In this document: one piece after another, positions 1 to 42,976 of the stretch
How the letters are laid out: every line of letters begins with the position of its first letter
Position numbering within the stretch: position 1 is the stretch's first letter
DNA from: a virus
Virus record (IMG/VR): IMGVR_UViG_3300045988_151420
Span: 1 to 42,976 of that record
Reading direction: 5' to 3' (one strand)
Length of the DNA stretch: 42,976 nt
Position numbers and translations under genes: made by a program
Notes under the pieces: model-generated
The model's input: the letters and a program-made list of their open reading frames with translations, nothing else
Databases searched by the model: none
What the model was told of the DNA's origin: nothing

Positions 1-30
1 TATCTACAACCCAGGGCCATGCCGTGTAGT
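1..30. repeat. Terminal overlap identical to 42947-42976. The window is one circularised 42,946-bp genome unit plus 30 duplicated bases.
   Basis: Direct read: tatctacaacccagggccatgccgtgtagt is at both ends. A minus-strand reading frame is continuous across the junction. Confidence 0.95.
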
Positions 31-940
31 AGATCCACTCAACTACCGGCTGCATAGCCGCCTGAATAGCGGCCCACGCGATCTGAATATTAGACCACAT
101 GTTAGCGGCCGTATCCTTGATCGCATTGAACGCGCCTACAACCCACGGCCAAACCGTATTGTAAATCCAATCCGCAACGGGCTGAATTGCGGTCTGAATG
201 GCGGTCCATGCGATTTGAATATCTGCCCACATCATGGAGGCGGTGTCTTTAATCGCGTTAAAGGCGCCGACCACCATGGGCCAAATGTCGTTGTAGATTT
301 GTGTGGCGACGGGCATGATTGCCGCCCAAATAGCGTCCCACGCCCACTGAATCGTAGACCAGAGCGCACTCACGCCCCAGCTAATAGCATCCCACGCCGT
401 GGTGAGGTACAGGGCGGCAACGTTGACAATCCAATCGACGACGGGGCGGATTATGTCGCTGATCCCTTGCCATGCTGCGACCATCCCGTTCCAGACGATC
501 ATTGCTCCCGCGGAAATGCCATCCCAGGCGGCCTGAAGGTTGGGCCACGCGGTATTTACGATCCAGTCGACGACGGCTTGAATGACGGGCTGTATTCCTT
601 GCCATACACTGACGATTCCGTTCCATACCCATTGGGCGCCAGCGACGATCCCGTCCCATGCTGCCTGAAGTGCGGGCCATGCGGTGCCGACTATCCAGTC
701 AATGACCGCCTGAATAACGGGCTGCATTCCCTGCCACACGGACACCATAACGCCCCACATCCACTGGGCGCCTGCCACAATCCCGTCCCATGCGACCTGC
801 ATGAGAGGCCACACGTTAGCGGCGAACCAATCGGCCACAGAACCGGCGGCCGTTTTGATTGCTTCCCAACAAGAAATGACAACATTCCGGAATGTTTCGG
901 AGTTCTGCCATGCCACAATAATTGCCGCGACCAACGCTGC
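1..940 (-). repeat. 132-nt (44-aa) tandem repeats inside the tape measure gene; the array continues across the junction to about 42750.
   Basis: The GGCCA anchor recurs at exactly 132-nt steps: 42829, 42961 (=15), 147, 279, 543, 675 and 807, with a degenerate copy near 411. One translated unit is WPWVVDTFNTIKDAASSLWGTISAAWNGIWATIQPVVDWIYNIA. Confidence 0.85.
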
Positions 941-2596
941 AATAGCGATCACAACAAGGCCGATCGGGTTAGCATCCATCGCGGCGTTGAATGCCCACTG
1001 CGCCGCAGTCGAAGCGATTGTCGCCGTCTTGTGGAGGACCATCATTGCCGTGGCACGGCCCCAAGCAACCGCCTGCATCGTAATTTGCGTCGTTGCACGT
1101 GCGATATTCGATAGGAATTCGCCGGCGTACATGAGATTGAGCTGCGCGGTCTCAACAGTGTCTTTGATCTTCGCCACGGTCATTGCGTTAATGGCTGTGG
1201 TGACGCGCCCGGCTACACCGGCTACGCCTTCCATGTCATTCAACCATTGCTGCATTGAGGACATGACCATGACGGCTTTCCATGCCGTAAATGCGGCCGC
1301 AATACTGTAAACCGCCACTTTACTATTGAGAATAGCGACGGTGAGATTCTCCATGAATTGGACGAGAGTGCTGTTCGCGATGGTGCTGAGAGCGGTAGCG
1401 ATACCGGGGACGAGTGTTCCGACAATGAATTTGCCGAGCTCGACGAAACTGTTGCGAACGCTGGTGATGTATGAGATGATTCCGGAGTCTTTGTCGAATC
1501 CGAAAATCGTCCCCGTGAAATCACCGGACAGAAGCAAATCTTTAAGATTCTTCAGCGACGGGACGAGCGTCTTATTGATCCACTCTCCCGCGGCAGCAGC
1601 AGCATCACGCATGCGGAAAAGAAAATCAACGAAGCTCGAGTCTTCCTCGAATGAGAAGATCGGGCCCGTGAAATCACCCTTGCGGATAACGTTGAAAGCA
1701 TTCGTAATACTGGGGATGAATGAATTGCTCACCCAGTTGAATACTTTTTCGAACCCTTTGCTCATGGCGTCAAGGGATGCGGTGATCCATGGGAGTGCTT
1801 TTTCGGCGATTTCCTGCGCCCCGGTCACAAGGGTTGCTTTGAAATTCCCCCAAGCACCTTCGAGAGTTTTGGTGGATGTAGCGGCCTCAATGGCCACGTC
1901 CTCCATACCGAGATCGAGGATTGCTTGGTTGAATTCCTCGGCGGTGATCTCGCCTTTTTCCATGGCTTCCCGGAAATTGCCCGTGTAGGCGCCATTCTTT
2001 TTCATGGCTTCCTGCAATTTACCGGACGCGCCGGGAATGGCGTCGGAAAGCTGGTTCCAGTTCTCGGTGGTGAGTTTTCCAGCGCCCGCGGTCTGCGTCA
2101 TAACAAGGCCGACTGTTTTGAACGTTTGCGCGTTTCCGCCTGCAACAGCGTTCAGGTTACCGGCAGCCTCGGCGAGCTTATCGTAGCCTTTTACGCCGTT
2201 GGATGCAAGCTGCGCGGTAATGGACTGAATATCGTCAAGCTCGTAAATCGTACGATCCGCGTAGGAGCGCGTGCTTTTTGTAAGTGCGTTGATTTCGTCC
2301 GCACTTTTACCGGCGAATGCGAGCGTTTGCTTGAATTTGATTGTGGCGTCGGCCGCATTGAATGCTTCTTTTGCGACGCCGCCGAATGCGACGGCGATGC
2401 CGCCGATTGCGAGTCCTCCGAGCGCGGCGCCGGCGACTTTCGCTACCGATTTGAACGCACCACCAAGCCCGGACGTGATCTTTCTCTCGGCCGGCCCAGT
2501 GTCGACGTTGCCGATTTCGCTATTGATATTTCGGGCGAGGCCTCGTACGGACGGGCTGATCTGAATCCATGCGGTCCCGAGATCATATCCGGCCAT
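1..2596 (-). CDS. Tape measure protein, N-terminal part. It continues across the circular junction into 42946..41112; total 4,431 nt = 1,476 aa.
   Basis: ATG at 2596-2594 with GGAGAGG (2602-2608) 5 nt upstream. Hand translation: MAGYDLGTAWIQISPSVRGLARNINSEIGNVDTGPAERK... The frame stays open to base 1 and is in phase with ORF 41112..42824. It is missing from the ORF track only because it runs off the window edge. It lies directly after the tail chaperone pair. Confidence 0.9.
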   Translation of the reverse strand, partial: MAGYDLGTAWIQISPSVRGLARNINSEIGNVDTGPAERKITSGLGGAFKSVAKVAGAALGGLAIGGIAVAFGGVAKEAFNAADATIKFKQTLAFAGKSADEINALTKSTRSYADRTIYELDDIQSITAQLASNGVKGYDKLAEAAGNLNAVAGGNAQTFKTVGLVMTQTAGAGKLTTENWNQLSDAIPGASGKLQEAMKKNGAYTGNFREAMEKGEITAEEFNQAILDLGMEDVAIEAATSTKTLEGAWGNFKATLVTGAQEIAEKALPWITASLDAMSKGFEKVFNWVSNSFIPSITNAFNVIRKGDFTGPIFSFEEDSSFVDFLFRMRDAAAAAGEWINKTLVPSLKNLKDLLLSGDFTGTIFGFDKDSGIISYITSVRNSFVELGKFIVGTLVPGIATALSTIANSTLVQFMENLTVAILNSKVAVYSIAAAFTAWKAVMVMSSMQQWLNDMEGVAGVAGRVTTAINAMTVAKIKDTVETAQLNLMYAGEFLSNIARATTQITMQAVAWGRATAMMVLHKTATIASTAAQWAFNAAMDANPIGLVVIAIAALVAAIIVAWQNSETFRNVVISCWEAIKTAAGSVADWFAANVWPLMQVAWDGIVAGAQWMWGVMVSVWQGMQPVIQAVIDWIVGTAWPALQAAWDGIVAGAQWVWNGIVSVWQGIQPVIQAVVDWIVNTAWPNLQAAWDGISAGAMIVWNGMVAAWQGISDIIRPVVDWIVNVAALYLTTAWDAISWGVSALWSTIQWAWDAIWAAIMPVATQIYNDIWPMVVGAFNAIKDTASMMWADIQIAWTAIQTAIQPVADWIYNTVWPWVVGAFNAIKDTAANMWSNIQIAWAAIQAAMQPVVEWIYYTAWPWVVD

Positions 2597-2704
2597 TGAT
2601 ACCTCTCCGAAATCATGTGTAGCGAAAATGGTTCACGCCAAGCAAACCGTTTTTCGTGTTTGTCTTGGCGTGAACCATTTTACACTATCCGATAGTAACA
2701 CGGC

Positions 2705-3426
2705 TCAGCTGCCGTATCGGGCAAGCCATTTCTCACCCTTGGCCTTCTGCGCTTTAGCGTGCTTGCTTGACACTCTGGGATTGCCAGTTTCTCGGTACCC
2801 TTCAGCCGGCGGCTTCGGCGTCTCAGGCCACTTGTCTTTCTTGACACCATTGACGGCGAGTAGCGTGGTCTGAATATTGTGTGCTGACATTATTGTGGCG
2901 GCTACTTCGTCGGACCAGTATCTGTCTCCGCCGCGCGCCCTATCGAATGTCGACCCTGGCGGGAGGCCGCCGATGAGCGCCATTACCCGCCTTGGGGTTA
3001 TTCTGCCTCGATATAGATCAAGAAGATCAGTGTTGTAGTATCGTTGCAGGTCGGCTTCTATCTCCCACCCATACTCGCGGAGTAGTGGTGGGAGGATTGT
3101 CAGTTTCCCGCGCCCACCTCGGACACGATTGACTGCATAAAGTCGGTCACCGCGTCGATCGGGACGCGACCGTTCTCGTCCTCCAAAGCGGCGTAAACCT
3201 CATCTTTGTGGTCGCCTACAATGAGGCGGAAAAGCGGGAACGGATTGCCGGCGTCGAGGGCCTCGAATGCGCGGAAATCCTCCAACGCCTCCGGAGGAAT
3301 ATCGAACTCGATACCCTCATAGTCCACGTGGATGGGGTCGCGCGTAGCCTCAGTCTTGGCCAACCTGTCGGCCGGCGCCTTAGCTCCGGCGGCCTTTGCC
3401 TTGCTCTTCGTATCCTTGTCAGACAT
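2705..3426 (-). CDS. Tail assembly chaperone, -1 frameshifted long form (G-T type fusion).
   Basis: After a slip at G GGA AAC (3109-3103), the -1 frame reads LTILPPLLREYGWEIEADLQRYYNTDLLDLYRGRITPRRVMALIGG with no stop. It joins track ORF 2705..2983. Confidence 0.75.
3100..3426 (-). CDS. Tail assembly chaperone, short form.
   Basis: 108-aa acidic ORF between the major tail and tape measure genes. It ends ...VGAGN-TGA on the slippery heptamer. Confidence 0.85.
   Translation of the reverse strand: MSDKDTKSKAKAAGAKAPADRLAKTEATRDPIHVDYEGIEFDIPPEALEDFRAFEALDAGNPFPLFRLIVGDHKDEVYAALEDENGRVPIDAVTDFMQSIVSEVGAGN
3103..3109 (-). promoter_or_regulatory. Programmed -1 ribosomal frameshift slippery heptamer GGGAAAC.
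   Basis: Minus strand reads GCG GGA AAC TGA. The X XXY YYZ phasing is correct and the site abuts the stop codon. The -1 frame is open for about 130 further codons. Confidence 0.75.
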
Positions 3427-3482
3427 AATGGGTTGTCCTCAAATTGTTTTATAAAACTGAATGGGTTGTGTTTGTTTTGGAT

Positions 3483-3533
3483 CTTCCCCGCTATTCCGCG
3501 ACAACCCATCCGAAACACGAAATAGCGGGGAAG
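3483..3533 (-). terminator. Stem-loop after the major tail protein gene.
   Basis: 13-bp arms cttccccgctatt (3483-3495) and aatagcggggaag (3521-3533), 10 nt past the stop at 3543. Confidence 0.6.
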
Positions 3534-3542
3534 AATCATATA

Positions 3543-4127
3543 TCAGGCGGGGAACAGCGCCTTGTGGTCGGAGTAGATAATGTAGTCGCCCAGCACGGAG
3601 AGGTTGTACTCGTAGCCGGTGATCTCAGCCTGCTGGAAAGTGATCTCGCCGCGCTCACCGAGCTCAAGACGCGGGAAAACAATACGAATCTGCGCACCCA
3701 CGCCGGAAACGTCGAAGAAATCAGCGACACCGCAGAGAAGCTTGACCTTACGGGACGACTTGGCGGTGATCTTCACGCCCTTGACGGCGCCACCATCCTC
3801 GACCTTCTCGCTAGTAGCGTCAAGATACCAAGAGAGCGGGGCGAGCATGGTCTCCAGGAGAGTGGCACTGAAAGTCGTCTCCGACGAGTCGAGGAATGTC
3901 TTGACGACACCGTGACCCTGGTGCCCCTTAATCTTGGTGACGGAGTCGTCAGAGGTCAGCTTGAACCCGTCCTCACTAATCCACCCAACATTGGTGAGAC
4001 CGGTCACGCCGGAGAGGTCCTGGGTGAGTGACGTGACCTTCTCGCCAAACTTTTCGACGTAGTCGCCCAGCCAGAGCGCGTCATTGTCAGACGAGAAAAT
4101 GAGTGCATTGTCAGCGTTAACAGCCAT
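3543..4127 (-). CDS. Major tail protein.
   Basis: 194-aa ORF with AGGTGA 7 nt before the ATG. It lies immediately upstream of the chaperone pair and is followed by a strong hairpin. Confidence 0.75.
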   Translation of the reverse strand: MAVNADNALIFSSDNDALWLGDYVEKFGEKVTSLTQDLSGVTGLTNVGWISEDGFKLTSDDSVTKIKGHQGHGVVKTFLDSSETTFSATLLETMLAPLSWYLDATSEKVEDGGAVKGVKITAKSSRKVKLLCGVADFFDVSGVGAQIRIVFPRLELGERGEITFQQAEITGYEYNLSVLGDYIIYSDHKALFPA

Positions 4128-4134
4128 TATTTGT

Positions 4135-4524
4135 TCACCTGTGTGCTGTAATTGTTAATGTTGCAGTCGCCCTCGCCTGAGATGTGTCCGGATCGGGCAT
4201 TTCTATCGGATAGGATGATTGTACCATCACTATACCATCCCGATAGTTCGGCATTGTGTGCGCCACATTCACGGCCTCGCACGCAATTTTCATCGCCTCA
4301 CCCGACGACTGCGCATAAGTGTCAATCGTCTCCAGAGCAGTGCAGAGTGCTTTCTGTGTGACTCCGGTACCCCCGGTTGAGAGGACTCGAATAAACGCGG
4401 AGGGACGATCCGGACTCTCAGGTCTGCGAGCCACGACCGGCACGCTCATGTGCGTGGACAGGAAGTCCATGAGATGTTTCTTTATGTCCGGCACCGTGGG
4501 GGCACGATCGTATGTTGGGCTCAT
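4135..4524 (-). CDS. Tail terminator / tail completion protein (assigned by position).
   Basis: 129-aa ORF with a 4-nt overlap with the upstream gene, directly before the major tail gene. Confidence 0.55.
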   Translation of the reverse strand: MSPTYDRAPTVPDIKKHLMDFLSTHMSVPVVARRPESPDRPSAFIRVLSTGGTGVTQKALCTALETIDTYAQSSGEAMKIACEAVNVAHTMPNYRDGIVMVQSSYPIEMPDPDTSQARATATLTITAHR

Positions 4525-4775
4525 TTCCCGCCACCCATTGTTAGGCCGATCGCACGCTCCAGTGTGTGCTCTCTCGCTTGTTTACGCATTGCGGCAATGG
4601 TGCGCGCTCTGACGTATCCGCGGGTACGATTTCCGTGCGTCGTCTCGCCCTCGAATCCACGGCCGGCAGCGTTGGCTACGCGCCCGGTCTCGAGCGCGAC
4701 GGTCCGGGCTACGTCAGGGCCGCGCAGAAGATCGGCGACACCGTCCCTGTTGAGCTGGAATTTTACTTTCGGCAT
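4521..4775 (-). CDS. HK97 gp10-like head-tail joining / tail component.
   Basis: 84-aa ORF, MPKVKFQLNRDGVADLLRGPDVARTV...; this N-terminus resembles the gp10 family, and the position fits. Confidence 0.55.
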   Translation of the reverse strand: MPKVKFQLNRDGVADLLRGPDVARTVALETGRVANAAGRGFEGETTHGNRTRGYVRARTIAAMRKQAREHTLERAIGLTMGGGK

Positions 4776-5105
4776 TTATTCGCTCACCTTATCTTCGTTG
4801 GCGCGAATCTGCACAACCATCCCCTTGGGATAGGGGGAAGGGCGGCCTTCAACACAATATTCTATGCCGTCTACAATGAGATGATCTTCGGCGGTCACGT
4901 CGATTGTGGTGTTCCGCCAGTAAAGGGCGGCGGGCACGGTGACGGGCATTGCACCAGCACTGATCGGCTCAGTAGATGTGGCCGGCGCAAACACAGCAGG
5001 CGGCAGAGCAACATTTTCCCACTGCCCCGGCACGGGGTTCCCGTACTGGTCTTTCGACGCCGGGCCTCTTCTGCGCCGTGTGACAGGTACGTATCCTGAA
5101 AGCAT
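4776..5105 (-). CDS. Head closure / head-tail adaptor protein.
   Basis: 109-aa ORF. Its start overlaps the upstream stop (TAATG). Size and order are typical. Confidence 0.6.
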   Translation of the reverse strand: MLSGYVPVTRRRRGPASKDQYGNPVPGQWENVALPPAVFAPATSTEPISAGAMPVTVPAALYWRNTTIDVTAEDHLIVDGIEYCVEGRPSPYPKGMVVQIRANEDKVSE

Positions 5106-5590
5106 TACGGTTCCTGTCCGCTGATCGCGTTAATGTCTTCGATCAACTGATCCGTAGCGGACCGCACGTCATAGTCCTGTAGGAGGTCTACTTCGAATGC
5201 GCCGCCAGCCCCGCCGAGTGCGTCTTTTTCCTCGCGTTTCAGGTATAGGCCGCCTTCAGGATTCTGATACGTGAACTGATCGGAGAACGGGCCGGTCGTG
5301 TGCGATTCCGATGCGATAATCCCGTGAGGCTCGGAATAAATTCCGCCGCCACTGTCGGTGACACCGCCGATAGCATCACCGCCTTGCATTGCGCGACGCA
5401 CCACAGCACACGCCACTCGCTTTCGCGTACGAGGGGTAGCGGATTCCCAACGGGGGCATTTCGACACAATGAGATCGGTTGCGTCGGCGAGGAGTACGTC
5501 AGCGCGAATGCGCTCATTGCCCGAGAGCGCCCGCCACCGAGCCTCCAAATCCTCGACCGTGGCGAACGGAATAATATCCTCAGGAATCAC
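5105..5590 (-). CDS. Head-tail connector (gp6-like).
   Basis: 161-aa ORF, ...ATVEDLEARWRALSGNERIRADVLLADATDLI..., with a GTGA overlap with the upstream gene. Confidence 0.65.
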   Translation of the reverse strand: MIPEDIIPFATVEDLEARWRALSGNERIRADVLLADATDLIVSKCPRWESATPRTRKRVACAVVRRAMQGGDAIGGVTDSGGGIYSEPHGIIASESHTTGPFSDQFTYQNPEGGLYLKREEKDALGGAGGAFEVDLLQDYDVRSATDQLIEDINAISGQEP

Positions 5591-5802
5591 TTTGCCGTCT
5601 TTCTTGGGCGACCCCGTCCCCGACGGGGAGCGGGTGCCGGCGAGGCAGTACGAGAGGAGGAAGGGGAAGAGGTGGGCTCGTCCGCCTCGCCGGCGTCATC
5701 ATTCCCGGGGGTAATTTCGGTGTATTCGTCTCCGAGCATCACATTGTGGTCGTCTGCGAGATGGACCACAATGTCGTGGTCTCGGTGCTTGTAGTGTCGC
5801 AT
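5587..5802 (-). CDS. Small acidic protein with a C-terminal AT-hook (RRGRGRPRK).
   Basis: 71-aa ORF between the capsid and connector genes; the RGRP core is read directly. The start codon is uncertain. Confidence 0.6.
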   Translation of the reverse strand: MRHYKHRDHDIVVHLADDHNVMLGDEYTEITPGNDDAGEADEPTSSPSSSRTASPAPAPRRGRGRPRKTAK

Positions 5803-5871
5803 TTCCAGAATCGCCCCTGGGAAAAATTTTGTTTTGGATGGGTTGTGTTTTGTTTCTTTACGGCGATTTTA

Positions 5872-6804
5872 TCAGGCGCCAGCCTTGGTCTTAATCGTCG
5901 CGAACTTATCCGGGAAAACGTACCAAGCGTACAGAATCTCGAGACGCAGAGCAATCTGGTTCCTACGCTTCAAGTCGCCCTGACCGTCCGGGTCGCCGAA
6001 ACGAATGATCTCAAGCGGCAGGGACCGCTGAATCCCCCAACGAATACCGTCGACAAAGTCGCCGACGATGCCCTCAACATTGGTGGCGGCGGTCGCCTCA
6101 GGCTTGCCGGCAACCGTGTTTCCAGCGGCGGCCGGGAGCCCCATGAAATTGTCAATGTCAACACCGAGGCCGATCTGCGGGTAACGCGGAGTACCCGAAG
6201 GCGTCCCGTCAGCATTCTTAGTCTGAAGACTACCGAGCGCCCAAACGGCGGACGGGGCAAGCGCAAGGCCGGTCGGCGTAATGGGCGCGGCATTGTCATT
6301 AATGAGCAGACCGGCGGCCTGGCGGATCGCCTGGTCCATCTCCGTAGTGCCGACCTCAACGCTCTTGGTGGTGGAGGTCAAGTAGTTGGTCCACGCGTCA
6401 ATAACAGCGCCAGTGAGGGGGTTAACACGGTGGTAAAGGCCGAGGTCGAGGGCCCGGGAAAGCGCCTCACTGCCCTTCTGTGCGAGCTGGTTGAGGACGT
6501 CAAGCTGATAATCCTCGTCGGCCCACTGGACCTCCTCGTTGAAACGCATAGTGACCTGAGCCTTGTGCGGCTTAGCGGTCACATAGCCGAACTCACCAGA
6601 CGTGGGCGCCTTTTCGGCGCCCTCGTCAACGAACTCGGCGCGCGGGAAATTATCGAAGGTGATAATGTCCACGTCGCCGAAAGTCATGGGGATTCCACCG
6701 TTGAGCTTGGCGACGGTGGAGAGGGTCTGGGTGCGAGTAATGATACCGTCGGCGATCTGCCGAGGCATGAGGACCTTTGCCTTGCCTGAATCAAACACGG
6801 CCAT
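5872..6804 (-). CDS. Major capsid protein (HK97 fold type).
   Basis: 310-aa ORF after the scaffold gene. Size, position and sequence character are typical. Confidence 0.85.
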   Translation of the reverse strand: MAVFDSGKAKVLMPRQIADGIITRTQTLSTVAKLNGGIPMTFGDVDIITFDNFPRAEFVDEGAEKAPTSGEFGYVTAKPHKAQVTMRFNEEVQWADEDYQLDVLNQLAQKGSEALSRALDLGLYHRVNPLTGAVIDAWTNYLTSTTKSVEVGTTEMDQAIRQAAGLLINDNAAPITPTGLALAPSAVWALGSLQTKNADGTPSGTPRYPQIGLGVDIDNFMGLPAAAGNTVAGKPEATAATNVEGIVGDFVDGIRWGIQRSLPLEIIRFGDPDGQGDLKRRNQIALRLEILYAWYVFPDKFATIKTKAGA

Positions 6805-6865
6805 TTTAATTAATTTCCGTTTCTTTCTAGTGTTTTATCTTTTTAGAATAGCGGCGAAAGTTATT

Positions 6866-7348
6866 TCAGTCGCCGGCGAAAACGTTCCGAGCAAACTCCG
6901 CAAGATTGCCGCCGTTATTGTCGGGCGTGGCTCCGGCCTGGGGCACCACGGGGGCGACAGACGGCTTAGCGTCGTGCAATGCCTTGGCGATTGCGGCAGC
7001 ATGAGCGTTGATTTCATCCTCGGTGGCTCCTCGGATCAAATCGACGCTGATACCGTGCTCTGCGGCCGCGTTGGCGGACCATTCGCGAACTTTAGCGGCA
7101 GTTTCAAAGTCTGCCACCTTGGCCTTTAGGGCTTCGATTGTGGCGTCTTTGTCGCCGATGGCCTTGGCGAGCTCGTCTCGTTCGTTGGCGGCGCGTCGAT
7201 TTTCTTTGGCGCGATTCTCCCACTTTCGAGATTCGCTTTTCCAGTCGATTTCAGGCTTACTAGCGGCGTTGTCCCCGTTCGTGGGGGCGTTACCGTCGTT
7301 AGTGGCGTTGTTGTCGGCTGGCGTGTCGCTTGTGGCGTTATCGCTCAT
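6866..7348 (-). CDS. Capsid scaffolding protein.
   Basis: Ala/Glu/Lys-rich coiled-coil ORF. I prefer the ATG at 7348 (MSDNATS...), which has AGGAAA upstream, over the track start at 7399. Confidence 0.7.
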   Translation of the reverse strand: MSDNATSDTPADNNATNDGNAPTNGDNAASKPEIDWKSESRKWENRAKENRRAANERDELAKAIGDKDATIEALKAKVADFETAAKVREWSANAAAEHGISVDLIRGATEDEINAHAAAIAKALHDAKPSVAPVVPQAGATPDNNGGNLAEFARNVFAGD

Positions 7349-7458
7349 TGGGCGTTTCCTATATTTTGACCGTGCGGTTATTGTGATATTTTCAGGCAAC
7401 TATATTTTGGGCTTTGCAGCCTTCCTTAAGTGACCATTGTTTATGCATTGTAGCACAA

Positions 7459-8184
7459 TCATTCAATTGGCCGTGTGCGCCATTCTGCGAGCTCCTCTTG
7501 GTGCGTGTCTATCCACGATGAGACGAGTTCACGGTGACGTTTGCGACCTTTTTCAGTTTTGTGTCTTGCTGCGAGCGTGTATGCTTTCGCAGGAACTTCG
7601 TGGGAGGTTGGGTCCCATGCGGGGACTGCGACGCATTTGCAATTGTCGTGTGCCCCGAATGACGCCGTCCCCTGTGACCTGTAGTAGCATTCGTTCATTG
7701 TGAGCATGACGCAGAAATTGCATGCTTGTGGGTTGCGTGTTCGTCTTTCCCAGCCCATTGCTTCCGAGTCGGCCCATGTCATGTCTGCGATTTGCGAGCG
7801 GGCACCGTCGCTGACGTATCGAATGAGCGCCCCGGTCAAATAGGATAAGGCGATGTCGGGGTTTCCGGCGTATAGTGCGCCCGCGCTGAATCTTACACTG
7901 TCGTCGATTTCGCCCTGTGGGGTGAGTGATGTTTGTACTGTGGGGGCGTCGCCTGGGATGTCTTGGTCTAGGCGCATGTCGCGGTACCATTCGTCGGCGA
8001 TTGCAGCGGCCGCACTGCCGTATTGGTCTACGAGGGCGGGCATGATTTCGAGCAGAAGATCGCGCGCTTGCTCGGGTCTTTGCCGTGCGGCGTGCGCCCA
8101 GAGCGTGTGTAGATCGTTTTGGGCGAGTGTGACGAGTGAGTCTACGGCTCGCCCGTATGCCCCGATTTCTGCGGTTGACAGCAT
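7459..8184 (-). CDS. MuF-like minor capsid / head morphogenesis protein.
   Basis: 241-aa ORF after the portal gene, carrying a C..C...H.NCKC motif (NFCVML...AHDNCKCV). Confidence 0.6.
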   Translation of the reverse strand: MLSTAEIGAYGRAVDSLVTLAQNDLHTLWAHAARQRPEQARDLLLEIMPALVDQYGSAAAAIADEWYRDMRLDQDIPGDAPTVQTSLTPQGEIDDSVRFSAGALYAGNPDIALSYLTGALIRYVSDGARSQIADMTWADSEAMGWERRTRNPQACNFCVMLTMNECYYRSQGTASFGAHDNCKCVAVPAWDPTSHEVPAKAYTLAARHKTEKGRKRHRELVSSWIDTHQEELAEWRTRPIE

Positions 8185-8191
8185 AATAGGA

Positions 8192-9808
8192 TCAGCCTAT
8201 TGGTGTTTTGGTGACGCCGGGCAGCTTAATGTTGCGCTTAACCCTGTTCCTTGTATTGGGCGCGTTATTAAGGTTCAGGTTATTGTCATTACCGTTGCCG
8301 CCATTGTTATTGACGGCGTTATCGTCACCATTGTTGTTGGCCGCGTCACCATTATCGGCGTTCTCGCCGTTCTCGCCGTTCTCACCCACGGTGTTCTCAT
8401 TGTTCGTGGCGGCGAGAGCACGATCAAGCAAAGACACCGCATTCTTCTTGCGGTTCTCAGCATTAATGTCTGCGAGATCATCCTCGGTGAGCCCGGCACG
8501 CCGCATGAGAGTCTGCGACTCCTGCAATGACGGGAACGCGGACACCATTTTGACCGCGAAATCGGCGGCAGACGACGGCGAGGAATAGCGGGCGGGGGTC
8601 CACTTCACCGAGGTCTTCCACGACTCCTGCGGCGGCTCGTCAAGCTTGTCCCGGACCATAATAATGTTCTGCAGCGTACGCCGCAACGGGGCCGTGAAAA
8701 TACGCCACTGATACTCAGCTTCGTCCGCGAGCGCCGCCTCAGCCGCCTGCATCGCCTCGGCCGAGGCGGGGTTCTCCGCGAATACTCCAATGGCGGACTG
8801 AGGAATGTTTGTGGCCGCGCACAAATTCTGCGCCAGCTGACGGTACATTTCCAGGTGAGGGCTCATGGTCATTTGTGAGAATTGCCCAATCGACGGAATG
8901 TCGCCGTTCTCGTTCGGCTCAAGCACCTGTACTCGGGCCATGATTGCGGACCACCTGTCCTGGCCGGCAAAATCTGCTCTTTCTGCGCCGAGCACGTACC
9001 GTTGCGGTGAGGAGAAGAATTCGGCGGAGGTTTCTGCGCGGACCATTGTCCTCACTGCCGCGTCCGTGAGGTACCTTACTTCGCGGGTGATTCGTGAATG
9101 CCCCAGAGGACGGTTCAGTTGCGGGTCGTAGCAGAGTGCTTCGACGAAAATGCGGTTGGGTGTGTCTCCTAGTTTTTCGGCTTTCCATCCGCTGCCGTTT
9201 TCTTTGGCGTCGATTCGCCAAATGGCGGTGGGGGTGTGCATGATGGCGCCGGCCGGCTGCCCGTATTTGTCGGTCTGATCAATTGTGAGGGCTGCCTCGA
9301 TTATGCGACGCCTAGTGTCCCATAGTGCTGCGGACCATTCCGCGTCACGGGCTTGCACGACGACGGGCGGTTCGCCGATGGTTTCGTCACCGCGTGTCAC
9401 TGTGATTAGCGAGAAAGAGTGCTTGTAGGCGGACGTTATCGCCTGTGCGAGATCGAGGTCGTAGTTGTTTGCGGAGAGTATTTCGTTTGCTTCGAAAGCG
9501 TCGGGAGCGCCGTTAAGGGAGTAGCCTTCGAACACGTGCCGGCGGGCGAGCATGGTGACGACTTTCTGAGGCCACCCAAGCGCGGCTTTGGTGCGCGTCA
9601 TTTGCGGTGGAATACTGATACCGAGGTCCTGGAAAGCGCGGTGGCCGTCATAGTAGACGGAGAGCAGCTTGTTTTTGTTCGAGTGCTGCTGCCATTTCTG
9701 CCACAGTTGCAGGAATGTTACCTTGTCTTCGTTGGGGAGTCCTGAAATGCTGGTCGGTGGCGGCGTGGCGTTAACGAGTCGTCCGTCGTCAGGATAAATT
9801 TCAGTCAT
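8192..9808 (-). CDS. Portal protein.
   Basis: 538-aa ORF overlapping the large terminase stop by 4 nt. The C-terminal tail is rich in Asn/Gly/Asp. Confidence 0.85.
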   Translation of the reverse strand: MTEIYPDDGRLVNATPPPTSISGLPNEDKVTFLQLWQKWQQHSNKNKLLSVYYDGHRAFQDLGISIPPQMTRTKAALGWPQKVVTMLARRHVFEGYSLNGAPDAFEANEILSANNYDLDLAQAITSAYKHSFSLITVTRGDETIGEPPVVVQARDAEWSAALWDTRRRIIEAALTIDQTDKYGQPAGAIMHTPTAIWRIDAKENGSGWKAEKLGDTPNRIFVEALCYDPQLNRPLGHSRITREVRYLTDAAVRTMVRAETSAEFFSSPQRYVLGAERADFAGQDRWSAIMARVQVLEPNENGDIPSIGQFSQMTMSPHLEMYRQLAQNLCAATNIPQSAIGVFAENPASAEAMQAAEAALADEAEYQWRIFTAPLRRTLQNIIMVRDKLDEPPQESWKTSVKWTPARYSSPSSAADFAVKMVSAFPSLQESQTLMRRAGLTEDDLADINAENRKKNAVSLLDRALAATNNENTVGENGENGENADNGDAANNNGDDNAVNNNGGNGNDNNLNLNNAPNTRNRVKRNIKLPGVTKTPIG

Positions 9809-11298
9809 AGGAACAGTACTCCGCCGCCACGATCATTTCTACTATTGGCGTTTTCGATTTTATCATAAGGCTTGTAACGGGGGCGTCTTTTTGTTGTGCG
9901 TGCGGCCCACATTGCGAGCGTGCACGCTTCTAGGCCGGCTACTGTGGCGCCGGGCGGGGCTTGTAGCGCCCATCCTCCGGACGTTCCGATTGGGCGCGGC
10001 GTCGCAGAAGCGGCCTCAGTCCGCAATTCCATGTCGTCCAGGTGCGTGATTGTGTTTTCGCGTAGTGAGGCGTCTAGCATGCTGTAAGCGTCTATGATTT
10101 GCGTGATCGTGGGCGTGATGATGACTTGCGGGCGTACTCCGATCGAACGGAGTCTTTCGATTGTGTCTCCGGCACCGTATTTTCCGTCTACGATGATTTG
10201 CGCCCACCTATCTTTTGTGTCCGCAATGTAGTCGATGATCCATTGTGTGCCCTCGCTCATGCGGCGTACGCCTTGGTGTGTGCAGAGTTCAACATGGGTT
10301 GGCGTGTTTGCCTTGTGTCCCGCTCTGGCTAGGGCGCAGGTTGATCCGTCGGGTGCGAATCGGATTGCGGCGCACCATCGCATACCACTGGGAGTGTTTT
10401 CTGGCCGTATTGTGGCGGTGTTCCAGGCGACGGGGTCGATTGCGAGCCTGTCGTTGGCGCGGTCCCATATTCCGAGGCCTTCACGTCGGAATGATTCTTC
10501 GCCGAGCTGCCGGCGCATTCTTAGAATGGCGGATTCGGGTGTGCGGCGCGGGTATGATGGGTTTGCTTTTTCCCATTGTTTCCTGTCGTCGCTGTTGGCG
10601 TTATAGTCGGCGGCCAACTCCAAATAGAGGCCGTCTTTTATTTCGCCTTGTAGTGCGAGGTTGCGGAATTCGCTGAACGCTTCTGATGGGTCTTTTGGTT
10701 TTGGTGGTGTCCCGATTTTGATGATGAGCGGATCAGGGGCGGTGTTTGTGGCGGGGATCATGTCGTCTAGTGCGGCTGCACCTAGAATCTGGGCTTCGTC
10801 GAAGAGGATCATGTCTACGCCGTGGAATCCGCGTCCGAATCCGCCTTCGCGGGCTCCGAAGAGGATTCGTGATCCATTGTTGAAGAGGATGGCTTGTTGC
10901 CCGTTTGCTTGTCGTATTTTGTTTACGTAGGGGGCGATTTCGGGGATTTGTGCCATTCCTTTCATGTCGTTGAATGTTTCGTCTGCGGTGCGTGTTCTGT
11001 GTGCGGTCCAGAGGACGAAGTAGTTGGGGTGGATGGTGGCGAGTGCGAATGTGAGGCCGCCGATTGTGTATGTTTTGCCGACCTGACGAGGAATGGATGC
11101 TTGGATTCCGTCGATGCTGGCTGCGTAGTGGCCGTCGTTTCTTTTTGCGAGGATTGCTTTGAGCCAGTCTTGTTGCCATATGTCGAGAGGGTATTGCATT
11201 TCTTGGAGGCGGCGTTGGACGGGCGGCCAGGCGGTGTGTGTGATGTTTTCGGGGAGGGTGAGGTGGGCGGCGATTTCGGATAGGTGTTTTTCGCTCAT
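9805..11298 (-). CDS. terL: Terminase large subunit.
   Basis: 497 aa with a Walker A-like IPRQVGKT and a Walker B-like MILFDEAQ; it lies upstream of the portal gene. Confidence 0.9.
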   Translation of the reverse strand: MSEKHLSEIAAHLTLPENITHTAWPPVQRRLQEMQYPLDIWQQDWLKAILAKRNDGHYAASIDGIQASIPRQVGKTYTIGGLTFALATIHPNYFVLWTAHRTRTADETFNDMKGMAQIPEIAPYVNKIRQANGQQAILFNNGSRILFGAREGGFGRGFHGVDMILFDEAQILGAAALDDMIPATNTAPDPLIIKIGTPPKPKDPSEAFSEFRNLALQGEIKDGLYLELAADYNANSDDRKQWEKANPSYPRRTPESAILRMRRQLGEESFRREGLGIWDRANDRLAIDPVAWNTATIRPENTPSGMRWCAAIRFAPDGSTCALARAGHKANTPTHVELCTHQGVRRMSEGTQWIIDYIADTKDRWAQIIVDGKYGAGDTIERLRSIGVRPQVIITPTITQIIDAYSMLDASLRENTITHLDDMELRTEAASATPRPIGTSGGWALQAPPGATVAGLEACTLAMWAARTTKRRPRYKPYDKIENANSRNDRGGGVLFL

Positions 11299-11299
11299 T

Positions 11300-11581
11300 T
11301 TAGATGCCGTCCCAGGTTTGTGTTTCGTTTGGAATGTTGGCGGTGTGTGTGGTGGTGTTTTCGTTTTGTGTGGTGGCGAGTTGGTCTGTGATTTGTATGA
11401 GTTGTGCGGTGAGTTTTGTGAGTGCGGTGTCGCCTGTTCTGGGGTCGTCTATGACGGTGGCGATTTTGTGTGCGAGTGCTTGGCGGATGAGGGTTGGGTT
11501 GCCGGTGTTTGTGGCGTCTGTGATGGGTGCGGGGGAGTTGGGTTCGTATACGGTGATTGTGGTGTTTGTGTGGGTTGTCAT
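11300..11581 (-). CDS. Hypothetical protein; candidate small terminase by position only.
   Basis: 93-aa ORF ending 2 nt before terL. It has a helical central part and Thr/Asn-rich ends. Confidence 0.5.
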   Translation of the reverse strand: MTTHTNTTITVYEPNSPAPITDATNTGNPTLIRQALAHKIATVIDDPRTGDTALTKLTAQLIQITDQLATTQNENTTTHTANIPNETQTWDGI

Positions 11582-11588
11582 GTCTTCT

Positions 11589-11594
11589 ATTATA
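11589..11594 (-). promoter_or_regulatory. Perfect TATAAT -10 hexamer 7 nt upstream of the ATG at 11581 (leaderless-type arrangement).
   Basis: Minus strand reads ccacaTATAATagaagacATG. No Shine-Dalgarno sequence is present. Confidence 0.4.
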
Positions 11595-11624
11595 TGTGGT
11601 GGCGTGTGTCACGTCCGGCAAGAG

Positions 11625-11750
11625 TTTTCCACAGGGTTATCCACAAGTCTAGGGTTTTCCACAGGGTTTTCCACAGGTTGGAGAGTTTTCCACATGATGG
11701 CGCTCACATTGTGACGTGGGTTACTGGAGTTATCCACAGGGTTTTCCACA
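11625..11750 (+). promoter_or_regulatory. Cluster of seven DnaA-box-like 9-mers, TT(A/T)TCCACA, all in the same orientation.
   Basis: TTTTCCACA at 11625, 11655, 11667, 11686 and 11742. TTATCCACA at 11637 and 11730. Three pairs are spaced 12 bp apart. Confidence 0.7.
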
Positions 11751-11885
11751 AGCGGGGAGGGATGGGCAGACCTTCGGGGTGTTCGCGGCCGGATGGGGGA
11801 GGGGGAGTGGCCCCCATCACACATTTGCTGTGGTGTGTGTCTTGTTTTGTTGTGTTCCCTGTCTTGTTTTGTGACGTGGGTCCTA

Positions 11886-11921
11886 CTTTAAGGGATCCCT
11901 TACTCCTTTAAGGGATCCCTT
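11886..11921. promoter_or_regulatory. Two direct copies of CTTTAAGGGATCCCTT, 20 bp apart, each with a palindromic AAGGGATCCCTT core.
   Basis: Copies at 11886-11901 and 11906-11921. The first extends to the 14-bp palindrome TAAGGGATCCCTTA. Confidence 0.6.
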
Positions 11922-11949
11922 GCGTTCGTCTTGTTTTGTTGCCATGGTT

Positions 11950-12245
11950 TTTTCGAACGCCATTGTTGTTTCATGCCTTTGAATGTTTTTGCATGTTTTT
12001 GTAACATTTCTTTTGTTTTTATGTATTTTTGTGCGTTTGTGCGTTGTGTTGCCTTTGCGGCATGCGTTGGCACCGTGCATGGCGCATGGTATTGGTATGC
12101 ATGTCATGCATCACATCGTCATCGTCGTGTTCATCATCATGTTGATCATGTTCATCATGATGATGATTGATCGTCATGATGTTCATCGTTCATTGTTCGT
12201 TGATCATTCATTGAACACTGATTATCGTTGATCATGTTGATCGTG
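11950..12245. other. AT/T-rich tract with five TTGATC(A/G)T repeats and a 12-bp TCATCATGATGA palindrome.
   Basis: Counted G+C: 10 of 50 in 11981-12030 and 22 of 60 in 12121-12180. Repeats at 12142, 12167, 12200, 12228 and 12237. Palindrome at 12152-12163. Confidence 0.6.
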
Positions 12246-12324
12246 ATTGTTTGTTGGTTGTGTGAACGTGAACGGTGTGAGGTGAGGTGAGTGGGTGGTG
12301 TCCGTCTCTCTTCAGTGTGTGGTG

Positions 12325-13333
12325 TGTGGAATGGCGGTGGGGTGTGCTGCTAGTCCACCTCAGTCCGTGATGCGGCCAGTGCTCTGCCCATCCTGGTGCA
12401 GTACTCGTCAGTGCTGCGGTCGTGTCGTGTGCTATTCGTTGCCAGGCGTTGTGGTGTGTGGGTGGTGAGTGTGTCTCTGTGCTGTTCGTGCAGTGGGGTA
12501 TCCTCTGTCCGCTTCCCCCTCGTCGTGGTGGTGGGTGGGGGCATTGTGGATGGTGGGGTGGCATGACGAGGTGGGGTGGCATTGCGATGGAAGGGCGGTG
12601 GTGCAGGTGCGGGTCCTCCGTCTAGTGTTGGTGTCCCCCTTGTTTAGTATCGGCGTCCCCCTTGTTGTTTGTGTGGTGGCCGTGTTGAAGGGCGGGGCGT
12701 GTGGTGCGTGGGGGTCCCCGCGTTCGGATTGGGTCCGTCCTCTTCGCATTGTTCCTGCCCTTCTTCTGTTTTGTGTTGCCATGTCTGTTGCAGGGGGCGG
12801 AGGAAGTGTGGTGGTGTGCGGCGGTGTGTTGTCTACTATCGCACAGTGTTGTGCGTGTGGTGTGTGTTACGAATGGCGATGGTGTGTGGGTGTGGTGGGA
12901 CTGGTCCCGCTATTCTCTTCTGTCTTTGTGTTTGCTGTCACAGTGTTGTTGGTTTAGTGGTGTGTTTTTGTGTCAGGGTTGTGTCATTGTGGAATGGCGG
13001 TGATGGTTGTGTTGGGTAGAAGAGCGGTGGTGTCTACTGTCTACGCACCGTTTGTGTTGCGGTGTGCGTTGTAGTGGTGTGCGTTGTGTTACGTCATGTT
13101 GTGTTGTGTTGTGGAATGGCGGTGGGGTGTTGTGTTGTCTTTCTTGTCCGCTTCTCTCTTTTTCTCTTTCTCTTTGTGTTGGTGTTCGGGGTAGTGCGCG
13201 CGCAGCTTTGCGAGCACGCGCGTTATCCCCGAACACCATTGTGTTCTCTTGTTGTTCTGTCTTCTCTTCTCTTCTCTTCTAGCTCCGCTCTTTCATCACC
13301 CGCTCTTCTTCTGTTATTGAATGGCGGTGGTGT
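12325..13333 (+). repeat. Dispersed array of about 8 copies of (T)GGAA(T/G)GGCGGTGG, all in the same orientation.
   Basis: Copies near 12325, 12587, 12685, 12869, 12988, 13018, 13109 and 13316. Confidence 0.65.
13181..13237. repeat. Long hairpin, copy A of a three-member family.
   Basis: 11-bp outer stem ggtgttcgggg/ccccgaacacc around the core tagtgcgcgcgcagctttgcgagcacgc. Confidence 0.65.
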
Positions 13334-13336
13334 GAT

Positions 13337-13681
13337 TTACCATGTATCACTGTGTTGTGTTGGCATGACAGCTACGGGTAGCCTGTCTCTTTCCCCTTCG
13401 TTTTTCCGGTAGTGGCGTGCTCTTCCTTTGCCTCCTCGTCCGTTGCCTCGTCTGCTGTTGCATTTGGCGCATAATACTCGCCCGTTGTCTGGGTGGTTGG
13501 TTCCGCCTAACGAGGCGGGGATTATGTGGTCTGCCTCAGCGCTGTTGGGTTTGCGTTCGCCGTTGTTTGTGTATTGGAGTTTGACTCCGCATGCTGGGCA
13601 GTGTGTGATGCCGAGCTGTTGTGCTCTGGCTAGTACTTGTTTTCTGAATTGTTTGTGTTCTCGGATGCTTGTTCTGCTCAT
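13337..13681 (-). CDS. HNH endonuclease.
   Basis: 114 aa with HCPACG...EADHIIPASLGGTNHPDNGRVLCAKCNSRRG; GAAGGA lies before the ATG. Confidence 0.9.
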   Translation of the reverse strand: MSRTSIREHKQFRKQVLARAQQLGITHCPACGVKLQYTNNGERKPNSAEADHIIPASLGGTNHPDNGRVLCAKCNSRRGNGRGGKGRARHYRKNEGERDRLPVAVMPTQHSDTW

Positions 13682-13725
13682 TGCTATTCCTTCTCTTTAC
13701 TCTTTTCTCTTCTCTTTCGTGTTGG

Positions 13726-13781
13726 TGTTAGGTGGTGGCGCGTCGCAGCGTCAGCGAGACGAGCGCCTCCACCGTCTAACA
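13726..13781. repeat. Long hairpin, copy C (diverged core gcgcagcgtcagcgag).
   Basis: Stems tgtta/taaca, ggtgg/ccacc and ggcgc/gcgcc. It shares the upstream GTGTTGGTGTT and pyrimidine-tract context with copy A. Confidence 0.55.
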
Positions 13782-13849
13782 CTACTCTCTACTCTCTGCT
13801 CTCTGCTCTCTGCCCCCCGCCTTTCTTCTCTTGTTTTGTTTTGTGTGGT

Positions 13850-13909
13850 GGCGTGTGTTGTGTAGTGCGCGCGCAGCTTTGCGAGCACGCACGTAACACA
13901 ACGCACGCC
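13850..13909. repeat. Long hairpin, copy B.
   Basis: The 28-nt core at 13863-13890 is identical to 13192-13219. A different 13-bp outer stem (13850-13862 / 13897-13909) still pairs. Confidence 0.65.
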
Positions 13910-14539
13910 CTGATGTTTTGGTTTGTCTACTTAATGCAGTGTGTGTTTCTTCTGCCACACATCAGTTCATTGCGTCCACCACACACTGTTCGTTATTAAC
14001 GGCAACAGTATTCAACATTGAACACTACCGCCCTTAATTACATCACAACACATATTTCCTAATTAAACACCGTCTAGGAGTGTTAGACAGTGTCTAATTC
14101 TAGTACTCTTTTAAGAGTGTAGGTCGGGCCCAACACAGTGGCGAGCCCGTCGAAAACACCAGGCGACGCTGACGCTCGCTTGCGTCGCTAGGGCTCCTCA
14201 GCGGCTGCGCCGCCGATCGTCTTCGACGATTCGTCTACTCGAGTGTAGCATACGGGACCAAAGTCACCACAACAAACACTGCCAACAAACAATCACAAAC
14301 GAGGACTAAACGTTGTAATCGCGCGAAAACATGTCGCCGCAACCCTTGCTGAAACCGCAGAAAGTGTGACGACACACACCAACATTGTAGTAACACAAAC
14401 GGGTGTTTTCATCCTAGAACGCCGGTTGCTAGCAAACAACCCACATGCGTAGAAAGTAAACGGAAGGTGAACAAGGTGAACGGAAGGTTAGCGGAAACTG
14501 TGAAAGATCAGCACCATGATGGCCGACACCACACGCACC

Positions 14540-14568
14540 CATCACACACCGCCCTTCCACCACCTGAG
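14540..14568 (+). repeat. Left copy of the direct repeat CATCAC-N3-CCGCCCTTCCACC-N1-CCTGAG.
   Basis: Aligned by eye with 15456-15485. Confidence 0.6.
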
Positions 14569-14575
14569 ACGCACT

Positions 14576-14608
14576 GAGGCCCCACCCCCTCATCGGAAGT
14601 GGGGCCTC
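14576..14608. terminator. Stem-loop downstream of the 110-aa leftward gene.
   Basis: 10-bp stem gaggccccac/gtggggcctc. Confidence 0.55.
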
Positions 14609-14638
14609 GTCATCCTCGGGCCGGTCGGGTCAGTAGGG

Positions 14639-14971
14639 TCAGGAATTCCGGTACAGCAGAGCGCGCGAGCCGGTATCCGCCTCCTCGTTGACGACGGGGA
14701 CGAGGGCGACCTCGAGGTTGGCGTGAGCGAGATAGGCGTCCCGGGCGAGGCGGGCGATTCGAGACCAAAGGTCCGTGTCGGCCATCGCGTACTCGTAGGC
14801 GTCATCCCATCCATTAGGCACCTCAAGCGGCTCGATCGAGTCGATGCCGCAGTCGTCGCCCGTCGTGTAGAGGGTCCAAGGGTCACCAGTGCGGGGAGCG
14901 TGGACCCGGTAGATGACGCCGAACTCGATGGTCTCGAGGACCGGGTCCTCGCTGCGGTGAATGGTGCTCAT
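14639..14971 (-). CDS. Hypothetical acidic protein.
   Basis: 110-aa ORF with AGGAGGAAAAGAGAAG immediately before the ATG. Local GC is high (39 of 60 in 14641-14700). Confidence 0.75.
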   Translation of the reverse strand: MSTIHRSEDPVLETIEFGVIYRVHAPRTGDPWTLYTTGDDCGIDSIEPLEVPNGWDDAYEYAMADTDLWSRIARLARDAYLAHANLEVALVPVVNEEADTGSRALLYRNS

Positions 14972-15089
14972 CTTCTCTTTTCCTCCTGGTCGGTTGTGTT
15001 GTTCCGTTGGTATAAGAATGCCTTTGGGCCTTGTATTAGCACAAGACCCGGGGGGGGCTCTGTCACATTGTAAGGGTGGGATGGGCGGC

Positions 15090-15392
15090 TCAGCCGCCCA
15101 GTGCGGTCAGCTCGGCCATGAAGGGCCTATCGGCCTCAACGCGGTCGGTCAGCCGCCGCAGCGCGACGTCGATCCGGCTCGCCACCCCCTCTCCATCGAG
15201 GTCTCGGATGTTGTCCGTGGTATCGGCGATGAAAGCGCGAACTAGCTTGAACGCTTCGTAGGGGTAGAGGTCGAACATGAAGAATCGCAGCGCCGCACGC
15301 AGGTACTTGTCGGCGGCCTCCTCGTTGTCTTCGGCGTAGCGGAGCGTGAGGGCTAGCATGACTTTAGGCTCGGGGGCGGTTGAGGCATCCAT
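15090..15392 (-). CDS. Hypothetical protein.
   Basis: 100-aa ORF with protein-like composition; the ribosome binding site is weak. Confidence 0.6.
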   Translation of the reverse strand: MDASTAPEPKVMLALTLRYAEDNEEAADKYLRAALRFFMFDLYPYEAFKLVRAFIADTTDNIRDLDGEGVASRIDVALRRLTDRVEADRPFMAELTALGG

Positions 15393-15455
15393 GCCCCTAT
15401 GGTGACACGGGCGGAGCGGCAGCGCAAGCCGCGGGCGCAGAAGTCGTCACTCCCT

Positions 15456-15485
15456 CATCACCCGCCGCCCTTCCACCCTCCTGAG
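15456..15485 (+). repeat. Right copy of the direct repeat CATCAC-N3-CCGCCCTTCCACC-N2-CCTGAG.
   Basis: Same blocks as 14540-14568, with identical spacing from CATCAC to the 13-mer. Confidence 0.6.
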
Positions 15486-15508
15486 GCACAGCTCACACAC
15501 TCTGGGTG

Positions 15509-15539
15509 TTGACAGCACCCACCACCGTTATTCTACGAT
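15509..15539 (+). promoter_or_regulatory. Candidate early promoter: TTGACA, 19-nt spacer, TACGAT.
   Basis: Perfect -35 at 15509-15514 inside GTGTTGAC. It lies 50 nt before the first rightward gene. Confidence 0.4.
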
Positions 15540-15588
15540 AGACGCACCACCAAAGGTCGGTGCACGCGAGAAAGAGAGGACGCACATA

Positions 15589-16026
15589 GTGGACAACACG
15601 CTAGATGAGGGAATGCTCGTCCGACACATGGACGTGCGTAGGACTAACGAACTGCTGAACGGGCAAGGGTCACACTTCGCAATTCTGATCGAGCACATGG
15701 ACGGAACGGATTACGAGGTGAGCGTCAACGACAAAAGAGAGACGCCCGAACATTTGACGGCGCTGCTCGCCGCTGTTACACGTGGTGCTGACATGATGAT
15801 CCGCGCCCTCGACATTCTCCGTACTGTCGGATACGTGGACGTGCGGCCTGTCGCACTATTGGGCAGGGCAATCATCTTTGGTTTGGATCGTGTCACGCTT
15901 GAGGTTGAAGTTATTGAGCGCAGTGACGGTGAGATTGAGTGCGGCATCAGCGTTGCCGGCGTGAATCAGGAGAATATTGAGGAGATTGGGAGTGTGCTGG
16001 AGGAGAAGGGCATTGACGTCGTCTGA
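15589..16026 (+). CDS. Hypothetical early protein.
   Basis: 145-aa ORF with a GTG start and GAGAAAGAGAGGA upstream. Confidence 0.7.
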   Translation: MDNTLDEGMLVRHMDVRRTNELLNGQGSHFAILIEHMDGTDYEVSVNDKRETPEHLTALLAAVTRGADMMIRALDILRTVGYVDVRPVALLGRAIIFGLDRVTLEVEVIERSDGEIECGISVAGVNQENIEEIGSVLEEKGIDVV

Positions 16027-16099
16027 GACGGTGTGGCAGAGGTCAACAATGACATGCCAACTCACTTGATCTGAAGGGTTTTGACTGAACTGGACTGAT

Positions 16100-16142
16100 A
16101 TCGCGTCCTCCGTTTCGTGATCGCACGGGCGGAGGACGCGAT
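16100..16142 (+). terminator. Stem-loop after the first early gene.
   Basis: 13-bp arms atcgcgtcctccg/cggaggacgcgat. Confidence 0.55.
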
Positions 16143-16357
16143 CATATGTGGCCCACTGTCCGATGTTCCGGGGGTGATGGGCTGACATGTTGGGGACCAG
16201 CACCTCGGAGTGTGTTGGACGTCTCACCCTGGGGGGTGGACAGGCGGGCGCCAGGGCCCTAGAGTTAAGTCCATCGGGAGCAAGACAGCAGCCCGACGGG
16301 GCGAAGTAAGGCGCCTCGCAACACAACCAAGACCATCACAGGGGAAGAGAAGAGACT

Positions 16358-16540
16358 ATGACCATGAGGCACGCGGCACCACGTAACACCAATGTTACGC
16401 CCCGCCGCCCTTTGGGACGGAGCAGCGAAATTATTCTGGCTGCCGTCATCTACCTGACCGCATCGTGCTTCGCAGTTGTCGGGACGCTCGGTGTCGTGGC
16501 GGCTATTTGGGTTCTGTGGGGTGCAATCGGGGTACGGTGA
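16358..16540 (+). CDS. Small membrane protein.
   Basis: 60 aa. A hydrophobic stretch (IILAAVIYLTASCFAVVGTLGVVAAIWVLWGAIG) is present, and GGGGAAGAGAAGAG lies before the ATG. Confidence 0.65.
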   Translation: MTMRHAAPRNTNVTPRRPLGRSSEIILAAVIYLTASCFAVVGTLGVVAAIWVLWGAIGVR

Positions 16541-16593
16541 CCCCCCCGCAATTCCGAACAACACAAGCACTAGGGAAAGAGGGGGAACACGTC

Positions 16594-17523
16594 GTGTTTT
16601 ATGACGCGCATTTCATCATTGATGTCACGAATTGGTCGCAGGGTGTTTGGTTGGATGGCACAGTGCAGATAATGGACAAGGAGGATATTCTTCTGTCCAA
16701 TCGCATTGTGCCCAATCGCTTTGTGCCCGCCCATCTTCCTGAATTTCCTGATGACCGTTGTTCCGCTAATGAGGGACTGGCTTTCATGGTGGGTGTGGCG
16801 AAGGTTTATGATCGCATTCTTACCTTGGCCGATGAGCATGGTCTCTATGTTGGCGAGGATGAGTTTTCGACTTTGGTGGTGTCGTCTGGTGGGGCGACGA
16901 TTGGCACCATGATGGTTGCTATGAGGCGAAGCGGCGTCGAGCTGGACGTCGCCCCGTTCGCTGGGGAGGAAGAGTCTAAGCGTCCCATCTGGGACCACTT
17001 TGTGGGCGATCTCTCTCGCGATCCTGTTGTTTCGCGTCCCAGCGCTCCTGTCGTGGGCAATACTCGGCGGAGGTTGGCGGGGCCGCTCACGCATTCTTCA
17101 CGATTCCACATTTACGCGACACCGATGGGTGAGATGACGTTCGTTTCTGGTGAGGTCGCGTTAATCGAGGACAATATTGAAACTCTTAGCTGGGAGGCCA
17201 ACATTGGTGTAGTCCGTACTGAGGACATTGCGGATAGGTTGCAGGAAATGTTTGATCGTCTCGCTGTGGGCGCTTCTGTCATGGATCGTCTCGCTTCGGA
17301 GGCGGACGCTTGTGGTATCGCTCTTGCGATGGCGGGGGATTCTGTTATTGTCGCCTATTTCAATGGTGAGATTATTGGGCAGATTGATTTGGGGGCGGGT
17401 AGTGGCGGTGTCGAATTTACCCCCGGTAGGTTGGATTCTCCTGACCGGTCGGACGCTATGGACAGGGCGTGGAGGGATTTCTGTGCCCTAATTCGGCAGA
17501 TTCTTGGCAGTAGTGTCGTCTGA
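16594..17523 (+). CDS. Hypothetical protein.
   Basis: Long ORF. I prefer the GTG at 16594, which follows GGGAAAGAGGGGG, over the track start at 16465. Confidence 0.7.
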   Translation: MFYDAHFIIDVTNWSQGVWLDGTVQIMDKEDILLSNRIVPNRFVPAHLPEFPDDRCSANEGLAFMVGVAKVYDRILTLADEHGLYVGEDEFSTLVVSSGGATIGTMMVAMRRSGVELDVAPFAGEEESKRPIWDHFVGDLSRDPVVSRPSAPVVGNTRRRLAGPLTHSSRFHIYATPMGEMTFVSGEVALIEDNIETLSWEANIGVVRTEDIADRLQEMFDRLAVGASVMDRLASEADACGIALAMAGDSVIVAYFNGEIIGQIDLGAGSGGVEFTPGRLDSPDRSDAMDRAWRDFCALIRQILGSSVV

Positions 17524-17558
17524 CACTGCCGCATTTTCAGGTAAGGGAGGAGAGAATC

Positions 17559-18050
17559 GTGCTTTGGTTTGAATATGTTGGCCCCAATAATGAAGGGGTG
17601 ACTGATCGGGATGTTGAGATGGGGTTTATTCGGGAGAATATGCCTCCCGCCACTTCCTGCCATCACGATAGCGCCGGTTTCACCGTCATGATCTGGGACA
17701 CTAGGGCTGGCGTTATTGAAACGTATGTGTTTGATGATGGTAGGCCGACGGCATGGTATTTCAGTGCGAAAGAGACGACGGCGGATGCTTGGTGGCGGAA
17801 AGCTGTCACTGCCGGTGAGACTACTAAGGTTGGGGTCAGGTGGATTCGCAAGCGTATTAAGTTACAGGAGATAGAAGAGGAGGGCGCCCGTCTGGCGTAC
17901 GATTTCATTCTTTGCCTGGAAGAAATGCGTGGCAGTGAGAAGGATCCGGCTACATGGGAGTGCGCCCGGTCTGACGCCAGGGATAGGCTAGTTGATCTGT
18001 GTGATCTAGTGGGTGTGTCGGCGGAGGAGGTGATCGGCTCCAACATTTAA
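17559..18050 (+). CDS. Hypothetical protein.
   Basis: 163-aa ORF with a GTG start after AAGGGAGGAGAGA. Confidence 0.75.
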   Translation: MLWFEYVGPNNEGVTDRDVEMGFIRENMPPATSCHHDSAGFTVMIWDTRAGVIETYVFDDGRPTAWYFSAKETTADAWWRKAVTAGETTKVGVRWIRKRIKLQEIEEEGARLAYDFILCLEEMRGSEKDPATWECARSDARDRLVDLCDLVGVSAEEVIGSNI

Positions 18051-18113
18051 CCCGCGTGCCATTCAACAGTAAATAGTAGTATCCATCACAATATTCGGGA
18101 AGAGAGAAGCATT

Positions 18114-18392
18114 ATGGGTACAGTTTTCGGAACGGTTGTCTCTCAGGCGGTCCGTGAGTGGAATAATGACGGGCGCCGCCACGAGTTCAATGTACATGCG
18201 CCCGCCCGCAAGGTTTACGATGGCGGCATCATCACTATCGGCAGCACCTGCCGTATCGTGGTCGCCGGTAACACTGTGCGGGCGAGGTCCATTAAGCGAA
18301 AGGGCGCCGCGATTCCTCCTGAGAGTGTCGGTGAGTTCGTCCACCGTGCTTTGACTGTCGCGGCTAACCGCAGTAAGGCGGCCGACAAATGA
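18114..18392 (+). CDS. Hypothetical protein.
   Basis: 92-aa ORF with GGGAAGAGAGAAG before the ATG. Confidence 0.7.
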   Translation: MGTVFGTVVSQAVREWNNDGRRHEFNVHAPARKVYDGGIITIGSTCRIVVAGNTVRARSIKRKGAAIPPESVGEFVHRALTVAANRSKAADK

Positions 18393-18724
18393 GTGACTCC
18401 AGTACCGATAAGGCTATGTTTGCTTTCCTTGCTAGTTGTGCCGGTGATTTCGCCCAGTGGCCTCAGTGTTCGATCACCGCTTTGCAGGGCCATAATGACG
18501 CTGGCCGCCTTTCCATGGCTCTTTTCAAAGCGATGGCCAGGAATCCTGTCGATAGGACTGTCTTCAGGATTGTTGTCACGAAAGGTGAGAGTTGGCGGGT
18601 TCGTGTTATTCAGATATCGAATCATGTACTTTTGGATGAACGCGACGCTGACCGGGCCACTATCGTCCATGCTATGAATCGTTTCGCAGAGCTGGCCGGC
18701 ATGAGGGAAGATGAGGAGTCGTGA
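18389..18724 (+). CDS. Hypothetical protein.
   Basis: 111-aa ORF coupled to the upstream gene by an ATGA overlap. Confidence 0.7.
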   Translation: MSDSSTDKAMFAFLASCAGDFAQWPQCSITALQGHNDAGRLSMALFKAMARNPVDRTVFRIVVTKGESWRVRVIQISNHVLLDERDADRATIVHAMNRFAELAGMREDEES

Positions 18725-19038
18725 TTAGCGACGAGCTGCGTCCCATCGTGACCGAATTCGTGGTGGAGATGCTCAATGATCCGCACTGTGAGTCCATCCT
18801 GTTAGATACTGGGGAGGATGCCATAGTGGATAGTGATCTGCCTGTCCTCTATTTGGACGCCACCGGGAAACGGTACGGGTGCACTCTCTCCATCGTAGGG
18901 GATGAGTATTCGGTGGGCATTCGGGATCGTGACACAGACGAAACAATAACAACGATGAAGGGGAGATGCGAGGCATGGAAGCTTCGGGGGCTGCTCGGCG
19001 AAATCAAGACAAAACTGTGGGGTGGGGGGGGCAAATGA
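18721..19038 (+). CDS. Hypothetical protein.
   Basis: 105-aa ORF coupled to the upstream gene by a GTGA overlap. Confidence 0.7.
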   Translation: MISDELRPIVTEFVVEMLNDPHCESILLDTGEDAIVDSDLPVLYLDATGKRYGCTLSIVGDEYSVGIRDRDTDETITTMKGRCEAWKLRGLLGEIKTKLWGGGGK

Positions 19039-19349
19039 TCAAGCTATTCGACTGGGAATTCCTGAAACATGTCACTGAGACGTGCAAGAATTACGCCAGC
19101 ACGGGCGGGAATGATTCGCTCGGCCTGGAAGTAAGCGCTTGGAACAACAGCATCCACATTGTGGTCGTGTCGTTCGGGCATAGGTTTATTTTCGAGGCGG
19201 ATACTGTTCGCGGTTACAAGGCGGCGATTTTCGAGCAGACGAACCGTTATTGGGGCCCTGTGTTCGACGTCGGCTACACTTTCGACGGCGCCGAGATTCT
19301 TGAAGCTTTCAATAGTTTCATCACTCGCGTGGAGGTGGAGAATAATTGA
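19035..19349 (+). CDS. Hypothetical protein.
   Basis: ATG at 19035 in an ATGA overlap (MIKLFDWEF...). The track start at 18966 is rejected. Confidence 0.65.
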   Translation: MIKLFDWEFLKHVTETCKNYASTGGNDSLGLEVSAWNNSIHIVVVSFGHRFIFEADTVRGYKAAIFEQTNRYWGPVFDVGYTFDGAEILEAFNSFITRVEVENN

Positions 19350-20917
19350 GTGTTGAGAAGATTGCGGATTATGGGTTCGCGTCCCCGGACGGGGGTGTGC
19401 GCTATGATTGGTTCGCTGATAGGGTTATTGACTATTTGCAGTCCAGGTCGCCGGAGACGCCGCCCCGGTTTCTGTGGACGACTTTCTTGACGATGGTGTC
19501 CGCCCCGTTGTCTGCTAGGACTCATTTGTCCGCGAACGCGCAGAATATGGTGCCGTTGACACTGTATTCGCACTGCCTAGGGGCATCCACCTTGTCGAGG
19601 AAGACTACGGCACAGTCTTTGGTGCGCGGTTTCTTTGACGATTGCGTGGACGCGTTCAGGTGGGATTCGTCTAAGTCTTTGGCGGCAGTGCGGGAGTGTG
19701 ATTCGGCGCTCCACATGCTGTATCGTCGTTTGGAATCCCTGGAGAGAAAGGGCGGCCGTATTGATATTGACGAGTATCGGACAGAGCGGGACGATATCAA
19801 TAATCGTATCGCCGAGTTTGAGGCTGATCGTAAGGACTTGCTGAACAGTATTGATAATAGCCCGTGCGAGCGGTCTCTTATGGCGAATGTTTTGTTCGGG
19901 TCTAATGTGACGGCTGAGGGTTTGAATCTTCGGATGGCGCAGCGGCCGGGCGGGGCGTCTATCATGTTTGTGGACGAACTACAGAATATGTATTCCGCGT
20001 CACAGGGGGAGGGGTATCGTAGCGGGCTCATCGGGTTCCTGACCGATGTTTACTCGGGTAAAACGGTTGAGTCCGTGCGTGTTGGTGATGACGGCGTCAG
20101 GCGGGCGGACAGTGAGAGAGTTCCTCATTCTCTTGCTTTCTGCGGCACGGGGATTCTCGGCGACGTAGTCGATAACATGTCACAGTCTTTGTTTGAGACT
20201 GGGTGGGGTCCGCGCATTCTTTTTGCGTTGGATGAGGGGGGTCGCCGGTCTGATCCTTCGTCTTTCGGATGGGTCACCAACAATCGTCAGGGCGCGAATG
20301 GTGGTGATGGTTTTATTGAGCATGCTTCCGAGCACATTTCCAATATGCTGGGGATGATGCAGCACGAATTCCGTGGCACTGTCACTTGCGCCACCGAGTT
20401 CTGGTCCGTCAACACACCAATGACTATGACCGTGACCGAGTCGGCCCGGAATGTTTGGGTGGAAACGATGCGAGCCTGGGCTGGGGAAGCGGCCCGTGAG
20501 TCGCCTTTCCAGCGGGCGGTGCAGGCGGTCATTGACCGCATGGGGAACCATATTATGCGCGTGGCCGCTATTCTGTCTCTTTTCGAGCAGCAGATGAGCG
20601 TGTCGTCGTCTGCTGTGAGGAAAGCTTTCAGTCTGGCGTCCGATTTCTGGTTGCCTGACGCACTGAAAATGGTTGATTATGTTTTTGTTCCGGATTTGAC
20701 GCGTATGGTGGATGATTTCAGTAGTAATCCGCCGACTGAGACGCGTTTGTATCAGGTTTTGGAGGCGAAGAATTTGTCTCCTCGTAGTGTGGAGGAGTAT
20801 CGGCAGTATATTCTTCGTCGGGGCGTGAAGTTTCAGACGGAAGGGGCTATTGTGGATAATGATCTCGTGGAGGCGATTCTGCGGGATCAGATAGCGGAAC
20901 CGTCGTACAGTGAGTGA
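19346..20917 (+). CDS. DUF3987-like replicative helicase / primase-associated protein.
   Basis: 523 aa with a TTG start after GGAGGTGGAG. The family call is from recalled sequence character and from the adjacent primase. Confidence 0.5.
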   Translation: MSVEKIADYGFASPDGGVRYDWFADRVIDYLQSRSPETPPRFLWTTFLTMVSAPLSARTHLSANAQNMVPLTLYSHCLGASTLSRKTTAQSLVRGFFDDCVDAFRWDSSKSLAAVRECDSALHMLYRRLESLERKGGRIDIDEYRTERDDINNRIAEFEADRKDLLNSIDNSPCERSLMANVLFGSNVTAEGLNLRMAQRPGGASIMFVDELQNMYSASQGEGYRSGLIGFLTDVYSGKTVESVRVGDDGVRRADSERVPHSLAFCGTGILGDVVDNMSQSLFETGWGPRILFALDEGGRRSDPSSFGWVTNNRQGANGGDGFIEHASEHISNMLGMMQHEFRGTVTCATEFWSVNTPMTMTVTESARNVWVETMRAWAGEAARESPFQRAVQAVIDRMGNHIMRVAAILSLFEQQMSVSSSAVRKAFSLASDFWLPDALKMVDYVFVPDLTRMVDDFSSNPPTETRLYQVLEAKNLSPRSVEEYRQYILRRGVKFQTEGAIVDNDLVEAILRDQIAEPSYSE

Positions 20918-21809
20918 TGTTTTCGGGGCGCGTTTCCCTGTGATGGTAGCGGGCAATGTTCGCTCCATCACAGGGTGGCGTGCCACTAGCGTAAATTTGA
21001 GTGATTTTGCTGCCTTGTGTGAGGCGCCCTCGAAGTGCGAGAAGAATGATGCTCCTGCTTTTTTTGCTGGCATTCTTTCTGGGGGTAGGCGGCGGAAGAG
21101 GAATTTTGTGTCCCGGTCGGCGATTGTTTTGGACGCGGATCATGGGTCGCGGAAAGATTTCGTTGGGGATCGCATGTGGGCGGCGAATCTTGCCGGTATT
21201 GTGTGGGAGACGGCGTCGTCGTCTTTCCCGTCCCCAAGGTTCCGCGTTGTCCTGCCGTGCACTCGCAGCATGACTGCGGGGGAAAGTGAAGCGATCGGCC
21301 GGACGTGCTTCAGTGTGCTGGGGCCCGTGGCCCAGTGGGACGGGTCGTGCGCTGAGGCGTCCCGAGCTTTCTTCCTGCCGTCGCATCGCCTTGGTCTGAG
21401 GGTGCGTCATTGGCTCATTGACGGCGCCCGTTTGAATGTCGATAAATGGCTGGAGAACATCGGGTATGAGGAGAGAAGCGATGATGTTTCTTTGTCTTCT
21501 GTGCCCGATGGCGGCTATGGTGGTGTGATTGGCGAGTTCAATTCAAAGTATGGGTTTAATGATCTTGTCGGTTTGTTTGGTTGGCCGTATGAGTTGGTGG
21601 GGCGACGCTGGCGGTATGTGCGTGGTGGCGACACGGCCCCGGGTGTGACGATGCTGGACAGCGGTCTGGTCTTCTCGCATCATGCGGATGATCCGCTTGC
21701 GGACGGGCGGGCGCACACAGCTTTTGATTGTATGAGGCTACTGGAGTGCGGTGGCGACGTGACTGTGGCTGTGGGTGAGGCGTTGTCTCTCCTCCACCTG
21801 GAGATGTGA
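20910..21809 (+). CDS. Archaeo-eukaryotic-type (AEP) DNA primase / primase-polymerase.
   Basis: 299 aa with an AIVLDADHG (DxD) motif. Confidence 0.55.
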   Translation: MSDVFGARFPVMVAGNVRSITGWRATSVNLSDFAALCEAPSKCEKNDAPAFFAGILSGGRRRKRNFVSRSAIVLDADHGSRKDFVGDRMWAANLAGIVWETASSSFPSPRFRVVLPCTRSMTAGESEAIGRTCFSVLGPVAQWDGSCAEASRAFFLPSHRLGLRVRHWLIDGARLNVDKWLENIGYEERSDDVSLSSVPDGGYGGVIGEFNSKYGFNDLVGLFGWPYELVGRRWRYVRGGDTAPGVTMLDSGLVFSHHADDPLADGRAHTAFDCMRLLECGGDVTVAVGEALSLLHLEM

Positions 21810-21830
21810 GCCAGGTCATGCTCCTGTGGG

Positions 21831-21861
21831 TTGACGAGGGCGTGCGCGGCCCGCCTATACT
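21831..21861 (+). promoter_or_regulatory. Candidate promoter: TTGACG, 19-nt spacer, TATACT.
   Basis: Read directly; it lies in the 100-nt gap before the gene at 21911. Confidence 0.35.
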
Positions 21862-21910
21862 AGAGCCATCACCGAGGAACGGTGACAGTACAGAGAGAAG
21901 AGAGAGAATT

Positions 21911-22123
21911 ATGGACACTATCGCTCGTCGCAGCACCCGGGATGACGTCATCATGTACGACATCATCCCCACGCTGGACCAGATGGACGACTACGATGTT
22001 GCTGCAATCGCCGACGATGTGATTGGACAGTATTTCTCCTCAACTGGCACCCCCTACTATGTGGTGGATGTTGACGAGGATGCCTACTGGGCTGCGGTGG
22101 AGCGTCACGTCATCGCCCACTGA
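21911..22123 (+). CDS. Small, highly acidic protein.
   Basis: ATG at 21911 after AGAGAGAAGAGAGAGAA. 70 aa with 13 Asp + 2 Glu against 4 Arg. Confidence 0.7.
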   Translation: MDTIARRSTRDDVIMYDIIPTLDQMDDYDVAAIADDVIGQYFSSTGTPYYVVDVDEDAYWAAVERHVIAH

Positions 22124-22133
22124 CCCAACAGAG

Positions 22134-22171
22134 CGAACCCCGTCCCGTTATTGCCAATGGGGCGGGGTTCG
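22134..22171 (+). terminator. Stem-loop terminator.
   Basis: Arms cgaaccccgtccc/ggggcggggttcg, about 12-13 bp. Confidence 0.6.
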
Positions 22172-22194
22172 TCATATCGGAAAGGAAAGAGCAG

Positions 22195-22263
22195 ATGACA
22201 TGTCTCATGTTCATGCTCACCATTTGTCTCCTAGTGATCGTTTGGACGAATTTCAATGATTAA
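22195..22263 (+). CDS. 22-aa hydrophobic micro-ORF overlapping the SNF2 start.
   Basis: AAGGAAAGAG lies before the ATG at 22195. Translation: MTCLMFMLTICLLVIVWTNFND. The stop at 22261-22263 overlaps the ATG at 22256, which has no ribosome binding site of its own. Confidence 0.35.
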   Translation: MTCLMFMLTICLLVIVWTNFND

Positions 22264-23650
22264 CATTCGGCCCACTGGGGCGCAGGAAAGAGAAATCAAC
22301 CGCACCGTCACCGCGATTCGAGATGGCGGTGGTGCTTTGCTCGCGTGGGAGCCTGGCTGCGGGAAAACATACGGCGCCATCTGGGTCGCGCAAAAACTCG
22401 GCGCTGCCAGGCGGGTTATTGTTGTGTGTCCGAGGCGCGTCATTCCGTCATGGCAGGCCAGTATCAAGACCATCACTGGCCGGGAAGCGAAGGTGCTGTC
22501 GCGCACCATTAAGGCGGGGCGCACCAACATTGAAAGCATGCTGAACGGCGAGGACGGTTGGTGGGTCATTAATTTCGAGCTATTGGTTTCCCTGGGAAAG
22601 GCGGTAGAAGCGGGGAAGTGGCCTAATGCTTCCTTCTCGAAGAAATTGTTCGACATGGTGGTCGTGGACGAGGTGCACCGTATCGCCAATCATCGCACCC
22701 AGTCTTTCCGGGCCGTGAAGGCACTGAAGTCAAAGTATCGTCTCGGCTTGTCGGGCACGCCCGCTGGCAATAAACCCGTCAACATTTACGGTGTTCTCAA
22801 ATTCCTGAACCCGAACAGTGTCGATCGTAGTTTCTACCGGTTTGCGGATGAGTTTTTTGTTTCTGAGTTCAATCCTTTTGCGGCGTCCCCGCATGCCAGG
22901 ATTTATGGTGGCGAAAAGACTCCCGGCACTCTTCGTGATTCCGTGGGTGATATTTGGTCTGCGATGCGGGGTAGTGAGGTTTTTGGTGATCTACCTCCAG
23001 TAAATGTTCAACGCGTTGTCTGTGGGATGCGACGTAAACAGAAGAGGATGTATCTGGAGTTTGTGGATCATCGTTTGGCGGTTATGGATGGTGGGGCTAG
23101 CGTTGCCTCGTCCGCCGCCGTTCTAGACGGGAGGCTCAGGCAGGTCACTCTCGGACCATTGAGAATCGTGGGCGATAGTGTCGAGTTCGAGGAGCGAGGA
23201 TCCTCGAAGATCGACGCGACCCTTGATATTCTGTCTGATCTGCCGTCGGATGAGAAGATTATTCTGTGGTGTCACTCACGTAAATTCATGACGCCGTTGC
23301 GGAAGCGACTGACAGATGCTGGCTACCGGAGCGTTGAATTGTCCAGTGACTACCATAATGAGTGGCGGCAGTTTTTGGACCCCGATGGGCCGCGTATTCT
23401 TTGCGCTGTTATTGCGGCCGCTGCAGAAGGAATAGATGGTCTGCAGAATGTTTGCAATACCGAGGTTTGGTTGAGTGAGGATAATAGTGTGATTTTGAAT
23501 TTGCAGGCGTCTGCTCGTTTGAATCGTAAGGGGCAGACGAAGCCGGTGAATCGTTTTCTTTTGCAGTGTAAGGATACTGTTGACGTGACGGCTGTGGAGC
23601 CGAGGTTGGCGGCGGGGTATGAGCGTCTGCGTGAGAGCGACCTCATATGA
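22256..23650 (+). CDS. SNF2-family DEAD/H helicase.
   Basis: GCGKTYGAI (motif I), DEVHRIAN (motif II), LSGTPAGNKP, and a C-terminal helicase domain. Confidence 0.85.
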   Translation: MINIRPTGAQEREINRTVTAIRDGGGALLAWEPGCGKTYGAIWVAQKLGAARRVIVVCPRRVIPSWQASIKTITGREAKVLSRTIKAGRTNIESMLNGEDGWWVINFELLVSLGKAVEAGKWPNASFSKKLFDMVVVDEVHRIANHRTQSFRAVKALKSKYRLGLSGTPAGNKPVNIYGVLKFLNPNSVDRSFYRFADEFFVSEFNPFAASPHARIYGGEKTPGTLRDSVGDIWSAMRGSEVFGDLPPVNVQRVVCGMRRKQKRMYLEFVDHRLAVMDGGASVASSAAVLDGRLRQVTLGPLRIVGDSVEFEERGSSKIDATLDILSDLPSDEKIILWCHSRKFMTPLRKRLTDAGYRSVELSSDYHNEWRQFLDPDGPRILCAVIAAAAEGIDGLQNVCNTEVWLSEDNSVILNLQASARLNRKGQTKPVNRFLLQCKDTVDVTAVEPRLAAGYERLRESDLI

Positions 23651-23967
23651 GATGTGATAGGCGCCACGCCCACATGGGTTGCGTGCGCTACCACCACGCA
23701 CCTACAGTAGATGCCATGAAGACAGAAACACACGGTGGCTCGGCCATTCACCTAGTGCGACGCCGCATGACAGGCACCGTTCGGGACATTCTCGTATCCG
23801 ACGACAGCGAGCTAGTCGGCAGGAATTTCCTGACCGTCGCCCCAGTGAACGACAAACACTCAGACATTAACGTCATCCACGTCACGGCAGACAATGTCGG
23901 CATTGTGCGCGGCATGGCCACCAATAACAGCCTCGACATTTATGAGCTCACCACAGAGGAGAGGTGA
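23647..23967 (+). CDS. Hypothetical protein.
   Basis: 106-aa ORF coupled by an ATGA overlap; an alternative ATG is at 23716. Confidence 0.55.
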   Translation: MRCDRRHAHMGCVRYHHAPTVDAMKTETHGGSAIHLVRRRMTGTVRDILVSDDSELVGRNFLTVAPVNDKHSDINVIHVTADNVGIVRGMATNNSLDIYELTTEER

Positions 23968-23975
23968 AAAATATT

Positions 23976-24182
23976 ATGCGCATCACACAGGGCACCACGA
24001 TTGACGAAATCGCTGGCCACACTATTCTTCTGAAGTGGCCGACACAGTTCGGCGTCAAGGCAATGCAACTGCACGTGCCCAGCATTCGATCGGAGAACAT
24101 TTGGCGGATCCAATGCTATGCGGCCGTCATTTCTACAGCGATCGAGGAGCGGGCCGGCCTCACAGCAACCATTATCGAATAA
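23976..24182 (+). CDS. Hypothetical protein.
   Basis: ATG at 23976 after GAGGAGAGG. Confidence 0.6.
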   Translation: MRITQGTTIDEIAGHTILLKWPTQFGVKAMQLHVPSIRSENIWRIQCYAAVISTAIEERAGLTATIIE

Positions 24183-24224
24183 CACACACTATCAACATTT
24201 AGGGAAGAGAGAGTAAAAACACTA

Positions 24225-24491
24225 ATGGGCGTCTATCTAGTATGGGAATCATCGCAGAAAGGCGACTACCGGGTCTACTCGAATCTCGAACAAGCCGCAA
24301 TGCGAGCAGAAGAGCTTGACGGCACCGTCTATGAAATCATGCCGGCCGGCGACGCAAGACTATTCTTCATTGAAGATATTGCGAGCGGAGACATTGAGGT
24401 TCACCGTGACGTCAGGCTAGCCGCCATCGCCGCAATTCAGGAAGGAGAGAAATTTGAATTTGAGCCCGGCCGCCGCAACGGCGGTCAGTGA
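24225..24491 (+). CDS. Hypothetical protein.
   Basis: 88-aa ORF with AGGGAAGAGAGAG upstream. Confidence 0.7.
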   Translation: MGVYLVWESSQKGDYRVYSNLEQAAMRAEELDGTVYEIMPAGDARLFFIEDIASGDIEVHRDVRLAAIAAIQEGEKFEFEPGRRNGGQ

Positions 24492-25203
24492 TGTTTTCGC
24501 CCCAACCGAACGCGACAAACAAACGCGCATCGGCGTGAGCGAAATCGGAGACGATTGCGAACGATGCATTGCCGACAAGCTTCTCGGAATCCCGCACGAC
24601 ACGGAGAATACGGGCACGCCACTGGCGCCATTCCTGGGCACCGCATTTCATGCTTTCGCCGAATCACGCACAAGAAACGAACCGAATGTTCTAGTGGAGC
24701 AGAGAGTAGAGGTATGCGATCTTGAAGACTATGGGCGTATTTCTGGGAGCGTGGATCGCTTCGATATTGCAGCGGCGACGGTCCTAGACTGGAAGCTGCT
24801 CTCACGGAAAAAGATTTCCGCATTCAGGAAGAGTGTCAAAAGGGACAATGGTCTACCACGATTCGCCAACACGGCAGTAGGAGGCCAATTCCGTAAATAC
24901 TATATTCAGATCATGCTCTACGGGTACGGTCTCACACAACTCGGACACGAGGTGACTCACTGTTCCATCGTCGCCCTTCCAAGGGACTGCAGCGTAGAGG
25001 TAGTGCCGGACAGTATTTGTGAGTTCTCTTTCCCATGGCGGCGGGACGTTGTGCTCGCGGCCCTGGAGAGACTCCAAAACATTTGGGAGAGAGCAAGGTC
25101 ACATGACGATGGTGTTGACGGGCTCCAGTCATCTCCTCTATGTTGGTACTGCTCGCATGAGCGCCACACAGAAGCATTCAAAAACTACAATATCAACGGT
25201 TAG
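24454..25203 (+). CDS. Cas4-like PD-(D/E)XK exonuclease.
   Basis: N-terminal CERC, VDRFD...LDWK, and C-terminal CWYC. TTG start after GGAAGGAGAG. Confidence 0.7.
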   Translation: MNLSPAAATAVSDVFAPTERDKQTRIGVSEIGDDCERCIADKLLGIPHDTENTGTPLAPFLGTAFHAFAESRTRNEPNVLVEQRVEVCDLEDYGRISGSVDRFDIAAATVLDWKLLSRKKISAFRKSVKRDNGLPRFANTAVGGQFRKYYIQIMLYGYGLTQLGHEVTHCSIVALPRDCSVEVVPDSICEFSFPWRRDVVLAALERLQNIWERARSHDDGVDGLQSSPLCWYCSHERHTEAFKNYNING

Positions 25204-25218
25204 GAGGTGAAACATACT

Positions 25219-25959
25219 ATGACTTTCGAGGACACTCTTGCTCGTCTAGGAATGACGGTCGTGAACCCGGAACAGAACAATCATTTCAACATGCTCATTC
25301 ATGGCATGAGTGGCGTCGGCAAAACATCGCTCGCAGCCACGGCATCACAGGTGGACGACATGTCGCCCGTCCTGTACGTTGATTTCGAATCTGGCACGCT
25401 CCCAGTACGGGATTGGGGGAACCCCGCAAACATTACTGTCGTGCATTGTGACAAGTGGGTTGATTGCGCTAATCTTTGCGACAATATTGCACGCAATCTT
25501 GTAGAATTCCCCTACAAGACAGTAGTGTTCGACACGCTGGATAAGTGTCAGGAACTCATTCTGTCCCACTATGAGGCCGTGTCGAATGATACGTGGACGA
25601 AATGGCGGGCGGTGTACGATTCCTTGTTGAAGGCGATCAGTGTGTTCCTGGACGCCCCCGATGTTTCGTTCATTGCTATCACACATTCCGCGCGCGAAAG
25701 CAATGAAGTCACTGGGGAAACGTTCATTGCCCCTTCCTTCGAGGGGCAGAAGTCTGGGCAGCGCATCCCCGCCCTGTTCAATTTCGTCGGCTACATGGAA
25801 TGGGCGAACGTGGACAATGGGGACGGGGAAGAAATCACCGTGCCAGTACTGTACACTCGCAAACCCAACGTTGTGACAAAACAACAGACGCGCGGGTTCC
25901 CGCCAGCAATGGGGAATCCAAGCATGACCAAGATTCACAATTACATCACTAGCCACTAA
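25219..25959 (+). CDS. Sak4-like (AAA_24) RecA-type ATPase.
   Basis: Walker A motif HGMSGVGKTS. The ATG at 25219 follows AGGAGG; the track GTG at 25207 overlaps the ribosome binding site. Confidence 0.7.
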   Translation: MTFEDTLARLGMTVVNPEQNNHFNMLIHGMSGVGKTSLAATASQVDDMSPVLYVDFESGTLPVRDWGNPANITVVHCDKWVDCANLCDNIARNLVEFPYKTVVFDTLDKCQELILSHYEAVSNDTWTKWRAVYDSLLKAISVFLDAPDVSFIAITHSARESNEVTGETFIAPSFEGQKSGQRIPALFNFVGYMEWANVDNGDGEEITVPVLYTRKPNVVTKQQTRGFPPAMGNPSMTKIHNYITSH

Positions 25960-25987
25960 CCAAAACATAGGAAGAGAGAAAATTATT

Positions 25988-26101
25988 ATGGCTAAGATCA
26001 CTGTTACCGCTGACCGTGGCGTCTCCGCTGAGACTCTCGCTATTGCCGCCGACGCGATCAGGGAAGCGCTCAGTAGCAACCCCGTCGACGGCGAGAACTG
26101 A
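25988..26101 (+). CDS. 37-aa hypothetical protein (below the ORF-track cutoff).
   Basis: AGGAAGAGAGAAA lies 5 nt before the ATG. Translation: MAKITVTADRGVSAETLAIAADAIREALSSNPVDGEN. Confidence 0.5.
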   Translation: MAKITVTADRGVSAETLAIAADAIREALSSNPVDGEN

Positions 26102-26141
26102 AAAACATCACCACGCACTCGACTTTCTAGGAGCACACATT

Positions 26142-26732
26142 ATGGCAACTGGCCTCAACTTCGGCATCGACCTCTCATCACTGGAAGTCGCTACTGGCGG
26201 AGGTAACTTCGAGCCGCCCAAGCCCGGAAAACACTCCGCATTCATCACCAAGGCAGAAATGACCACATCCAAGAGTGGCAGGCCGATGCTTGTCACCGAT
26301 TGGATGATCGACGGCGACGACAACGACGCCGGAAAGGCCCTCACTGACCGCACCGTTTTCACTATCAACAAGAATGGAAAGACTTTCATTCACTTCAACA
26401 TTCCGAAGTATTTCAGCGTCGCCGGTCTGTGGCCGGCTGATGCTAGGGAGAGAGCCGATCTCCTCTCACCGCAGAAGATCGATACGACCGTGAAGCGGGT
26501 GTGCGAGAATCTGGAAGGCGCTCACGCAACACTGGTGACGCGGATGAGCAAGCCCAGGCCTCGTTTGGACGATTATGGTCGTCCCGCATACGAGCAGGAC
26601 GAGAATGGGATCACAATCCTTGGTGAGGATGGTGCCCCGAAGCCGGCTTTCTGGCCTCCTAGGGCGGAGATTTCTTCCATTGATTTCGAGGCCAAGAGGA
26701 ATACTGCGACTGCATCGCCGGTAGTTTTCTGA
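26142..26732 (+). CDS. DUF669-like single-strand DNA-binding protein.
   Basis: ATG at 26142 after TAGGAG. ...GNFEPPKPGKHSAFITKAEMTTSKSGRPMLVTDW... It follows a Sak4-type gene, as is usual for this family. Confidence 0.55.
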   Translation: MATGLNFGIDLSSLEVATGGGNFEPPKPGKHSAFITKAEMTTSKSGRPMLVTDWMIDGDDNDAGKALTDRTVFTINKNGKTFIHFNIPKYFSVAGLWPADARERADLLSPQKIDTTVKRVCENLEGAHATLVTRMSKPRPRLDDYGRPAYEQDENGITILGEDGAPKPAFWPPRAEISSIDFEAKRNTATASPVVF

Positions 26733-26751
26733 CGCACATGGTCGTATGATT

Positions 26752-26791
26752 TGAATAGCGGGGGCAACATGATTGTTGCCCCCGCTATTCA
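26752..26791 (+). terminator. Strong stem-loop terminator.
   Basis: 18-bp perfect stem tgaatagcgggggcaaca/tgttgcccccgctattca with a 4-nt loop. Confidence 0.7.
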
Positions 26792-26818
26792 ACCAAAAAG
26801 AGAAGAGAGAAAACACGA

Positions 26819-27868
26819 ATGATGCAACCATCGTACAAGCTGTATAGGCTAGCTGCTAACAGGTTGGAGCGGCTTCAGACGAGCGTCCCCAGTGGAGAGT
26901 TCCTTTTCCCTTCCGTGGATGATGCCCTGGAGTGGTGTTTTACCTATTTGGAGGTTCCAGAGGATAAGAAATGGCGTTTTGTGCGCCCTGACATTACTAA
27001 ACCAATCGCTCCGTGTAACCTTGACGTGGCACTAGATCATACGCCGGATATGCCGTATTTGCGCTACCATCGCAAAGCAAATGAGACGCTCATGCCGAGC
27101 CGTTCCTACAACGATATTCGCCTCAATATTTGGGCGTGGCGAGAGGAGAATGGTGTAGATAATTTTGAGTTCGACGGCATGATGTCAGCTATCGAATGGT
27201 GCTACAACGAATTCAACCCATCGGTTGTGTTTGAATGGGAGTTCGCGACCGAGAACGGAGTATTTCGCCCCGGTGAAATCTCTATCATACGCACCAAGAC
27301 AAGAAAGAAAGGTCGCAACCGCCGCATTCTCCATCCGGTCAAGCCGGTAAACAAAGACTTGACCGGGGAAGAGCCGAAAATGGTGGGACGCCGCTTTCGA
27401 CAGTGGGAAGTCACGTCCCCCGAGTACAGGTTCATGAGCGATCACCATAAGTATTTTCATATGCGTTGCGTGAATTGCGGGGAAGAGAAGTGGATTCGTG
27501 TCTCGCGCTTCAGCGGCGGCGAACCCGTGAATTGCCCGTGCACTAGCTCATCGCTTCGCATGTACAAGGAACTACCGAAATGGCTCACCCCCTCACTCAT
27601 GCGACGCATCTATGATCTGAAAAGATACATTCCGAAAGAGGACTTCCATTTCGACTCTCCACAGGATTGTGCAATATGGTGCTACAAGAATCTGCCTTTC
27701 CCAGATGACCCGGATACGCCGTGGACTCTGAAGAAGGGGCGCGGGAAGCCAATGGCGCCGGACACGCTATGGCTCAGGGTAGACGGAGTGCGTTCGGACA
27801 CGGTGAAAAATATTGCTACCGTGAACAAGTCGCGGCGTAATCTGCGGAAGAAAGGAGGAAAGGCGTGA
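26819..27868 (+). CDS. Hypothetical protein with three internal (A/C)(L/I)(E)WC(F/Y) repeats and a Cys cluster.
   Basis: 349 aa. Motifs: ALEWCFTY, AIEWCYNE, AIWCYKN, and CVNCGEEK...NCPC. Confidence 0.75.
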   Translation: MMQPSYKLYRLAANRLERLQTSVPSGEFLFPSVDDALEWCFTYLEVPEDKKWRFVRPDITKPIAPCNLDVALDHTPDMPYLRYHRKANETLMPSRSYNDIRLNIWAWREENGVDNFEFDGMMSAIEWCYNEFNPSVVFEWEFATENGVFRPGEISIIRTKTRKKGRNRRILHPVKPVNKDLTGEEPKMVGRRFRQWEVTSPEYRFMSDHHKYFHMRCVNCGEEKWIRVSRFSGGEPVNCPCTSSSLRMYKELPKWLTPSLMRRIYDLKRYIPKEDFHFDSPQDCAIWCYKNLPFPDDPDTPWTLKKGRGKPMAPDTLWLRVDGVRSDTVKNIATVNKSRRNLRKKGGKA

Positions 27869-28350
27869 CGCAGCGGGTGATGGCCGTCGACCCCGGCAAG
27901 TCGACAGGAATCGTCGTCGGAGAATTCTACGACGACCACGAATTCTCAATCATTCACGTTCAACAATTCAAGTATGAACATTGGACGGCTAGCGTCTACG
28001 ACATTCTGGCTACACGAAACGAATTCGCCCCGGACGTTGTCGTGTGTGAACAGTTCGATCTTCGACCGGGCAACAATTTCCTTGCAGACCTCACCCCAGT
28101 GAAAATCAACGCCGTGCTGGAATGGGAGATCGGGGATATCGTCTGGCAGACTCCCACAATGGCAAAGACCACCATGCCCGACCATGTTTTGAAGTCTCTT
28201 GGTTTTTGGCCTACCGGAACCGATGTGGGCCAGCCGGATGCGGACGACGCGCGCGATGCGGGACGTCATCTTTTACTGTGGGCAGTCACTAAACGTCACG
28301 ACGAGGCCGTGATCGCCCGCATCGTCGGGGACGACGTGGAACGGCGATGA
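27865..28350 (+). CDS. RuvC-like Holliday junction resolvase.
   Basis: MAVDPGKSTG, VVCEQF, and DADDARDAGRHLL. GTG start 6 nt after AGGAGG. Confidence 0.75.
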   Translation: MTQRVMAVDPGKSTGIVVGEFYDDHEFSIIHVQQFKYEHWTASVYDILATRNEFAPDVVVCEQFDLRPGNNFLADLTPVKINAVLEWEIGDIVWQTPTMAKTTMPDHVLKSLGFWPTGTDVGQPDADDARDAGRHLLLWAVTKRHDEAVIARIVGDDVERR

Positions 28351-28392
28351 GTGTTTCACGTGAAACACGGGGACATGTTTCACGTGAAACAC
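28351..28392. promoter_or_regulatory. Two tandem copies of the palindrome TGTTTCACGTGAAACA.
   Basis: GTGTTTCACGTGAAACAC at 28351-28368 is a perfect 18-mer. The 16-bp perfect core recurs at 28376-28391. Confidence 0.7.
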
Positions 28393-28436
28393 TACTACCC
28401 CCCCCTACCTGACAAGCGGTAGGGGGGGGGCAGTAG
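28391..28436. terminator. Bidirectional stem-loop between convergent genes.
   Basis: 19-bp stem with one mismatch, including C8/G8 runs; loop tgacaagc. Confidence 0.7.
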
Positions 28437-28456
28437 TGTCCTATGAAGGGTGAAGG

Positions 28457-28690
28457 TCAGGCGACCTTGTCCTCAGTGGCCTCGCCCTCACCGGCAGCGT
28501 GACGGCCAGGCGTCACAGCGGGGTGAGTGTGGTACGTGGCCAGCGCCAGGGTCAGAGCGCCAATAATCTGGGTGACAGCGTCAGCGTACTGAGACGCCTG
28601 GTCCGCGGAAATAACATTGAAAGCGGCGAAAACGCCAAGAATGGCGGTGAGCAGGGCGTAAAGGGCCTTGCGGACCTCAGGAGTAAACAT
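28457..28690 (-). CDS. Holin-like small membrane protein.
   Basis: 77 aa with two hydrophobic helices (ALYALLTAILGVFAAF and IIGALTLALATY) and a charged C-terminus. Confidence 0.6.
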   Translation of the reverse strand: MFTPEVRKALYALLTAILGVFAAFNVISADQASQYADAVTQIIGALTLALATYHTHPAVTPGRHAAGEGEATEDKVA

Positions 28691-28699
28691 TGTTATAAA

Positions 28700-29068
28700 T
28701 CACCTCATGGAATCCGGAATTTGAGGCTCAGTAGGGATTGAGTCCTCTCTGTCAGATGGTATCAGAATTTTCAGGGACCTACCCCAATCGAGAACAGTGT
28801 GCGCGAAAGAGACGGCCTCCCACCACTTCACTTCAGCCCGACGGCGGCCATCTTCCGCCAGGTCCGCAGCTCTTTCGGCCGCTGCAAGACTTGCCTCTAG
28901 GGCGGTCACCCGTTCGGAAAGAGATCGGACGGTAATGTCCAGGATTGAGATCTGTTCCTGGTCGCGCGCATTTTTGCGCTGCGTTACGTTCGAGAATATT
29001 GTGCCCGTGAGAGCCGCCAAAGCCACCAGGGTGGCGTCTGAGAGAACATCGTTCAAGAAATTGAGCAT
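28700..29068 (-). CDS. Membrane-anchored coiled-coil protein of the lysis cassette.
   Basis: I prefer the ATG at 29068 (MLNFLNDVLSDATLVALAALTG...), because the track start at 29131 lies inside a hairpin. Confidence 0.55.
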   Translation of the reverse strand: MLNFLNDVLSDATLVALAALTGTIFSNVTQRKNARDQEQISILDITVRSLSERVTALEASLAAAERAADLAEDGRRRAEVKWWEAVSFAHTVLDWGRSLKILIPSDREDSIPTEPQIPDSMR

Positions 29069-29125
29069 CGTATATCTAATGTACTCTATTGTGACTGCTT
29101 TGGCAGGGCTGCAATAGGAATTATA

Positions 29126-29170
29126 TAACATTCCCCGCCTAACAATGATAATGTCAAGCGGGGAATGTTA
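29126..29170 (-). terminator. Intercistronic stem-loop whose arms match the hairpin at 35076-35119.
   Basis: Arms taacattccccgc/gcggggaatgtta (13 bp). Confidence 0.55.
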
Positions 29171-29177
29171 TGTTTAG

Positions 29178-29408
29178 TTACTTTCTATGGAACCCCGGAT
29201 GGTAGCCGACAGTCCGCATGAAACGGACAGTGCGCACACTGGCCCAAAGAATAATCGCACCAACACACCACAGGGAATCGCGAGTCACGTTCATGGTGCC
29301 ATTGGTGTAATCTTCGTACACCATAAGCGCAGTGTTTGCTGTCACCATGACGGCCGCAAAAATAGTAGCAACATAAAGCGACTTAGTCACCCTGATTTTC
29401 ACTTTCAC
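29178..29408 (-). CDS. Small two-helix membrane protein (holin or antiholin candidate).
   Basis: 76 aa: LYVATIFAAVMVTANTALMV and LWCVGAIILWASV. Confidence 0.55.
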   Translation of the reverse strand: MKVKIRVTKSLYVATIFAAVMVTANTALMVYEDYTNGTMNVTRDSLWCVGAIILWASVRTVRFMRTVGYHPGFHRK

Positions 29409-29583
29409 TGGATGGATTGTATACTATCGCCCTCACGCCGATTCCTAGAGCATGTCGGGGGTAATGTGTGTAGGAAAACATGAGGGCGATAGTATTTTCT
29501 TATTGCACCGTCGGAACGCGTAGGAAAATATTTGTGTATTAACCAATAAGCGGTACGCAGGAAAGTGTAGCACATACATAAAA

Positions 29584-29630
29584 CATGATCCCCGGAAACA
29601 ATCACTCACTGACTGCTCCCGGGGATCATG
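29584..29630 (-). terminator. Stem-loop downstream of the endolysin gene; a second one is at 29654-29685.
   Basis: 12-bp arms catgatccccgg/ccggggatcatg, and tacgaaggg/cccttcgta. Confidence 0.45.
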
Positions 29631-29760
29631 CCCACCCCTACGGTACCGGGGGATACGAAGGGGGAAGAGAGTGAAGCCCTTCGTACGTTACCTCCATCAT
29701 GGCACGACACTCAGCATAATAGCGAGCGAATATGCCACGATGAAACACCAACATGTCGCG

Positions 29761-31263
29761 TCAGGAATTCCGCTCCGGAGCCGGAGCGGGAGACTCCGGG
29801 GTCGGAGACTCTGCGACACCATCATGCGCCTGCAAAGACGACGGCGTCGACACAGCCTTACGAATCTCATTCACAGCACCATAAATCGCACCCGCCTCAC
29901 GAACATTCTCCTGACCCGGAGTCACAGAATGCAGAATCTGATCCACAGACGCGTGAATAGACTTAACCTCCTCATAGGTGGCCTTGGCGTACCAATTCAT
30001 GTCGCCAGCAAAGTGATCCCCCGCCTTTCCACTACGGAAAAGATCACGAATCTCCCTGAGCAGATCAACGCCCTCGCTCATATCCCAAAATTCCTCTCCG
30101 GCGCCCCCCGAAGGACGACCATAATCATACCAAGACTTGCAACGACTACTGAAAAGAATCCCATAAGACTCATACGCATCATACGGATTCCCCGAATTAT
30201 AACGCGACCCGACACGCTTCAACGCTTCATAAGAATCGCCCTCAGCGTTAATAAGATCACGAAGAATACGGCAACCAACCTCAGCCGACTTCTCCGGCAT
30301 CCACCATTCACGATCCGGGTCATCAAAGAAATAACCCGGATACGTAATCTGCAACGGACCGACACCGTTTGAGTTTTCGCCGTCTCGAATCGCCGCAAGA
30401 AACTCACGGAAATTCTCTTCGGTCACTTCCTCGCCGTGCGGGCCGGCGCCCCCGGCGTCGTGCCCGTAAATGTTTGCGCCACGCTCGCCGGTCTCCATCC
30501 ACAGGCACGCCAGAGCAGCCCACCACGGACAATTCTCCGCATCGGCAGCCCTGAGAACGGCCTCCTGAATTGAAGAAAGGCGGTACGAACCGGCTGACTC
30601 ATGTCCGTTATCGGAATCGGTACGCTTTCCAAAACGAACGCATGTAGACCACGAGGCCGCGACAGTCATCGGGTGACTACTATACCGGACTACGTGTGTT
30701 TCATAGCCGGTCTGGTCGCCCATCTGACCTTCCGCGATTTCACCATTCTCATTAATCCACGCTTCAGCGAGGAGTGGGTCGCTTGCGTTGAATGAGCCGT
30801 CGTCTTCGCGCACGCACATTGCGACATGTCCGCCGTCTCCGGTAGTTTTCAGAACGAGGTCGCCGACATGGAATCCTCCCGACGGTGTAGACCCGTACCA
30901 AGTGTCCCCAATATCCATGAAACCGCGATTCGCGGCCAAAGAATTCAGAGTTTCGGTCCACGTTTCGCCGGTCCGCGGGAACATGATCGGATCATCCCAG
31001 CCGGTTCCCCAGACGTTATGGAATGCAATATTGTAGGCGCCCGCTACGCCGCTACTGCAATCCATGTCGCCGGGGCCGGTTTTCCAGCCTGCGTCATTGC
31101 TGTTCCAATAGCAAGTCCACCGGTTGTCCTGGGCGTATCCGGTGCCCCCGTAGTCGCCTGTGGTGCACCAATATTTCATTTCCGACGCAGCATATTCTGT
31201 GACGGAATCTGCCAATTTTGCACCGCCTTTCGTAAAGGTTTTCGGTGGCTTTAATTTTATCAT
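29761..31263 (-). CDS. Endolysin: N-terminal Cys/His peptidase plus a lytic transglycosylase-like domain.
   Basis: DCSSGVAGAY ... GGHVAMCV, then WMETGERGANIYGHD ... VGPLQITYPGY. I prefer the start at 31263 (MIKLKPP) over 31317. Confidence 0.75.
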   Translation of the reverse strand: MIKLKPPKTFTKGGAKLADSVTEYAASEMKYWCTTGDYGGTGYAQDNRWTCYWNSNDAGWKTGPGDMDCSSGVAGAYNIAFHNVWGTGWDDPIMFPRTGETWTETLNSLAANRGFMDIGDTWYGSTPSGGFHVGDLVLKTTGDGGHVAMCVREDDGSFNASDPLLAEAWINENGEIAEGQMGDQTGYETHVVRYSSHPMTVAASWSTCVRFGKRTDSDNGHESAGSYRLSSIQEAVLRAADAENCPWWAALACLWMETGERGANIYGHDAGGAGPHGEEVTEENFREFLAAIRDGENSNGVGPLQITYPGYFFDDPDREWWMPEKSAEVGCRILRDLINAEGDSYEALKRVGSRYNSGNPYDAYESYGILFSSRCKSWYDYGRPSGGAGEEFWDMSEGVDLLREIRDLFRSGKAGDHFAGDMNWYAKATYEEVKSIHASVDQILHSVTPGQENVREAGAIYGAVNEIRKAVSTPSSLQAHDGVAESPTPESPAPAPERNS

Positions 31264-31308
31264 GAGCACCTGGGGACGTCCGTAGCATATATAGGTACGT
31301 GCGCGCGC

Positions 31309-31337
31309 GTATACCACACACGCCCACCGTCTGTCAA
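31309..31337 (-). promoter_or_regulatory. Candidate leftward promoter: TTGACA, 17-18-nt spacer, GTATAC/TATACG.
   Basis: The minus strand carries GTGTTGAC at 31340-31333. Confidence 0.35.
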
Positions 31338-31385
31338 CACCTCACACAACACTGGTTTTGTGGGGTAGGCCACCGCCCATGCGTG

Positions 31386-31414
31386 TTGACTCATGGTGCA
31401 CGGGAGAGCATGAT
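31386..31414 (+). promoter_or_regulatory. Candidate rightward promoter: TTGACT, 17-nt spacer, CATGAT.
   Basis: GTGTTGAC at 31383-31390 is the mirror image of 31333-31340. Confidence 0.4.
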
Positions 31415-31469
31415 TGAGTCATCGGCAGGGAGGACAAGCCACCCAGCCAGGGATAGAGAGGACAAGACA

Positions 31470-31766
31470 ATGACCGCCACCGCCGAGAACATCACCACCG
31501 ACAAGGATGTCGCCTACGCCGTCGGCACGGCCGCCGACGTTTGGGCCGACACGGACTACTGGACGGACGAGACCGGCGACGTCATCGGCCTCAAGCGGAG
31601 CACTACCGATGGCGGCCGGACGCTCGGACTCCACGTGTGCGAGGACGTCGTCTCCTGGGGACTCTGGCAGTACGATGTCGACGGGTTCACTGTCGTCCAC
31701 GAGGGACTTTCTGCCCTGACTGACGAGACCATCGCCTACCTGGCCGAACAGTGGCTGGAGCACTGA
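31470..31766 (+). CDS. Hypothetical acidic protein.
   Basis: ATG at 31470 after GATAGAGAGGA. The track start at 31299 is rejected. Confidence 0.65.
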   Translation: MTATAENITTDKDVAYAVGTAADVWADTDYWTDETGDVIGLKRSTTDGGRTLGLHVCEDVVSWGLWQYDVDGFTVVHEGLSALTDETIAYLAEQWLEH

Positions 31767-31778
31767 CACACACATAAC

Positions 31779-31814
31779 GGTGGGTGGCCCGTCACGGGCG
31801 ACGGGCCACCCACC
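31779..31814 (+). terminator. Stem-loop terminator.
   Basis: 15-bp perfect stem ggtgggtggcccgtc/gacgggccacccacc. Confidence 0.65.
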
Positions 31815-31850
31815 GCCCACCACCATCACACACTAGAAGAAGGAGCCATC

Positions 31851-32246
31851 ATGGCACGCCGTCGCACCGGATACGGATCATGCAAAACTACAGGAGGCGC
31901 CGTATTCACCAATTTGAAAGGCACCAAGATTCACTTCCCTGCAAAGGGGTACGAGAAAGGCGAGAACGAATTTCGGGGTATCCCCGTTGAGCGAGTGACC
32001 GCTGTCGCAATTCTCACTGGCGCCGACCTCGTACAGGCCATTCCCGTTCAGCGGCCCGCCCTCATCGGAAACGTCCGCAACGTTTTCATCCCCGAATGCG
32101 CACACGATTTCTTCCTCGTGGTCTGCACCGAAAGAAACGTCTACCGAGTTTTCGATATCAGCGAGGAGGAGCTCGGGAACGCTCGCAACCTGATCAATGA
32201 TATGCGCGGGCTTCTCGGTGACGGGATCGAGTGGGTCAAATCATGA
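31851..32246 (+). CDS. Hypothetical protein.
   Basis: 131-aa ORF with GAAGGAG before the ATG. Confidence 0.75.
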   Translation: MARRRTGYGSCKTTGGAVFTNLKGTKIHFPAKGYEKGENEFRGIPVERVTAVAILTGADLVQAIPVQRPALIGNVRNVFIPECAHDFFLVVCTERNVYRVFDISEEELGNARNLINDMRGLLGDGIEWVKS

Positions 32247-32431
32247 AATACCCAGCAATCCGCCGTATGGATGGGCGCGAGGACGAGGTTCGTTGCAAGA
32301 CGATCGAGTTTCAGGAGCACAAGAGGAATCGAGCGAAGAGAATCAAGAGCACACGTCACGCTAAGCGCACGAATTTCAATTACAGTGACGGTTGGACTAA
32401 CCGTCTCATGGCAGAACTGAACGGAAAGTGA
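32243..32431 (+). CDS. Small basic protein.
   Basis: ATGA overlap; MKYPAIRRMDGRE...KRNRAKRIKSTRHAKR. Confidence 0.6.
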   Translation: MKYPAIRRMDGREDEVRCKTIEFQEHKRNRAKRIKSTRHAKRTNFNYSDGWTNRLMAELNGK

Positions 32432-32441
32432 AGAAACTATT

Positions 32442-32768
32442 ATGTCTACTTTTTCGAGTGCCCCGTCGGCGCCGACTCCCGCACCGCCTCCGCCCGCGAC
32501 CAGTGCACCTACTCCGCCGCCCCCGCCGCCTCGGCCTGCCCCGGCGCCCCCAACATGGTCTGTGCCGCTCAGTGTAATGGCACCCCCGCGCCCCACGAAT
32601 CGTTTCATGGCATGGCTTCGCGAGCCGAGGTCCACAGGCGAAGGTATGGCAATGGGGGCAGTCGCCCTCATCGTCGGTGTTATTGGACTGTCATTGGCGT
32701 GGCGTGCTTTTTGGTGGCTTCAAGTATTCTTCGCCTATTTCGCCACGGTCGGCACTCTCGGCAACTGA
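32442..32768 (+). CDS. Proline-rich protein with a C-terminal membrane anchor.
   Basis: PTPAPPPPATSAPTPPPPPPRPAPAPP, then GAVALIVGVIGLSLAW and FWWLQVFFAYFATVG. Confidence 0.65.
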   Translation: MSTFSSAPSAPTPAPPPPATSAPTPPPPPPRPAPAPPTWSVPLSVMAPPRPTNRFMAWLREPRSTGEGMAMGAVALIVGVIGLSLAWRAFWWLQVFFAYFATVGTLGN

Positions 32769-32773
32769 GAACA

Positions 32774-33367
32774 GTGTGGACGACTGTGGACGTGGTGTTT
32801 CTGAAGCCGGTTTGGCTGTATCTGTCGGACGGTAGCAAAGAGAGAATCATAGCGCAAACCGGCGACGACAAGGGGATTGGTTTCGATTCTGTTCGTGCTG
32901 GTGTAGAGCGTAGACACTATTTCAAGTACAGCGAGTATTCGATTACCCAGACAAAGAGAGGAGATTATGTTGTGTCGCCTGTAGATGATGAGAATGTCGA
33001 GGATGATGCGCACGAGAATGTCGTGTCTCGCCCGTCGCATTATGCGGCCCTCGACCCTGAGCCCATCACTTTCATTCGCGACAAAGACTATCTGACTGGC
33101 AGTGCTTTGAAGTATATTTTCAGAGCCGGCCATAAGGATGGTGCTGACGAGAATGTTGACATGGGGAAAGCGGCGTGGTATCTTCGTGAACTCGTCAACG
33201 AGCGGGGAGGCCAGACGGTGATCGCGATTCTGCGAAACGTCTACTGGGACACTATCGATAGACAGCTCATCCCAGAGGATCGCGCCAGGGAGGTTCGAGA
33301 CCGGCTCACAGAATTCACGTCCGCTATTTCACACGATCATCTCAGCAACTATATTCAGGAAGCATGA
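32774..33367 (+). CDS. DUF3310-like protein.
   Basis: SHYAALDPEPITFI...GSALKYIFRAGHKDG...MGKAAWYLRELV. The start codon is uncertain (GTG at 32774-32795). Confidence 0.55.
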   Translation: MWTTVDVVFLKPVWLYLSDGSKERIIAQTGDDKGIGFDSVRAGVERRHYFKYSEYSITQTKRGDYVVSPVDDENVEDDAHENVVSRPSHYAALDPEPITFIRDKDYLTGSALKYIFRAGHKDGADENVDMGKAAWYLRELVNERGGQTVIAILRNVYWDTIDRQLIPEDRAREVRDRLTEFTSAISHDHLSNYIQEA

Positions 33368-33831
33368 GTATTGTGGAGAATATTGTTGATATTGTTTTCG
33401 TTGATTTGGCGAAATGCGGTGAACTGTGGGGTGCGGCCGCGTTTATGCATGCCACCGACTGTAACTTCACTATCAGGAGCTATTCGATCGACCCGCCTGG
33501 CGCGATCCGTGCACTCATGCACACAGTGCAGCGCGTTCAGGGACTGACATTTGCCTTGCGCTCATGGCACGAAGGAAGGATCACTTTTACTAGATGCACA
33601 CATTCGGATGAGATGGGCGGGTATGTGCTCACTTATAGCGATTCATCTGATGATGGTGCGTACGTTTGTGCGATCATACTGTCGGAGCGCAGTAAAAACA
33701 CGGTAGGAATCGTACCGGGAGAGAATCCCGCCCTTGCCCTTGAAGCCAAAACAATTCTACGTGATAAAGGCTACACGGTCCACATGATCAAGGAAAACGA
33801 AGACGAAGGGGTACCGCAATGGCTACGCTGA
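33364..33831 (+). CDS. Hypothetical protein.
   Basis: 155-aa ORF with an ATGA overlap. Confidence 0.7.
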   Translation: MSIVENIVDIVFVDLAKCGELWGAAAFMHATDCNFTIRSYSIDPPGAIRALMHTVQRVQGLTFALRSWHEGRITFTRCTHSDEMGGYVLTYSDSSDDGAYVCAIILSERSKNTVGIVPGENPALALEAKTILRDKGYTVHMIKENEDEGVPQWLR

Positions 33832-34337
33832 GTGATTTCACTCTCCGACGCAGAATCGATTGGGGTGAACTCGTCTCTGACTGGCGCAAACCGCTGTCTA
33901 TTCAACCGGCGTCGGTGGAAGTGCGATTGGACGAAAACATTATCACCTACCGTCACGGTGACGAAAACATCACTATCGACGAGAATGGTTACGAGTTGCT
34001 GCCGGGTGAGTTTATTCTCGCGTCCACGCAGGAGAAAGTCAGCGTGCCCGCCGATCTAGTGGCCAGGGTGGAAGGCAAATCATCGTGGGCGCGACGCGGA
34101 ATTCTCGTACACGTGTCCGCGGGATACATTGACCCAGGGTTCCAGGGAAATGTGACTTTGGAGATCGCTAACCTGCACTCCAGTAAGCCCGCACGTCTTT
34201 TCTCTGGGGATAGGATTGCACAGATTGCTTTCGAGGACTTGGACAGGCCCGCCAGTACACCGTACGGCACCAACGGATTGGGTTCGCATTATCAGGGGCA
34301 GATCGGCGTCACACCGTCTGCTCGGGAGGTGGAATAA
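33819..34337 (+). CDS. dcd: dCTP deaminase family protein.
   Basis: GEFILASTQEKVSVPADLVARVEGKSSWARRGILVH..GYIDPGFQGNVTLEIAN...IAQIAF...YQGQ. Confidence 0.8.
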   Translation: MATLSDFTLRRRIDWGELVSDWRKPLSIQPASVEVRLDENIITYRHGDENITIDENGYELLPGEFILASTQEKVSVPADLVARVEGKSSWARRGILVHVSAGYIDPGFQGNVTLEIANLHSSKPARLFSGDRIAQIAFEDLDRPASTPYGTNGLGSHYQGQIGVTPSAREVE

Positions 34338-34591
34338 TGAGCAAGATTGACCGGCGGGAAATTGCGTTGGCGATTGTTAAGGAATTGCGAGACGCGATCA
34401 CGTCACCACGCATTTCCGACCGTGCAGGAGCCACTACCATTGAGTGTTCGTCGGGGAAGATCGAGATCACCGATAATGGCGTTGTAGTGACGACGAAGCG
34501 CGGCGTCTCGGCCGGATGGACTCATGAAGAATCCTGCAGTCCGGAGCATTCTGCGATGCGCTGCAACCTACTTTTGCGGAGCGTCTCATGA
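34337..34591 (+). CDS. Hypothetical protein.
   Basis: 84-aa ORF with GGAGGTGG upstream. Confidence 0.7.
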   Translation: MSKIDRREIALAIVKELRDAITSPRISDRAGATTIECSSGKIEITDNGVVVTTKRGVSAGWTHEESCSPEHSAMRCNLLLRSVS

Positions 34592-35055
34592 CAGCGAATA
34601 ACCCAATGCTGAAAATTGAGCACGAGATCAGCCTCACACAACTGTGGCTACCGAAGCCCGACGAGTGTGACATTGACGAAACACACATGGTCGCCCATCT
34701 GAAGTGGCACAACCAATATAAGGGGGTCGGAATTGACGTCACCGTAGAAAACGACGGTAGTGGTGCTGTCAGTAAATGGGTTGTCTGGGGCTGGCCATTG
34801 AGTGTCGTGGGCATTTACCATGAGACAAGCAGTGAGAACACGTCCTATCTTGCGCGCCGTCTAGCACGACAGTGGACTACCGTAGAGTGTGACGCAATCG
34901 CCGCTCGTCAATTCCGAGAGATCAATAATACGATTCACTCAATCCTGAACTCGCCGTCAATCGACGTTCAGGACGATGCTCGTTCCGACCTCATGGGCGT
35001 CCTGGACGATATTGCTCGCGAGCACGGAGGAAACTACCAACGCTTGGGACTATAG
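34588..35055 (+). CDS. Hypothetical protein.
   Basis: 155-aa ORF with an ATGA overlap; it is the last gene of the rightward block. Confidence 0.7.
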   Translation: MTANNPMLKIEHEISLTQLWLPKPDECDIDETHMVAHLKWHNQYKGVGIDVTVENDGSGAVSKWVVWGWPLSVVGIYHETSSENTSYLARRLARQWTTVECDAIAARQFREINNTIHSILNSPSIDVQDDARSDLMGVLDDIAREHGGNYQRLGL

Positions 35056-35075
35056 TCTCTCGCGCCGGGCATGAA

Positions 35076-35119
35076 AACATTCCCCGCTCACCGTGAAAGT
35101 GCGGCGAGCGGGGAATGTT
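35076..35119. terminator. Bidirectional stem-loop between convergent operons.
   Basis: 14-bp arms aacattccccgctc/gagcggggaatgtt. Confidence 0.7.
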
Positions 35120-35132
35120 TCACGTGAAACAT
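35115..35132. promoter_or_regulatory. Third copy of the palindrome: ATGTTTCACGTGAAACAT.
   Basis: Perfect 18-mer. It overlaps the 3' arm of the hairpin and touches the stop codon of the gene at 35132. Confidence 0.7.
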
Positions 35133-36127
35133 CAGGCGCCAGGCTGAGGAGACGGGGCCGGAGCCGCCTTGGCCTCCAACGCAGCAACGCGCTCAGCCAG
35201 ACCGAGGTAGCCGCCATGCCAAGCGACCACGCGCTCCATGATCCAATCCGACGGAGGATTCTGATAAGGATTCTTCTCGGGCACCCACTGGCCGCCCTCA
35301 CCCTGCACCAGCTCACCGTCGGTCACATACAAATGTGAAACACCGAATGACGCGGCACGATCGATTACCTGTCGGAAATTCTCTTTCGTAACCCCATGGA
35401 TAACATGCCACCACTTGGTGGAAGGCTGGGCCCGCATCACATCATTCGCGATCGGGTTATTAGGGGTGTCAGTCAAATACTTGGCGGCGGTATTCTCGAA
35501 GCTCATGCACACGTCGAAATCGAGTGAGCACACGGCCTCAGTAATATTACTGCCAGGGTTGATAGCGATTGTGAAATTCTTGCCGTAGGTGCGTCGAATT
35601 TCGCCGATGAGGTCACCGTACCATCCGACCCGTCCCGCCTGTGCGCCCCAGCCGTTGATTACCTCGTCCAAGAATACTCCCTGGAAAATATCCCCGTACT
35701 GGGAGCGCAGGTTGGCGCACAACTGCATAATATATTCACGCGTAAACTTGTCCGGGTCCGGCACACCATTCCGACCAGCATCACCATTGGCGAGTGACGC
35801 GACACCGTAACGGGTAGGAATGTACCAAAGAATTCTCTTTGCCCCGGCCGCCCGGGCGCGCTGAGCCTGCGTAAGAAAGTCGTTATCCTTGGCGGACCAA
35901 TCGCCCGTGGAGCGATTCATGATCACGTAGCCGAGAGCGTTCCCGTAGGCCAGTGTCTTGGCCCACTTTGAGATCTTTCCGGCCTGGCCTTCATTGTAGA
36001 AATCGGGCCAGAAGTACGTGACGGGGGAGTAGTAGTGTCCGCCGGCCGTGAAAGGCGAGATCGAGGAGAATAGCGGGGTCACCAGCTTATCAACGCCGGC
36101 CTTAGTGTACCCAGTAACGTTTGCCAT
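35132..36127 (-). CDS. Last tail-module protein; candidate spherulin-4-like glycan hydrolase (depolymerase).
   Basis: 331 aa: ...GYVIMNRSTGDW...AGAKRILWYIPTRYG...GVFLDEVINGW... The family call is from recalled pattern only. Confidence 0.4.
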   Translation of the reverse strand: MANVTGYTKAGVDKLVTPLFSSISPFTAGGHYYSPVTYFWPDFYNEGQAGKISKWAKTLAYGNALGYVIMNRSTGDWSAKDNDFLTQAQRARAAGAKRILWYIPTRYGVASLANGDAGRNGVPDPDKFTREYIMQLCANLRSQYGDIFQGVFLDEVINGWGAQAGRVGWYGDLIGEIRRTYGKNFTIAINPGSNITEAVCSLDFDVCMSFENTAAKYLTDTPNNPIANDVMRAQPSTKWWHVIHGVTKENFRQVIDRAASFGVSHLYVTDGELVQGEGGQWVPEKNPYQNPPSDWIMERVVAWHGGYLGLAERVAALEAKAAPAPSPQPGA

Positions 36128-36136
36128 CGTGTTTTC

Positions 36137-36529
36137 TCACTCTCCGTAAGTCCAGGTAAGACCATCATCGCTAACGGTGATCTTGCCAGTATTGCCCTGG
36201 CCGCCGCCGCCAGGATTGCCGGGATCAGGGGTGCTGCTGCCGTTCCATGCCGATAGGGAGGTTACCTGCACGTCGCCGGAGGCCGGCAATTCCGCTCCGC
36301 GGACTTCTCGCGCCCAAACTCCGGCAACATTTAGAACAATTGCCCATCGGCCGCCGTGGCTGGCGTTTACCTCAACCTCAATCCTGCCCTTGTCGTCGGC
36401 ATCGCCACGCACCGGGGCGGGAACGGTAGTAATATCGTCGGACGTGTACACGGTTTCGGGGCGGACGCTCATTGTTGCGTTGACCGTTTTGCCGGCCGCA
36501 TTCACAACCGTCGCTATGACCTTGGTCAT
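36137..36529 (-). CDS. Minor tail protein (small beta-rich domain).
   Basis: 130-aa ORF in the tail fibre region. Confidence 0.6.
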   Translation of the reverse strand: MTKVIATVVNAAGKTVNATMSVRPETVYTSDDITTVPAPVRGDADDKGRIEVEVNASHGGRWAIVLNVAGVWAREVRGAELPASGDVQVTSLSAWNGSSTPDPGNPGGGGQGNTGKITVSDDGLTWTYGE

Positions 36530-36570
36530 ATTATTATCACCTATTTCTAATAGTGAACTATATTTGTCGA

Positions 36571-37272
36571 TTACAGGTCAACGCGGGTAGCACCAAGGGT
36601 AGCCACCGTAAACACGGTACCCGGGAAAACGCCACCATCGTAATGCCAGTACGGGTCAGCACCATAACTACCCGCCGTAGTGTAAGCAACCCTATGCGAA
36701 CCGGCCTCTACGGAGAGGCGCCATTGCATATGATGCGTCATAAACGTACGATTGTACTGAATCTCGGTCTGCCAAATACCACGATTGTCGAGCTTGAAAC
36801 CGAAGAAATACGAGCCGACCGCCTTATCCTTCTCCTCCTCGGAATGATAGTCCTCGTGCGCAATGCTCACGCACACGTCAAGCGAGAACTCCATGAGACT
36901 CTTGATCGGCAGAGTGACGATACCGTCGCCCCACGTGTAAGTGGCGTGATCCGAGGTTGGGCGCCCACGGCCGTTCGTATTATCACGATGGCGATAGAGC
37001 ACACCGCTGAACGAGTTCGCCGGGTTAATGTTGAATGATCCGTCGCCTGCCTTGGAACCGTCGGCAGTGTACAGAATGTCGTCGATAATGAAAACTGCGG
37101 GGCGTGCTTTCGATACTGCTCCGGACGGTGCGGCCGCCAACATGACCCGTGCTGCCGCTACGGATGCCGCCGGCATAACCCTGCCAGCGGAATCATCGTA
37201 CGCGTCCCAGGCCTCAATGAGATTATCGTCTACTGTGGGGACGATACCGCCGGTCCACCTAGTGTTAGGCAT
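36571..37272 (-). CDS. Minor tail / receptor-binding candidate.
   Basis: 233-aa ORF downstream of the fibre gene. Confidence 0.6.
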   Translation of the reverse strand: MPNTRWTGGIVPTVDDNLIEAWDAYDDSAGRVMPAASVAAARVMLAAAPSGAVSKARPAVFIIDDILYTADGSKAGDGSFNINPANSFSGVLYRHRDNTNGRGRPTSDHATYTWGDGIVTLPIKSLMEFSLDVCVSIAHEDYHSEEEKDKAVGSYFFGFKLDNRGIWQTEIQYNRTFMTHHMQWRLSVEAGSHRVAYTTAGSYGADPYWHYDGGVFPGTVFTVATLGATRVDL

Positions 37273-37306
37273 ATTGTTTTCTCCTAAAAATATTGTTGCA
37301 CAATTT

Positions 37307-39223
37307 TCAGTAGGTGAGCCAGCTAACCGTCATCTCGCCCCAATCCATAATTGTACCCTCGTCAATATTCTGATACGTATAAAGCGCAATCCGATCCCCG
37401 ACATTCAAACGCCTAACACCTGTAACCTGCAACGCAGTCCAAAGGCCATGGTTCAACGCAGCATACATGTAAACACCATGTTCATCATCGTTGCTGCTAG
37501 AAACCTTCGTGCCACCAACGTATCCGGCCCACGATGACCTGTACCACGTTGTGCCGTCTAGACGATAAAGCCCGCTCTGCGGAATAATGATCTCAACGCC
37601 GTCTACCTGCATTCCACCACGAACAATTTTCTCATGCGACCCGACCGGGACCTTGGTCCATTTGTCTTTCACCGTCCACAGCCGGGCGTTATTTGTTGCC
37701 ATATGGGCGAAAGGCGGCTCCGTGAAAGTACGCCAAGACGACGTGTGAGGAGAAGCCGACCCGGGCGGGTCATAGGACACGCCATTCGTGTCCATGACGA
37801 GCTCGCCACCCTGACGATCAGTGATCTGTATTTTCGCAACACCCTCGTCGTCGCGGAAAATATGCAAACCAGAGGAGCGGCTCATTTTCCATGACACGTA
37901 CATGGAATAAATGATTCCGAGCGTCATTCCCGGCGTGAAAACGTCGTTCGTGCGGGCACTGATGTAGAAAGGCGTGTCCGTGTCTTGGATCCACGCACCA
38001 TCGGGGAGCGTGAAATCGAATCTTATCTTCTGCCCGGCCGTCGCTTGCTCGTCAATGCTAATGATTCTATTCTTGCCGATGTTGATTGTGAGAACAGCGC
38101 GTCCGTTCCACGACGGGGTGAAAAGAATATACCCCTCGACCTTGCCGACGCCCTCACCGGCAATACCGTATGTTTTTGGTTTCGCAACAGCAATGTCGTA
38201 GATTGCCATCTGCGCGCCATCGTTACGATTAGGACGATCCCTGTCCGTCAGAACGAACCGCGTGCCCCCCTCAAGCTCCTCCACGGTCGCGATTTTAGGA
38301 GACCAGATAGACTCCCAGAACCCGTATTCGCTACCAAGACCGAAACGAATATTCTTCTCGCCCGACGACGGCTCAGTATCAACGAGCGAAAGCTCACCAC
38401 CGATAAGGCGGTTACCAATGAGATCGCCGGTAACTTTTGCCGCATTGAATGTAGCATTCCCGGCGGTCAGCATCTCCGTAGTAACAGACGCGAACGCCGC
38501 AATCTTGGCCCAAAGTTCCCCAGAAGCGTAAATATTGCGAGCGGACACAGACCCGTCAGCGAGCGAGACATTCCCCACAGACGATGGGACAAGAATACTG
38601 CCGGCGACCATCGTCCTGGTCACCCACTGCATACCGTCCCAAATACGCACATCGGTAATGTGCCCGGCATTGTCGGTGACATACCAAATCAATCCTGTGA
38701 CAGGATTCTCGGGCGCGGCCCGGGCCACTACGGGCGGACGGTTAGCTTCCGCAATCTGAACGGCTTTTTCCGCGTCTTTCGCCGCTTTGTTCGCGGCGCC
38801 TTCGGCTTTGTTGGCGCGGTCGCGAATGGCGTCGGCTTCTTTGAAGGCGCGTTCGGCGTCTTTTGCTGCCTGGCTGAGAATTTTGCCAGTGTGCCCGAGG
38901 TTCTCAACTTTCGCGCCGGAAGGCGGCTCGGCGATAGGGTCACTGATCTTGACTACACGCCCGGATGAGTCAATGATGACGAGTACGCGGGCGCCTATCC
39001 ATGTGGCAATACCGTCAGATTCACCGACAGCGTGAGATGTTGGGTTGCTGTATGGGATTCCTACTTCTACCCATCCTGACGGGAGCGTAGAGTCGGTGGC
39101 GGACGTGCCAGTGATTTTCCCGTATGTCCACGATACTGAGGATTGCTGAACAATAACATTGTTATTGTTGCGGCCGCCGCCATTTCGTGGTGCCGTGTCA
39201 AGCAATAGTGACGGTTTAACCAT
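37307..39223 (-). CDS. Tail fibre / minor tail protein with an Ala/Lys/Glu coiled coil.
   Basis: 638 aa: ...AAKDAERAFKEADAIRDRANKAEGAANKAAKDAEKAVQIAEA... Confidence 0.7.
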   Translation of the reverse strand: MVKPSLLLDTAPRNGGGRNNNNVIVQQSSVSWTYGKITGTSATDSTLPSGWVEVGIPYSNPTSHAVGESDGIATWIGARVLVIIDSSGRVVKISDPIAEPPSGAKVENLGHTGKILSQAAKDAERAFKEADAIRDRANKAEGAANKAAKDAEKAVQIAEANRPPVVARAAPENPVTGLIWYVTDNAGHITDVRIWDGMQWVTRTMVAGSILVPSSVGNVSLADGSVSARNIYASGELWAKIAAFASVTTEMLTAGNATFNAAKVTGDLIGNRLIGGELSLVDTEPSSGEKNIRFGLGSEYGFWESIWSPKIATVEELEGGTRFVLTDRDRPNRNDGAQMAIYDIAVAKPKTYGIAGEGVGKVEGYILFTPSWNGRAVLTINIGKNRIISIDEQATAGQKIRFDFTLPDGAWIQDTDTPFYISARTNDVFTPGMTLGIIYSMYVSWKMSRSSGLHIFRDDEGVAKIQITDRQGGELVMDTNGVSYDPPGSASPHTSSWRTFTEPPFAHMATNNARLWTVKDKWTKVPVGSHEKIVRGGMQVDGVEIIIPQSGLYRLDGTTWYRSSWAGYVGGTKVSSSNDDEHGVYMYAALNHGLWTALQVTGVRRLNVGDRIALYTYQNIDEGTIMDWGEMTVSWLTY

Positions 39224-39233
39224 GATGCCCTGT

Positions 39234-40307
39234 TTATTCTCCCAGTACCTCTATGTCTACCCTCATTGTAGCGGACGGATCAGACAAAGGGAGACTATAA
39301 GCTGAGACACGACCCGCAATATGCTCACCCTGTTCGGTGATCGCACCGACGATATCCCCGACCTCGATACGGGCGTCAGGAATAATCGTCAAAGAGCGGG
39401 AGGATCGGGCGGAAATGTCTTGAATCATGTACGTGTCCGCGGCCTCGGATACTTCTCTCGCCGAGCTTGCGGCGCTGAATTCTTTGTGCGACGTAACCCA
39501 GCCGTAGCCGGCCGGCTCATATGGAGGGTCAGTGATTTCGCGTTCCGCGGTCCATCGTTCCTCTTGCTCGCCCTGGGCTTTCTGTTGCTTGCTGCCGGTA
39601 ACATACCATCGATTTGGGCGACGGCCGCCCGACCTCGGGGCGCGCGGGGCTTCCAAAAGGAAACCGGACTCGTACGTGTAAATCTCGTCAGGCGCAGTCT
39701 TGTCACGGAGCTTGAAAATGTGCAGCATTCCATCGGCGCCGCTACGAATACCGCAGCCCCGTGATTCGACGAGCTTATAGATTGATTCGATTCGCGAATT
39801 ACCCCATTGCGTGGTGCGCGGGATAGGCGCATCCCACACATCGTCCTCCAATTTCACTCGCACATATTCGGCAAGCTCATTGGCTTCGGAGAGCAGCGTG
39901 GCGCCAGCGGCAGGAGATGACGGCCACGGCCTCGGATTATCAGCAAGAATCTGCGTCAAATCCTTACAGGAAACATTCACTTTTTCTTTCGACACAGACC
40001 ATTCCACGTTGACGAACTCGCCGAGCGGAATTTCCCAATAATCGCCGCGCCGATTCTCATATAGCGCGGTCACCATGGAACGCTGCCCGAAATTGTTGAG
40101 CGCATCCAACGGCCACTCCGGCACCCATGACATTGGGCAAGAATAAGTTAGAGCGCCCGGAACTTGGCGGTTCGTTGAAGACCACTCGACCTTTACTTCG
40201 GAGGCGGGGATTCCCGCTTTGAGAACCTCTCCGCCACGAATGATATCGATTCTTGCGCCGATGCTGAGGCCGTCTGAAAGGGCGGCCAGCGTGGGGCCGT
40301 TTCTCAT
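39234..40307 (-). CDS. Tail tip protein (Tal-like).
   Basis: I prefer the ATG at 40307 (MRNGPTLAAL), which forms an ATGA overlap with the upstream stop. It follows the distal tail protein. Confidence 0.6.
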   Translation of the reverse strand: MRNGPTLAALSDGLSIGARIDIIRGGEVLKAGIPASEVKVEWSSTNRQVPGALTYSCPMSWVPEWPLDALNNFGQRSMVTALYENRRGDYWEIPLGEFVNVEWSVSKEKVNVSCKDLTQILADNPRPWPSSPAAGATLLSEANELAEYVRVKLEDDVWDAPIPRTTQWGNSRIESIYKLVESRGCGIRSGADGMLHIFKLRDKTAPDEIYTYESGFLLEAPRAPRSGGRRPNRWYVTGSKQQKAQGEQEERWTAEREITDPPYEPAGYGWVTSHKEFSAASSAREVSEAADTYMIQDISARSSRSLTIIPDARIEVGDIVGAITEQGEHIAGRVSAYSLPLSDPSATMRVDIEVLGE

Positions 40308-41083
40308 GGCATTCCCGCAATCATTTTGCAAATCTCAATGTACGTGCGCGATTTCCATACCTTGTCGACTTCACGCCATTCACCCCAGGTGACACATGGC
40401 GCGGCTCCCCAGCCCGCGTGAGGGCCGACAAGCATCGGCGAATCCTCGGGGAGCTCATGCCATTTAACGTTCCACCGAATGATACCGTCTCCCGTGATCC
40501 TGGCGCTGTCGACCTTATCTACGGTGATGAATCGTGATGGGAGAACGTCGGCGGGGGCGCCGGGCGTAAGAATGAGAGGCTCACGCTTCTGCAAGATTTC
40601 CCAAACGGCGTTAACGTGCGATGGGTCGTCTAGGACGAATTGTCCACCTCCGGTGCGAGCTACTTCTAACATCGGCCACCTGGCTATAAGTGAGTTATAT
40701 CTCGAAATCGGGGAGGACCATTCTCTTTTGTCCTGGGCCTCCTCCCAGATGAGCCCGGGCACGGTGCGCCCGTTGAGGCCGCTCACCATGCCGCGCCACC
40801 ACTCCACTTCAGGGCGAGTCAGCGTGACCGAGGAGTCGCCCTGAGTGTATTTTATTGTGGTGCCCGGCACGGCGTATGCGTCTGAGAGGATCATTGTTAC
40901 CGGCTCAGTGAGCTTGGGGCCCTCGAGCTCGCGAATCATTTTCGCCCTACCGGTAAGTGGTCTTTTGTCGCGAGCCATTCCAGGGACAGCGAAAAGACGA
41001 TCCCCCGCGTAGACGGGTTCCTTGCCGGTGGCCATTATTGACGGCAGCCCAGTGTGTGTAGCAATCCATCCCGTAATCGGCAT
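40304..41083 (-). CDS. Distal tail protein (Dit-like).
   Basis: 259-aa ORF directly after the tape measure gene. Confidence 0.65.
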   Translation of the reverse strand: MPITGWIATHTGLPSIMATGKEPVYAGDRLFAVPGMARDKRPLTGRAKMIRELEGPKLTEPVTMILSDAYAVPGTTIKYTQGDSSVTLTRPEVEWWRGMVSGLNGRTVPGLIWEEAQDKREWSSPISRYNSLIARWPMLEVARTGGGQFVLDDPSHVNAVWEILQKREPLILTPGAPADVLPSRFITVDKVDSARITGDGIIRWNVKWHELPEDSPMLVGPHAGWGAAPCVTWGEWREVDKVWKSRTYIEICKMIAGMP

Positions 41084-41111
41084 TATTATATGCTTTCCGT
41101 CACAATGGTTT

Positions 41112-42976
41112 TCATCGGTTCATTCGGTCATAGTCTACTATGGCCGACGTTGCCTCTACTTGCATACGACCCACGAGATCATTGTCCACGTCCCTAATTT
41201 CAAGCACGTCAGGGCCGAGAGCACGATTCTCCAGAAGGCTGATCAGCTTATCCATTTTCTCCCACTGAGCTGACGTGAAAACGGGCTCCGGACGACCGGT
41301 CTTATTCTCGATCGTTGAGAGGCCGGGCTGCAGGAATCCACCATTATCGTAGCGCAGATTCCCTGCGGACGGCCCACCGTAAATCGGAACCTCACGCACA
41401 GGAATACCGAAGGTCGGCGCCTCAACCATCATCCCGTTACCGGAGGCGATAGCAACGTGGTGAGCAGGGTAACCCCAGAACAGAAGCGTACCGGGAACCA
41501 TGGGGTTGCCGGGCGATGACATTGCCTGATATCCCGCCGCCGTGAGACGCGGCACATGAACACCCATGGCATTGAGCGCCCAATAGACGAGACCTGAACA
41601 GTCAAGCCCGCCCCCCGGGGAGACGCCGCCCCAAACATACGGTGTACCGATAGCCCGTCGCGCAGTATTCACGAGGTCGCCCGCGGCGGCACCAATAGCA
41701 CCGATTCCGCCACCGAATCCACTGACCACGGGCATGTGATCTTTAATCCAGTCGCCGAGCGCGTCAATAGTTTTATCAACGCCTGCCTTTCCGGCGTCGA
41801 AGAATGGTTTTGCCCCGTCGCCTCCCCACGAATCGAGAAGTTTGTGTACCGGAGCCTTGATAACAGTCTCGACGGCTCCGATCGGGTCGGAGAAGATCGA
41901 GGATACCGCATCAGCGGCGCCAGTTATCCAATTAAGAGCAGCTGACGCACCCTTCTCTACCGTCGATTTGACAGGATCCCAAATACCGCCCGGAGCGAAT
42001 GCGGCATACCCCGCATCGCCGCCAGGAATACGGTCCCCGTGCGCGGCCGCCCTGTTCATGGCATTCACCATTGCTGGCCCGCCAATGGCTTTCACCCATT
42101 CGGGGCGCATGATTGCTTCTCCGCCGGAAAGTGCGAGCCTGCCGCCACCGTCGGGTGATACGAAATGGTAAATGTCGCGGCCGGGAGAGTATCCGGGCAG
42201 CACACCACCGGACGCGTAACCGCCAATCGTGGGAGCCTCGGGAAGACGAAGATCGAGAGAGAGTTTCTCCATCATTCCGTTAACGAGTTTCCGCAATCCG
42301 TTATTGTAGACTGTGCCGATAACGAAGTTAACGGGCTTGGCGGCGGCTTCCTTGATTTTGTCCCACGCCGTCCTGACACCGTCTTTCATAGTATTGGCAG
42401 CGGCCACGACCCTGTCCCAGGCGCTTGTAATTGCGGGAACAAGCGTGTTGGTAATCCAATCTTTAACGATTTGGATTTCGCCTTTCAGAATGTTCCACGC
42501 GGAGACGACCATGTTTTTCAGCCAGCTGGTCCACGAAACAACAGTGTTCCAGGCAGCACTGATCGTGGTGGCCGCACCTTGAATTACGGCGACTCCCATA
42601 GTGACCGCGGCAATGATGGACGCGAATACAAACGCGATGATCCCGCCCAGAATTTTCGCACCCGTAGAGATTATTTCCCAGGCCACACTAATAACAGGTG
42701 CAGCGTAGGTTTGAATCCAATTCACTACCGGCTGCATAACGGCCCAAATACCATTCCATGTCGCCGATAGTGAACCCCACATAATAGACGCCGTGTCTTT
42801 AATGGCGTTGAATGCGCCGACCACCCACGGCCACGCGATATTGTAGATCCAATCAACGACAGGCTGAATAGTGGCCCAAATACCGTTCCACGCCGCCGAT
42901 ATGGTGCCCCAAAGACTAGACGCCGCGTCTTTGATTGTGTTGAATGTATCTACAACCCAGGGCCATGCCGTGTAGT
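41112..42976 (-). CDS. Tape measure protein, C-terminal part with an NlpC/P60 peptidase domain.
   Basis: The frame is open from the window end to the TGA at 41114-41112. GTPYVWGG...GLDCSGLVYWAL...HHVAIASGNGMMVEAP maps to about 41370-41665. Confidence 0.9.
   Translation of the reverse strand, partial: YTAWPWVVDTFNTIKDAASSLWGTISAAWNGIWATIQPVVDWIYNIAWPWVVGAFNAIKDTASIMWGSLSATWNGIWAVMQPVVNWIQTYAAPVISVAWEIISTGAKILGGIIAFVFASIIAAVTMGVAVIQGAATTISAAWNTVVSWTSWLKNMVVSAWNILKGEIQIVKDWITNTLVPAITSAWDRVVAAANTMKDGVRTAWDKIKEAAAKPVNFVIGTVYNNGLRKLVNGMMEKLSLDLRLPEAPTIGGYASGGVLPGYSPGRDIYHFVSPDGGGRLALSGGEAIMRPEWVKAIGGPAMVNAMNRAAAHGDRIPGGDAGYAAFAPGGIWDPVKSTVEKGASAALNWITGAADAVSSIFSDPIGAVETVIKAPVHKLLDSWGGDGAKPFFDAGKAGVDKTIDALGDWIKDHMPVVSGFGGGIGAIGAAAGDLVNTARRAIGTPYVWGGVSPGGGLDCSGLVYWALNAMGVHVPRLTAAGYQAMSSPGNPMVPGTLLFWGYPAHHVAIASGNGMMVEAPTFGIPVREVPIYGGPSAGNLRYDNGGFLQPGLSTIENKTGRPEPVFTSAQWEKMDKLISLLENRALGPDVLEIRDVDNDLVGRMQVEATSAIVDYDRMNR
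42947..42976. repeat. Terminal overlap identical to 1-30.
   Basis: Direct comparison of the two ends. Confidence 0.95.

What the first reader, a model, noticed from the sequence alone, without database searches (positions are those of the whole stretch)
11582..14638. A 3-kb almost gene-free region with extreme strand asymmetry that flips polarity near 13.95 kb
Between the candidate terS start and the next confident gene there are 3,057 bp, and only the 345-nt HNH gene looks coding.

From about 11.3 to 13.9 kb the plus strand is G+T rich and nearly free of C. I count G 28 / C 3 in 12241-12300 and G 25 / C 5 in 13081-13140. To the right of about 13.95 kb the plus strand becomes A+C rich (C 17 / G 7 in 14261-14320). 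The DNA is therefore C/A-rich when read outward in both directions from a point near 13.93-14.0 kb.

Such a switch could mark an origin or terminus, the physical genome ends, or divergent long untranslated transcripts. A C-rich, G-poor leftward RNA about 2 kb long would be an ideal Rho loading substrate ahead of the packaging genes. That would imply termination/antitermination control.
Basis: partly seen in the sequence, partly recalled or inferred. Interest (0 to 1): 0.7.

Follow-up and report, generated by a model that had tools for sequence, protein, structure and literature searches.

The report
Skewed non-coding DNA around phage cos
The flagged 3 kb is the end-joining (cos) and control region of an uncultured 43-kb phage: it really has no protein gene except HNH, it holds the physical genome ends, several conserved DNA/RNA signals and a new structured RNA, and its extreme strand bias belongs to the DNA strand and reaches into the neighbouring genes rather than marking an origin or a special transcript.

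Summary
Among 18 relatives, HNH is the only ORF in 11582-14638 that evolves like a gene. The AT skew flips at about 13.95-14.0 kb.

- The window is a circular assembly of a 42,946-bp cos phage.
- At least 8 independent contigs start exactly at 11768, one with an Illumina adapter fused there. Two contigs stop at 11780.
- This implies an 11-nt cohesive end at 11769-11779, which is 2.2 kb from the flip.

The region is a mosaic of conserved elements:
- 7 DnaA-box-like repeats and a TATAAT 7 nt before the terS ATG.
- A 1.2-1.6-kb HNH-to-cos spacer with 3-8 one-way copies of CCACCGCCATTC.
- Three invariant hairpins and palindromic operators.
- A 94-nt hairpin behind a promoter-like -10, supported by covariation and absent from Rfam.

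The skew is not specific to untranslated RNA.
- Third codon positions are 97% A/C in terS, 88% in HNH, and 90 falling to 69% along TerL.
- Plus-strand replication genes are G/T-rich at third positions, so the bias follows the DNA strand.
- Rare variants erode the bias (53:3), so present mutation does not maintain it.

What the spacer does, and why the bias exists, remain open.

The parts
11300..11581 (-). terS (small terminase). At third codon positions it is 97% A/C, with G 2% and T 1%.
   Evidence: phrog_1459 hit. Substitution pattern 117/47/137 by codon position. Composition.
11589..11594 (-). TATAAT, a -10-like hexamer exactly 7 nt before the terS ATG. It suggests a leaderless terS/late mRNA.
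   Evidence: TATAAT at a fixed 7-nt distance in 58 of the 61 sequences listed (1 of the other 3 is cut off at the ATG). The 7 nt in between vary in sequence. The promoter function itself is inferred.
11625..11750 (+). Seven same-direction copies of TTWTCCACA (the DnaA-box consensus), each inside a 13-nt unit GGTTWTCCACAGG. They lie between cos and the terS promoter.
   Evidence: 7 of the 8 genome matches fall here, against 0.62 expected genome-wide. Family D1. Relatives carry 5-9 copies in all but one.
11769..11779 (.). cos cohesive end. It is 11 nt, GACCTTCGGGG on the plus strand, and probably a 3' overhang. The genome's left end starts at 11768 and its right end stops at 11780.
   Evidence: Eight contigs start exactly at 11768. 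L045 has Illumina adapter sequence fused to that base. L090 and L105 stop at 11780. L038 and L056 show fold-back chimeras. This is the best conserved block, at 0.97 identity.
11889..11922 (.). Two copies of the palindrome AAGGGATCCCTT, 110-140 bp inside the right end.
   Evidence: Inverted repeat I23. The cos-proximal copy is conserved. Function unknown.
11930..12250 (.). Conserved block with low G+C (about 42%). It holds a plus-strand promoter-like site (TTGAAT 11979-11984, 17-nt spacer, TAACAT 12002-12007), ATGCAT/GCATGC palindromes at 12050-12115, and five TTGATCRT repeats at 12140-12245.
   Evidence: Identity 0.85-0.91. Alignment of 45 distinct sequences. Repeat families D2 and D4. Functions are inferred.
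11780..13336 (-). The HNH-to-cos non-coding spacer, 1,557 bp here. The late-sense strand is A 38%, C 33%, G 19%, T 10%.
   Evidence: No conserved ORF. In 29 relatives the length is 1,199-1,616 nt and the composition is nearly constant. Blocks at 12600-12650, 12750-12950 and 13000-13150 are hypervariable.
12329..13330 (-). One-way array of the motif CCACCGCCATTC(CACA), which reads GAATGGCGGTGG on the plus strand. There are 6 copies with at most 1 mismatch and 7 with at most 2. The first copy lies 4-8 nt after the HNH stop codon.
   Evidence: only 2 other copies with at most 1 mismatch in the rest of the genome. Relatives have 3-8 copies, essentially always in this direction.
13181..13237 (.). 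Hairpin 1: an 11-bp perfect outer stem plus a G+C-rich inner stem. Stems are invariant and the loop varies. It lies about 100 nt downstream of HNH.
   Evidence: Repeat D11. 43 distinct sequences aligned. On the plus strand it is followed by a U-rich tract. On the minus strand it is not.
13337..13681 (-). HNH endonuclease, the only conserved protein gene in the interval.
   Evidence: phrog_338 at E = 4e-16. Intact in 17/18 relatives, with 57% of changes at codon position 3.
13725..13782 (.). Hairpin 3, essentially invariant, just upstream of the HNH start.
   Evidence: Alignment, with conserved flanks reading GTGTTAGACGGTGG...CCACCACCTAACAC.
13860..13899 (.). Hairpin 2, a second copy of the hairpin-1 core, upstream of HNH.
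   Evidence: D11, 88% identical to copy 1. Identity 0.95. Alignment.
13930..14035 (.). The flip point: a hypervariable, A+T-rich segment between hairpin 2 and the operator block.
   Evidence: AT skew changes sign here. Relatives do not align across it and carry indels.
14063..14134 (.). Operator-like palindromes. TTAGACAnTGTCTAA occurs in 2 copies here (one degenerate), followed by TACTCTTAAAAGAGTA and GTTGGGCCCAAC.
   Evidence: Relatives carry 2-3 TAGACAnTGTCTA copies. The GTTGGGCCCAAC arms change together, T/A to C/G, in 3 sequences.
14142..14233 (-). Conserved 94-nt hairpin that folds only on the minus (late-sense) strand. Its apical loop UGAGGAGCCCUAGCGACGCA is invariant. It is probably the 5' leader of a leftward transcript.
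   Evidence: Consensus fold. 99.7% of cells paired, 6 compensatory pairs, 0 of 500 shuffles as good, shifted controls 32-49%. Three G:U pairs, two invariant and one at 29/34. No Rfam match.
14247..14252 (-). -10-like TATGCT (invariant TATGnT). A TTGTTG lies 17 nt upstream and the hairpin begins about 13 nt downstream.
   Evidence: Alignment A1 of 34 distinct sequences. Promoter function is inferred from conservation.
14384..14412 (-). A second leftward promoter-like site: ATGAAA, 17-nt spacer, TACAAT.
   Evidence: Consensus scan (the number of hits is no higher than in shuffles). The TTACTACAAT block is conserved.
14546..14557 (+). A single inverted copy of the array motif. The late-sense strand reads GGAAGGGCGGTG, a 13-nt perfect complement of the copy at 12588-12600.
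   Evidence: Inverted repeat I25. Conserved in relatives. Significance unknown.

Best explanation
What it is. The interval is the cos-flanking terminal and control region of a 42.9-kb cos-packaging siphovirus-type phage. The phage belongs to an uncultured, human-associated actinophage-like clade. The interval is not one object but a string of conserved non-coding elements.

Shown:
- Virion DNA ends at 11768 and 11780, leaving an 11-nt cohesive end.
- In the conventional map, terS-TerL-portal run rightward from the left end. HNH and a 1.2-1.6-kb non-coding spacer sit at the extreme right end.
- Apart from HNH, nothing in the interval evolves like a protein gene.
- The strand bias (late-sense strand A+C-rich, plus strand G+T-rich) is a property of the DNA strand. 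It peaks around cos, covers the spacer, and is most extreme at synonymous sites of HNH, terS and the 5' half of TerL. It continues more weakly through plus-strand replication genes to about 23.6 kb.
- Rare variants run against the bias wherever it occurs. Present-day mutation input therefore does not maintain it.

Inferred:
1. After the ends anneal, leftward transcription starts at two promoter-like sites (-10 at 14384-14389 and 14247-14252). These sit next to palindromic operators.
2. That transcript passes a conserved 94-nt leader hairpin and two further hairpins, then expresses HNH.
3. Beyond the HNH stop codon the RNA is untranslated, C-rich, G-poor and almost structure-free. Under the known rules for Rho, such RNA should be terminated within the spacer.
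4. The spacer would then insulate the packaging/late operon. That operon has its own TATAAT-driven, probably leaderless start at terS, flanked by 5-9 DnaA-box-like protein-binding repeats.
5. The 13.95-kb flip is simply the border between the biased block and the A+T-rich, hypervariable operator/promoter module.

The reason for the bias itself is unresolved. Selection on the DNA strand, or a past episode that is now decaying, is favoured over ongoing mutation bias and over a purpose specific to RNA.
For: - Circular assembly: the first 30 nt equal the last 30 nt.
- Gene identities: TerL, portal, terS and HNH; replication genes on the plus strand.
- Genome ends: recurrent contig termini, an adapter fusion and fold-back chimeras.
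- Absence of genes: ORF integrity and codon periodicity across 18 relatives.
- Conserved islands.
- Leader hairpin covariation.
- terS TATAAT at a fixed 7-nt distance, and box copy numbers.
- Spacer length, composition and motif direction in 29 relatives.
- Third-position composition along the genome.
- Polymorphism spectra.
- Low foldability and high C/G of the late-sense RNA.
- Known relatives place HNH 50-150 bp from the right end, so the spacer is special to this clade.
Against: - There are no expression data. All promoters are predictions, and the consensus scan finds no more sites than in shuffled sequence.
- The host, and hence its Rho, DnaA box and promoter rules, is unknown.
- A Rho terminator needs about 100-200 nt, not 1.2-1.6 kb. 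The insulator idea also does not explain the one-way motif array.
- The right end is less sharply defined than the left: only 2 contigs stop at 11780. The overhang's length and polarity are therefore inferred.
- Polarising variants by the majority allele is safe for singletons but not for common variants.
- A non-equilibrium (historical) origin of the bias cannot be separated from selection.
Confidence: 0.55

Rival explanations
1. A roughly 2-kb C-rich, G-poor leftward RNA is the leader of the packaging genes. It loads Rho, so late expression depends on antitermination. The promoter-proximal 94-nt hairpin could then be the antitermination element.
For: - The late-sense RNA has C 33% and G 19%, locally about 47% and 5%, and is the least foldable in the genome.
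- It is untranslated.
- A conserved structured RNA lies directly behind a promoter-like -10 upstream. This is the position taken by put-type elements (from my own knowledge of phage HK022).
Against: - terS has its own invariant TATAAT 7 nt before the ATG.
- The bias is stronger at synonymous sites of translated genes than in the spacer (97% and 88% against 71%). It also follows the DNA strand through genes of both orientations. It is therefore not tailored to an untranslated RNA.
- Three invariant G+C-rich hairpins interrupt the path.
- No antiterminator gene was identified.
Confidence: 0.2
2. The spacer is a sacrificial or protective right-end buffer. It carries an oriented array of a Chi-like site for the host's RecBCD or AdnAB-type nuclease. 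That enzyme enters the right end left free after terminase cuts cos.
For: - There are 3-8 copies in 29 relatives, essentially all in one direction and all within 1.6 kb of the right end. Only 2 copies with at most 1 mismatch occur elsewhere.
- The copies lie on the strand whose 3' end is at the right terminus. That is the active geometry described for Chi clusters at the right end of cos phages LLS and MD8 (PMC12315714).
- The DNA between copies is hypervariable and rich in indels, as expected near recombination hotspots.
Against: - On the active strand the motif is C-rich. All known Chi sequences are G-rich on that strand (from my own knowledge).
- No Chi is known for Actinobacteria, and the host is unidentified.
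- This phage carries its own exonuclease and Sak4-type annealing module. The Chi-rich lambdoid phages lack such modules.
- A 14-mer scan found multi-copy occurrences only in this clade.
Confidence: 0.12
3. The bias is a mutational footprint. The plus strand spends long periods single-stranded during replication, as in the mitochondrial strand-displacement model. It accumulates C-to-T and A-to-G changes, and the flip marks an origin, terminus or fork-stall site.
For: - The bias affects synonymous and non-coding sites alike. It follows the DNA strand through genes of both orientations from about 6.9 to 23.6 kb.
- The combination of G+T enrichment on one strand matches deamination of single-stranded DNA (from my own knowledge).
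- The flip lies in an A+T-rich, palindrome-rich segment next to a strand-specific hairpin.
Against: - Singleton variants run against the bias: terS/TerL 53:3, HNH 11:0, orf7459 13:0, primase 54:16, spacer 89:49. Per-site rates are roughly symmetric. At mutational equilibrium the two directions should be equal.
- Cumulative GC skew has no extremum at 13.95 kb.
- Simple rolling-circle, theta and end-resection geometries each predict the wrong strand or the mirror-image gradient (my reasoning in the full report).
- Portal codons at 8.3-8.8 kb interrupt the gradient.
Confidence: 0.15
4. The functional product is a plus-strand, G/U-rich non-coding RNA of about 1.2 kb. It would start at the conserved promoter-like site near the right end, the DNA presumed to enter the cell first. 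It would end at hairpin 1, and its repeated UGGAAUGGCGGUGG units would act as binding sites, as in sponge RNAs.
For: - TTGAAT/TTGCAT, a 17-nt spacer, then TAACAT with an invariant -10, in 45 distinct sequences.
- Hairpins 1 and 2 are followed by U-rich tracts only on the plus strand.
- Motif copy number varies while the sequence between copies is free to change. This resembles multi-site sponge RNAs (from my own knowledge).
Against: - No expression evidence exists.
- The promoter matches only 8 of 12 consensus positions and was not reported by the scan.
- The bias extends into terS and TerL, upstream of this promoter.
- No partner protein or RNA has been identified.
Confidence: 0.12
5. The low-complexity ORFs in the interval are real genes. 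Examples are the Pro/His-rich 12232-12582 and the His/Asp-rich 12019-12186, both on the minus strand.
For: Open reading frames of 55-162 aa exist on both strands.
Against: - They are intact in only 0-5 of 18 relatives and show no excess of third-position changes.
- They have no PHROG match.
- Frequent indels are not multiples of three.
Confidence: 0.03

Closest known systems
HK97-type cos packaging modules of actinophages, ordered HNH endonuclease - cos - terS - TerL (for example Arthrobacter phage MrSmee, Rothia phage Spartoi)
   Same: TerL is 50% identical. An HNH gene is the last gene at the right end and terS/TerL are the first at the left. The short cohesive end is inferred from recurrent contig termini.
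   Different: In MrSmee and Spartoi, HNH ends 50-150 bp from the genome end. Here 1.2-1.6 kb of conserved-composition non-coding DNA is inserted between HNH and cos. The whole module also carries an extreme strand bias that is absent from 41%-identical Leucobacter prophages.
Terminally clustered, one-way Chi sites in cos phages LLS (E. coli) and MD8 (P. aeruginosa)
   Same: A short motif is strongly over-represented. It is essentially all in one direction, concentrated at the right genome end, and on the strand whose 3' end is at that terminus.
   Different: The motif here is unrelated to any known Chi and is C-rich on the 'active' strand. It lies in non-coding DNA rather than scattered through genes. 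The phage also has its own recombination module.
Rho-dependent terminators / rut regions
   Same: The region is C-rich, G-poor, unstructured and untranslated, and it begins right after a stop codon.
   Different: It is ten times longer than needed and contains a repeated specific motif. It also shares its composition with translated neighbours.
Promoter-proximal cis-acting leader RNAs of phages (HK022 put, the lambda pR' 6S/qut region) and RNase III processing hairpins of T7 early mRNA
   Same: A conserved, covariation-supported hairpin lies directly behind a promoter-like -10 and upstream of a unit that reads toward cos. Isolated long hairpins bracket a cistron.
   Different: No sequence or architecture match: a single 94-nt irregular hairpin against the two stem-loops of put. 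There is no Rfam hit and the function is untested.
DnaA-box clusters (oriC, datA, P1 oriR)
   Same: Seven perfect matches to TTWTCCACA fall within 126 bp, against 0.62 expected in the whole genome.
   Different: All copies point the same way inside a longer 13-nt unit. They sit between cos and the terS promoter, with no adjacent unwinding element on the same side of cos. The skew does not change sign there. They could equally be terminase (cosB-like) or late-activator sites.

Membership tests
cos (cohesive-end) packaging site | Virion DNA has fixed physical ends at one sequence position | tested here: met
   Eight independent contigs start at 11768. One has adapter sequence fused to that base. 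Two stop at 11780. Fold-back chimeras occur at the same point.
cos (cohesive-end) packaging site | Complementary single-stranded overhang of defined length and polarity | tested here: inconclusive
   The 11 nt missing from both kinds of contig end fit a 3' overhang trimmed during library preparation. Only 2 right-end contigs define one side, and polarity cannot be read from assemblies.
HNH-assisted (HK97-type) terminase module | HNH endonuclease gene next to cos and terS/TerL | tested here: met
   HNH matches many HNH PHROG families. It is the last gene before cos, though 1.56 kb away rather than under 150 bp as in relatives.
Rho-dependent terminator / rut region | Untranslated, C>G, weakly structured RNA of at least about 80 nt | tested here: met
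   No conserved ORF. C 33% and G 19%, with most 78-nt windows of C/G at least 3 falling in 10.7-13.1 kb. MFE is -7 to -35 against a genome mean of -43 per 150 nt.
Rho-dependent terminator / rut region | Termination depends on Rho in vivo or in vitro | not testable with these tools
   There are no transcript data and the host is unidentified.
Replication origin or terminus at the skew switch (13.95 kb) | Global extremum of cumulative skew at the site | tested here: not met
   Cumulative GC skew has its minimum near 5 kb and its maximum near 29 kb, with only a plateau at 13-15.5 kb. Third-position G+T on the plus strand stays at or above 0.55 on both sides.
oriC-type origin (DnaA boxes plus unwinding element) | Cluster of DnaA-box consensus sites | tested here: met
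   Seven TTWTCCACA in 11625-11750, where chance gives 0.62 per genome.
oriC-type origin (DnaA boxes plus unwinding element) | Adjacent A+T-rich unwinding element and a skew sign change | tested here: not met
   The nearest low-G+C block (11930-12250) is 180 bp away, on the other side of cos. The skew keeps its sign across the cluster.
Terminal Chi-site cluster (LLS/MD8 type) | Over-represented short motif, one direction, concentrated at the right end, on the strand ending 3' there | tested here: met
   The geometry was compared with PMC12315714.
Terminal Chi-site cluster (LLS/MD8 type) | Motif is the host's Chi; phage lacks its own recombination module | tested here: not met
   The host Chi is unknown and was not testable. 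The phage does encode an exonuclease and a Sak4-like annealing protein.
Any described RNA family (Rfam 15) | Covariance-model match | tested here: not met
   No hit at E <= 1 in 11000-15000 and none at gathering score in the whole window. The 94-nt hairpin is nevertheless supported by covariation.
Protein-coding genes in the low-complexity ORFs | Frame preserved in relatives, with excess change at codon position 3 | tested here: not met
   0-5 of 18 intact for all spacer ORFs of at least 50 aa, and no periodicity.

The most novel reading that the evidence does not exclude
The block of about 4 kb centred on cos is kept A+C-only on one strand by selection acting on the DNA, or on its single-stranded form, and not on any RNA. 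The one-way CCACCGCCATTC array at the right terminus is then the recognition site of a host or phage end-processing machine. One candidate is the first Chi-like sequence for an actinobacterial AdnAB/RecBCD nuclease. Another is a packaging-termination signal. An A+C-only strand cannot pair with itself, so the requirement could be a hairpin-free strand during end processing, packaging or strand displacement.
Probability: 0.12. Interest if true: 0.8.

Novelty: new variant of a known kind. Interest (0 to 1): 0.55.

Why it matters
- It gives a usable map for a phage clade that is abundant in human metagenomes but has no cultured member. At least 64 IMG/VR contigs belong to it, several from Human Microbiome Project samples. 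The map includes the genome ends, so the clade can be oriented correctly.
- Synonymous sites that are 97% A/C in terS, with a bias that follows the DNA strand through genes of both orientations and is opposed by current mutation input, are rare. Vertebrate mitochondrial DNA reaches comparable values (from my own knowledge). I found no report of this in a phage in the searches I ran. If selection maintains it, it points to an unrecognised constraint on DNA near cos.
- The 94-nt covariation-supported hairpin is a candidate new phage regulatory RNA.
- The one-way terminal motif array offers a concrete and cheap test for a Chi-like or packaging signal in Actinobacteria, where no Chi sequence is known.

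Tried and rejected
- Close DNA relatives among GenBank phages: a megablast of the region found none.
- Host identification. A TerL scan of one genome per species gave only 41%-identical Leucobacter prophages, which lack the bias. A search with the endolysin-like protein returned only unnamed metagenomic proteins.
- Rfam at a permissive threshold, and tRNA/tmRNA scans: nothing.
- Consensus promoter and terminator scan: no more hits than in shuffled sequence, so promoter calls rest on conservation only.
- G-quadruplex motifs (four runs of G3 or longer) on the G-rich strand: none in the region.
- 14-mer scan of IMG/VR for the array motif: multi-copy occurrences only in this clade, and single hits elsewhere look like chance.
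- Literature searches for a described non-coding right end, DnaA boxes at cos, or skewed cos regions in actinophages: no direct precedent.
- End resection as the source of the bias: rejected, because it predicts opposite polarity on the two sides of cos, whereas the bias keeps its sign.
- Rolling-circle or strand-displacement exposure of the plus strand: rejected in its simple forms, because each predicts the wrong strand or a mirror-image gradient.
- The 38-aa ORF 11704-11820 (intact in 16/18): rejected, because it spans cos, lies in the most conserved block and lacks an excess of third-position changes.
- One control (portal 8192-8900) was probably out of frame and is not used. The full portal was re-run.

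Full report
**Context**

The window's first 30 nt equal its last 30 nt, so it is a circular assembly of a 42,946-bp genome.

Gene content:
- ORFs on the minus strand encode TerL (9805-11298), portal (8192-9808) and a small terminase (11300-11581, phrog_1459).
- HNH is at 13337-13681 on the minus strand.
- Plus-strand ORFs from 15.6 to 28 kb are replication genes: primase, helicases, exonuclease and a Sak4-like annealing protein.

Relatives:
- TerL is about 50% identical to Arthrobacter phage MrSmee, Rothia phage Spartoi and Propionibacterium freudenreichii phages.
- No GenBank phage matches the region at the DNA level.
- IMG/VR holds 62 contigs with 94-99% identical TerL, several from Human Microbiome Project samples. 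A second set of loci was retrieved through HNH.
- The host could not be identified.

**Observation check**

The plus strand is 68% G+T over 11582-13950 and 42% over 13951-14638. Windows with keto skew above 0.3 occur only at 10.5-13.5 kb and 21.3-21.6 kb.

At 200-nt resolution:
- The G>C component ends near 13.1 kb.
- The T>A component lasts to about 13.95 kb and then reverses.
- The bias starts well inside TerL, not at 11.58 kb.

I aligned the interval with 18 relatives and tested every ORF of 30 aa or more on both strands.
- HNH is intact in 17/18, with 57% of substitutions at codon position 3.
- terS shows the expected low rate at position 2.
- Nothing else in 11582-14638 is both preserved and periodic.
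- The two small minus-strand genes to the right (14639-14971, 15090-15392) are intact where present, but about a third of relatives lack them.

The region therefore really is almost gene-free.

**Physical ends**

- Many independent contigs end inside the interval.
- Eight start at exactly the same base, window 11768. In TerL-sense orientation they read TGCCCATCCCTCCC.
- One more carries the tail of an Illumina adapter (…GCTCTTCCGATCT) fused directly to that base.
- Two show the inverted fold-back typical of assemblies at a DNA end.
- Two contigs coming from the HNH side stop at …CATCCGGCCGCGAACA, which is window 11780.
- The 11 nt between them (11769-11779) are absent from both kinds of end. 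That is what blunting does to a 3' overhang.
- This block is the best conserved in the interval, at 0.97 identity.

The bias does not change sign at cos.

In MrSmee and Spartoi the HNH gene ends 50-150 bp from the right end. Here 1,557 bp separate them.

**Anatomy, read in late-sense orientation (window minus strand)**

From right to left in window coordinates:

1. A hairpin after gene 14639, and one inverted copy of the array motif at 14546-14557.
2. A promoter-like site with -10 TACAAT at 14384-14389.
3. A second promoter-like site. Its -10 is invariant as TATGnT (14247-14252) in 34 distinct sequences, and TTGTTG lies 17 nt upstream.
4. A 94-nt irregular hairpin at 14142-14233, beginning about 13 nt downstream of that -10.
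   - The consensus fold has 46 pairs including two small downstream stems.
   - 99.7% of cells are paired and 6 pairs show compensatory changes. Examples are column pair 56:96 with CG in 21 and UA in 12 sequences, and pair 49:103 with UA, GC, UG, GU and joint deletions.
   - No shuffle out of 500 does as well, and shifted registers pair only 32-49%.
   - Three G:U pairs, two invariant and one in 29 of 34 sequences, make the fold specific to this strand. That favours RNA.
   - It matches no Rfam family.
5. Three DNA palindromes, including 2-3 copies of TAGACAnTGTCTA in relatives, which look like operators.
6. The hypervariable A+T-rich segment where the skew flips (13930-14035).
7. Hairpin 2 (13860-13899), a purine-rich variable tract, the invariant hairpin 3 (13725-13782), and then HNH.
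8. Hairpin 1 (13181-13237), about 100 nt after HNH. Its stems are invariant and its loop varies in 43 distinct sequences.

**The spacer (13336 down to 11780)**

- In 29 relatives it is 1,199-1,616 nt long.
- Its composition is nearly constant at about A .37, C .31, G .20, T .10, even though whole blocks are unalignable.
- It carries 3-8 copies of CCACCGCCATTC, essentially always in the same direction. The first copy lies 4-8 nt after the HNH stop codon.
- With at most one mismatch there are 6 copies within 1 kb here and only 2 in the other 42 kb.
- The cos-proximal 470 bp are conserved and lower in G+C. They contain a plus-strand promoter-like TTGAAT-17-TAACAT, ATGCAT/GCATGC palindromes and five TTGATCRT repeats.

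**Left of cos**

- Seven same-direction TTWTCCACA sites, the DnaA-box consensus, occupy 11625-11750. That is 7 of 8 genome matches against 0.62 expected.
- Relatives have 5-9 copies in all but one.
- Directly after them, TATAAT lies exactly 7 nt before the terS ATG in 58 of the 61 sequences listed, one of the other three being cut off at the ATG. The intervening 7 nt vary in sequence but not in length.
- This is the arrangement expected for a leaderless mRNA in Actinobacteria (from my own knowledge). It is a prediction only.

**What the bias is**

The key result is that the bias is not confined to non-coding DNA.

Late-sense A+C at third codon positions:

| Gene | A+C at position 3 |
|---|---|
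| terS | 0.97 (G 0.02, T 0.01) |
| HNH | 0.88 |
| TerL, first to last third | 0.90, 0.80, 0.69 |
| Portal | patchy, 0.2-0.76 |
| Capsid and tail genes | about 0.45, with A3 only 0.02 |

The spacer itself is only 0.71.

Plus-strand replication genes between 16.5 and 23.6 kb have G+T of 0.58-0.75 at third positions. The plus strand is therefore G+T-rich whichever way the genes point. Beyond 23.6 kb the bias disappears.

A purpose tied to one transcript cannot explain this. That includes a rut site, an unstructured leader, or evasion of an RNase.

**Mutation or selection?**

I used singleton variants among relatives as a proxy for new mutations.

| Region | Variants against the bias : with the bias |
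|---|---|
| terS + TerL, position 3 (57 sequences) | 53 : 3 (509 A/C sites, 82 G/T sites) |
| HNH | 11 : 0 |
| orf7459 | 13 : 0 |
| Plus-strand primase | 54 : 16 |
| Spacer, all sites | 89 : 49 |
| Control: capsid (unbiased) | 24 : 18 |
| Control: gene 3543 (unbiased) | 6 : 17 |

- Common variants are balanced in the spacer (111:98) and the primase (75:78).
- Per-site rates in the two directions are similar.
- Today's mutation input therefore erodes the bias. Either selection restores it, or it was created in the clade's ancestor and is now decaying.

I also compared simple single-strand-exposure models with the shape of the bias.
- End resection predicts opposite signs on the two sides of cos.
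- Rolling-circle displacement of the plus strand predicts the mirror-image gradient.
- Displacement of the minus strand gives the right shape but the wrong strand.
- None of these fits. That is reasoning, not a test.

**Mechanism**

The late-sense RNA of 10.6-13.2 kb is the least foldable in the genome. Its 150-nt MFE is -7 to -35 kcal/mol, against a mean of -43. It also holds most of the windows with C/G of at least 3. Once translation stops at the HNH stop codon, such RNA should be an efficient Rho substrate under the established rules.

My working model is therefore as follows.
- The HNH unit is driven from the operator-controlled promoters and carries the leader hairpin.
- It ends by Rho action inside the spacer.
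- The late operon starts independently at terS.

I hold this loosely. The spacer is ten times longer than a terminator needs, and the model does not explain the one-way motif array.

The array has a striking published parallel.
- In cos phages LLS and MD8, Chi sites are clustered at the right end.
- They lie on the strand whose 3' end is at that terminus. This is the end left open to RecBCD after terminase cuts cos (PMC12315714).
- The geometry here is the same.
- Against this, the motif is C-rich on that strand, no actinobacterial Chi is known, and this phage has its own recombination module. The Chi-rich lambdoid phages lack one.

Other readings remain open:
- A plus-strand G/U-rich RNA running from the right-end promoter to hairpin 1.
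- The boxes acting as DnaA, terminase or activator sites.

**Verdict**

- The region is a cos-terminal, regulatory, non-coding mosaic, which is a known kind of thing.
- It has three unusual features: an inserted 1.2-1.6-kb spacer with a one-way motif array, a new covariation-supported leader hairpin, and an extreme strand bias that follows the DNA strand and is opposed by current mutation.
Genome ends are present but misplaced. The C-rich RNA is real as sequence. There is no evidence for an origin or terminus at the flip, or for divergent transcripts. The Rho-gating idea is weakened.

Noticed in passing
window 1-30 and 42947-42976: The first and last 30 nt are identical. The window is a circularly closed assembly of a 42,946-bp genome whose arbitrary start lies inside the tail-gene region.
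   Followed up: yes
window 11300-11581: The terS protein is itself shaped by the bias. It is rich in Thr, Asn, Pro, His and Gln (codons built from A and C), and G is only 6% at second codon positions.
   Followed up: partly
L038 1-103 and L056 1-25: Two IMG/VR contigs begin with an inverted copy of the sequence next to the left genome end. These are fold-back chimeras, an assembly artefact that can serve as a marker of true DNA ends.
   Followed up: partly
L045 1-20 and L065 last about 35 nt: Sequencing-adapter remnants (Illumina PE adapter, Nextera transposase end) are left in public IMG/VR contigs at or near the phage genome ends.
   Followed up: no
window 14639-15392: Two small minus-strand genes of unknown function, with no PHROG or Pfam match, are present in only about two thirds of relatives. 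They form a variable accessory cassette between the control region and the divergent early promoter zone at 15.4-15.6 kb.
   Followed up: partly
window 8300-8800 (portal, 3' part): Third-position A+C drops abruptly to 0.2-0.44 inside the portal gene and rises again to 0.70-0.86 in the next gene (7459-8184). The patchiness suggests mosaic recombination, or different selection within one operon.
   Followed up: no
window 12588-12600 and 14547-14559: A 13-nt perfect complement links one array motif copy to a conserved site 2 kb upstream on the same strand. It could allow long-range pairing in a single late-sense RNA, or mark an inverted protein site on either side of the flip.
   Followed up: no
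window 13770-13786 and 14076-14092: A 17-nt inverted repeat (GTGTTAGACrGTG core, 88% match) brackets the roughly 290-bp segment that contains the flip and hairpin 2. One arm lies in hairpin 3 and the other in the operator. All relatives examined have the segment in the same orientation.
   Followed up: partly
window 29761-31317 (minus strand): This is an endolysin-like (PF25309) gene. Close relatives in public data are called longer (645-669 aa against 518 aa here), so the true start may lie upstream. More distant homologues carry an added GH25 or LysM domain.
   Followed up: no
window 12019-12186 (minus strand): A His/Asp-rich 55-aa ORF (MNIMTINHHHDEHDQHDDEHDDDD...) overlaps the ATGATGA/TCATCA repeat block. 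It is intact in only 1 of 18 relatives, so it is a by-product of the repeats rather than a gene.
   Followed up: yes

What the first reader, a model, noticed from the sequence alone, without database searches (positions are those of the whole stretch)
11625..11750. Seven same-orientation DnaA boxes upstream of the packaging operon
Within 126 bp I read seven 9-mers that fit the DnaA box TT(A/T)TCCACA.
- Two are the perfect consensus TTATCCACA (11637 and 11730).
- Five are TTTTCCACA (11625, 11655, 11667, 11686 and 11742).
- All are on the same strand, and three pairs are exactly 12 bp apart.
- The array lies about 44 to 170 bp upstream of a TATAAT-N7-ATG leaderless-type start (11594-11579) for the first packaging gene.
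- It is also next to an AT-rich tract (11950-12245).

The phage encodes a primase and helicases, but I recognised no origin-binding initiator. Three readings are possible: a DnaA-dependent phage origin, a DnaA sink that perturbs host initiation (datA-like), or DnaA-gated late transcription. A phage-encoded protein that binds this 12-bp unit is an alternative.
Basis: partly seen in the sequence, partly recalled or inferred. Interest (0 to 1): 0.8.

Follow-up and report, generated by a model that had tools for sequence, protein, structure and literature searches.

The report
DnaA-box array beside phage cos end
Seven perfect binding sites for the bacterial replication initiator DnaA sit in the first 150 bp of this phage's chromosome, between the cohesive end and the packaging genes. 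Unrelated phages carry similar arrays at the same kind of place, which suggests that phages use host DnaA at their genome ends in a way not yet described.

Summary
Seven same-strand TTWTCCACA boxes lie at 11625-11750, against 0.6 expected by chance in the whole window.

The physical left end (cos) lies at 11768, 18 bp beyond the last box. The order is HNH, cos, array, TerS, TerL.

About 60 close IMG/VR relatives keep 5-9 boxes. Only box position 3 varies, and the spacers drift.

Phages of Rothia, Arthrobacter and Propionibacterium (TerL 41-50% identical) keep one box 19-21 nt from their published left ends.

The box flanks and the 12-bp spacing match those in bacterial oriC regions. The same tandem unit recurs next to contig ends, upstream of terminase genes, in many unrelated viral contigs. 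Arthrobacter phage Tiff81 has four boxes between HNH and its right end.

Best reading: these are genuine host-DnaA sites forming a cos-flanking, cosB/IHF-like accessory element. I give the DnaA binding ~0.75-0.8 and the cos role ~0.4. No binding was tested.

Rivals are DnaA gating of late transcription, a DnaA-dependent origin, sites for a phage protein, and a DnaA sink.

Novelty: new variant of a known kind. Interest: 0.68.

The parts
11625..11645 (+). DnaA-box pair 1 (TTTTCCACA-GGG-TTATCCACA), the pair nearest TerS. Its box centres lie about -48 and -60 from the TerS start.
   Evidence: This module type varies in copy number among relatives.
11655..11675 (+). DnaA-box pair 2 (TTTTCCACA-GGG-TTTTCCACA).
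11686..11694 (+). Single DnaA box (TTTTCCACA).
   Evidence: Present in nearly all relatives.
11704..11714 (.). Conserved palindrome TCACA-T-TGTGA in the 35-bp spacer between the single box and the terminal pair.
   Evidence: Read from the sequence. TCACATTGTG is largely conserved in the 19-sequence alignment. Its binder is unknown.
11730..11750 (+). Terminal DnaA-box pair (TTATCCACA-GGG-TTTTCCACA). It is invariant across relatives and is part of the cos core.
   Evidence: conservation 0.99.
11751..11768 (-). First 18 nt of the physical left end. On the gene strand it reads TGCCCATCCCTCCCCGCT (C-run), homologous to the AGCGAT-ATCTCCCC ends of cultured relatives.
   Evidence: Eight contigs start at this base. 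One contig has an Illumina adapter remnant fused to it. Ends of relatives.
11769..11778 (.). Inferred 10-nt 3' cohesive overhang (CCCCGAAGGT on the gene strand).
   Evidence: Fold-back chimeric contigs L038 and L056 have their breakpoint at 11778|11763. Homologous to the right end of Spartoi...GAACACCCCCCGGCGAT. The length is inferred, not measured.
11779..11821 (.). Right-end cos flank with a G-run/C-run hairpin (GGGGGAGGGGGAGTGGCCCCC), nearly invariant.
   Evidence: Analogous G/C hairpins lie at the right ends of Spartoi, MrSmee, G4 and Tiff81.
11589..11594 (-). TATAAT seven nt upstream of the TerS ATG (candidate leaderless promoter). It is invariant in the family.
   Evidence: Not called by the consensus scan.
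11300..11581 (-). Small terminase-like gene (93 aa, predicted two helices plus an acidic ETQTWDGI tail).
   Evidence: phrog_1459, E = 4e-5. Aligns with gp1/gp2 of relatives at 17-28% identity.
9805..11298 (-). Large terminase gene.
   Evidence: tblastn hit to annotated terminases, 46-50% identity.
13337..13681 (-). HNH endonuclease gene. It marks an HK97-style HNH-cos-TerS-TerL packaging module.
   Evidence: phrog_338, E = 4e-16. An HNH gene is the last gene in Spartoi, MrSmee, G4 and Tiff81.
11950..12245 (.). AT-rich, repeat-rich conserved non-coding tract on the right-end side of cos. Its role is unknown (candidate unwinding or regulatory region).
   Evidence: GC 0.32-0.44. Repeat families D2 and D4. 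About 0.9 conserved in 29 relatives.

Best explanation
The seven repeats are genuine high-affinity binding sites for the host initiator DnaA. They occupy nt 19-144 of the phage's left cohesive end, between the cos cut site (11768/11769) and the TerS-TerL genes.

Proposed mechanism: on circularised or concatemeric DNA, DnaA molecules bind the seven boxes. All boxes point the same way and sit on roughly one face of the helix. Bound DnaA oligomerises and bends or wraps about 130 bp next to cos. This nucleoprotein block acts like lambda cosB with IHF. It is a host-factor-built architectural element that positions or licenses the TerS/TerL/HNH complex for cos recognition and cutting. The modules nearest TerS may also influence the adjacent TerS promoter.

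Shown here:
- the sites, their conservation and their phasing;
- the physical end;
- homology of the cos module with cultured phages;
- the oriC-like character of the sites;
- recurrence beside unrelated terminases.

Inferred: that DnaA binds (about 0.75-0.8). The packaging-accessory role is further inference and gives the overall confidence stated.
For: 1. The sites are real and non-random.

2. A physical end lies 18 bp from the last box.
- Eight independent IMG/VR contigs start at window 11768.
- One contig carries an Illumina adapter remnant fused to that base.
- Two contigs are fold-back chimeras at 11778|11763.

3. The terminal pair lies inside a 90-bp stretch (11732-11821) that is 97-99% conserved in 29 distinct relatives. 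Surrounding non-coding DNA is 62-92% conserved.
- 58 of 63 box columns are invariant, against 34 of 63 spacer columns.
- Copy number varies from 5 to 9, but same-face phasing is kept, with R = 0.73-0.89 at 10.5 bp per turn.

4. More distant phages keep one TTTTCCACA 19-21 nt from their published left ends, after a homologous C-run. In each, HNH is the last gene.
- Rothia phage Spartoi, Arthrobacter phages MrSmee and AbbyDaisy and P. freudenreichii phage G4 have TerL 46-50% identical.
- L063 has TerL 41% identical and carries the same motif at an internal cos junction.
- Sources.

5. The reader of the sites is probably not TerS.
- The TerS homologues are only 17-28% identical to ours.
- The same TerS family occurs in BruceB, which has no box.
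- Tiff81 and L085 have unrelated TerS and TerL, yet carry 4 and 11 boxes beside the end.

6. The sites look like those in oriC.
- The tandem unit occurs in at least 120 bacterial genomes. Of these loci, 29 have dnaA, dnaN, yidC or mnmE within the 8-kb stretch.
- Boxes in those 29 loci share R at -2, G at -1 and G at +1, and 12 bp is their commonest spacing (phage boxes).
- The only variable position is box position 3, as in the Schaper-Messer consensus.

7. The arrays recur in unrelated phages.
- 28 of 101 unrelated viral contigs carrying the unit have it within 600 bp of a contig end.
- In 20 of 23 contigs with a detectable TerL, it lies 0.2-2.5 kb upstream of TerL.
- Those TerLs belong to several PHROG families.
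- Neighbouring genes are HNH, RusA, EndoVII, VRR-NUC and terminase.
Against: - No binding was tested. The host is unknown, and its oriC could not be fetched.
- I know of no precedent for DnaA in phage packaging, and the literature searches found none.
- Box orientation relative to the end is inverted here compared with Spartoi, MrSmee and G4. It is not fixed among unrelated phages (13 versus 7).
- In Tiff81 the boxes are on the other side of cos. This fits a loose architectural role, but it equally fits a role unrelated to the cut itself.
- Relatives further out (mycobacteriophage clusters K, G and N; C. acnes phages) keep the end and the C-run, but have a T/A-run where the box would be. A DnaA box is therefore not essential to this cos type.
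- The extra modules lie next to a conserved TATAAT, which suits promoter control.
- Contig-end enrichment in metagenome assemblies can be inflated by assembly breaks at repeats.
- The unrelated contigs were found by searching for the motif itself, so they show recurrence, not frequency.
Confidence: 0.4

Rival explanations
1. DnaA-gated late expression. DnaA bound to the array represses, blocks or activates transcription entering TerS-TerL. That transcription could come from the TATAAT at 11594-11589 or read through from the HNH side across the joined cos. As phage copies accumulate, DnaA is titrated away and late genes and packaging switch on.
For: - The array spans about -44 to -170 from a family-invariant TATAAT-N7-ATG.
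- In unrelated phages the arrays lie between the end of the early nuclease genes (RusA, HNH, EndoVII, VRR-NUC) and the terminase genes. That is where late promoters usually sit.
- From general knowledge: DnaA is a known transcription factor and roadblock, and it affects lambda pR.
Against: - In MrSmee and AbbyDaisy the single box is followed directly by a Shine-Dalgarno sequence and the start codon, with no room for a promoter. The box still keeps its distance from the end.
- Box orientation relative to transcription is not fixed.
- No -35 element was found.
- The terminal pair is conserved together with cos rather than with the promoter.
Confidence: 0.2
2. DnaA-dependent replication origin, or DnaA-assisted priming site. 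It would form when cos is joined, with the array plus the AT-rich tract (11950-12245) acting as an oriC-like unit.
For: - The sites are oriC-type in sequence, flanks and spacing.
- An AT-rich, repeat-rich, conserved non-coding tract lies 200 bp away.
- No initiator-like domain was found in the early genes scanned.
- In one unrelated contig the array abuts a helicase gene (L096).
Against: - No AT-rich element or DnaA-trio-like run abuts the boxes. The adjacent sequence is GC-rich (GC 0.62-0.63) and contains the cos cut.
- The phage has its own DUF3987 primase/helicase, a second helicase and recombination genes.
- Relatives have a single box.
- From general knowledge: T5 also carries terminal box pairs, yet its origins map elsewhere.
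- Variable orientation and side are hard to reconcile with directional unwinding.
Confidence: 0.15
3. The repeats are sites for a phage-encoded protein (TerS, HNH or an unknown early protein), and the DnaA-box likeness is coincidental or mimicry. This would be a classical cosB.
For: - The position between cosN and TerS is exactly where lambda R sites lie.
- Direct repeats suit ring-shaped TerS oligomers.
- The T-run/CCAC element after the C-run is a degenerate feature of the wider terminase family, including phages where it is not a DnaA box.
Against: - The 9-mer is unchanged while TerS diverges to 17-28% identity.
- Identical units flank non-homologous TerS and TerL.
- The match extends to the flanks, the spacing and the one degenerate position of real oriC boxes.
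- TerS here is a 93-aa protein predicted as two helices, and no DnaA-domain-IV-like domain was found in any ORF scanned.
- From general knowledge: seven consensus boxes would be bound by DnaA in the cell regardless.
Confidence: 0.1
4. DnaA sink (datA-like). The array has no local function and simply titrates DnaA to stop host initiation as phage copies rise.
For: - The array is seven consensus boxes on a genome that multiplies.
- Copy number of boxes varies from 5 to 9 between strains.
Against: - It does not explain the fixed offset from the end in six lineages.
- It does not explain why the terminal pair is conserved with the cos core.
- It does not explain the recurrent placement beside ends and terminases in unrelated phages.
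- Relatives have one box only.
Confidence: 0.07
5. End-handling during entry. The array would tether or pause the DNA end at membrane-bound DnaA, as proposed for the T5 injection stop signal, or would shield the end from exonucleases.
For: - T5-like phages carry DnaA-box pairs separated by 3 bp in their terminal repeat (10.1101/866236).
- Cultured phages with different end types carry the unit near record starts or ends.
Against: - By analogy with lambda, the TerS-proximal end is packaged first and enters last, so it is a poor place for an entry signal.
- The T5 model is itself untested.
- The inverted-repeat architecture of the T5 iss is absent here.
Confidence: 0.05

Closest known systems
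Lambda cosB with its IHF site I1 (host factor-assisted terminase assembly next to cosN)
   Same: Repeated protein-binding sites lie between the cos cut and the small-terminase gene. A host DNA-bending protein is proposed as the architectural cofactor. The element is conserved together with the cut site.
   Different: The sites match DnaA boxes, not gpNu1 R sites or IHF sites. All are in direct orientation. Copy number is 5-9. The TerS is unrelated. In other phages the array can lie on either side of cos. No biochemical evidence exists.
DnaA-box pairs in the T5 injection-stop (iss) region (Heusterspreute 1987, as cited by Davison; Davison 2020, bioRxiv 10.1101/866236)
   Same: Consensus DnaA boxes occur in pairs separated by 3 bp. 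They lie in non-coding DNA near a phage genome terminus and are conserved across relatives. They are argued not to be the origin.
   Different: In T5 the pairs sit in inverted repeats (IRC/IRD) with 52-bp spacers, several kb inside a long direct terminal repeat. Many of them are degenerate. Here the boxes are perfect, all in one orientation, 18 bp from a cohesive end and next to the terminase genes.
oriC DnaA-box arrays (DnaA oligomerisation regions) of bacteria
   Same: The 9-mer, the flanking preferences (R at -2, G at -1, G at +1) and the dominant 12-bp (and 11-bp) head-to-tail spacing are the same.
   Different: There is no adjacent unwinding element or DnaA-trio run and no dnaA/dnaN context. 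The array lies on a phage chromosome end.
DnaA boxes used by other replicons and titration loci (P1 oriR, pSC101, F, RK2; lambda pR/ori region; E. coli datA)
   Same: Clusters of consensus boxes on extrachromosomal or non-origin DNA exploit host DnaA.
   Different: Those clusters accompany a Rep protein's iterons or an IHF site and have mapped replication or titration roles. None is described at a cos site. This comparison rests on general knowledge and was not tested here.

Membership tests
DnaA-box cluster (sites for bacterial DnaA) | 9-mer matching TT(A/T)TNCACA | tested here: met
   Seven of seven are exact in the window. Of 348 boxes found in relatives with one mismatch allowed, 338 are TTWTCCACA.
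DnaA-box cluster (sites for bacterial DnaA) | Flanks and spacing like boxes in authenticated origin regions | tested here: met
   In 29 dnaA/dnaN/yidC/mnmE-linked loci: G at -1 67%, R at -2 85%, G at +1 59%, commonest spacing 12 bp. Phage boxes: G at -1 100%, R at -2 100%, G at +1 63%, pairs at 12 bp.
DnaA-box cluster (sites for bacterial DnaA) | Bound by the host's DnaA | not testable with these tools
   Needs EMSA, footprinting or ChIP.
oriC-type (DnaA-dependent) origin | AT-rich unwinding element or DnaA-trios directly adjacent to an oriented box | tested here: not met
   The sequence flanking the array on the cos side has GC 0.62-0.63 and contains the cut site. On the other side is the TerS promoter region. 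The nearest AT-rich DNA starts 200 bp away.
oriC-type (DnaA-dependent) origin | Replication starts there | not testable with these tools
   Needs marker-frequency or 2-D gel mapping.
cosB-type terminase recognition region | Repeated sites between the cos cut and the small-terminase gene | tested here: met
   The end is at 11768, the boxes are at 11625-11750, and TerS starts at 11581.
cosB-type terminase recognition region | Sites are read by the phage's own TerS, so they should change as TerS changes | tested here: not met
   The same 9-mer occurs with TerS 17-28% identical and with non-homologous TerS in Tiff81 and L085. The same TerS family occurs without a box in BruceB. Binding itself was not tested.
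T5 iss-type terminal DnaA-box element | Box pairs with 3-bp spacer near a terminus | tested here: met
   Three pairs have a GGG spacer, and the last box ends 18 bp from the end. T5 description.
T5 iss-type terminal DnaA-box element | Pairs embedded in inverted repeats (IRC/IRD) with a 52-bp spacer inside a long direct terminal repeat | tested here: not met
   All boxes are in one orientation. The genome has cohesive ends, and no terminal repeat was seen.
datA-like DnaA sink | Cluster of high-affinity boxes plus an IHF site that promotes DnaA-ATP hydrolysis or titration | tested here: inconclusive
   The box cluster is present. IHF-type sites cannot be assessed for an unknown actinobacterial host. 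A sink does not explain the positional conservation.

The most novel reading that the evidence does not exclude
Arrays of DnaA boxes flanking the cos/pac region and terminase genes are a widespread, so far unrecognised class of phage cis-element. They occur in lineages with unrelated packaging enzymes, including actinophages of Rothia, Arthrobacter and Propionibacterium, and many uncultured phages. Through them phages would read or exploit the host initiator DnaA at their chromosome ends. For example, DnaA could license cos cutting and late expression only after genome copies have titrated it away, which would couple packaging to replication.
Probability: 0.3. Interest if true: 0.85.

Novelty: new variant of a known kind. 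Interest (0 to 1): 0.68.

Why it matters
Host factors at phage packaging sites are known essentially from lambda and IHF. DnaA is known to phage biology as a replication or transcription cofactor. A conserved DnaA-box array built into a cos site would add a new host dependency to packaging or late-gene timing, and a possible way for phages to sense replication state.

The array recurs beside unrelated terminases and in cultured phages whose ends are published (Spartoi, MrSmee, AbbyDaisy, G4, Tiff81). This has three practical consequences:
- It gives a cheap sequence marker for physical genome ends in metagenomic phage contigs.
- It makes the idea directly testable in tractable systems, because Arthrobacter and Propionibacterium phages are in culture.
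- It bears on the untested proposal that the T5 terminal DnaA boxes have a function.

Tried and rejected
- **Near-identity search.** Megablast of the region against GenBank phages found nothing.
- **Phage-encoded DnaA-like binder.** Pfam and PHROG scans of about 30 early and right-end ORFs found no Bac_DnaA_C or other initiator domain.
- **TerS fold.** TerS homologues exist only within the close family. The AlphaFold model has pLDDT 52.8 and shows two helices only, so it was not used for fold search.
- **Known RNAs.** Rfam gave no hit in the window.
- **Consensus promoter scan.** It did not call the TATAAT upstream of TerS.
- **Prophage context.** Using the TerL seeds, none of the 120 bacterial-genome loci carrying the tandem unit had a detectable TerL. 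The terminase association is therefore seen in viral contigs and phage records only.
- **Host oriC comparison.** It could not be done.
- **DnaA-trio or unwinding element next to the array.** None was seen by eye.
- **Fixed box orientation relative to TerL.** Rejected; the split is 13 versus 7.
- **Literature.** Searches for DnaA boxes at cos sites, terminases or actinophage ends found only the T5 preprint.

Full report
**Observation.**
- TTWTCCACA occurs 8 times in the window, against 0.62 +/- 0.81 in shuffles. The eighth copy is at 20851 on the - strand, and nothing else in the window forms a cluster.
- Pairs at 11625/11637, 11655/11667 and 11730/11742 are 12 bp apart.
- TATAAT (11594-11589) followed by seven nt and the ATG (11581-11579) is present on the - strand.
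- The tract 11950-12250 has GC 0.32-0.44.

**What the window is.** It is a ~43 kb, ~55% GC tailed-phage genome with no close relative in GenBank phages.
- On the - strand lie TerL (9805-11298; 46-50% identical to terminases of Arthrobacter, Rothia and P. freudenreichii phages), a 93-aa TerS-like gene (11300-11581) and an HNH endonuclease (13337-13681).
- Replication and recombination genes are on the + strand: DUF3987 primase/helicase, a second helicase, an exonuclease and Sak4.
- No DnaA-like or other initiator domain was found in the ORFs scanned.

**The array sits at the physical left end.** IMG/VR holds about 60 close relatives with TerL 94-99% identical, mostly from one very large sample (3300045988) plus samples with HMP-style numbers. 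This fits a human-associated actinobacterial host, but that is inference.
- Eight independent contigs begin at the same base, window 11768, reading TGCCCATCCCTCCC(C/T)GCT and then the first box.
- In a ninth contig (L045) that base is fused to an Illumina adapter remnant (CTGAACCGCTCTTCCGATCT).
- Two others (L038, L056) are fold-back chimeras with the breakpoint at 11778|11763.
- I infer a cohesive end with a 10-nt 3' overhang (11769-11778). The boxes then occupy nt 19-144 of the left end, in the order HNH ... cos - array - TerS - TerL.

**Conservation in the family.**
- Every relative with the region intact has 5-9 boxes. They are built from a variable number of pair modules, then a single box, then a 35-bp spacer with a TCACATTGTGA palindrome, then an invariant terminal pair.
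- In a 19-sequence alignment, 58 of 63 box columns are invariant against 34 of 63 spacer columns.
- Over 348 boxes only position 3 varies (T 75%, A 24%, G 1%). G at -1 is 100% and G at +2 is 98%.
- The stretch 11732-11821 (terminal pair, cut site and a G/C hairpin) is 97-99% conserved. It is the most conserved non-coding DNA of the region.
- All copy-number variants keep the boxes on about one helical face, with R = 0.73-0.89 at 10.5 bp per turn. Random placements reach the window's value in 4% of trials.

**More distant relatives.**
- Rothia phage Spartoi, Arthrobacter phages MrSmee and AbbyDaisy and P. freudenreichii phage G4 start AGCGAT-ATCTCCCC-NNN-TTTTTTCCACA. The box begins at nt 19-21, as here (nt 19). 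HNH is their last gene, and a G/C hairpin precedes the right end.
- The right ends are homologous: ours ends ...CGCGAACACCCCGAAGGT and Spartoi ...GACGAACACCCCCCGGCGAT.
- L063 (TerL 41% identical) has the same motif at an internal cos junction.
- In our phage the box is inverted relative to the end and has been multiplied.
- Further out (mycobacteriophage clusters K, G and N; C. acnes phages), the end and C-run persist, but a T/A-run replaces the box.

**Are these really DnaA sites?**
- The tandem unit TTWTCCACAGGGTTWTCCACA occurs in at least 120 bacterial genomes from many phyla.
- In 29 of those 120 loci, dnaA, dnaN, yidC or mnmE lies within the 8-kb stretch, usually with 8-17 boxes around.
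- The other boxes in those 29 loci prefer R at -2, G at -1 and G at +1. Their commonest same-strand spacing is 12 bp, then 11 bp. The phage units have the same properties.
- A 71% GC Nocardiopsis origin region mixes TTATCCACA, TTGTCCACA and TTTTCCACA, so A or T at position 3 is used by actinobacteria too.
- Established knowledge of DnaA (nanomolar affinity for consensus boxes, conserved domain IV) makes binding in vivo very likely. This is still inference.

**Recurrence beside unrelated packaging genes.**
- The same unit is in at least 101 viral contigs outside this family. In 28 of them it is within 600 bp of a contig end.
- Seven of the ten large ORFs tested next to such ends are TerLs of different PHROG families.
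- With a seed-limited TerL search, 20 of 23 TerL-bearing loci have the array 0.2-2.5 kb upstream of TerL.
- Immediate neighbours are RusA, HNH, EndoVII, VRR-NUC and terminase domains.
- L085 has 11 boxes, including TTGTCCACA, starting 32 nt from its contig end.
- Arthrobacter phage Tiff81 has four boxes between the HNH stop codon and its right end. Seahorse has a similar match in the same position, though I did not read its sequence.
- Microbacterium phages have a pair about 340 nt from the left end.
- Several Klebsiella T7-like records have the unit at their start.
- The TerS and TerL of Tiff81 and L085 show no similarity to ours. The family's own TerS proteins are 17-28% identical, and the same TerS family occurs without a box in BruceB.
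- A protein common to all these hosts explains this better than a lineage-specific phage protein.

**Mechanism.**
- The constant feature in six lineages is the distance of a box from the cut site and its conservation with the cos core.
- Orientation and side are flexible, as expected for an architectural or bending cofactor.
- Some relatives have an A/T-run at the same place, which could bend DNA intrinsically.
- I therefore favour a cos-flanking, DnaA-built accessory element analogous to lambda cosB plus IHF (confidence 0.4).
- The TerS-proximal modules are well placed to affect the conserved TATAAT promoter as well, so DnaA gating of late genes is the main rival (0.2).
- An origin (0.15) is disfavoured by GC-rich flanks, the 200-bp gap to AT-rich DNA, the phage's own primase/helicase and the single-box relatives.
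- A phage-protein site (0.1), a pure sink (0.07) and an entry or end-tethering role like that proposed for T5 (0.05) remain possible.

**Comparison with what is known, and novelty.**
- The only literature precedent found for DnaA-box pairs with 3-bp spacers near a phage terminus is the T5 iss region. That function is a hypothesis, and the architecture is different.
- Searches for DnaA boxes together with cos sites, terminases or actinophages found nothing.
- I rate this a new variant of a known kind: a DnaA-box cluster on a phage chromosome, in a new and recurrent context.

**Limits.**
- There are no binding data, and the host is not identified.
- The metagenomic end enrichment may be partly assembly-driven.
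- The unrelated contigs were ascertained through the motif itself.

Noticed in passing
window 11885-11921: There are two copies of the 12-bp perfect palindrome AAGGGATCCCTT, 19 bp apart start to start, together forming a 14-pair hairpin. They are about 0.9 conserved in relatives. This could be an operator for a dimeric regulator or a structural element on the right-end side of cos.
   Followed up: partly
window 12062-12121: This 60-bp stretch is 97% conserved among 29 relatives and is rich in GCATGC/ATGCAT palindromes. It lies inside otherwise ~85-90% conserved non-coding DNA. Its function is unknown.
   Followed up: no
window 12120-12250: This is a dense set of overlapping direct and inverted repeats of TGTTCATCATGATGATGAT-like units in the AT-rich tract (families D2, D4, I6 and I16). 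It could be iterons or an unwinding region of the real origin.
   Followed up: partly
window 13182-13223 and 13853-13894: A 42-nt repeat (88% identical) containing the GC-rich palindrome GTGCGCGCGCAGCTTTGCGAGCACGCGCG flanks the HNH gene on both sides. It may mark terminators or the borders of a mobile HNH cassette.
   Followed up: no
window 12319-13335: There are four to five copies of a 16-26 nt repeat, TTGTGGAATGGCGGTGGGGTG, spread through the strongly G+T-skewed 1.5 kb between HNH and cos. Cultured relatives have only 50-150 bp there.
   Followed up: no
window 20851-20859 (- strand): The only other consensus box (TTATCCACA) lies at the junction of the DUF3987 primase/helicase gene and the next gene. 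It may be chance.
   Followed up: no
L045 nt 1-20; L038 and L056 nt 1-116 and 1-38: Public IMG/VR contigs of this phage carry an Illumina adapter remnant and fold-back chimeras at the genome end. These are assembly artefacts, but here they serve as evidence for the physical terminus.
   Followed up: yes
L078 (rc) about nt 195-400; L120; L106: Unrelated viral contigs carry very long same-orientation arrays with 11-12 bp periodicity: L078 has about 12 boxes allowing one mismatch, L120 has 13 and L106 has 9. Microviridae records also carry the tandem unit in non-coding DNA.
   Followed up: partly

What the first reader, a model, noticed from the sequence alone, without database searches (positions are those of the whole stretch)
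12325..15485. Oriented dispersed motif CCACCGCC(A/C)TTCCAC that reverses orientation at the skew switch
About eight copies of (T)GGAA(T/G)GGCGGTGG lie on the plus strand between 12325 and 13333. They are near 12325, 12587, 12685, 12869, 12988, 13018, 13109 and 13316, at irregular spacings of 30-260 bp.

To the right of 13.95 kb the reverse complement appears on the plus strand: CCGCCCTTCCACC at 14549 and 15465, and a weaker ACTACCGCCCTTAAT at 14020. Partial versions (CACCGCCC) lie just upstream of the candidate promoter at 31386 and after the terminator at 31806.

An asymmetric site whose orientation tracks position resembles the stoperator sites of cluster A mycobacteriophages. It also resembles polar sequences organised around a genome end or origin.
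Basis: seen in the sequence. Interest (0 to 1): 0.65.

Follow-up and report, generated by a model that had tools for sequence, protein, structure and literature searches.

The report
Oriented operator-like sites near phage end
A 13-base asymmetric DNA motif is repeated 3-8 times, always in one orientation, in the non-coding right end of an uncultivated ~43-kb actinobacterial phage and occurs inverted inside its early promoter, so it is most likely a set of binding sites for a still unidentified regulator, with the logic of mycobacteriophage 'stoperators' but a different layout.

Summary
GGAAKGGCGGTGG occurs eight times (two mismatches or fewer) on the + strand of 11800-13336. Shuffles that keep the local G+T-rich composition give 0.06. 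Two inverted copies lie at 14546 and 15462.

In 45 related ~43-kb phage contigs, all 249 strong sites obey the same rule: + orientation left of about 13.9 kb, - orientation to the right. The syntenic copies are more conserved than their flanks. About 900 kb of the rest of these genomes holds only three hits.

Contig ends pile up at 11768, so the array lies 0.55-1.55 kb from the inferred cos end, in the right-end non-coding DNA.

Best reading: these are operator-type sites for an unidentified DNA-binding protein that controls the early promoter. The terminal array would then act as roadblocks, an insulator or a sink.

It is not a member of the L5-type stoperator system. The sites are not genome-wide, and I found no Rep homologue, integrase or partition genes.

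The partial copies at 31370 and 31806 are not conserved and are not members. The binding protein and the direction of transcription remain untested.

The parts
12328..12340 (+). Motif copy GGAATGGCGGTGG. It marks the border between the conserved terminal 0.5 kb and the variable array.
   Evidence: Exact match. 96% column identity in 18 relatives against 65% in the flanks. Present at about -1000 from the HNH stop in nearly all relatives.
12589..12601 (+). Motif copy GGAAGGGCGGTGG
   Evidence: Exact match. 76% identity against 58% in the flanks.
12686..12698 (+). Motif copy TGAAGGGCGGGGC (degenerate 3' part)
   Evidence: Core GAAKGGCGG. 17-21 bits. 71% identity against 61% in the flanks.
12870..12882 (+). 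Motif copy CGAATGGCGATGG, specific to this genome
   Evidence: 2 mismatches. It lies in a segment absent or unalignable in most relatives.
12991..13003 (+). Motif copy GGAATGGCGGTGA
   Evidence: 1 mismatch. 87% identity against 60% in the flanks.
13018..13030 (+). Motif copy AGAAGAGCGGTGG, the same variant (GAAGAGCGGTGG) as in the early promoter of relatives
   Evidence: 2 mismatches. 18-23 bits. Not conserved at this position.
13113..13125 (+). Motif copy GGAATGGCGGTGG, 57 nt left of invariant hairpin 1
   Evidence: Exact match. Position class about -240 from the HNH stop, 41 distinct examples.
13318..13330 (+). Motif copy TGAATGGCGGTGG, 6 nt beyond the HNH stop codon
   Evidence: 1 mismatch. 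92% identity against 63% in the flanks. Position class -24, 40 distinct examples in the 45 relatives.
14546..14558 (-). Inverted copy (GGAAGGGCGGTGT on the - strand) at the right border of the conserved non-coding block 14090-14540. It is part of a 30-nt direct repeat that flanks the variable cassette.
   Evidence: D18. 87% identity against 63% in the flanks. Position class about +1190 in most relatives.
15462..15474 (-). Inverted copy (GGAAGGGCGGCGG on the - strand), 34 nt upstream of the -35 of the early promoter. It is the second copy of the 30-nt cassette-flanking repeat.
   Evidence: D18. Present only in some relatives.
15522..15534 (-). Promoter-embedded copy (AGAATAACGGTGG on the - strand; CCACCGTTATTCT on +). 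It fills the spacer and abuts the -10. It is degenerate in the window and close to consensus in relatives.
   Evidence: 14.1 bits with a matrix built only from relatives' array sites. 35 distinct relatives score a median of 15.9 bits in the same register, TA|GAAGRGCGGTGG, a score reached by only 0.015% of window positions. 24 bits in L349/L350.
15509..15539 (+). Early promoter: -35 TTGACA (15509-15514), 19-nt spacer, -10 TACGAT (15534-15539). It lies about 50 nt upstream of the first + strand gene (15589).
   Evidence: The only TTGACN-N16-20-TANNNT match in non-coding DNA of the window. TTGACR and TAYAGT are nearly invariant in 36 relatives.
11330..11344 (+). Possible extra copy inside the 3' end of gp1 (11300-11581, - strand). 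Weak here (TGGAATGTTGGCGGT); GGAATGTCGGTGG in relatives.
   Evidence: 12.8 bits in the window. At least 18 bits in the 15 distinct relatives whose flank reaches it, and 22 bits in L349/L350. It lies in coding sequence, so its conservation is uninformative.

Best explanation
The motif is the recognition site of one sequence-specific DNA-binding protein, phage-encoded or possibly host, that binds an asymmetric 13-15 bp site, probably as a monomer or head-to-tail.

One site lies in the spacer of the sigma-A-type early promoter and abuts its -10, so occupancy there should shut off early transcription (operator function). The 3-8 co-oriented sites lie in the non-coding DNA between the HNH gene and cos/gp1/terminase. 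On their transcribed (-) strand they have the same polarity as the promoter site has on its (+) strand.

By analogy with L5-type stoperators, the array would act as polar roadblocks or an insulator that keeps transcription of the central HNH unit from running across the joined cos into the late operon. It could also act as a local sink that sets the free concentration of the regulator.

Shown:
- The sites are non-random, conserved and localised.
- They follow a strict orientation rule.
- One copy is embedded in the promoter.

Inferred:
- That a protein binds the sites.
- That it represses the early promoter.
- That the array blocks or titrates.
- The direction of transcription through the array.
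For: - Enrichment survives a local-composition null: 8 observed against 0.06 expected.
- Phylogenetic footprint: the non-coding region is only 75-84% identical among relatives, yet the copies at 12328, 13318, 12991 and 14546 are 87-96% conserved against 60-65% in their flanks. Two of the six most conserved blocks in 12300-13330 are motif copies.
- In 45 relatives, 249 sites show no orientation exception. The number of copies (1-7) and their spacing (27-723 bp) vary while the sites persist. That fits binding sites rather than a fixed RNA fold or a phased origin.
- The information profile is bipartite. GGAA and GGCGGTG are conserved, including an invariant AA and C, and the flanks carry little information.
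- A matrix built only from array sites finds the promoter spacer in the same register in 35 distinct relatives (alignment). This copy lies upstream of the transcription start, so recognition must be at the DNA level.
- Array copies lack a -35 and a TANNNT -10, so they are not promoters themselves.
- The sites are absent from the rest of the genome: 3 hits in about 900 kb of relatives.
- Precedent exists for asymmetric operators that also occur outside promoters and are polar (PMC6550527, PMC9283540). Precedent also exists for a small repressor binding GGCGGC direct repeats near a genome end in lytic D29 (PMC12266134).
Against: - No DNA-binding protein could be identified. There are no Pfam or PHROG regulator hits and no PDB sequence homologue. 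Two AlphaFold models were too poor to use.
- There are no transcript data, so the direction of transcription through the array and the position of the late promoter are unknown.
- Uniform orientation within the array is also what tandem duplication and the G+T-rich composition would give without selection on polarity.
- The copy at 14546 lies beyond the terminator of - strand cassette genes, in the 'wrong' polarity for them.
- A clustered array in about 1 kb of non-coding DNA has no counterpart in the L5 system.
Confidence: 0.45

Rival explanations
1. Iteron-type sites of a replication origin or its control region. An initiator binds the array next to an A+T-rich unwinding element, and the copy in the promoter autoregulates the operon that encodes the replication proteins, as in P1, F or R6K replicons.
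For: - Direct repeats in non-coding DNA, with a copy in the promoter of the operon encoding primase/helicase, SNF2 helicase, exonuclease and Sak4.
- A+T-richer segments at 12100-12250 and 13985-14100.
- Seven DnaA-box-like repeats nearby.
- Invariant hairpins that could act in single-stranded DNA.
- A strand-composition gradient of the kind expected from strand-displacement replication.
Against: - Spacing is irregular (27-723 bp) with no helical phasing, and copy number varies from 1 to 7 among close relatives. Functional iteron arrays are usually compact and phased.
- No initiator-like protein was recognised.
- The cumulative GC skew of the genome does not turn here.
- The most conserved non-coding blocks are not the motif array.
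Confidence: 0.15
2. Binding sites of an activator, or promoter elements for a phage-modified RNA polymerase. They would drive inward transcription (rightward from the left array, leftward from the right copies), giving short G/U-rich RNAs that end at the hairpins. These could be antisense regulators of the late leader or R-loop primers.
For: - Read 5'-GGAA...GGTGG-3', all copies point towards the centre.
- Several are followed on that strand by a C/T-rich tract, a strong hairpin and a T-rich tail, for example 13113 followed by hairpin 13182-13240.
- The copy at 15462 lies about 70 nt upstream of, and points towards, the cassette gene starting at 15392.
- The promoter-embedded copy would let such a factor switch off the early promoter while firing leftwards towards the late genes.
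Against: - There is no conserved -10-like element at a fixed distance downstream of the copies, and no TANNNT in most cases.
- No sigma factor or RNA polymerase gene was found.
- The tracts between motif and hairpin are poorly conserved.
- Hairpin 2 plus its purine tract reads better as the 5' leader and ribosome-binding site of HNH on the opposite strand.
Confidence: 0.1
3. An RNA-level signal. The C-rich form CCACCGCCAUUCC in a long, C+A-rich, unstructured late leader (HNH to cos to gp1) would be read by an RNA-binding factor, for example for Rho loading or antitermination, processing or stability.
For: - The - strand of 11800-13330 is C+A-rich and G- and T-poor, so it is unstructured and rut-like.
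- The copies have the same sense as the flanking - strand genes.
- Hairpins followed by purine tracts look like 5' leader modules on that strand.
Against: - The best-conserved common denominator of the right arm is the copy inside the promoter spacer, which lies upstream of the transcription start and cannot act as RNA.
- No partner sequence or covarying pairing was seen.
- Rho sites are not 13-nt conserved words (my own knowledge).
Confidence: 0.08
4. Signals tied to the genome end. These would be accessory sites for packaging termination, or for protecting or handling the DNA end that enters the cell first.
For: - Contig ends place cos at about 11768-11780, so the array is 0.55-1.55 kb from the right end.
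- By analogy with lambda (my own knowledge), the right end is packaged last and ejected first.
- A further copy lies on the other side of cos in gp1.
Against: - Known cos accessory sites lie within about 200 bp of the nick. That position is occupied here by other repeats (TTWTCCACA x7) and invariant sequence.
- A one-directional motor would not need the orientation to flip at 13.9 kb.
- This idea does not explain the promoter copy.
- For a Chi-like role, the G-rich strand has the wrong polarity relative to the end, and the word is absent from the rest of the genome.
Confidence: 0.07
5. No function of their own. The copies would be decayed duplicates of the promoter core or of a leader module, multiplied by slippage in low-complexity G+T-rich DNA.
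For: - The array region is full of indels and duplications.
- Three window copies are not conserved.
- The module of hairpin plus purine tract is also duplicated without a gene behind it.
- Similarity between array copies and the promoter extends into the first bases of the -10 (TTC-YACA).
Against: - Orthologous copies are clearly better conserved than their flanks across 18-45 genomes that differ by about 20% in this region.
- Every genome with an adequately sampled left flank keeps at least one copy, and nearly all keep three or more.
- The invariant positions (AA, C, GG) fit selection on a recognition surface.
Confidence: 0.05

Closest known systems
Repressor-stoperator system of Cluster A mycobacteriophages (L5, Bxb1, TipsytheTRex), also reported in Streptomyces phage R4 (PMC6550527, PMC9283540, PMC10276819)
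   Same: - 13-bp asymmetric site.
- One copy in the core of the early lytic promoter near the right genome end, driving an operon transcribed away from that end.
- The other copies are not in promoters and keep one polarity relative to the neighbouring genes.
- The site resembles part of the promoter itself: the -35 in L5, and the spacer with the start of the -10 here.
   Different: - 20-30 (L5) or 8 or more (R4) sites spread through short intergenic gaps of the whole genome, against 4-11 sites confined to about 3.3 kb here.
- No Rep homologue, integrase or parABS was found.
- The phage is probably lytic.
- Most sites are packed in about 1 kb of gene-free DNA next to cos.
- The site sequence is unrelated.
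D29 Gp36, a MerR/Xis-like repressor of a lytic mycobacteriophage (PMC12266134)
   Same: - A regulator of a lytic actinophage.
- It binds G+C-rich direct repeats (AGGCGGC-N13-AGGCGGC, sharing the GGCGG core) close to a genome end.
- It lowers expression of genes downstream.
   Different: - One pair of repeats at fixed spacing in D29, against an irregular array plus a promoter copy here.
- No MerR or HTH_17 protein was detected in the window.
P1 C1 repressor and its dispersed asymmetric 17-bp operators (my own knowledge, not checked here)
   Same: A monomer-type repressor recognises an asymmetric operator at many sites, some of them in promoters.
   Different: P1 operators are scattered over a 94-kb genome. 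P1 is temperate and has antirepressor circuitry. No homologue was found here.
Iteron arrays with an autoregulated rep promoter (P1 incC/incA, F, R6K; my own knowledge)
   Same: Direct repeats of an asymmetric site occur in two groups of opposite orientation, with one group overlapping the promoter of the replication operon.
   Different: Iterons are 17-22 bp, compact and phased. Here spacing is 27-723 bp and unphased, and no initiator was recognised.
Tus-Ter / RTP-Ter polar barriers (my own knowledge)
   Same: Asymmetric sites are arranged as two opposed groups around a central zone.
   Different: Those are chromosome-scale replication fork traps with dedicated Tus or RTP proteins. Nothing here indicates fork arrest, and one copy lies in a promoter.

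Membership tests
L5-type repressor-stoperator system | Asymmetric recognition site of about 13 bp | tested here: met
   240 distinct sites give tGtGGAAKGGCGGTGg, with no dyad symmetry.
L5-type repressor-stoperator system | One site acts as an operator inside the early lytic promoter | tested here: met
   By position only. A copy fills the spacer up to the -10 in the window and in 35 distinct relatives. Repression itself was not tested.
L5-type repressor-stoperator system | 20-30 sites distributed through the whole genome in short intergenic gaps | tested here: not met
   All strong sites lie in 12327-15535. There are 3 hits in about 900 kb of the remaining genome of relatives.
L5-type repressor-stoperator system | Site orientation correlates with the direction of transcription | tested here: inconclusive
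   The array lies between - strand genes (HNH, gp1, TerL) and the right-hand copies lie next to the + strand early operon, with matching polarity. However, there are no transcript data, and the copy at 14546 is antisense to the neighbouring cassette genes.
L5-type repressor-stoperator system | Encodes a Rep-type repressor (N-terminal HTH plus stoperator domain) | tested here: not met
   No HTH or repressor family among 31 small or unknown proteins (Pfam, PHROGs). No PDB sequence match at E<=1, in a library that should include the solved Rep structure. Sensitivity is limited to sequence similarity.
L5-type repressor-stoperator system | Temperate life style (integrase or parABS) | tested here: not met
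   No integrase or ParA/ParB hits. No close prophage in 185,579 species genomes.
L5-type repressor-stoperator system | Orientation-dependent block of transcription elongation | not testable with these tools
   Needs reporter or in vitro transcription assays.
Iteron-type replication origin or control array | Compact, regularly (helically) spaced direct repeats | tested here: not met
   121 spacings range from 27 to 723 bp. Rayleigh test at 10-11 bp periods gives p of 0.5-0.9. Copy number is 1-7.
Iteron-type replication origin or control array | Adjacent A+T-rich unwinding element and host-factor boxes | tested here: inconclusive
   G+C falls to 0.38-0.44 at 11900-12299 and 13900-14099. TTWTCCACA x7 lies 0.6 kb away. 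Neither is shown to function in replication.
Iteron-type replication origin or control array | A recognisable initiator protein whose promoter is overlapped by a repeat | tested here: inconclusive
   The promoter overlap is met. No initiator was recognised among the downstream genes.
cos accessory sites (cosB/cosQ type) | Located within about 200 bp of the terminase nick site | tested here: not met
   Inferred cos is at 11768-11780. The nearest array copy is at 12328. The cosB position holds different repeats.
Chi-like recombination or anti-nuclease signal | A short word over-represented throughout the genome, oriented so that the G-rich strand ends 3' at the entry end | tested here: not met
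   The word is absent elsewhere. At the right end the G-rich strand runs 5' to 3' away from the end. The host genome is unknown, so host over-representation could not be tested.

The most novel reading that the evidence does not exclude
The two opposed groups of sites would be polar barriers, to RNA polymerase or to replication forks. They would fence off the 1.2-kb centre of the right-end non-coding region, which holds the HNH gene, three invariant hairpins, an A+T-rich core and an invariant 170-nt block.

That centre would be a control or replication-start module on the DNA end that enters the cell first. The extreme G+T skew, which decays gradually into the terminase and portal genes against the usual coding-strand bias, would be the mutational trace of prolonged single-strandedness from strand-displacement synthesis starting there.

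That would be a new organisation for a cos siphophage.
Probability: 0.1. Interest if true: 0.75.

Novelty: new variant of a known kind. Interest (0 to 1): 0.5.

Why it matters
This phage lineage is very abundant in human-associated metagenomes. One 92-aa early protein alone has more than 900 clusters at 90% identity. Yet the lineage has no cultured member, and almost all of its early proteins are unannotatable.

A conserved operator-like word links the early promoter to a terminal array, and that gives a concrete handle. A 30-bp probe could fish out the regulator, and the promoter-plus-site pair is a ready test system for the early-to-late switch.

If the array works as polar roadblocks, the stoperator principle would extend beyond temperate Cluster A and R4-type phages to a probably lytic phage, in a clustered rather than dispersed layout. 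If it does not, the alternatives (origin, inward RNAs) are equally testable with the coordinates given here.

Tried and rejected
- **Chance or composition.** Rejected by local shuffles.
- **Known RNA families or tRNAs in 11-16 kb.** None found.
- **Similar DNA in 50,697 phage records.** None by megablast or blastn. The closest named phage, Actinomyces phage LC001 (portal 54% identical), lacks the motif, as does a 41%-TerL relative.
- **Array copies as sigma-70-type promoters.** They have no -35 or TANNNT.
- **ECF-type promoter (GGAAT-N17-GTT/GTC).** The downstream element is not at a fixed distance.
- **Hidden protein-coding genes in the array.** Variation shows no 3-nt periodicity. Long ORFs there, including ones called by pipelines, are a by-product of the T-poor - strand.
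- **Two-tetrad G-quadruplex (GG-N3-GG-N-GG-N-GG).** The 'loop' bases AA and C are the most invariant, while the first and last G are only 58-77% conserved. This points to base-specific recognition instead.
- **Partial copies at 31370 and 31806.** Not conserved.
- **Finding the binding protein.**
  - Pfam, PHROGs and PDB sequence searches gave nothing.
  - I modelled the 349-aa three-repeat, Zn-ribbon-like protein (26819-27868) and the basic 92-aa early protein (18114-18392). Both models were poor (pLDDT 48 and 54), and the one fold search run, on the 349-aa model, gave no fold match.
  - The two alleles of the 349-aa protein, 70% identical to each other, do not go with any change in the motif.
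- **Cassette genes as the binder.** Rejected: the cassette is absent in L070 and L074, which keep the sites.
- **Scan of viral contigs for the 14-mer.** It gave mostly single chance hits in unrelated contigs, and no closely spaced pairs.
- **Host identification.** Failed.

Full report
**What the window is.** The 42,976-nt window carries a 30-nt terminal direct repeat, and a 1,498-codon ORF spans the junction. It is therefore a circularly assembled, complete phage genome of about 42.9 kb.

- It encodes a large terminase (9805-11298, -), an SPP1-type portal (8192-9808, -) and an HNH endonuclease (13337-13681, -).
- A long + strand operon starts at 15589. It includes a primase/helicase, an SNF2-type helicase, an exonuclease, Sak4 and a RuvC-like resolvase.
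- The closest named phage is Actinomyces phage LC001, with a portal only 54% identical.
- The region of interest has no nucleotide match among 50,697 phage records.
- The lineage is uncultivated but common. I retrieved 64, 45 and 53 related loci from viral contigs with three different proteins. One small early protein has more than 900 clusters at 90% identity.

**Where the genome ends are.** In related contigs that break near the terminase gene, nine ends fall at window coordinates 11767-11769. Ends approaching from the other side fall at 11712-11796. The sequence at 11755-11800 is invariant. I infer a cos site at about 11768-11780.

In the conventional orientation the genome therefore starts with gp1 (most likely the 93-aa ORF 11300-11581, as independent gene callers also have it) and the terminase. 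The stretch 11780-15590 is its right end. Apart from the 114-codon HNH gene and a variable cassette of 0-2 small genes, these 3.8 kb are non-coding. Variation shows no three-base periodicity, and there are no Rfam or tRNA hits.

- Against the whole window, there are 21 matches with two mismatches or fewer, where 2.25 are expected.
In 11800-13336, which has only 10% A, I find 8 matches on the + strand and none on the - strand. The mean in 1000 dinucleotide-preserving shuffles is 0.06. The 9-mer core occurs 6 times against 0.004 expected.
- The local skew switch is also real. G+T is 63-82% per 100 nt up to about 13.9 kb and 30-49% from 14.0 to 14.6 kb.

**Conservation.** The non-coding region is only 75-84% identical among relatives whose terminase is 94-99% identical, which makes footprinting informative.

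| Copy | Column identity in motif | Column identity in 30-nt flanks |
|---|---|---|
| 12328 | 96% | 65% |
| 13318 | 92% | 63% |
| 12991 | 87% | 60% |
| 14546 | 87% | 63% |
| 12589 | 76% | 58% |
| 12686 | 71% | 61% |
| 13113 | 64% | 42% |

- Two of the six most conserved blocks of the array region are exactly motif copies.
- Three window copies (12870, 13018, 15462) are not conserved in place.
- In 45 related contigs a position matrix finds 249 sites. Every site left of about 13.9 kb is in the + orientation and every site right of it is in the - orientation, without exception. Two further ENA genomes show the same.
- Arrays hold 1-7 strong sites, mostly 3-5. Spacings are 27-723 bp with no helical phasing.
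- 240 distinct sites give tGtGGAAKGGCGGTGg. AA, C and the GG pairs are almost invariant, and the flanks carry little information.
- Outside this region the word is essentially absent. No comparable site occurs elsewhere in the window, and there are 3 hits in about 900 kb of the remaining parts of related genomes.

**The promoter copy.** The only consensus-like sigma-70/sigma-A promoter in non-coding DNA lies about 50 nt upstream of the first + strand gene. In the window it reads TTGACA-N19-TACGAT at 15509-15539.

In 36 relatives it is TTGACR, then 6-7 variable bases, then CCACCGCYCTTC, then TAYAGT. The spacer block is the reverse complement of the motif variant GAAGRGCGGTGG.

A matrix built only from the relatives' array sites scores these spacers at a median of 15.9 bits, always in the same register. 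Only 0.015% of window positions reach that score. In some genomes the promoter copy is as good as any array copy, at 24 bits.

The copies at 14546 and 15462 belong to a 30-nt direct repeat (motif plus CTGAGRC) that brackets the variable cassette. Relatives without the cassette have a single such copy 59 nt upstream of the promoter copy.

**Interpretation.**
- One copy lies upstream of the transcription start, in the core of a promoter, so the shared recognition must be at the DNA level.
- The array copies lack a -35 and a TANNNT element, so they are not promoters of the same kind.
- Sites persist while their number and spacing change, which fits protein-binding sites better than a folded RNA or a phased origin.

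I therefore take the motif to be the site of one sequence-specific DNA-binding protein. At the promoter it would act as an operator.

The array lies between - strand genes (HNH upstream; gp1 and terminase downstream across the joined cos). On that strand its copies have the same polarity as the promoter copy has on its own strand. This is the orientation logic described for L5-type stoperators, where reversal of a site abolishes the block (PMC9283540, PMC6550527). A roadblock or insulator role, or a local sink for the regulator, is the natural extension. It remains an inference. I have no transcript data, and I could not identify the protein.

**Caveats on orientation.** Tandem duplication conserves orientation, and the motif is itself G+T-rich. 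On each arm, then, the observed orientation is the one the local composition favours. Selection is needed to explain the sites. It is not strictly needed to explain their polarity.

**Comparison with known systems.**
- *L5-type stoperators.* The logic is closest here: an asymmetric 13-mer, an operator in the early promoter near the right end, and polar non-promoter copies. Membership fails on three tested features. Sites are not genome-wide. No Rep-like protein was found. No integrase, parABS or prophage copies exist.
- *D29 Gp36.* This protein binds AGGCGGC direct repeats near a genome end and represses downstream genes in a lytic phage (PMC12266134). It shows that such regulators exist without lysogeny. 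No MerR/Xis-like protein is detectable here.
- *Iteron arrays with an autoregulated promoter, and Tus-Ter-like opposed barriers.* These share the two-group geometry. They are not supported by spacing or by recognisable proteins.

**Rivals.** I rate five alternatives below the best explanation:
- an origin or iteron function (0.15);
- factor-dependent inward promoters giving G/U-rich RNAs that end at the hairpins (0.10);
- an RNA signal in the C+A-rich late leader (0.08);
- genome-end functions in packaging, ejection or end protection (0.07);
- functionless duplicates (0.05).

The evidence for and against each is listed in the rival explanations above.

**Dead ends.** The partial copies near 31370 and 31806 are not members. 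Attempts to name the binding protein failed. No host or prophage was found. LC001 and more distant relatives lack the motif.

**Verdict.** The finding is real, conserved and strictly oriented. It is most likely a regulator-binding array tied to the early promoter. It works like operators and stoperators but is not a member of that family. I class it as a new variant of a known kind, of moderate interest. The strongest open points are the identity of the binding protein, the direction of transcription through the array, and the unexplained strand-composition gradient around it.

Noticed in passing
window 11625-11750: Seven same-strand copies of TTWTCCACA, the DnaA-box consensus. There are 8 in the window against 0.62 expected. 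They lie between the inferred cos (11768) and the gp1 start (11581) and are almost invariant in relatives. This is the classical cosB (small-terminase binding) position, but host DnaA binding is also possible.
   Followed up: partly
window 11755-11800 (ends at 11767-11769): Ends of related contigs pile up at one coordinate within an invariant G-rich sequence (GGGATGGGCA|GACCTTCGGGG). This is the likely cos site. It makes 11780-15590 the right end of the genome.
   Followed up: partly
window 11890-11901 and 11910-11921: Two perfect 12-bp palindromes AAGGGATCCCTT, 20 bp apart and about 120 bp inside the right end. They look like a dimer-binding site. They are followed by a highly conserved T-rich stretch, GCATG repeats (12050-12115) and TGATCA/ATCATG repeats (12120-12250).
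   Followed up: no
window 13182-13240, 13728-13790, 13846-13910: Three paralogous long hairpins (RNA folding energy -30 to -41 kcal/mol, z-score down to -7.2), invariant in 18 relatives. Their outer stems differ between paralogues but stay paired. On the - strand each is followed by a purine tract like this phage's ribosome-binding sites. Hairpin 2 plus its tract is the 5' leader of HNH, and hairpin 1 has no gene behind it.
   Followed up: partly
window 14090-14540: Conserved non-coding block (84% identity overall, with 14090-14260 almost invariant). It has no ORF, no periodicity and no Rfam match. It contains AACGGAAGGT twice (14459, 14479). Its function is unknown.
   Followed up: partly
window 14570-15480: Variable cassette of 0-2 small acidic proteins (110 and 100 aa here, - strand, no family hits), with a strong stem-loop at 14577-14609. 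It is bracketed by 30-nt direct repeats (14532-14561 and 15448-15477). It is absent in some relatives and different in others, so this is a recombination hot spot next to the early promoter.
   Followed up: partly
window about 7000-13900: The G+T skew of the + strand is not limited to non-coding DNA. gp1, the 5' part of the terminase gene and HNH have a C+A-rich, T-poor sense strand, and the skew decays gradually through the terminase and portal genes. This is opposite to the bias of the + strand genes at 16-23 kb. It resembles a single-strandedness (deamination) gradient. It remains unexplained.
   Followed up: partly
window 12232-13239 (- strand); L349 5363-6082; L350 5704-6234: Because the - strand is T-poor, it has few stop codons. 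Gene callers predict long low-complexity ORFs across the motif array, and HNH is called at 175-200 aa in many records against 114 aa here. These calls are probably artefacts.
   Followed up: partly
window 31386-31414: A second conserved sigma-70-like promoter (GGGTTGACY-N17-CATGATT) lies upstream of a + strand operon. That operon includes a nucleotide kinase (32555-33367) and a dCTP deaminase (33819-34337), which may hint at altered nucleotide metabolism or DNA modification.
   Followed up: partly
window 26819-27868: A 349-aa basic protein with three ~60-aa repeats (F.F....A.EWCY) and a CxxC...CxC element. It occurs as two alleles, 70% identical to each other, that are exchanged among otherwise similar genomes. 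It has no family or fold assignment.
   Followed up: partly
window 26751-26792: Inverted repeat TTGAATAGCGGGGGC / GCCCCCGCTATTCAA between two + strand genes. It is terminator-like. Its arms score moderately (16.8 bits) against the motif matrix, probably by chance.
   Followed up: no
L350 (ENA ERZ28641517 scaffold_207): One related contig is 57.6 kb long, about 14.6 kb longer than the genome. It could be a concatemer or chimeric assembly, or a phage flanked by other DNA. This was not resolved.
   Followed up: no

What the first reader, a model, noticed from the sequence alone, without database searches (positions are those of the whole stretch)
13181..13909. Three paralogous long hairpins with a conserved apex and covarying stems around the HNH gene
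- **Copy A (13181-13237) and copy B (13850-13909)** share an identical 28-nt core, TAGTGCGCGCGCAGCTTTGCGAGCACGC (13192-13219 = 13863-13890). Their outer stems have different sequences but both pair: 11 bp ggtgttcgggg/ccccgaacacc in A, and 13 bp ggcgtgtgttgtg/cacaacgcacgcc in B.
- **Copy C (13726-13781)** has a related apex (GCGCAGC-N4-GCGAG) and yet another set of pairing arms.
- A and C are both preceded by GTGTTGGTGTT and by pyrimidine tracts.
- Several pairs are G-T on the plus strand, so the fold is better as plus-sense RNA.

Structure kept while sequence changes argues for function. Candidates are a small RNA, an attenuator, or a protein- or terminase-recognition cruciform. The HNH gene sits between copies A and C, as if it was inserted into an array with roughly 125-bp spacing. 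A possible inverted relative lies at 14163-14188.
Basis: seen in the sequence. Interest (0 to 1): 0.65.

Follow-up and report, generated by a model that had tools for sequence, protein, structure and literature searches.

The report
Conserved hairpins bracketing a phage HNH gene
Three related 60-base hairpins around the HNH nuclease gene of an abundant, uncultured human oral phage are real, strongly conserved and keep their pairing through compensating mutations, so they are functional signals, but sequence alone does not show what they do.

Summary
Hairpins A (13180-13238), C (13725-13782) and B (13850-13909) fold strongly. A and B share an exact 28-nt core. All three sit at the same places in about 45 related ~43-kb phage genomes from human oral metagenomes.

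- **Conservation:** the hairpins are 91-100% identical, while their flanks are 30-60% identical. They are better conserved than the HNH coding sequence.
- **Covariation:** in B's lower stem, 6 of 14 pairs show compensatory double changes and 99.3% of cells pair (0 of 500 shuffles reach this).
- **Concerted evolution:** the A and B cores carry the same apical-loop variant in 30 of 43 genomes, against 9 expected.
- **No known family:** there is no Rfam match, no copy in cultured phages or bacterial genomes, and no sign of mobility.

HNH with an upstream hairpin is ancestral in more distant Actinomyces/Schaalia phages, no tandem array exists, and every clade genome has HNH. The 14163-14190 hairpin looks like an ordinary terminator.

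My best reading (about 40%) is that these are cis-acting RNA stem-loops in the 5' and 3' untranslated parts of the HNH transcript, serving as boundary, stability, processing or factor-binding sites. The main rival is that the G+T-rich plus strand is the folded strand, as antisense RNA or single-stranded DNA. Wobble intermediates favour this: 14 pair positions against 2.

The parts
13180..13238 (.). Hairpin A. It has a 12-bp lower stem, an asymmetric internal loop (TA / GTTAT), an irregular upper stem and an apical loop. It lies 99 nt downstream of the HNH stop codon, in the sense of the gene.
   Evidence: As RNA it folds at -40.7 kcal/mol on either strand, z = -6 to -7. As DNA it folds at -25.6 kcal/mol. 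It is 91-96% identical across 45 genomes while its flanks are 39-63% identical. The stems do not vary and the apical loop YYT does. The covariance model built from B scores it at 62 bits.
13192..13219 (+). The 28-nt core of A, identical to the core of B. In most relatives the identity extends to about 33 nt, because they carry A where the window has G at 13222.
   Evidence: Exact repeat. Variants among relatives.
13337..13681 (-). HNH endonuclease gene (114 aa), bracketed by the hairpins.
   Evidence: Pfam HNH_5 at 1.7e-10 and HNH at 5.6e-10. It is 85-95% identical in 45 relatives.
13725..13782 (.). Hairpin C, a paralogue with different arms and a related apex (CGCAGC-N4-GCGAG). It lies 44 nt upstream of the HNH start codon.
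   Evidence: Folds at -32.8 kcal/mol on plus and -30.3 on minus. It is 99-100% identical across relatives, loop included. It shares a 5' flank with A (D20). The B model matches it only marginally, at 16.5 bits and E = 0.55.
13850..13909 (.). Hairpin B. It has a 14-bp lower stem that covaries among orthologues, and the same upper stem and core as A.
   Evidence: Folds at -39.3 kcal/mol on plus and -38.9 on minus. Six of 14 lower-stem pairs have changes on both sides, 99.3% of cells pair, and 0 of 500 shuffles reach this. RNAalifold predicts the same structure independently.
13863..13890 (+). The 28-nt core of B, identical to the core of A.
   Evidence: The apical-loop variants of A and B match within a genome in 30 of 43 genomes, against 9.1 expected.
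13239..13300 (.). One of the low-complexity flanks, pyrimidine-rich on plus and GA-rich on minus. Similar tracts lie at about 13138-13179, 13684-13722 and 13783-13849. They vary by insertions and deletions and contain almost no A on the plus strand.
   Evidence: short CT repeats. A is 0-3% and T is 53-65% on both sides of each hairpin; low conservation.

Best explanation
The three hairpins are cis-acting RNA stem-loops in the untranslated parts of the HNH endonuclease transcript (minus sense in the window). B and C lie in the 5' leader. A lies about 100 nt past the stop codon.

**Proposed mechanism**
- They mark and protect the ends of this small transcription unit at the right end of the phage genome.
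- They would do this by blocking exonucleases, by acting as processing sites for a double-strand-specific RNase such as RNase III, by acting as non-canonical terminators or attenuators, or by a combination of these.
- The invariant irregular upper stem probably also binds a specific phage or host factor.

**Shown**
- The hairpins exist.
- They are under strong purifying selection.
- Pairing in B is maintained by compensatory change.
- Any HNH mRNA very probably contains C, and probably B.

**Inferred**
- That the RNA form is the functional one.
- That the minus sense is the functional sense.
- The specific boundary, stability or processing role.
For: - **Folding:** stable folds with z = -3.6 to -7.
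- **Conservation:** the hairpins are islands of 91-100% identity. The flanks are 30-60% identical and HNH is about 80-95% identical.
- **Covariation in B**.
- **Position:** C ends 44 nt before the HNH ATG, and those 44 nt are poorly conserved. A promoter there is unlikely, so transcripts that reach HNH must carry C.
- **Outgroups:** a hairpin sits about 25 nt upstream of the HNH ribosome-binding site. In the A. bowdenii prophage the region upstream of HNH is a divergent intergenic region, so that hairpin must lie in the HNH 5' UTR.
- **HNH as a separate unit:** terS has its own conserved TATAAT 7 nt upstream of its ATG. This suggests the packaging operon starts there. HNH would then be a separate unit ending near A.
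- **Architecture:** a lower stem, an internal loop and an upper stem give about 22-24 bp. From my own knowledge, this resembles the phage T7 RNase III sites, which are also paralogous.
- **A distinct class:** other intergenic hairpins in this genome are canonical terminators with A/T tracts.
Against: - **Wobble intermediates favour the plus strand.** In B, 39 cells are G.U on plus and 1 is A.C. In C, 6 cells are G.U and 1 is A.C. That is 14 pair positions against 2. The background transition bias is only about 1.5-2 to 1.
- **No U tract follows any hairpin on the minus strand**, so they are not canonical terminators in that sense.
- **The conservation is more than generic stability or processing hairpins usually need.** C (including its loop) and the upper stem of A and B are almost invariant.
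- **No promoter for HNH was identified.**
- **No expression data are available.**
Confidence: 0.4

Rival explanations
1. The hairpins work in plus-sense RNA, which is antisense to HNH. They would end or structure G+U-rich transcripts that run inward from the right genome end (the end expected to be injected first) or antisense across HNH. A would stop transcripts before HNH. C and B would stop antisense transcripts after it.
For: - Wobble asymmetry favours the plus strand: 14 pair positions against 2, with a background bias of 1.5-2 to 1.
- On plus, B is followed by a U-rich tail such as CTGATGTTTTGG in most relatives.
- A promoter-like TTGAAT-17-TAACAT sits at 11979-12007 on plus, in a highly conserved block.
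- The physical right end is at about 11780, so plus-sense transcription runs inward.
Against: - T-richness is the same upstream and downstream of the hairpins, so no specific U tail exists.
- The A-poor plus strand leaves almost no TANNNT -10 elements near the hairpins.
- The only candidate promoter is 1.2 kb away and scores below the scan threshold.
- In outgroups with all genes on one strand there is no obvious reason for antisense transcription, and wobble evidence there is mixed.
Confidence: 0.2
2. The hairpins work as DNA. One form is single-stranded hairpins on the G+T-rich plus strand when it is exposed during replication, acting as priming, pausing or recombination signals. This would be comparable to single-strand initiation sites or mitochondrial OriL. 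The other form is extruded cruciforms or inverted-repeat sites bound by a packaging or replication protein such as TerS, HNH or the primase-helicase.
For: - The same plus-strand wobble asymmetry applies.
- The plus strand is extremely G+T rich, with GC skew +0.32 to +0.37 and AT skew about -0.5. This composition is expected of a strand that is often single-stranded.
- The hairpins are stable with DNA parameters, at -19 to -26 kcal/mol.
- The invariant core suggests sequence-specific protein recognition.
- In one outgroup genome (L251) the conserved loop is inverted between its arms, which is a DNA-level flip.
- Nearby lie a cluster of DnaA-box-like repeats and the cos site.
- The phage encodes primase-helicase-like proteins (DUF3987, PHROG helicase/primase) and an exonuclease plus a Sak4-like annealing protein.
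Against: - A dsDNA phage with its own primase-helicase is not known to need hairpin priming signals.
- The hairpins are 1.4-2.1 kb from cos and from the DnaA boxes.
- A dsDNA-binding palindrome would not show covarying arms.
- No HUH Rep protein or integrase-type partner turned up among the roughly 30 ORFs I scanned. The window was not annotated in full.
Confidence: 0.2
3. The hairpins have no dedicated function. They are palindromic repeats kept in register by intra-strand template switching and homogenised by gene conversion, or a selfish MITE- or REP-like element.
For: - A and B evolve in concert.
- The phage has recombination genes.
- The flanks are slippage-prone low-complexity DNA.
- In the outgroups whole stems are replaced while the flanks stay the same.
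Against: - The hairpins are far more conserved than their flanks and than the neighbouring coding sequence.
- Each genome has exactly two syntenic A/B-type copies and none elsewhere.
- No copies occur in bacterial genomes or other phages. All pattern hits there lack the stems and lie in high-GC coding DNA.
- C is a single, unique copy, yet it is almost invariant.
Confidence: 0.08
4. They are processive antitermination sites of the lambda nut or HK022 put kind. RNA hairpins with one shared core would load a factor onto RNA polymerase, letting it cross the long, untranslated, C-rich and G-poor RNA between HNH and terS.
For: - Two copies with an identical, co-evolving core recall nutL and nutR.
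- The minus-sense RNA of the 1.75-kb HNH-terS spacer is untranslated, C-rich and G-poor, so it should be a good Rho substrate.
- A conserved promoter-like site lies upstream at 14412-14384, followed by a terminator-like hairpin.
Against: - The same strand problem applies as for the best explanation.
- terS appears to have its own promoter, so read-through may not be needed.
- The outgroups have the upstream hairpin but only a 100-200-nt HNH-terS spacer.
- No N- or Q-like protein was identified.
Confidence: 0.1

Closest known systems
RNase III processing sites of phage T7 mRNAs (R0.3, R1.1 and others). This comparison rests on my own knowledge.
   Same: - Several paralogous hairpins within one phage.
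- About two helical turns of stem, interrupted by a conserved internal loop.
- They lie between genes.
- The lower stems differ between copies.
   Different: - No cleavage data exist here.
- Conservation of the upper stem is much stricter.
- Only three copies exist, all around one gene.
- Substitution patterns hint at the strand opposite to the gene.
Intrinsic (Rho-independent) terminators, including the 'I-shaped' hairpins without a U tail described for Actinobacteria. This comparison rests on my own knowledge.
   Same: - G+C-rich intergenic hairpins.
- A lies just downstream of a gene.
- Actinobacterial 3' ends often map to hairpins that lack U tracts.
   Different: - No U tract on the gene's strand.
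- Stems are longer and interrupted.
- B and C are upstream of the gene.
- The same genome has canonical terminators of a different design.
Lambda nutL/nutR boxB and HK022 putL/putR antitermination RNAs. This comparison rests on my own knowledge.
   Same: Two copies within one genome share an identical hairpin core, and the hairpins lie in untranslated transcribed regions.
   Different: - No boxA-like partner element or N-like protein was identified.
- Size and shape differ.
- One copy lies downstream of the gene.
- Function was not tested.
Strand-specific DNA hairpin signals: plasmid single-strand origins, phage G4 and M13 complementary-strand origins, mitochondrial OriL and integron attC. This comparison rests on my own knowledge.
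   Same: - Folding is possibly strand-specific.
- Structure is conserved while the arms vary.
- Conserved core positions.
- The folded strand is G+T rich.
   Different: - The genome is a dsDNA cos phage.
- No Rep, IntI or similar partner was found.
- Strand specificity is only suggested, at roughly p = 0.03.
Hairpin upstream of HNH in related Actinomyces/Schaalia phages and prophages, found here (loci L237-L255 and L284).
   Same: - Same position, immediately upstream of the HNH gene next to cos and terS.
- A GA-rich tract lies before it.
- The stems are fully complementary but highly variable.
- The loop contains CAGC-type repeats (GCACAGCAGC, against CGCAGCGTCAGCG in C).
   Different: - The sequences cannot be aligned. 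The B model scores them at only 12-20 bits.
- Those phages have no copy downstream of HNH.
- The loop is conserved and the stems vary. In A and B it is the upper stem that is conserved.

Membership tests
Rfam families (any) | Match to a curated covariance model at its gathering score | tested here: not met
   No match at gathering score in the whole window. With the E-value threshold, 11500-14700 gives only chance-level microRNA and snoRNA hits of 16-23 bits against gathering scores of 39-95.
Intrinsic terminator | G+C-rich hairpin | tested here: met
Intrinsic terminator | Run of U starting within 0-2 nt of the stem on the transcribed strand | tested here: not met
   The scan does not call A, B or C as terminators. 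Its only hit there is a 6-bp stem at 13231-13246 that overlaps A's 3' arm. The minus-strand tails are A-rich. On plus, T is 53-59% downstream and 57-65% upstream, so there is no specific tail.
Intrinsic terminator | Position at the 3' end of a transcription unit | tested here: inconclusive
   A lies 99 nt after the HNH stop codon. B and C lie upstream of HNH. The transcription units are not known.
RNase III processing site (T7 type) | About 20 bp or more of double helix interrupted by an internal loop | tested here: met
   Lower stem of 12-14 bp, an internal loop, and an upper stem of about 10 bp.
RNase III processing site (T7 type) | Cleavage by RNase III at the internal loop | not testable with these tools
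   This needs in vitro cleavage or mapping of RNA ends.
MITE, REP or other mobile palindromic element | Many dispersed copies, insertion polymorphism, and presence in host genomes | tested here: not met
   Each clade genome has exactly two syntenic A/B copies plus C. Pattern hits in 185,579 species genomes and in other viral contigs lack the stems and lie in high-GC coding DNA.
Lambda nut / HK022 put antitermination RNA | Hairpin in the leader downstream of a promoter, with a partner element (boxA) and/or a cognate factor | tested here: inconclusive
   Two copies share a core, and a promoter-like site lies upstream at 14412-14384. No boxA-like element or N/Q-like protein was found among the ORFs scanned.
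Single-stranded-DNA hairpin signal (sso, ssi, attC, OriL type) | Folding is selected on one DNA strand only | tested here: inconclusive
   G.T intermediates on plus at 14 pair positions, against A.C at 2. Background bias is 1.5-2 to 1. My own conservative binomial estimate is about p = 0.03. Outgroup data are mixed.
Single-stranded-DNA hairpin signal (sso, ssi, attC, OriL type) | Cognate Rep, integrase or primase acting on the hairpin | not tested
   Primase-helicase-like genes are present. No HUH Rep or integrase was seen among the ORFs scanned. The window was not annotated in full.
Protein-coding sequence | Conserved reading frame across copies and relatives | tested here: not met
   The shared core is read in different frames in the ORFs that cover A and B. 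The flanks are rich in insertions and deletions. A neighbouring plus-strand ORF has stop codons in relatives.

The most novel reading that the evidence does not exclude
The hairpins are strand-specific DNA or RNA signals of the G+T-rich strand, within a 2.8-kb almost gene-free terminal region. That region is expected to enter the cell first, and it also holds the cos site, a cluster of DnaA-box-like repeats and a repeated Chi-like G/T motif. The hairpins could be hairpin-form initiation, priming or stop signals that act while this terminal DNA is single-stranded or first transcribed. This would be a control region of a kind not described for actinobacterial cos phages.
Probability: 0.12. Interest if true: 0.8.

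Novelty: new member of a known kind. Interest (0 to 1): 0.45.

Why it matters
The phage is very common in the human mouth: its terminase cluster alone has 1,765 member sequences. It has no cultured relative. Its right-terminal 2.8 kb is nearly gene-free and compositionally extreme, and the three hairpins are among its best-conserved elements.

They are a clean candidate for a new structured nucleic-acid family, supported by real covariation. They also give a concrete handle for asking how an HNH-dependent cos packaging module is expressed or regulated in Actinomyces-type phages. If the plus-strand reading is right, they would point to an unusual single-strand or antisense signal at the end of the genome that enters first.

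Tried and rejected
- **Known RNA family:** rejected. Rfam gives nothing at gathering score or at the E-value threshold.
- **Relatives among cultured phages:** none by megablast or blastn.
- **Host-derived or mobile repeat:** rejected. All 24 bacterial-genome hits to the core pattern, and all viral hits outside the clade, lack the flanking stems and look like Ala/Arg-rich coding DNA.
- **HNH inserted into a hairpin array:** rejected (and outgroups).
- **Coding explanation:** rejected, because the frames differ and the flanks carry insertions and deletions.
- **Energy as a way to tell the strands apart:** uninformative.
- **Canonical terminator:** no U tail.
- **Promoter immediately upstream of the hairpins:** none. 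The flanks are unconserved low-complexity DNA.
- **Sequence homology with the outgroup hairpins:** only 12-20 bits with the covariance model.
- **GTGTTAGAC half-site shared by C's 3' arm and a palindrome at 14080-14099:** two exact copies only, and not significantly enriched.
- **Literature searches** for comparable elements in actinophages found nothing useful.
- **A variant genome (L052)** with a different G+C-rich hairpin at B's place lies at a contig end and could not be interpreted.
Full report
**What the window is**

The 42,976-bp window is a closed circular assembly: its first 30 nt equal its last 30 nt. It is a tailed phage.

- *Genes identified:* large terminase at 9805-11298(-), SPP1-type portal at 8192-9808(-), HNH endonuclease at 13337-13681(-), and DUF3987 with primase/helicase-like proteins, an exonuclease and a Sak4-like annealing protein on the plus strand.
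- *No close cultured relative.* Megablast against 50,697 phage records finds nothing. The terminase is about 50% identical to those of Arthrobacter, Rothia and Propionibacterium phages.
- *Likely host.* In the large protein collection the next relatives (58-63% identity) include prophage terminases of Actinomyces and Schaalia. The terminase's own 90% cluster has 1,765 members.
- *Source.* A near-identical contig comes from a human oral metagenome.

**The observation**

| Hairpin | RNA fold, plus / minus (kcal/mol) | z-score range |
|---|---|---|
| A | -40.7 / -40.7 | -6.0 to -7.3 |
| C | -32.8 / -30.3 | -3.6 to -4.1 |
| B | -39.3 / -38.9 | -3.7 to -4.6 |

DNA parameters give -19 to -26 kcal/mol.

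- The 28-nt core is an exact two-copy repeat, with none expected by chance.
- A shares its 5' flank and the start of its stem with C (80% over 30 nt, family D20). It shares its core with B. A therefore looks like a mosaic of the other two.
- C's apex is related only loosely. It reads TCGCAGC-N4-GCGAG, against GCGCAGC-N3-GCGAG in A and B. A covariance model built from B finds it only marginally (16.5 bits, E = 0.55).

**Comparative evidence within the clade**

Forty-five related genomes of about 42-43 kb in IMG/VR carry HNH at 85-95% identity. They come from several human samples, including HMP samples. All three hairpins are at the same places in these genomes.

*Conservation.* In an alignment of 45 sequences:
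- the hairpins are 91-100% identical to the window;
- the 50-100 nt on either side are 32-63% identical;
- the HNH coding sequence is about 78-98% identical.

*Variation in each hairpin.*
- C is essentially invariant, loop included.
- In A and B the upper stem and internal loop are invariant, apart from one compensatory C-G to U-A change in one genome.
- The two 3' positions of the apical tetraloop vary freely, with 7-8 loop variants per copy.
- B's lower stem varies.

*Covariation in B.* Across 42 distinct B orthologues:
- 6 of 14 lower-stem pairs show changes on both sides;
- 99.3% of cells form standard pairs;
- no shuffle out of 500 reaches the observed values for four of the five measures (10 of 500 do for further pair types);
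- sliding the 3' partner by 1-3 columns collapses pairing to 14-68%.

RNAalifold predicts the same structure unaided. Pairing is therefore under selection.

**Which strand folds**

Energy does not decide. Across the B orthologues the means are -39.6 kcal/mol on plus and -40.2 on minus. Substitution patterns do give a hint.

- In B, single-sided changes give G.U on the plus strand in 39 cells (10 pair positions). They give A.C, which would be G.U on minus, in 1 cell.
- In C the counts are 6 cells at 4 positions against 1 cell.
- The plus strand is G+T rich, so I measured the background. In the neighbouring non-coding DNA, transitions towards G or T are only about 1.5-2 times as frequent per site as the reverse.
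- Fourteen positions against 2 is then unlikely. My own conservative binomial estimate is about 0.03.
- The events are few, and the outgroup hairpins give mixed signals.

I take this as moderate evidence that the plus strand, antisense to HNH, is the folded one. It is not proof.

**Concerted evolution of A and B**

The apical-loop variant is the same in A and B of one genome in 30 of 43 genomes. Permutation gives 9.1 expected, and none of 10,000 permutations reaches 30. So the two direct-repeat cores are homogenised, or selected to stay identical. The phage's exonuclease and Sak4-like annealing protein make gene conversion plausible. Part of the striking 28-33-nt identity is therefore a product of recombination, not only of selection.

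**What the hairpins are not**

- *A known RNA family.* No Rfam match.
- *Present in cultured phages.* No match.
- *A mobile or host-derived element.*
  - Each clade genome has exactly two A/B-type copies, always syntenic.
  - Core-pattern hits in bacterial genomes and unrelated viral contigs lack any outer stem and sit in high-GC coding DNA.
- *Coding.* The shared core is read in different frames in the ORFs that cover A and B. The flanks carry insertions and deletions. A neighbouring plus-strand ORF has stop codons in relatives.
- *Canonical terminators.*
  - No U run follows them on the minus strand.
  - On plus, T-richness is equal on both sides.
  - The genome's other intergenic hairpins (26751, 29125, 35075, 2625 and others) have the classical A-tract/stem/T-tract design.

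**The 'insertion into an array' idea**

- No tandem array is detectable.
- All genomes with both A and B have them 630-690 bp apart, so HNH is always present.
- In phages with about 60% terminase identity, and in an Actinomyces bowdenii prophage, HNH lies 100-200 nt upstream of terS. One or two hairpins lie directly upstream of HNH, preceded by a GA-rich tract.
- The hairpin nearest HNH in those phages has a conserved loop (GCACAGCAGC or GCACAGACGA) and fully complementary but wholesale-different stems. In one genome the loop is inverted.

So HNH with an upstream hairpin is ancestral. This clade has added a 1.5-kb non-coding spacer between HNH and cos, and the downstream copy A.

**Context**

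*Physical genome ends.*
- Seven independent contigs start at exactly window 11768, reading TGCCCATCC... on the minus strand. In one of them a sequencing adapter is fused at that base.
- Other contigs end at 11773-11796, two of them at 11780.
- The outgroups have a similar CCCCTCCCCC motif between HNH and terS.
- This places cos at about 11768-11780, possibly with an 11-nt overhang.

*Position of the hairpins.* They lie 1.4-2.1 kb from the right end of the virion DNA. That end is packaged last and, by analogy with lambda, injected first (this step is inference).

*The terminal 2.8 kb (about 11780-14640).* It holds only HNH. Its plus strand has GC skew +0.32 to +0.37 and AT skew about -0.5 up to about 13950, where the asymmetry flips.

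*terS promoter.* terS has a conserved TATAAT 7 nt before its ATG, which is the design of a leaderless transcript. The packaging operon therefore probably has its own promoter, and HNH is a separate small unit. C ends 44 nt before the HNH ATG, in unconserved sequence, so an HNH transcript must carry C and probably B. A follows the stop codon by 99 nt.

**Mechanism**

The simplest reading, at about 40%, is that these are RNA stem-loops of the HNH transcript's untranslated ends. They would define and protect its boundaries, through processing by a double-strand RNase, blocking of exonucleases, or non-canonical termination or attenuation. They would probably also bind a specific factor, given the invariant irregular upper stem.

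The architecture of lower stem, internal loop and upper stem spans about two helical turns. From my own knowledge it resembles the paralogous RNase III sites of T7.

| Explanation | Confidence |
|---|---|
| RNA stem-loops of the HNH transcript (best) | about 40% |
| Plus-sense RNA elements ending inward or antisense transcripts | about 20% |
| DNA-level hairpins or cruciforms on the G+T-rich strand, or protein sites | about 20% |
| nut/put-like antitermination sites | about 10% |
| Functionless palindromes kept by template switching and gene conversion | about 8% |

The two plus-strand rivals are the main alternatives, because the wobble evidence points that way. None of these can be separated without transcript-end mapping or biochemistry.

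**Verdict**

This is a real, conserved, covarying family of structured elements, confined to one abundant uncultured oral phage clade and not yet catalogued. It is a new member of the broad class of phage cis-acting stem-loops. Its function, and even its functional strand, remain open. The insertion story is not.

Noticed in passing
window 11760-11815: Probable cos site and physical genome ends. Seven related contigs start exactly at 11768, one of them with a TruSeq adapter fused there. Others end at 11773-11796, two of them at 11780, which suggests an overhang of about 11 nt (11769-11779, GACCTTCGGGG on plus). A CCCCTCCCCC motif here is shared with the HNH-terS spacer of more distant relatives.
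   Followed up: partly
window 11621-11753: A cluster of about seven DnaA-box-like 9-mers (TTATCCACA or TTTTCCACA) in 28-30-bp repeats. It lies between cos and terS and is highly conserved among relatives. It could be an origin or a regulatory array.
   Followed up: no
window 11589-11594 (minus strand): A conserved, perfect TATAAT lies 7 nt upstream of the terS ATG (11581). This layout suggests a leaderless transcript, so the packaging operon may have its own promoter.
   Followed up: partly
window 11000-14500: Extreme strand asymmetry in about 2.8 kb of almost gene-free DNA. From 12001 to 13000 the plus strand is roughly G 36%, T 36%, C 18% and A 11%. The asymmetry flips near 13950, and 14000-14500 is A+C rich on plus. 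Because A is scarce, long spurious ORFs appear on the plus strand, and a public gene caller annotated one of them.
   Followed up: partly
window 12329, 12590, 12871, 12992, 13114, 13319 (+); 14547 (-); 28639 (+): The motif GGAATGGCGGTG is strongly enriched: 13 matches with at most 1 mismatch, against 1.2 expected. Most copies are on the G+T-rich strand of the non-coding region, 120-280 bp apart. It loosely resembles a Chi-type G/T-rich motif. It could be a protein-binding site.
   Followed up: no
window 14100-14420 (minus strand): A conserved promoter-like site, ATGAAA-17-TACAAT, lies at 14412-14384, with the palindrome GTTGCTAGCAAC just upstream. It is followed by about 225 nt that are 96-100% conserved and contain several hairpins. 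This stretch ends in a terminator-like hairpin at 14190-14163 plus TGGTGTTTTCG. It could be a small RNA or an attenuated leader, comparable to lambda pR'-tR'.
   Followed up: partly
window 14060-14125: A conserved AT-rich block with the perfect palindromes TTAGACAnTGTCTAA (14084-14098) and ACTCTTAAAAGAGT. The half-site GTGTTAGAC also forms the 3' arm of hairpin C (13774-13782). These may be operator sites.
   Followed up: partly
window 11888-11921 and 12119-12245: Two copies of the palindrome AAGGGATCCCTT lie 19 bp apart, next to cos. Nearby is a conserved block rich in TGATCA, ATCATG and GATC repeats and in overlapping palindromes.
   Followed up: no
window 2625-2681, 3482-3534, 26751-26792, 29125-29171, 35075-35120: A second class of long, perfect intergenic hairpins, several of which share ATTCCCCGC / GCGGGGAAT. 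A/T tracts are built into their stems. They look like the phage's canonical bidirectional terminators.
   Followed up: no
loci L237-L255 (about 5200-5255) and L284 (4180-4220): In more distant Actinomyces/Schaalia phages, the hairpin just upstream of HNH has a conserved loop (GCACAGCAGC) and at least three unrelated but fully complementary stem sequences between almost identical flanks. In L251 the loop is inverted. This suggests very fast stem turnover, or flipping, at the DNA level.
   Followed up: partly
locus L052 1-100: One clade contig has a different G+C-rich imperfect hairpin plus a GGAATGGCG motif where B should be. It lies at the contig end, so this may be an insertion, a replacement or an assembly artefact.
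   Followed up: partly
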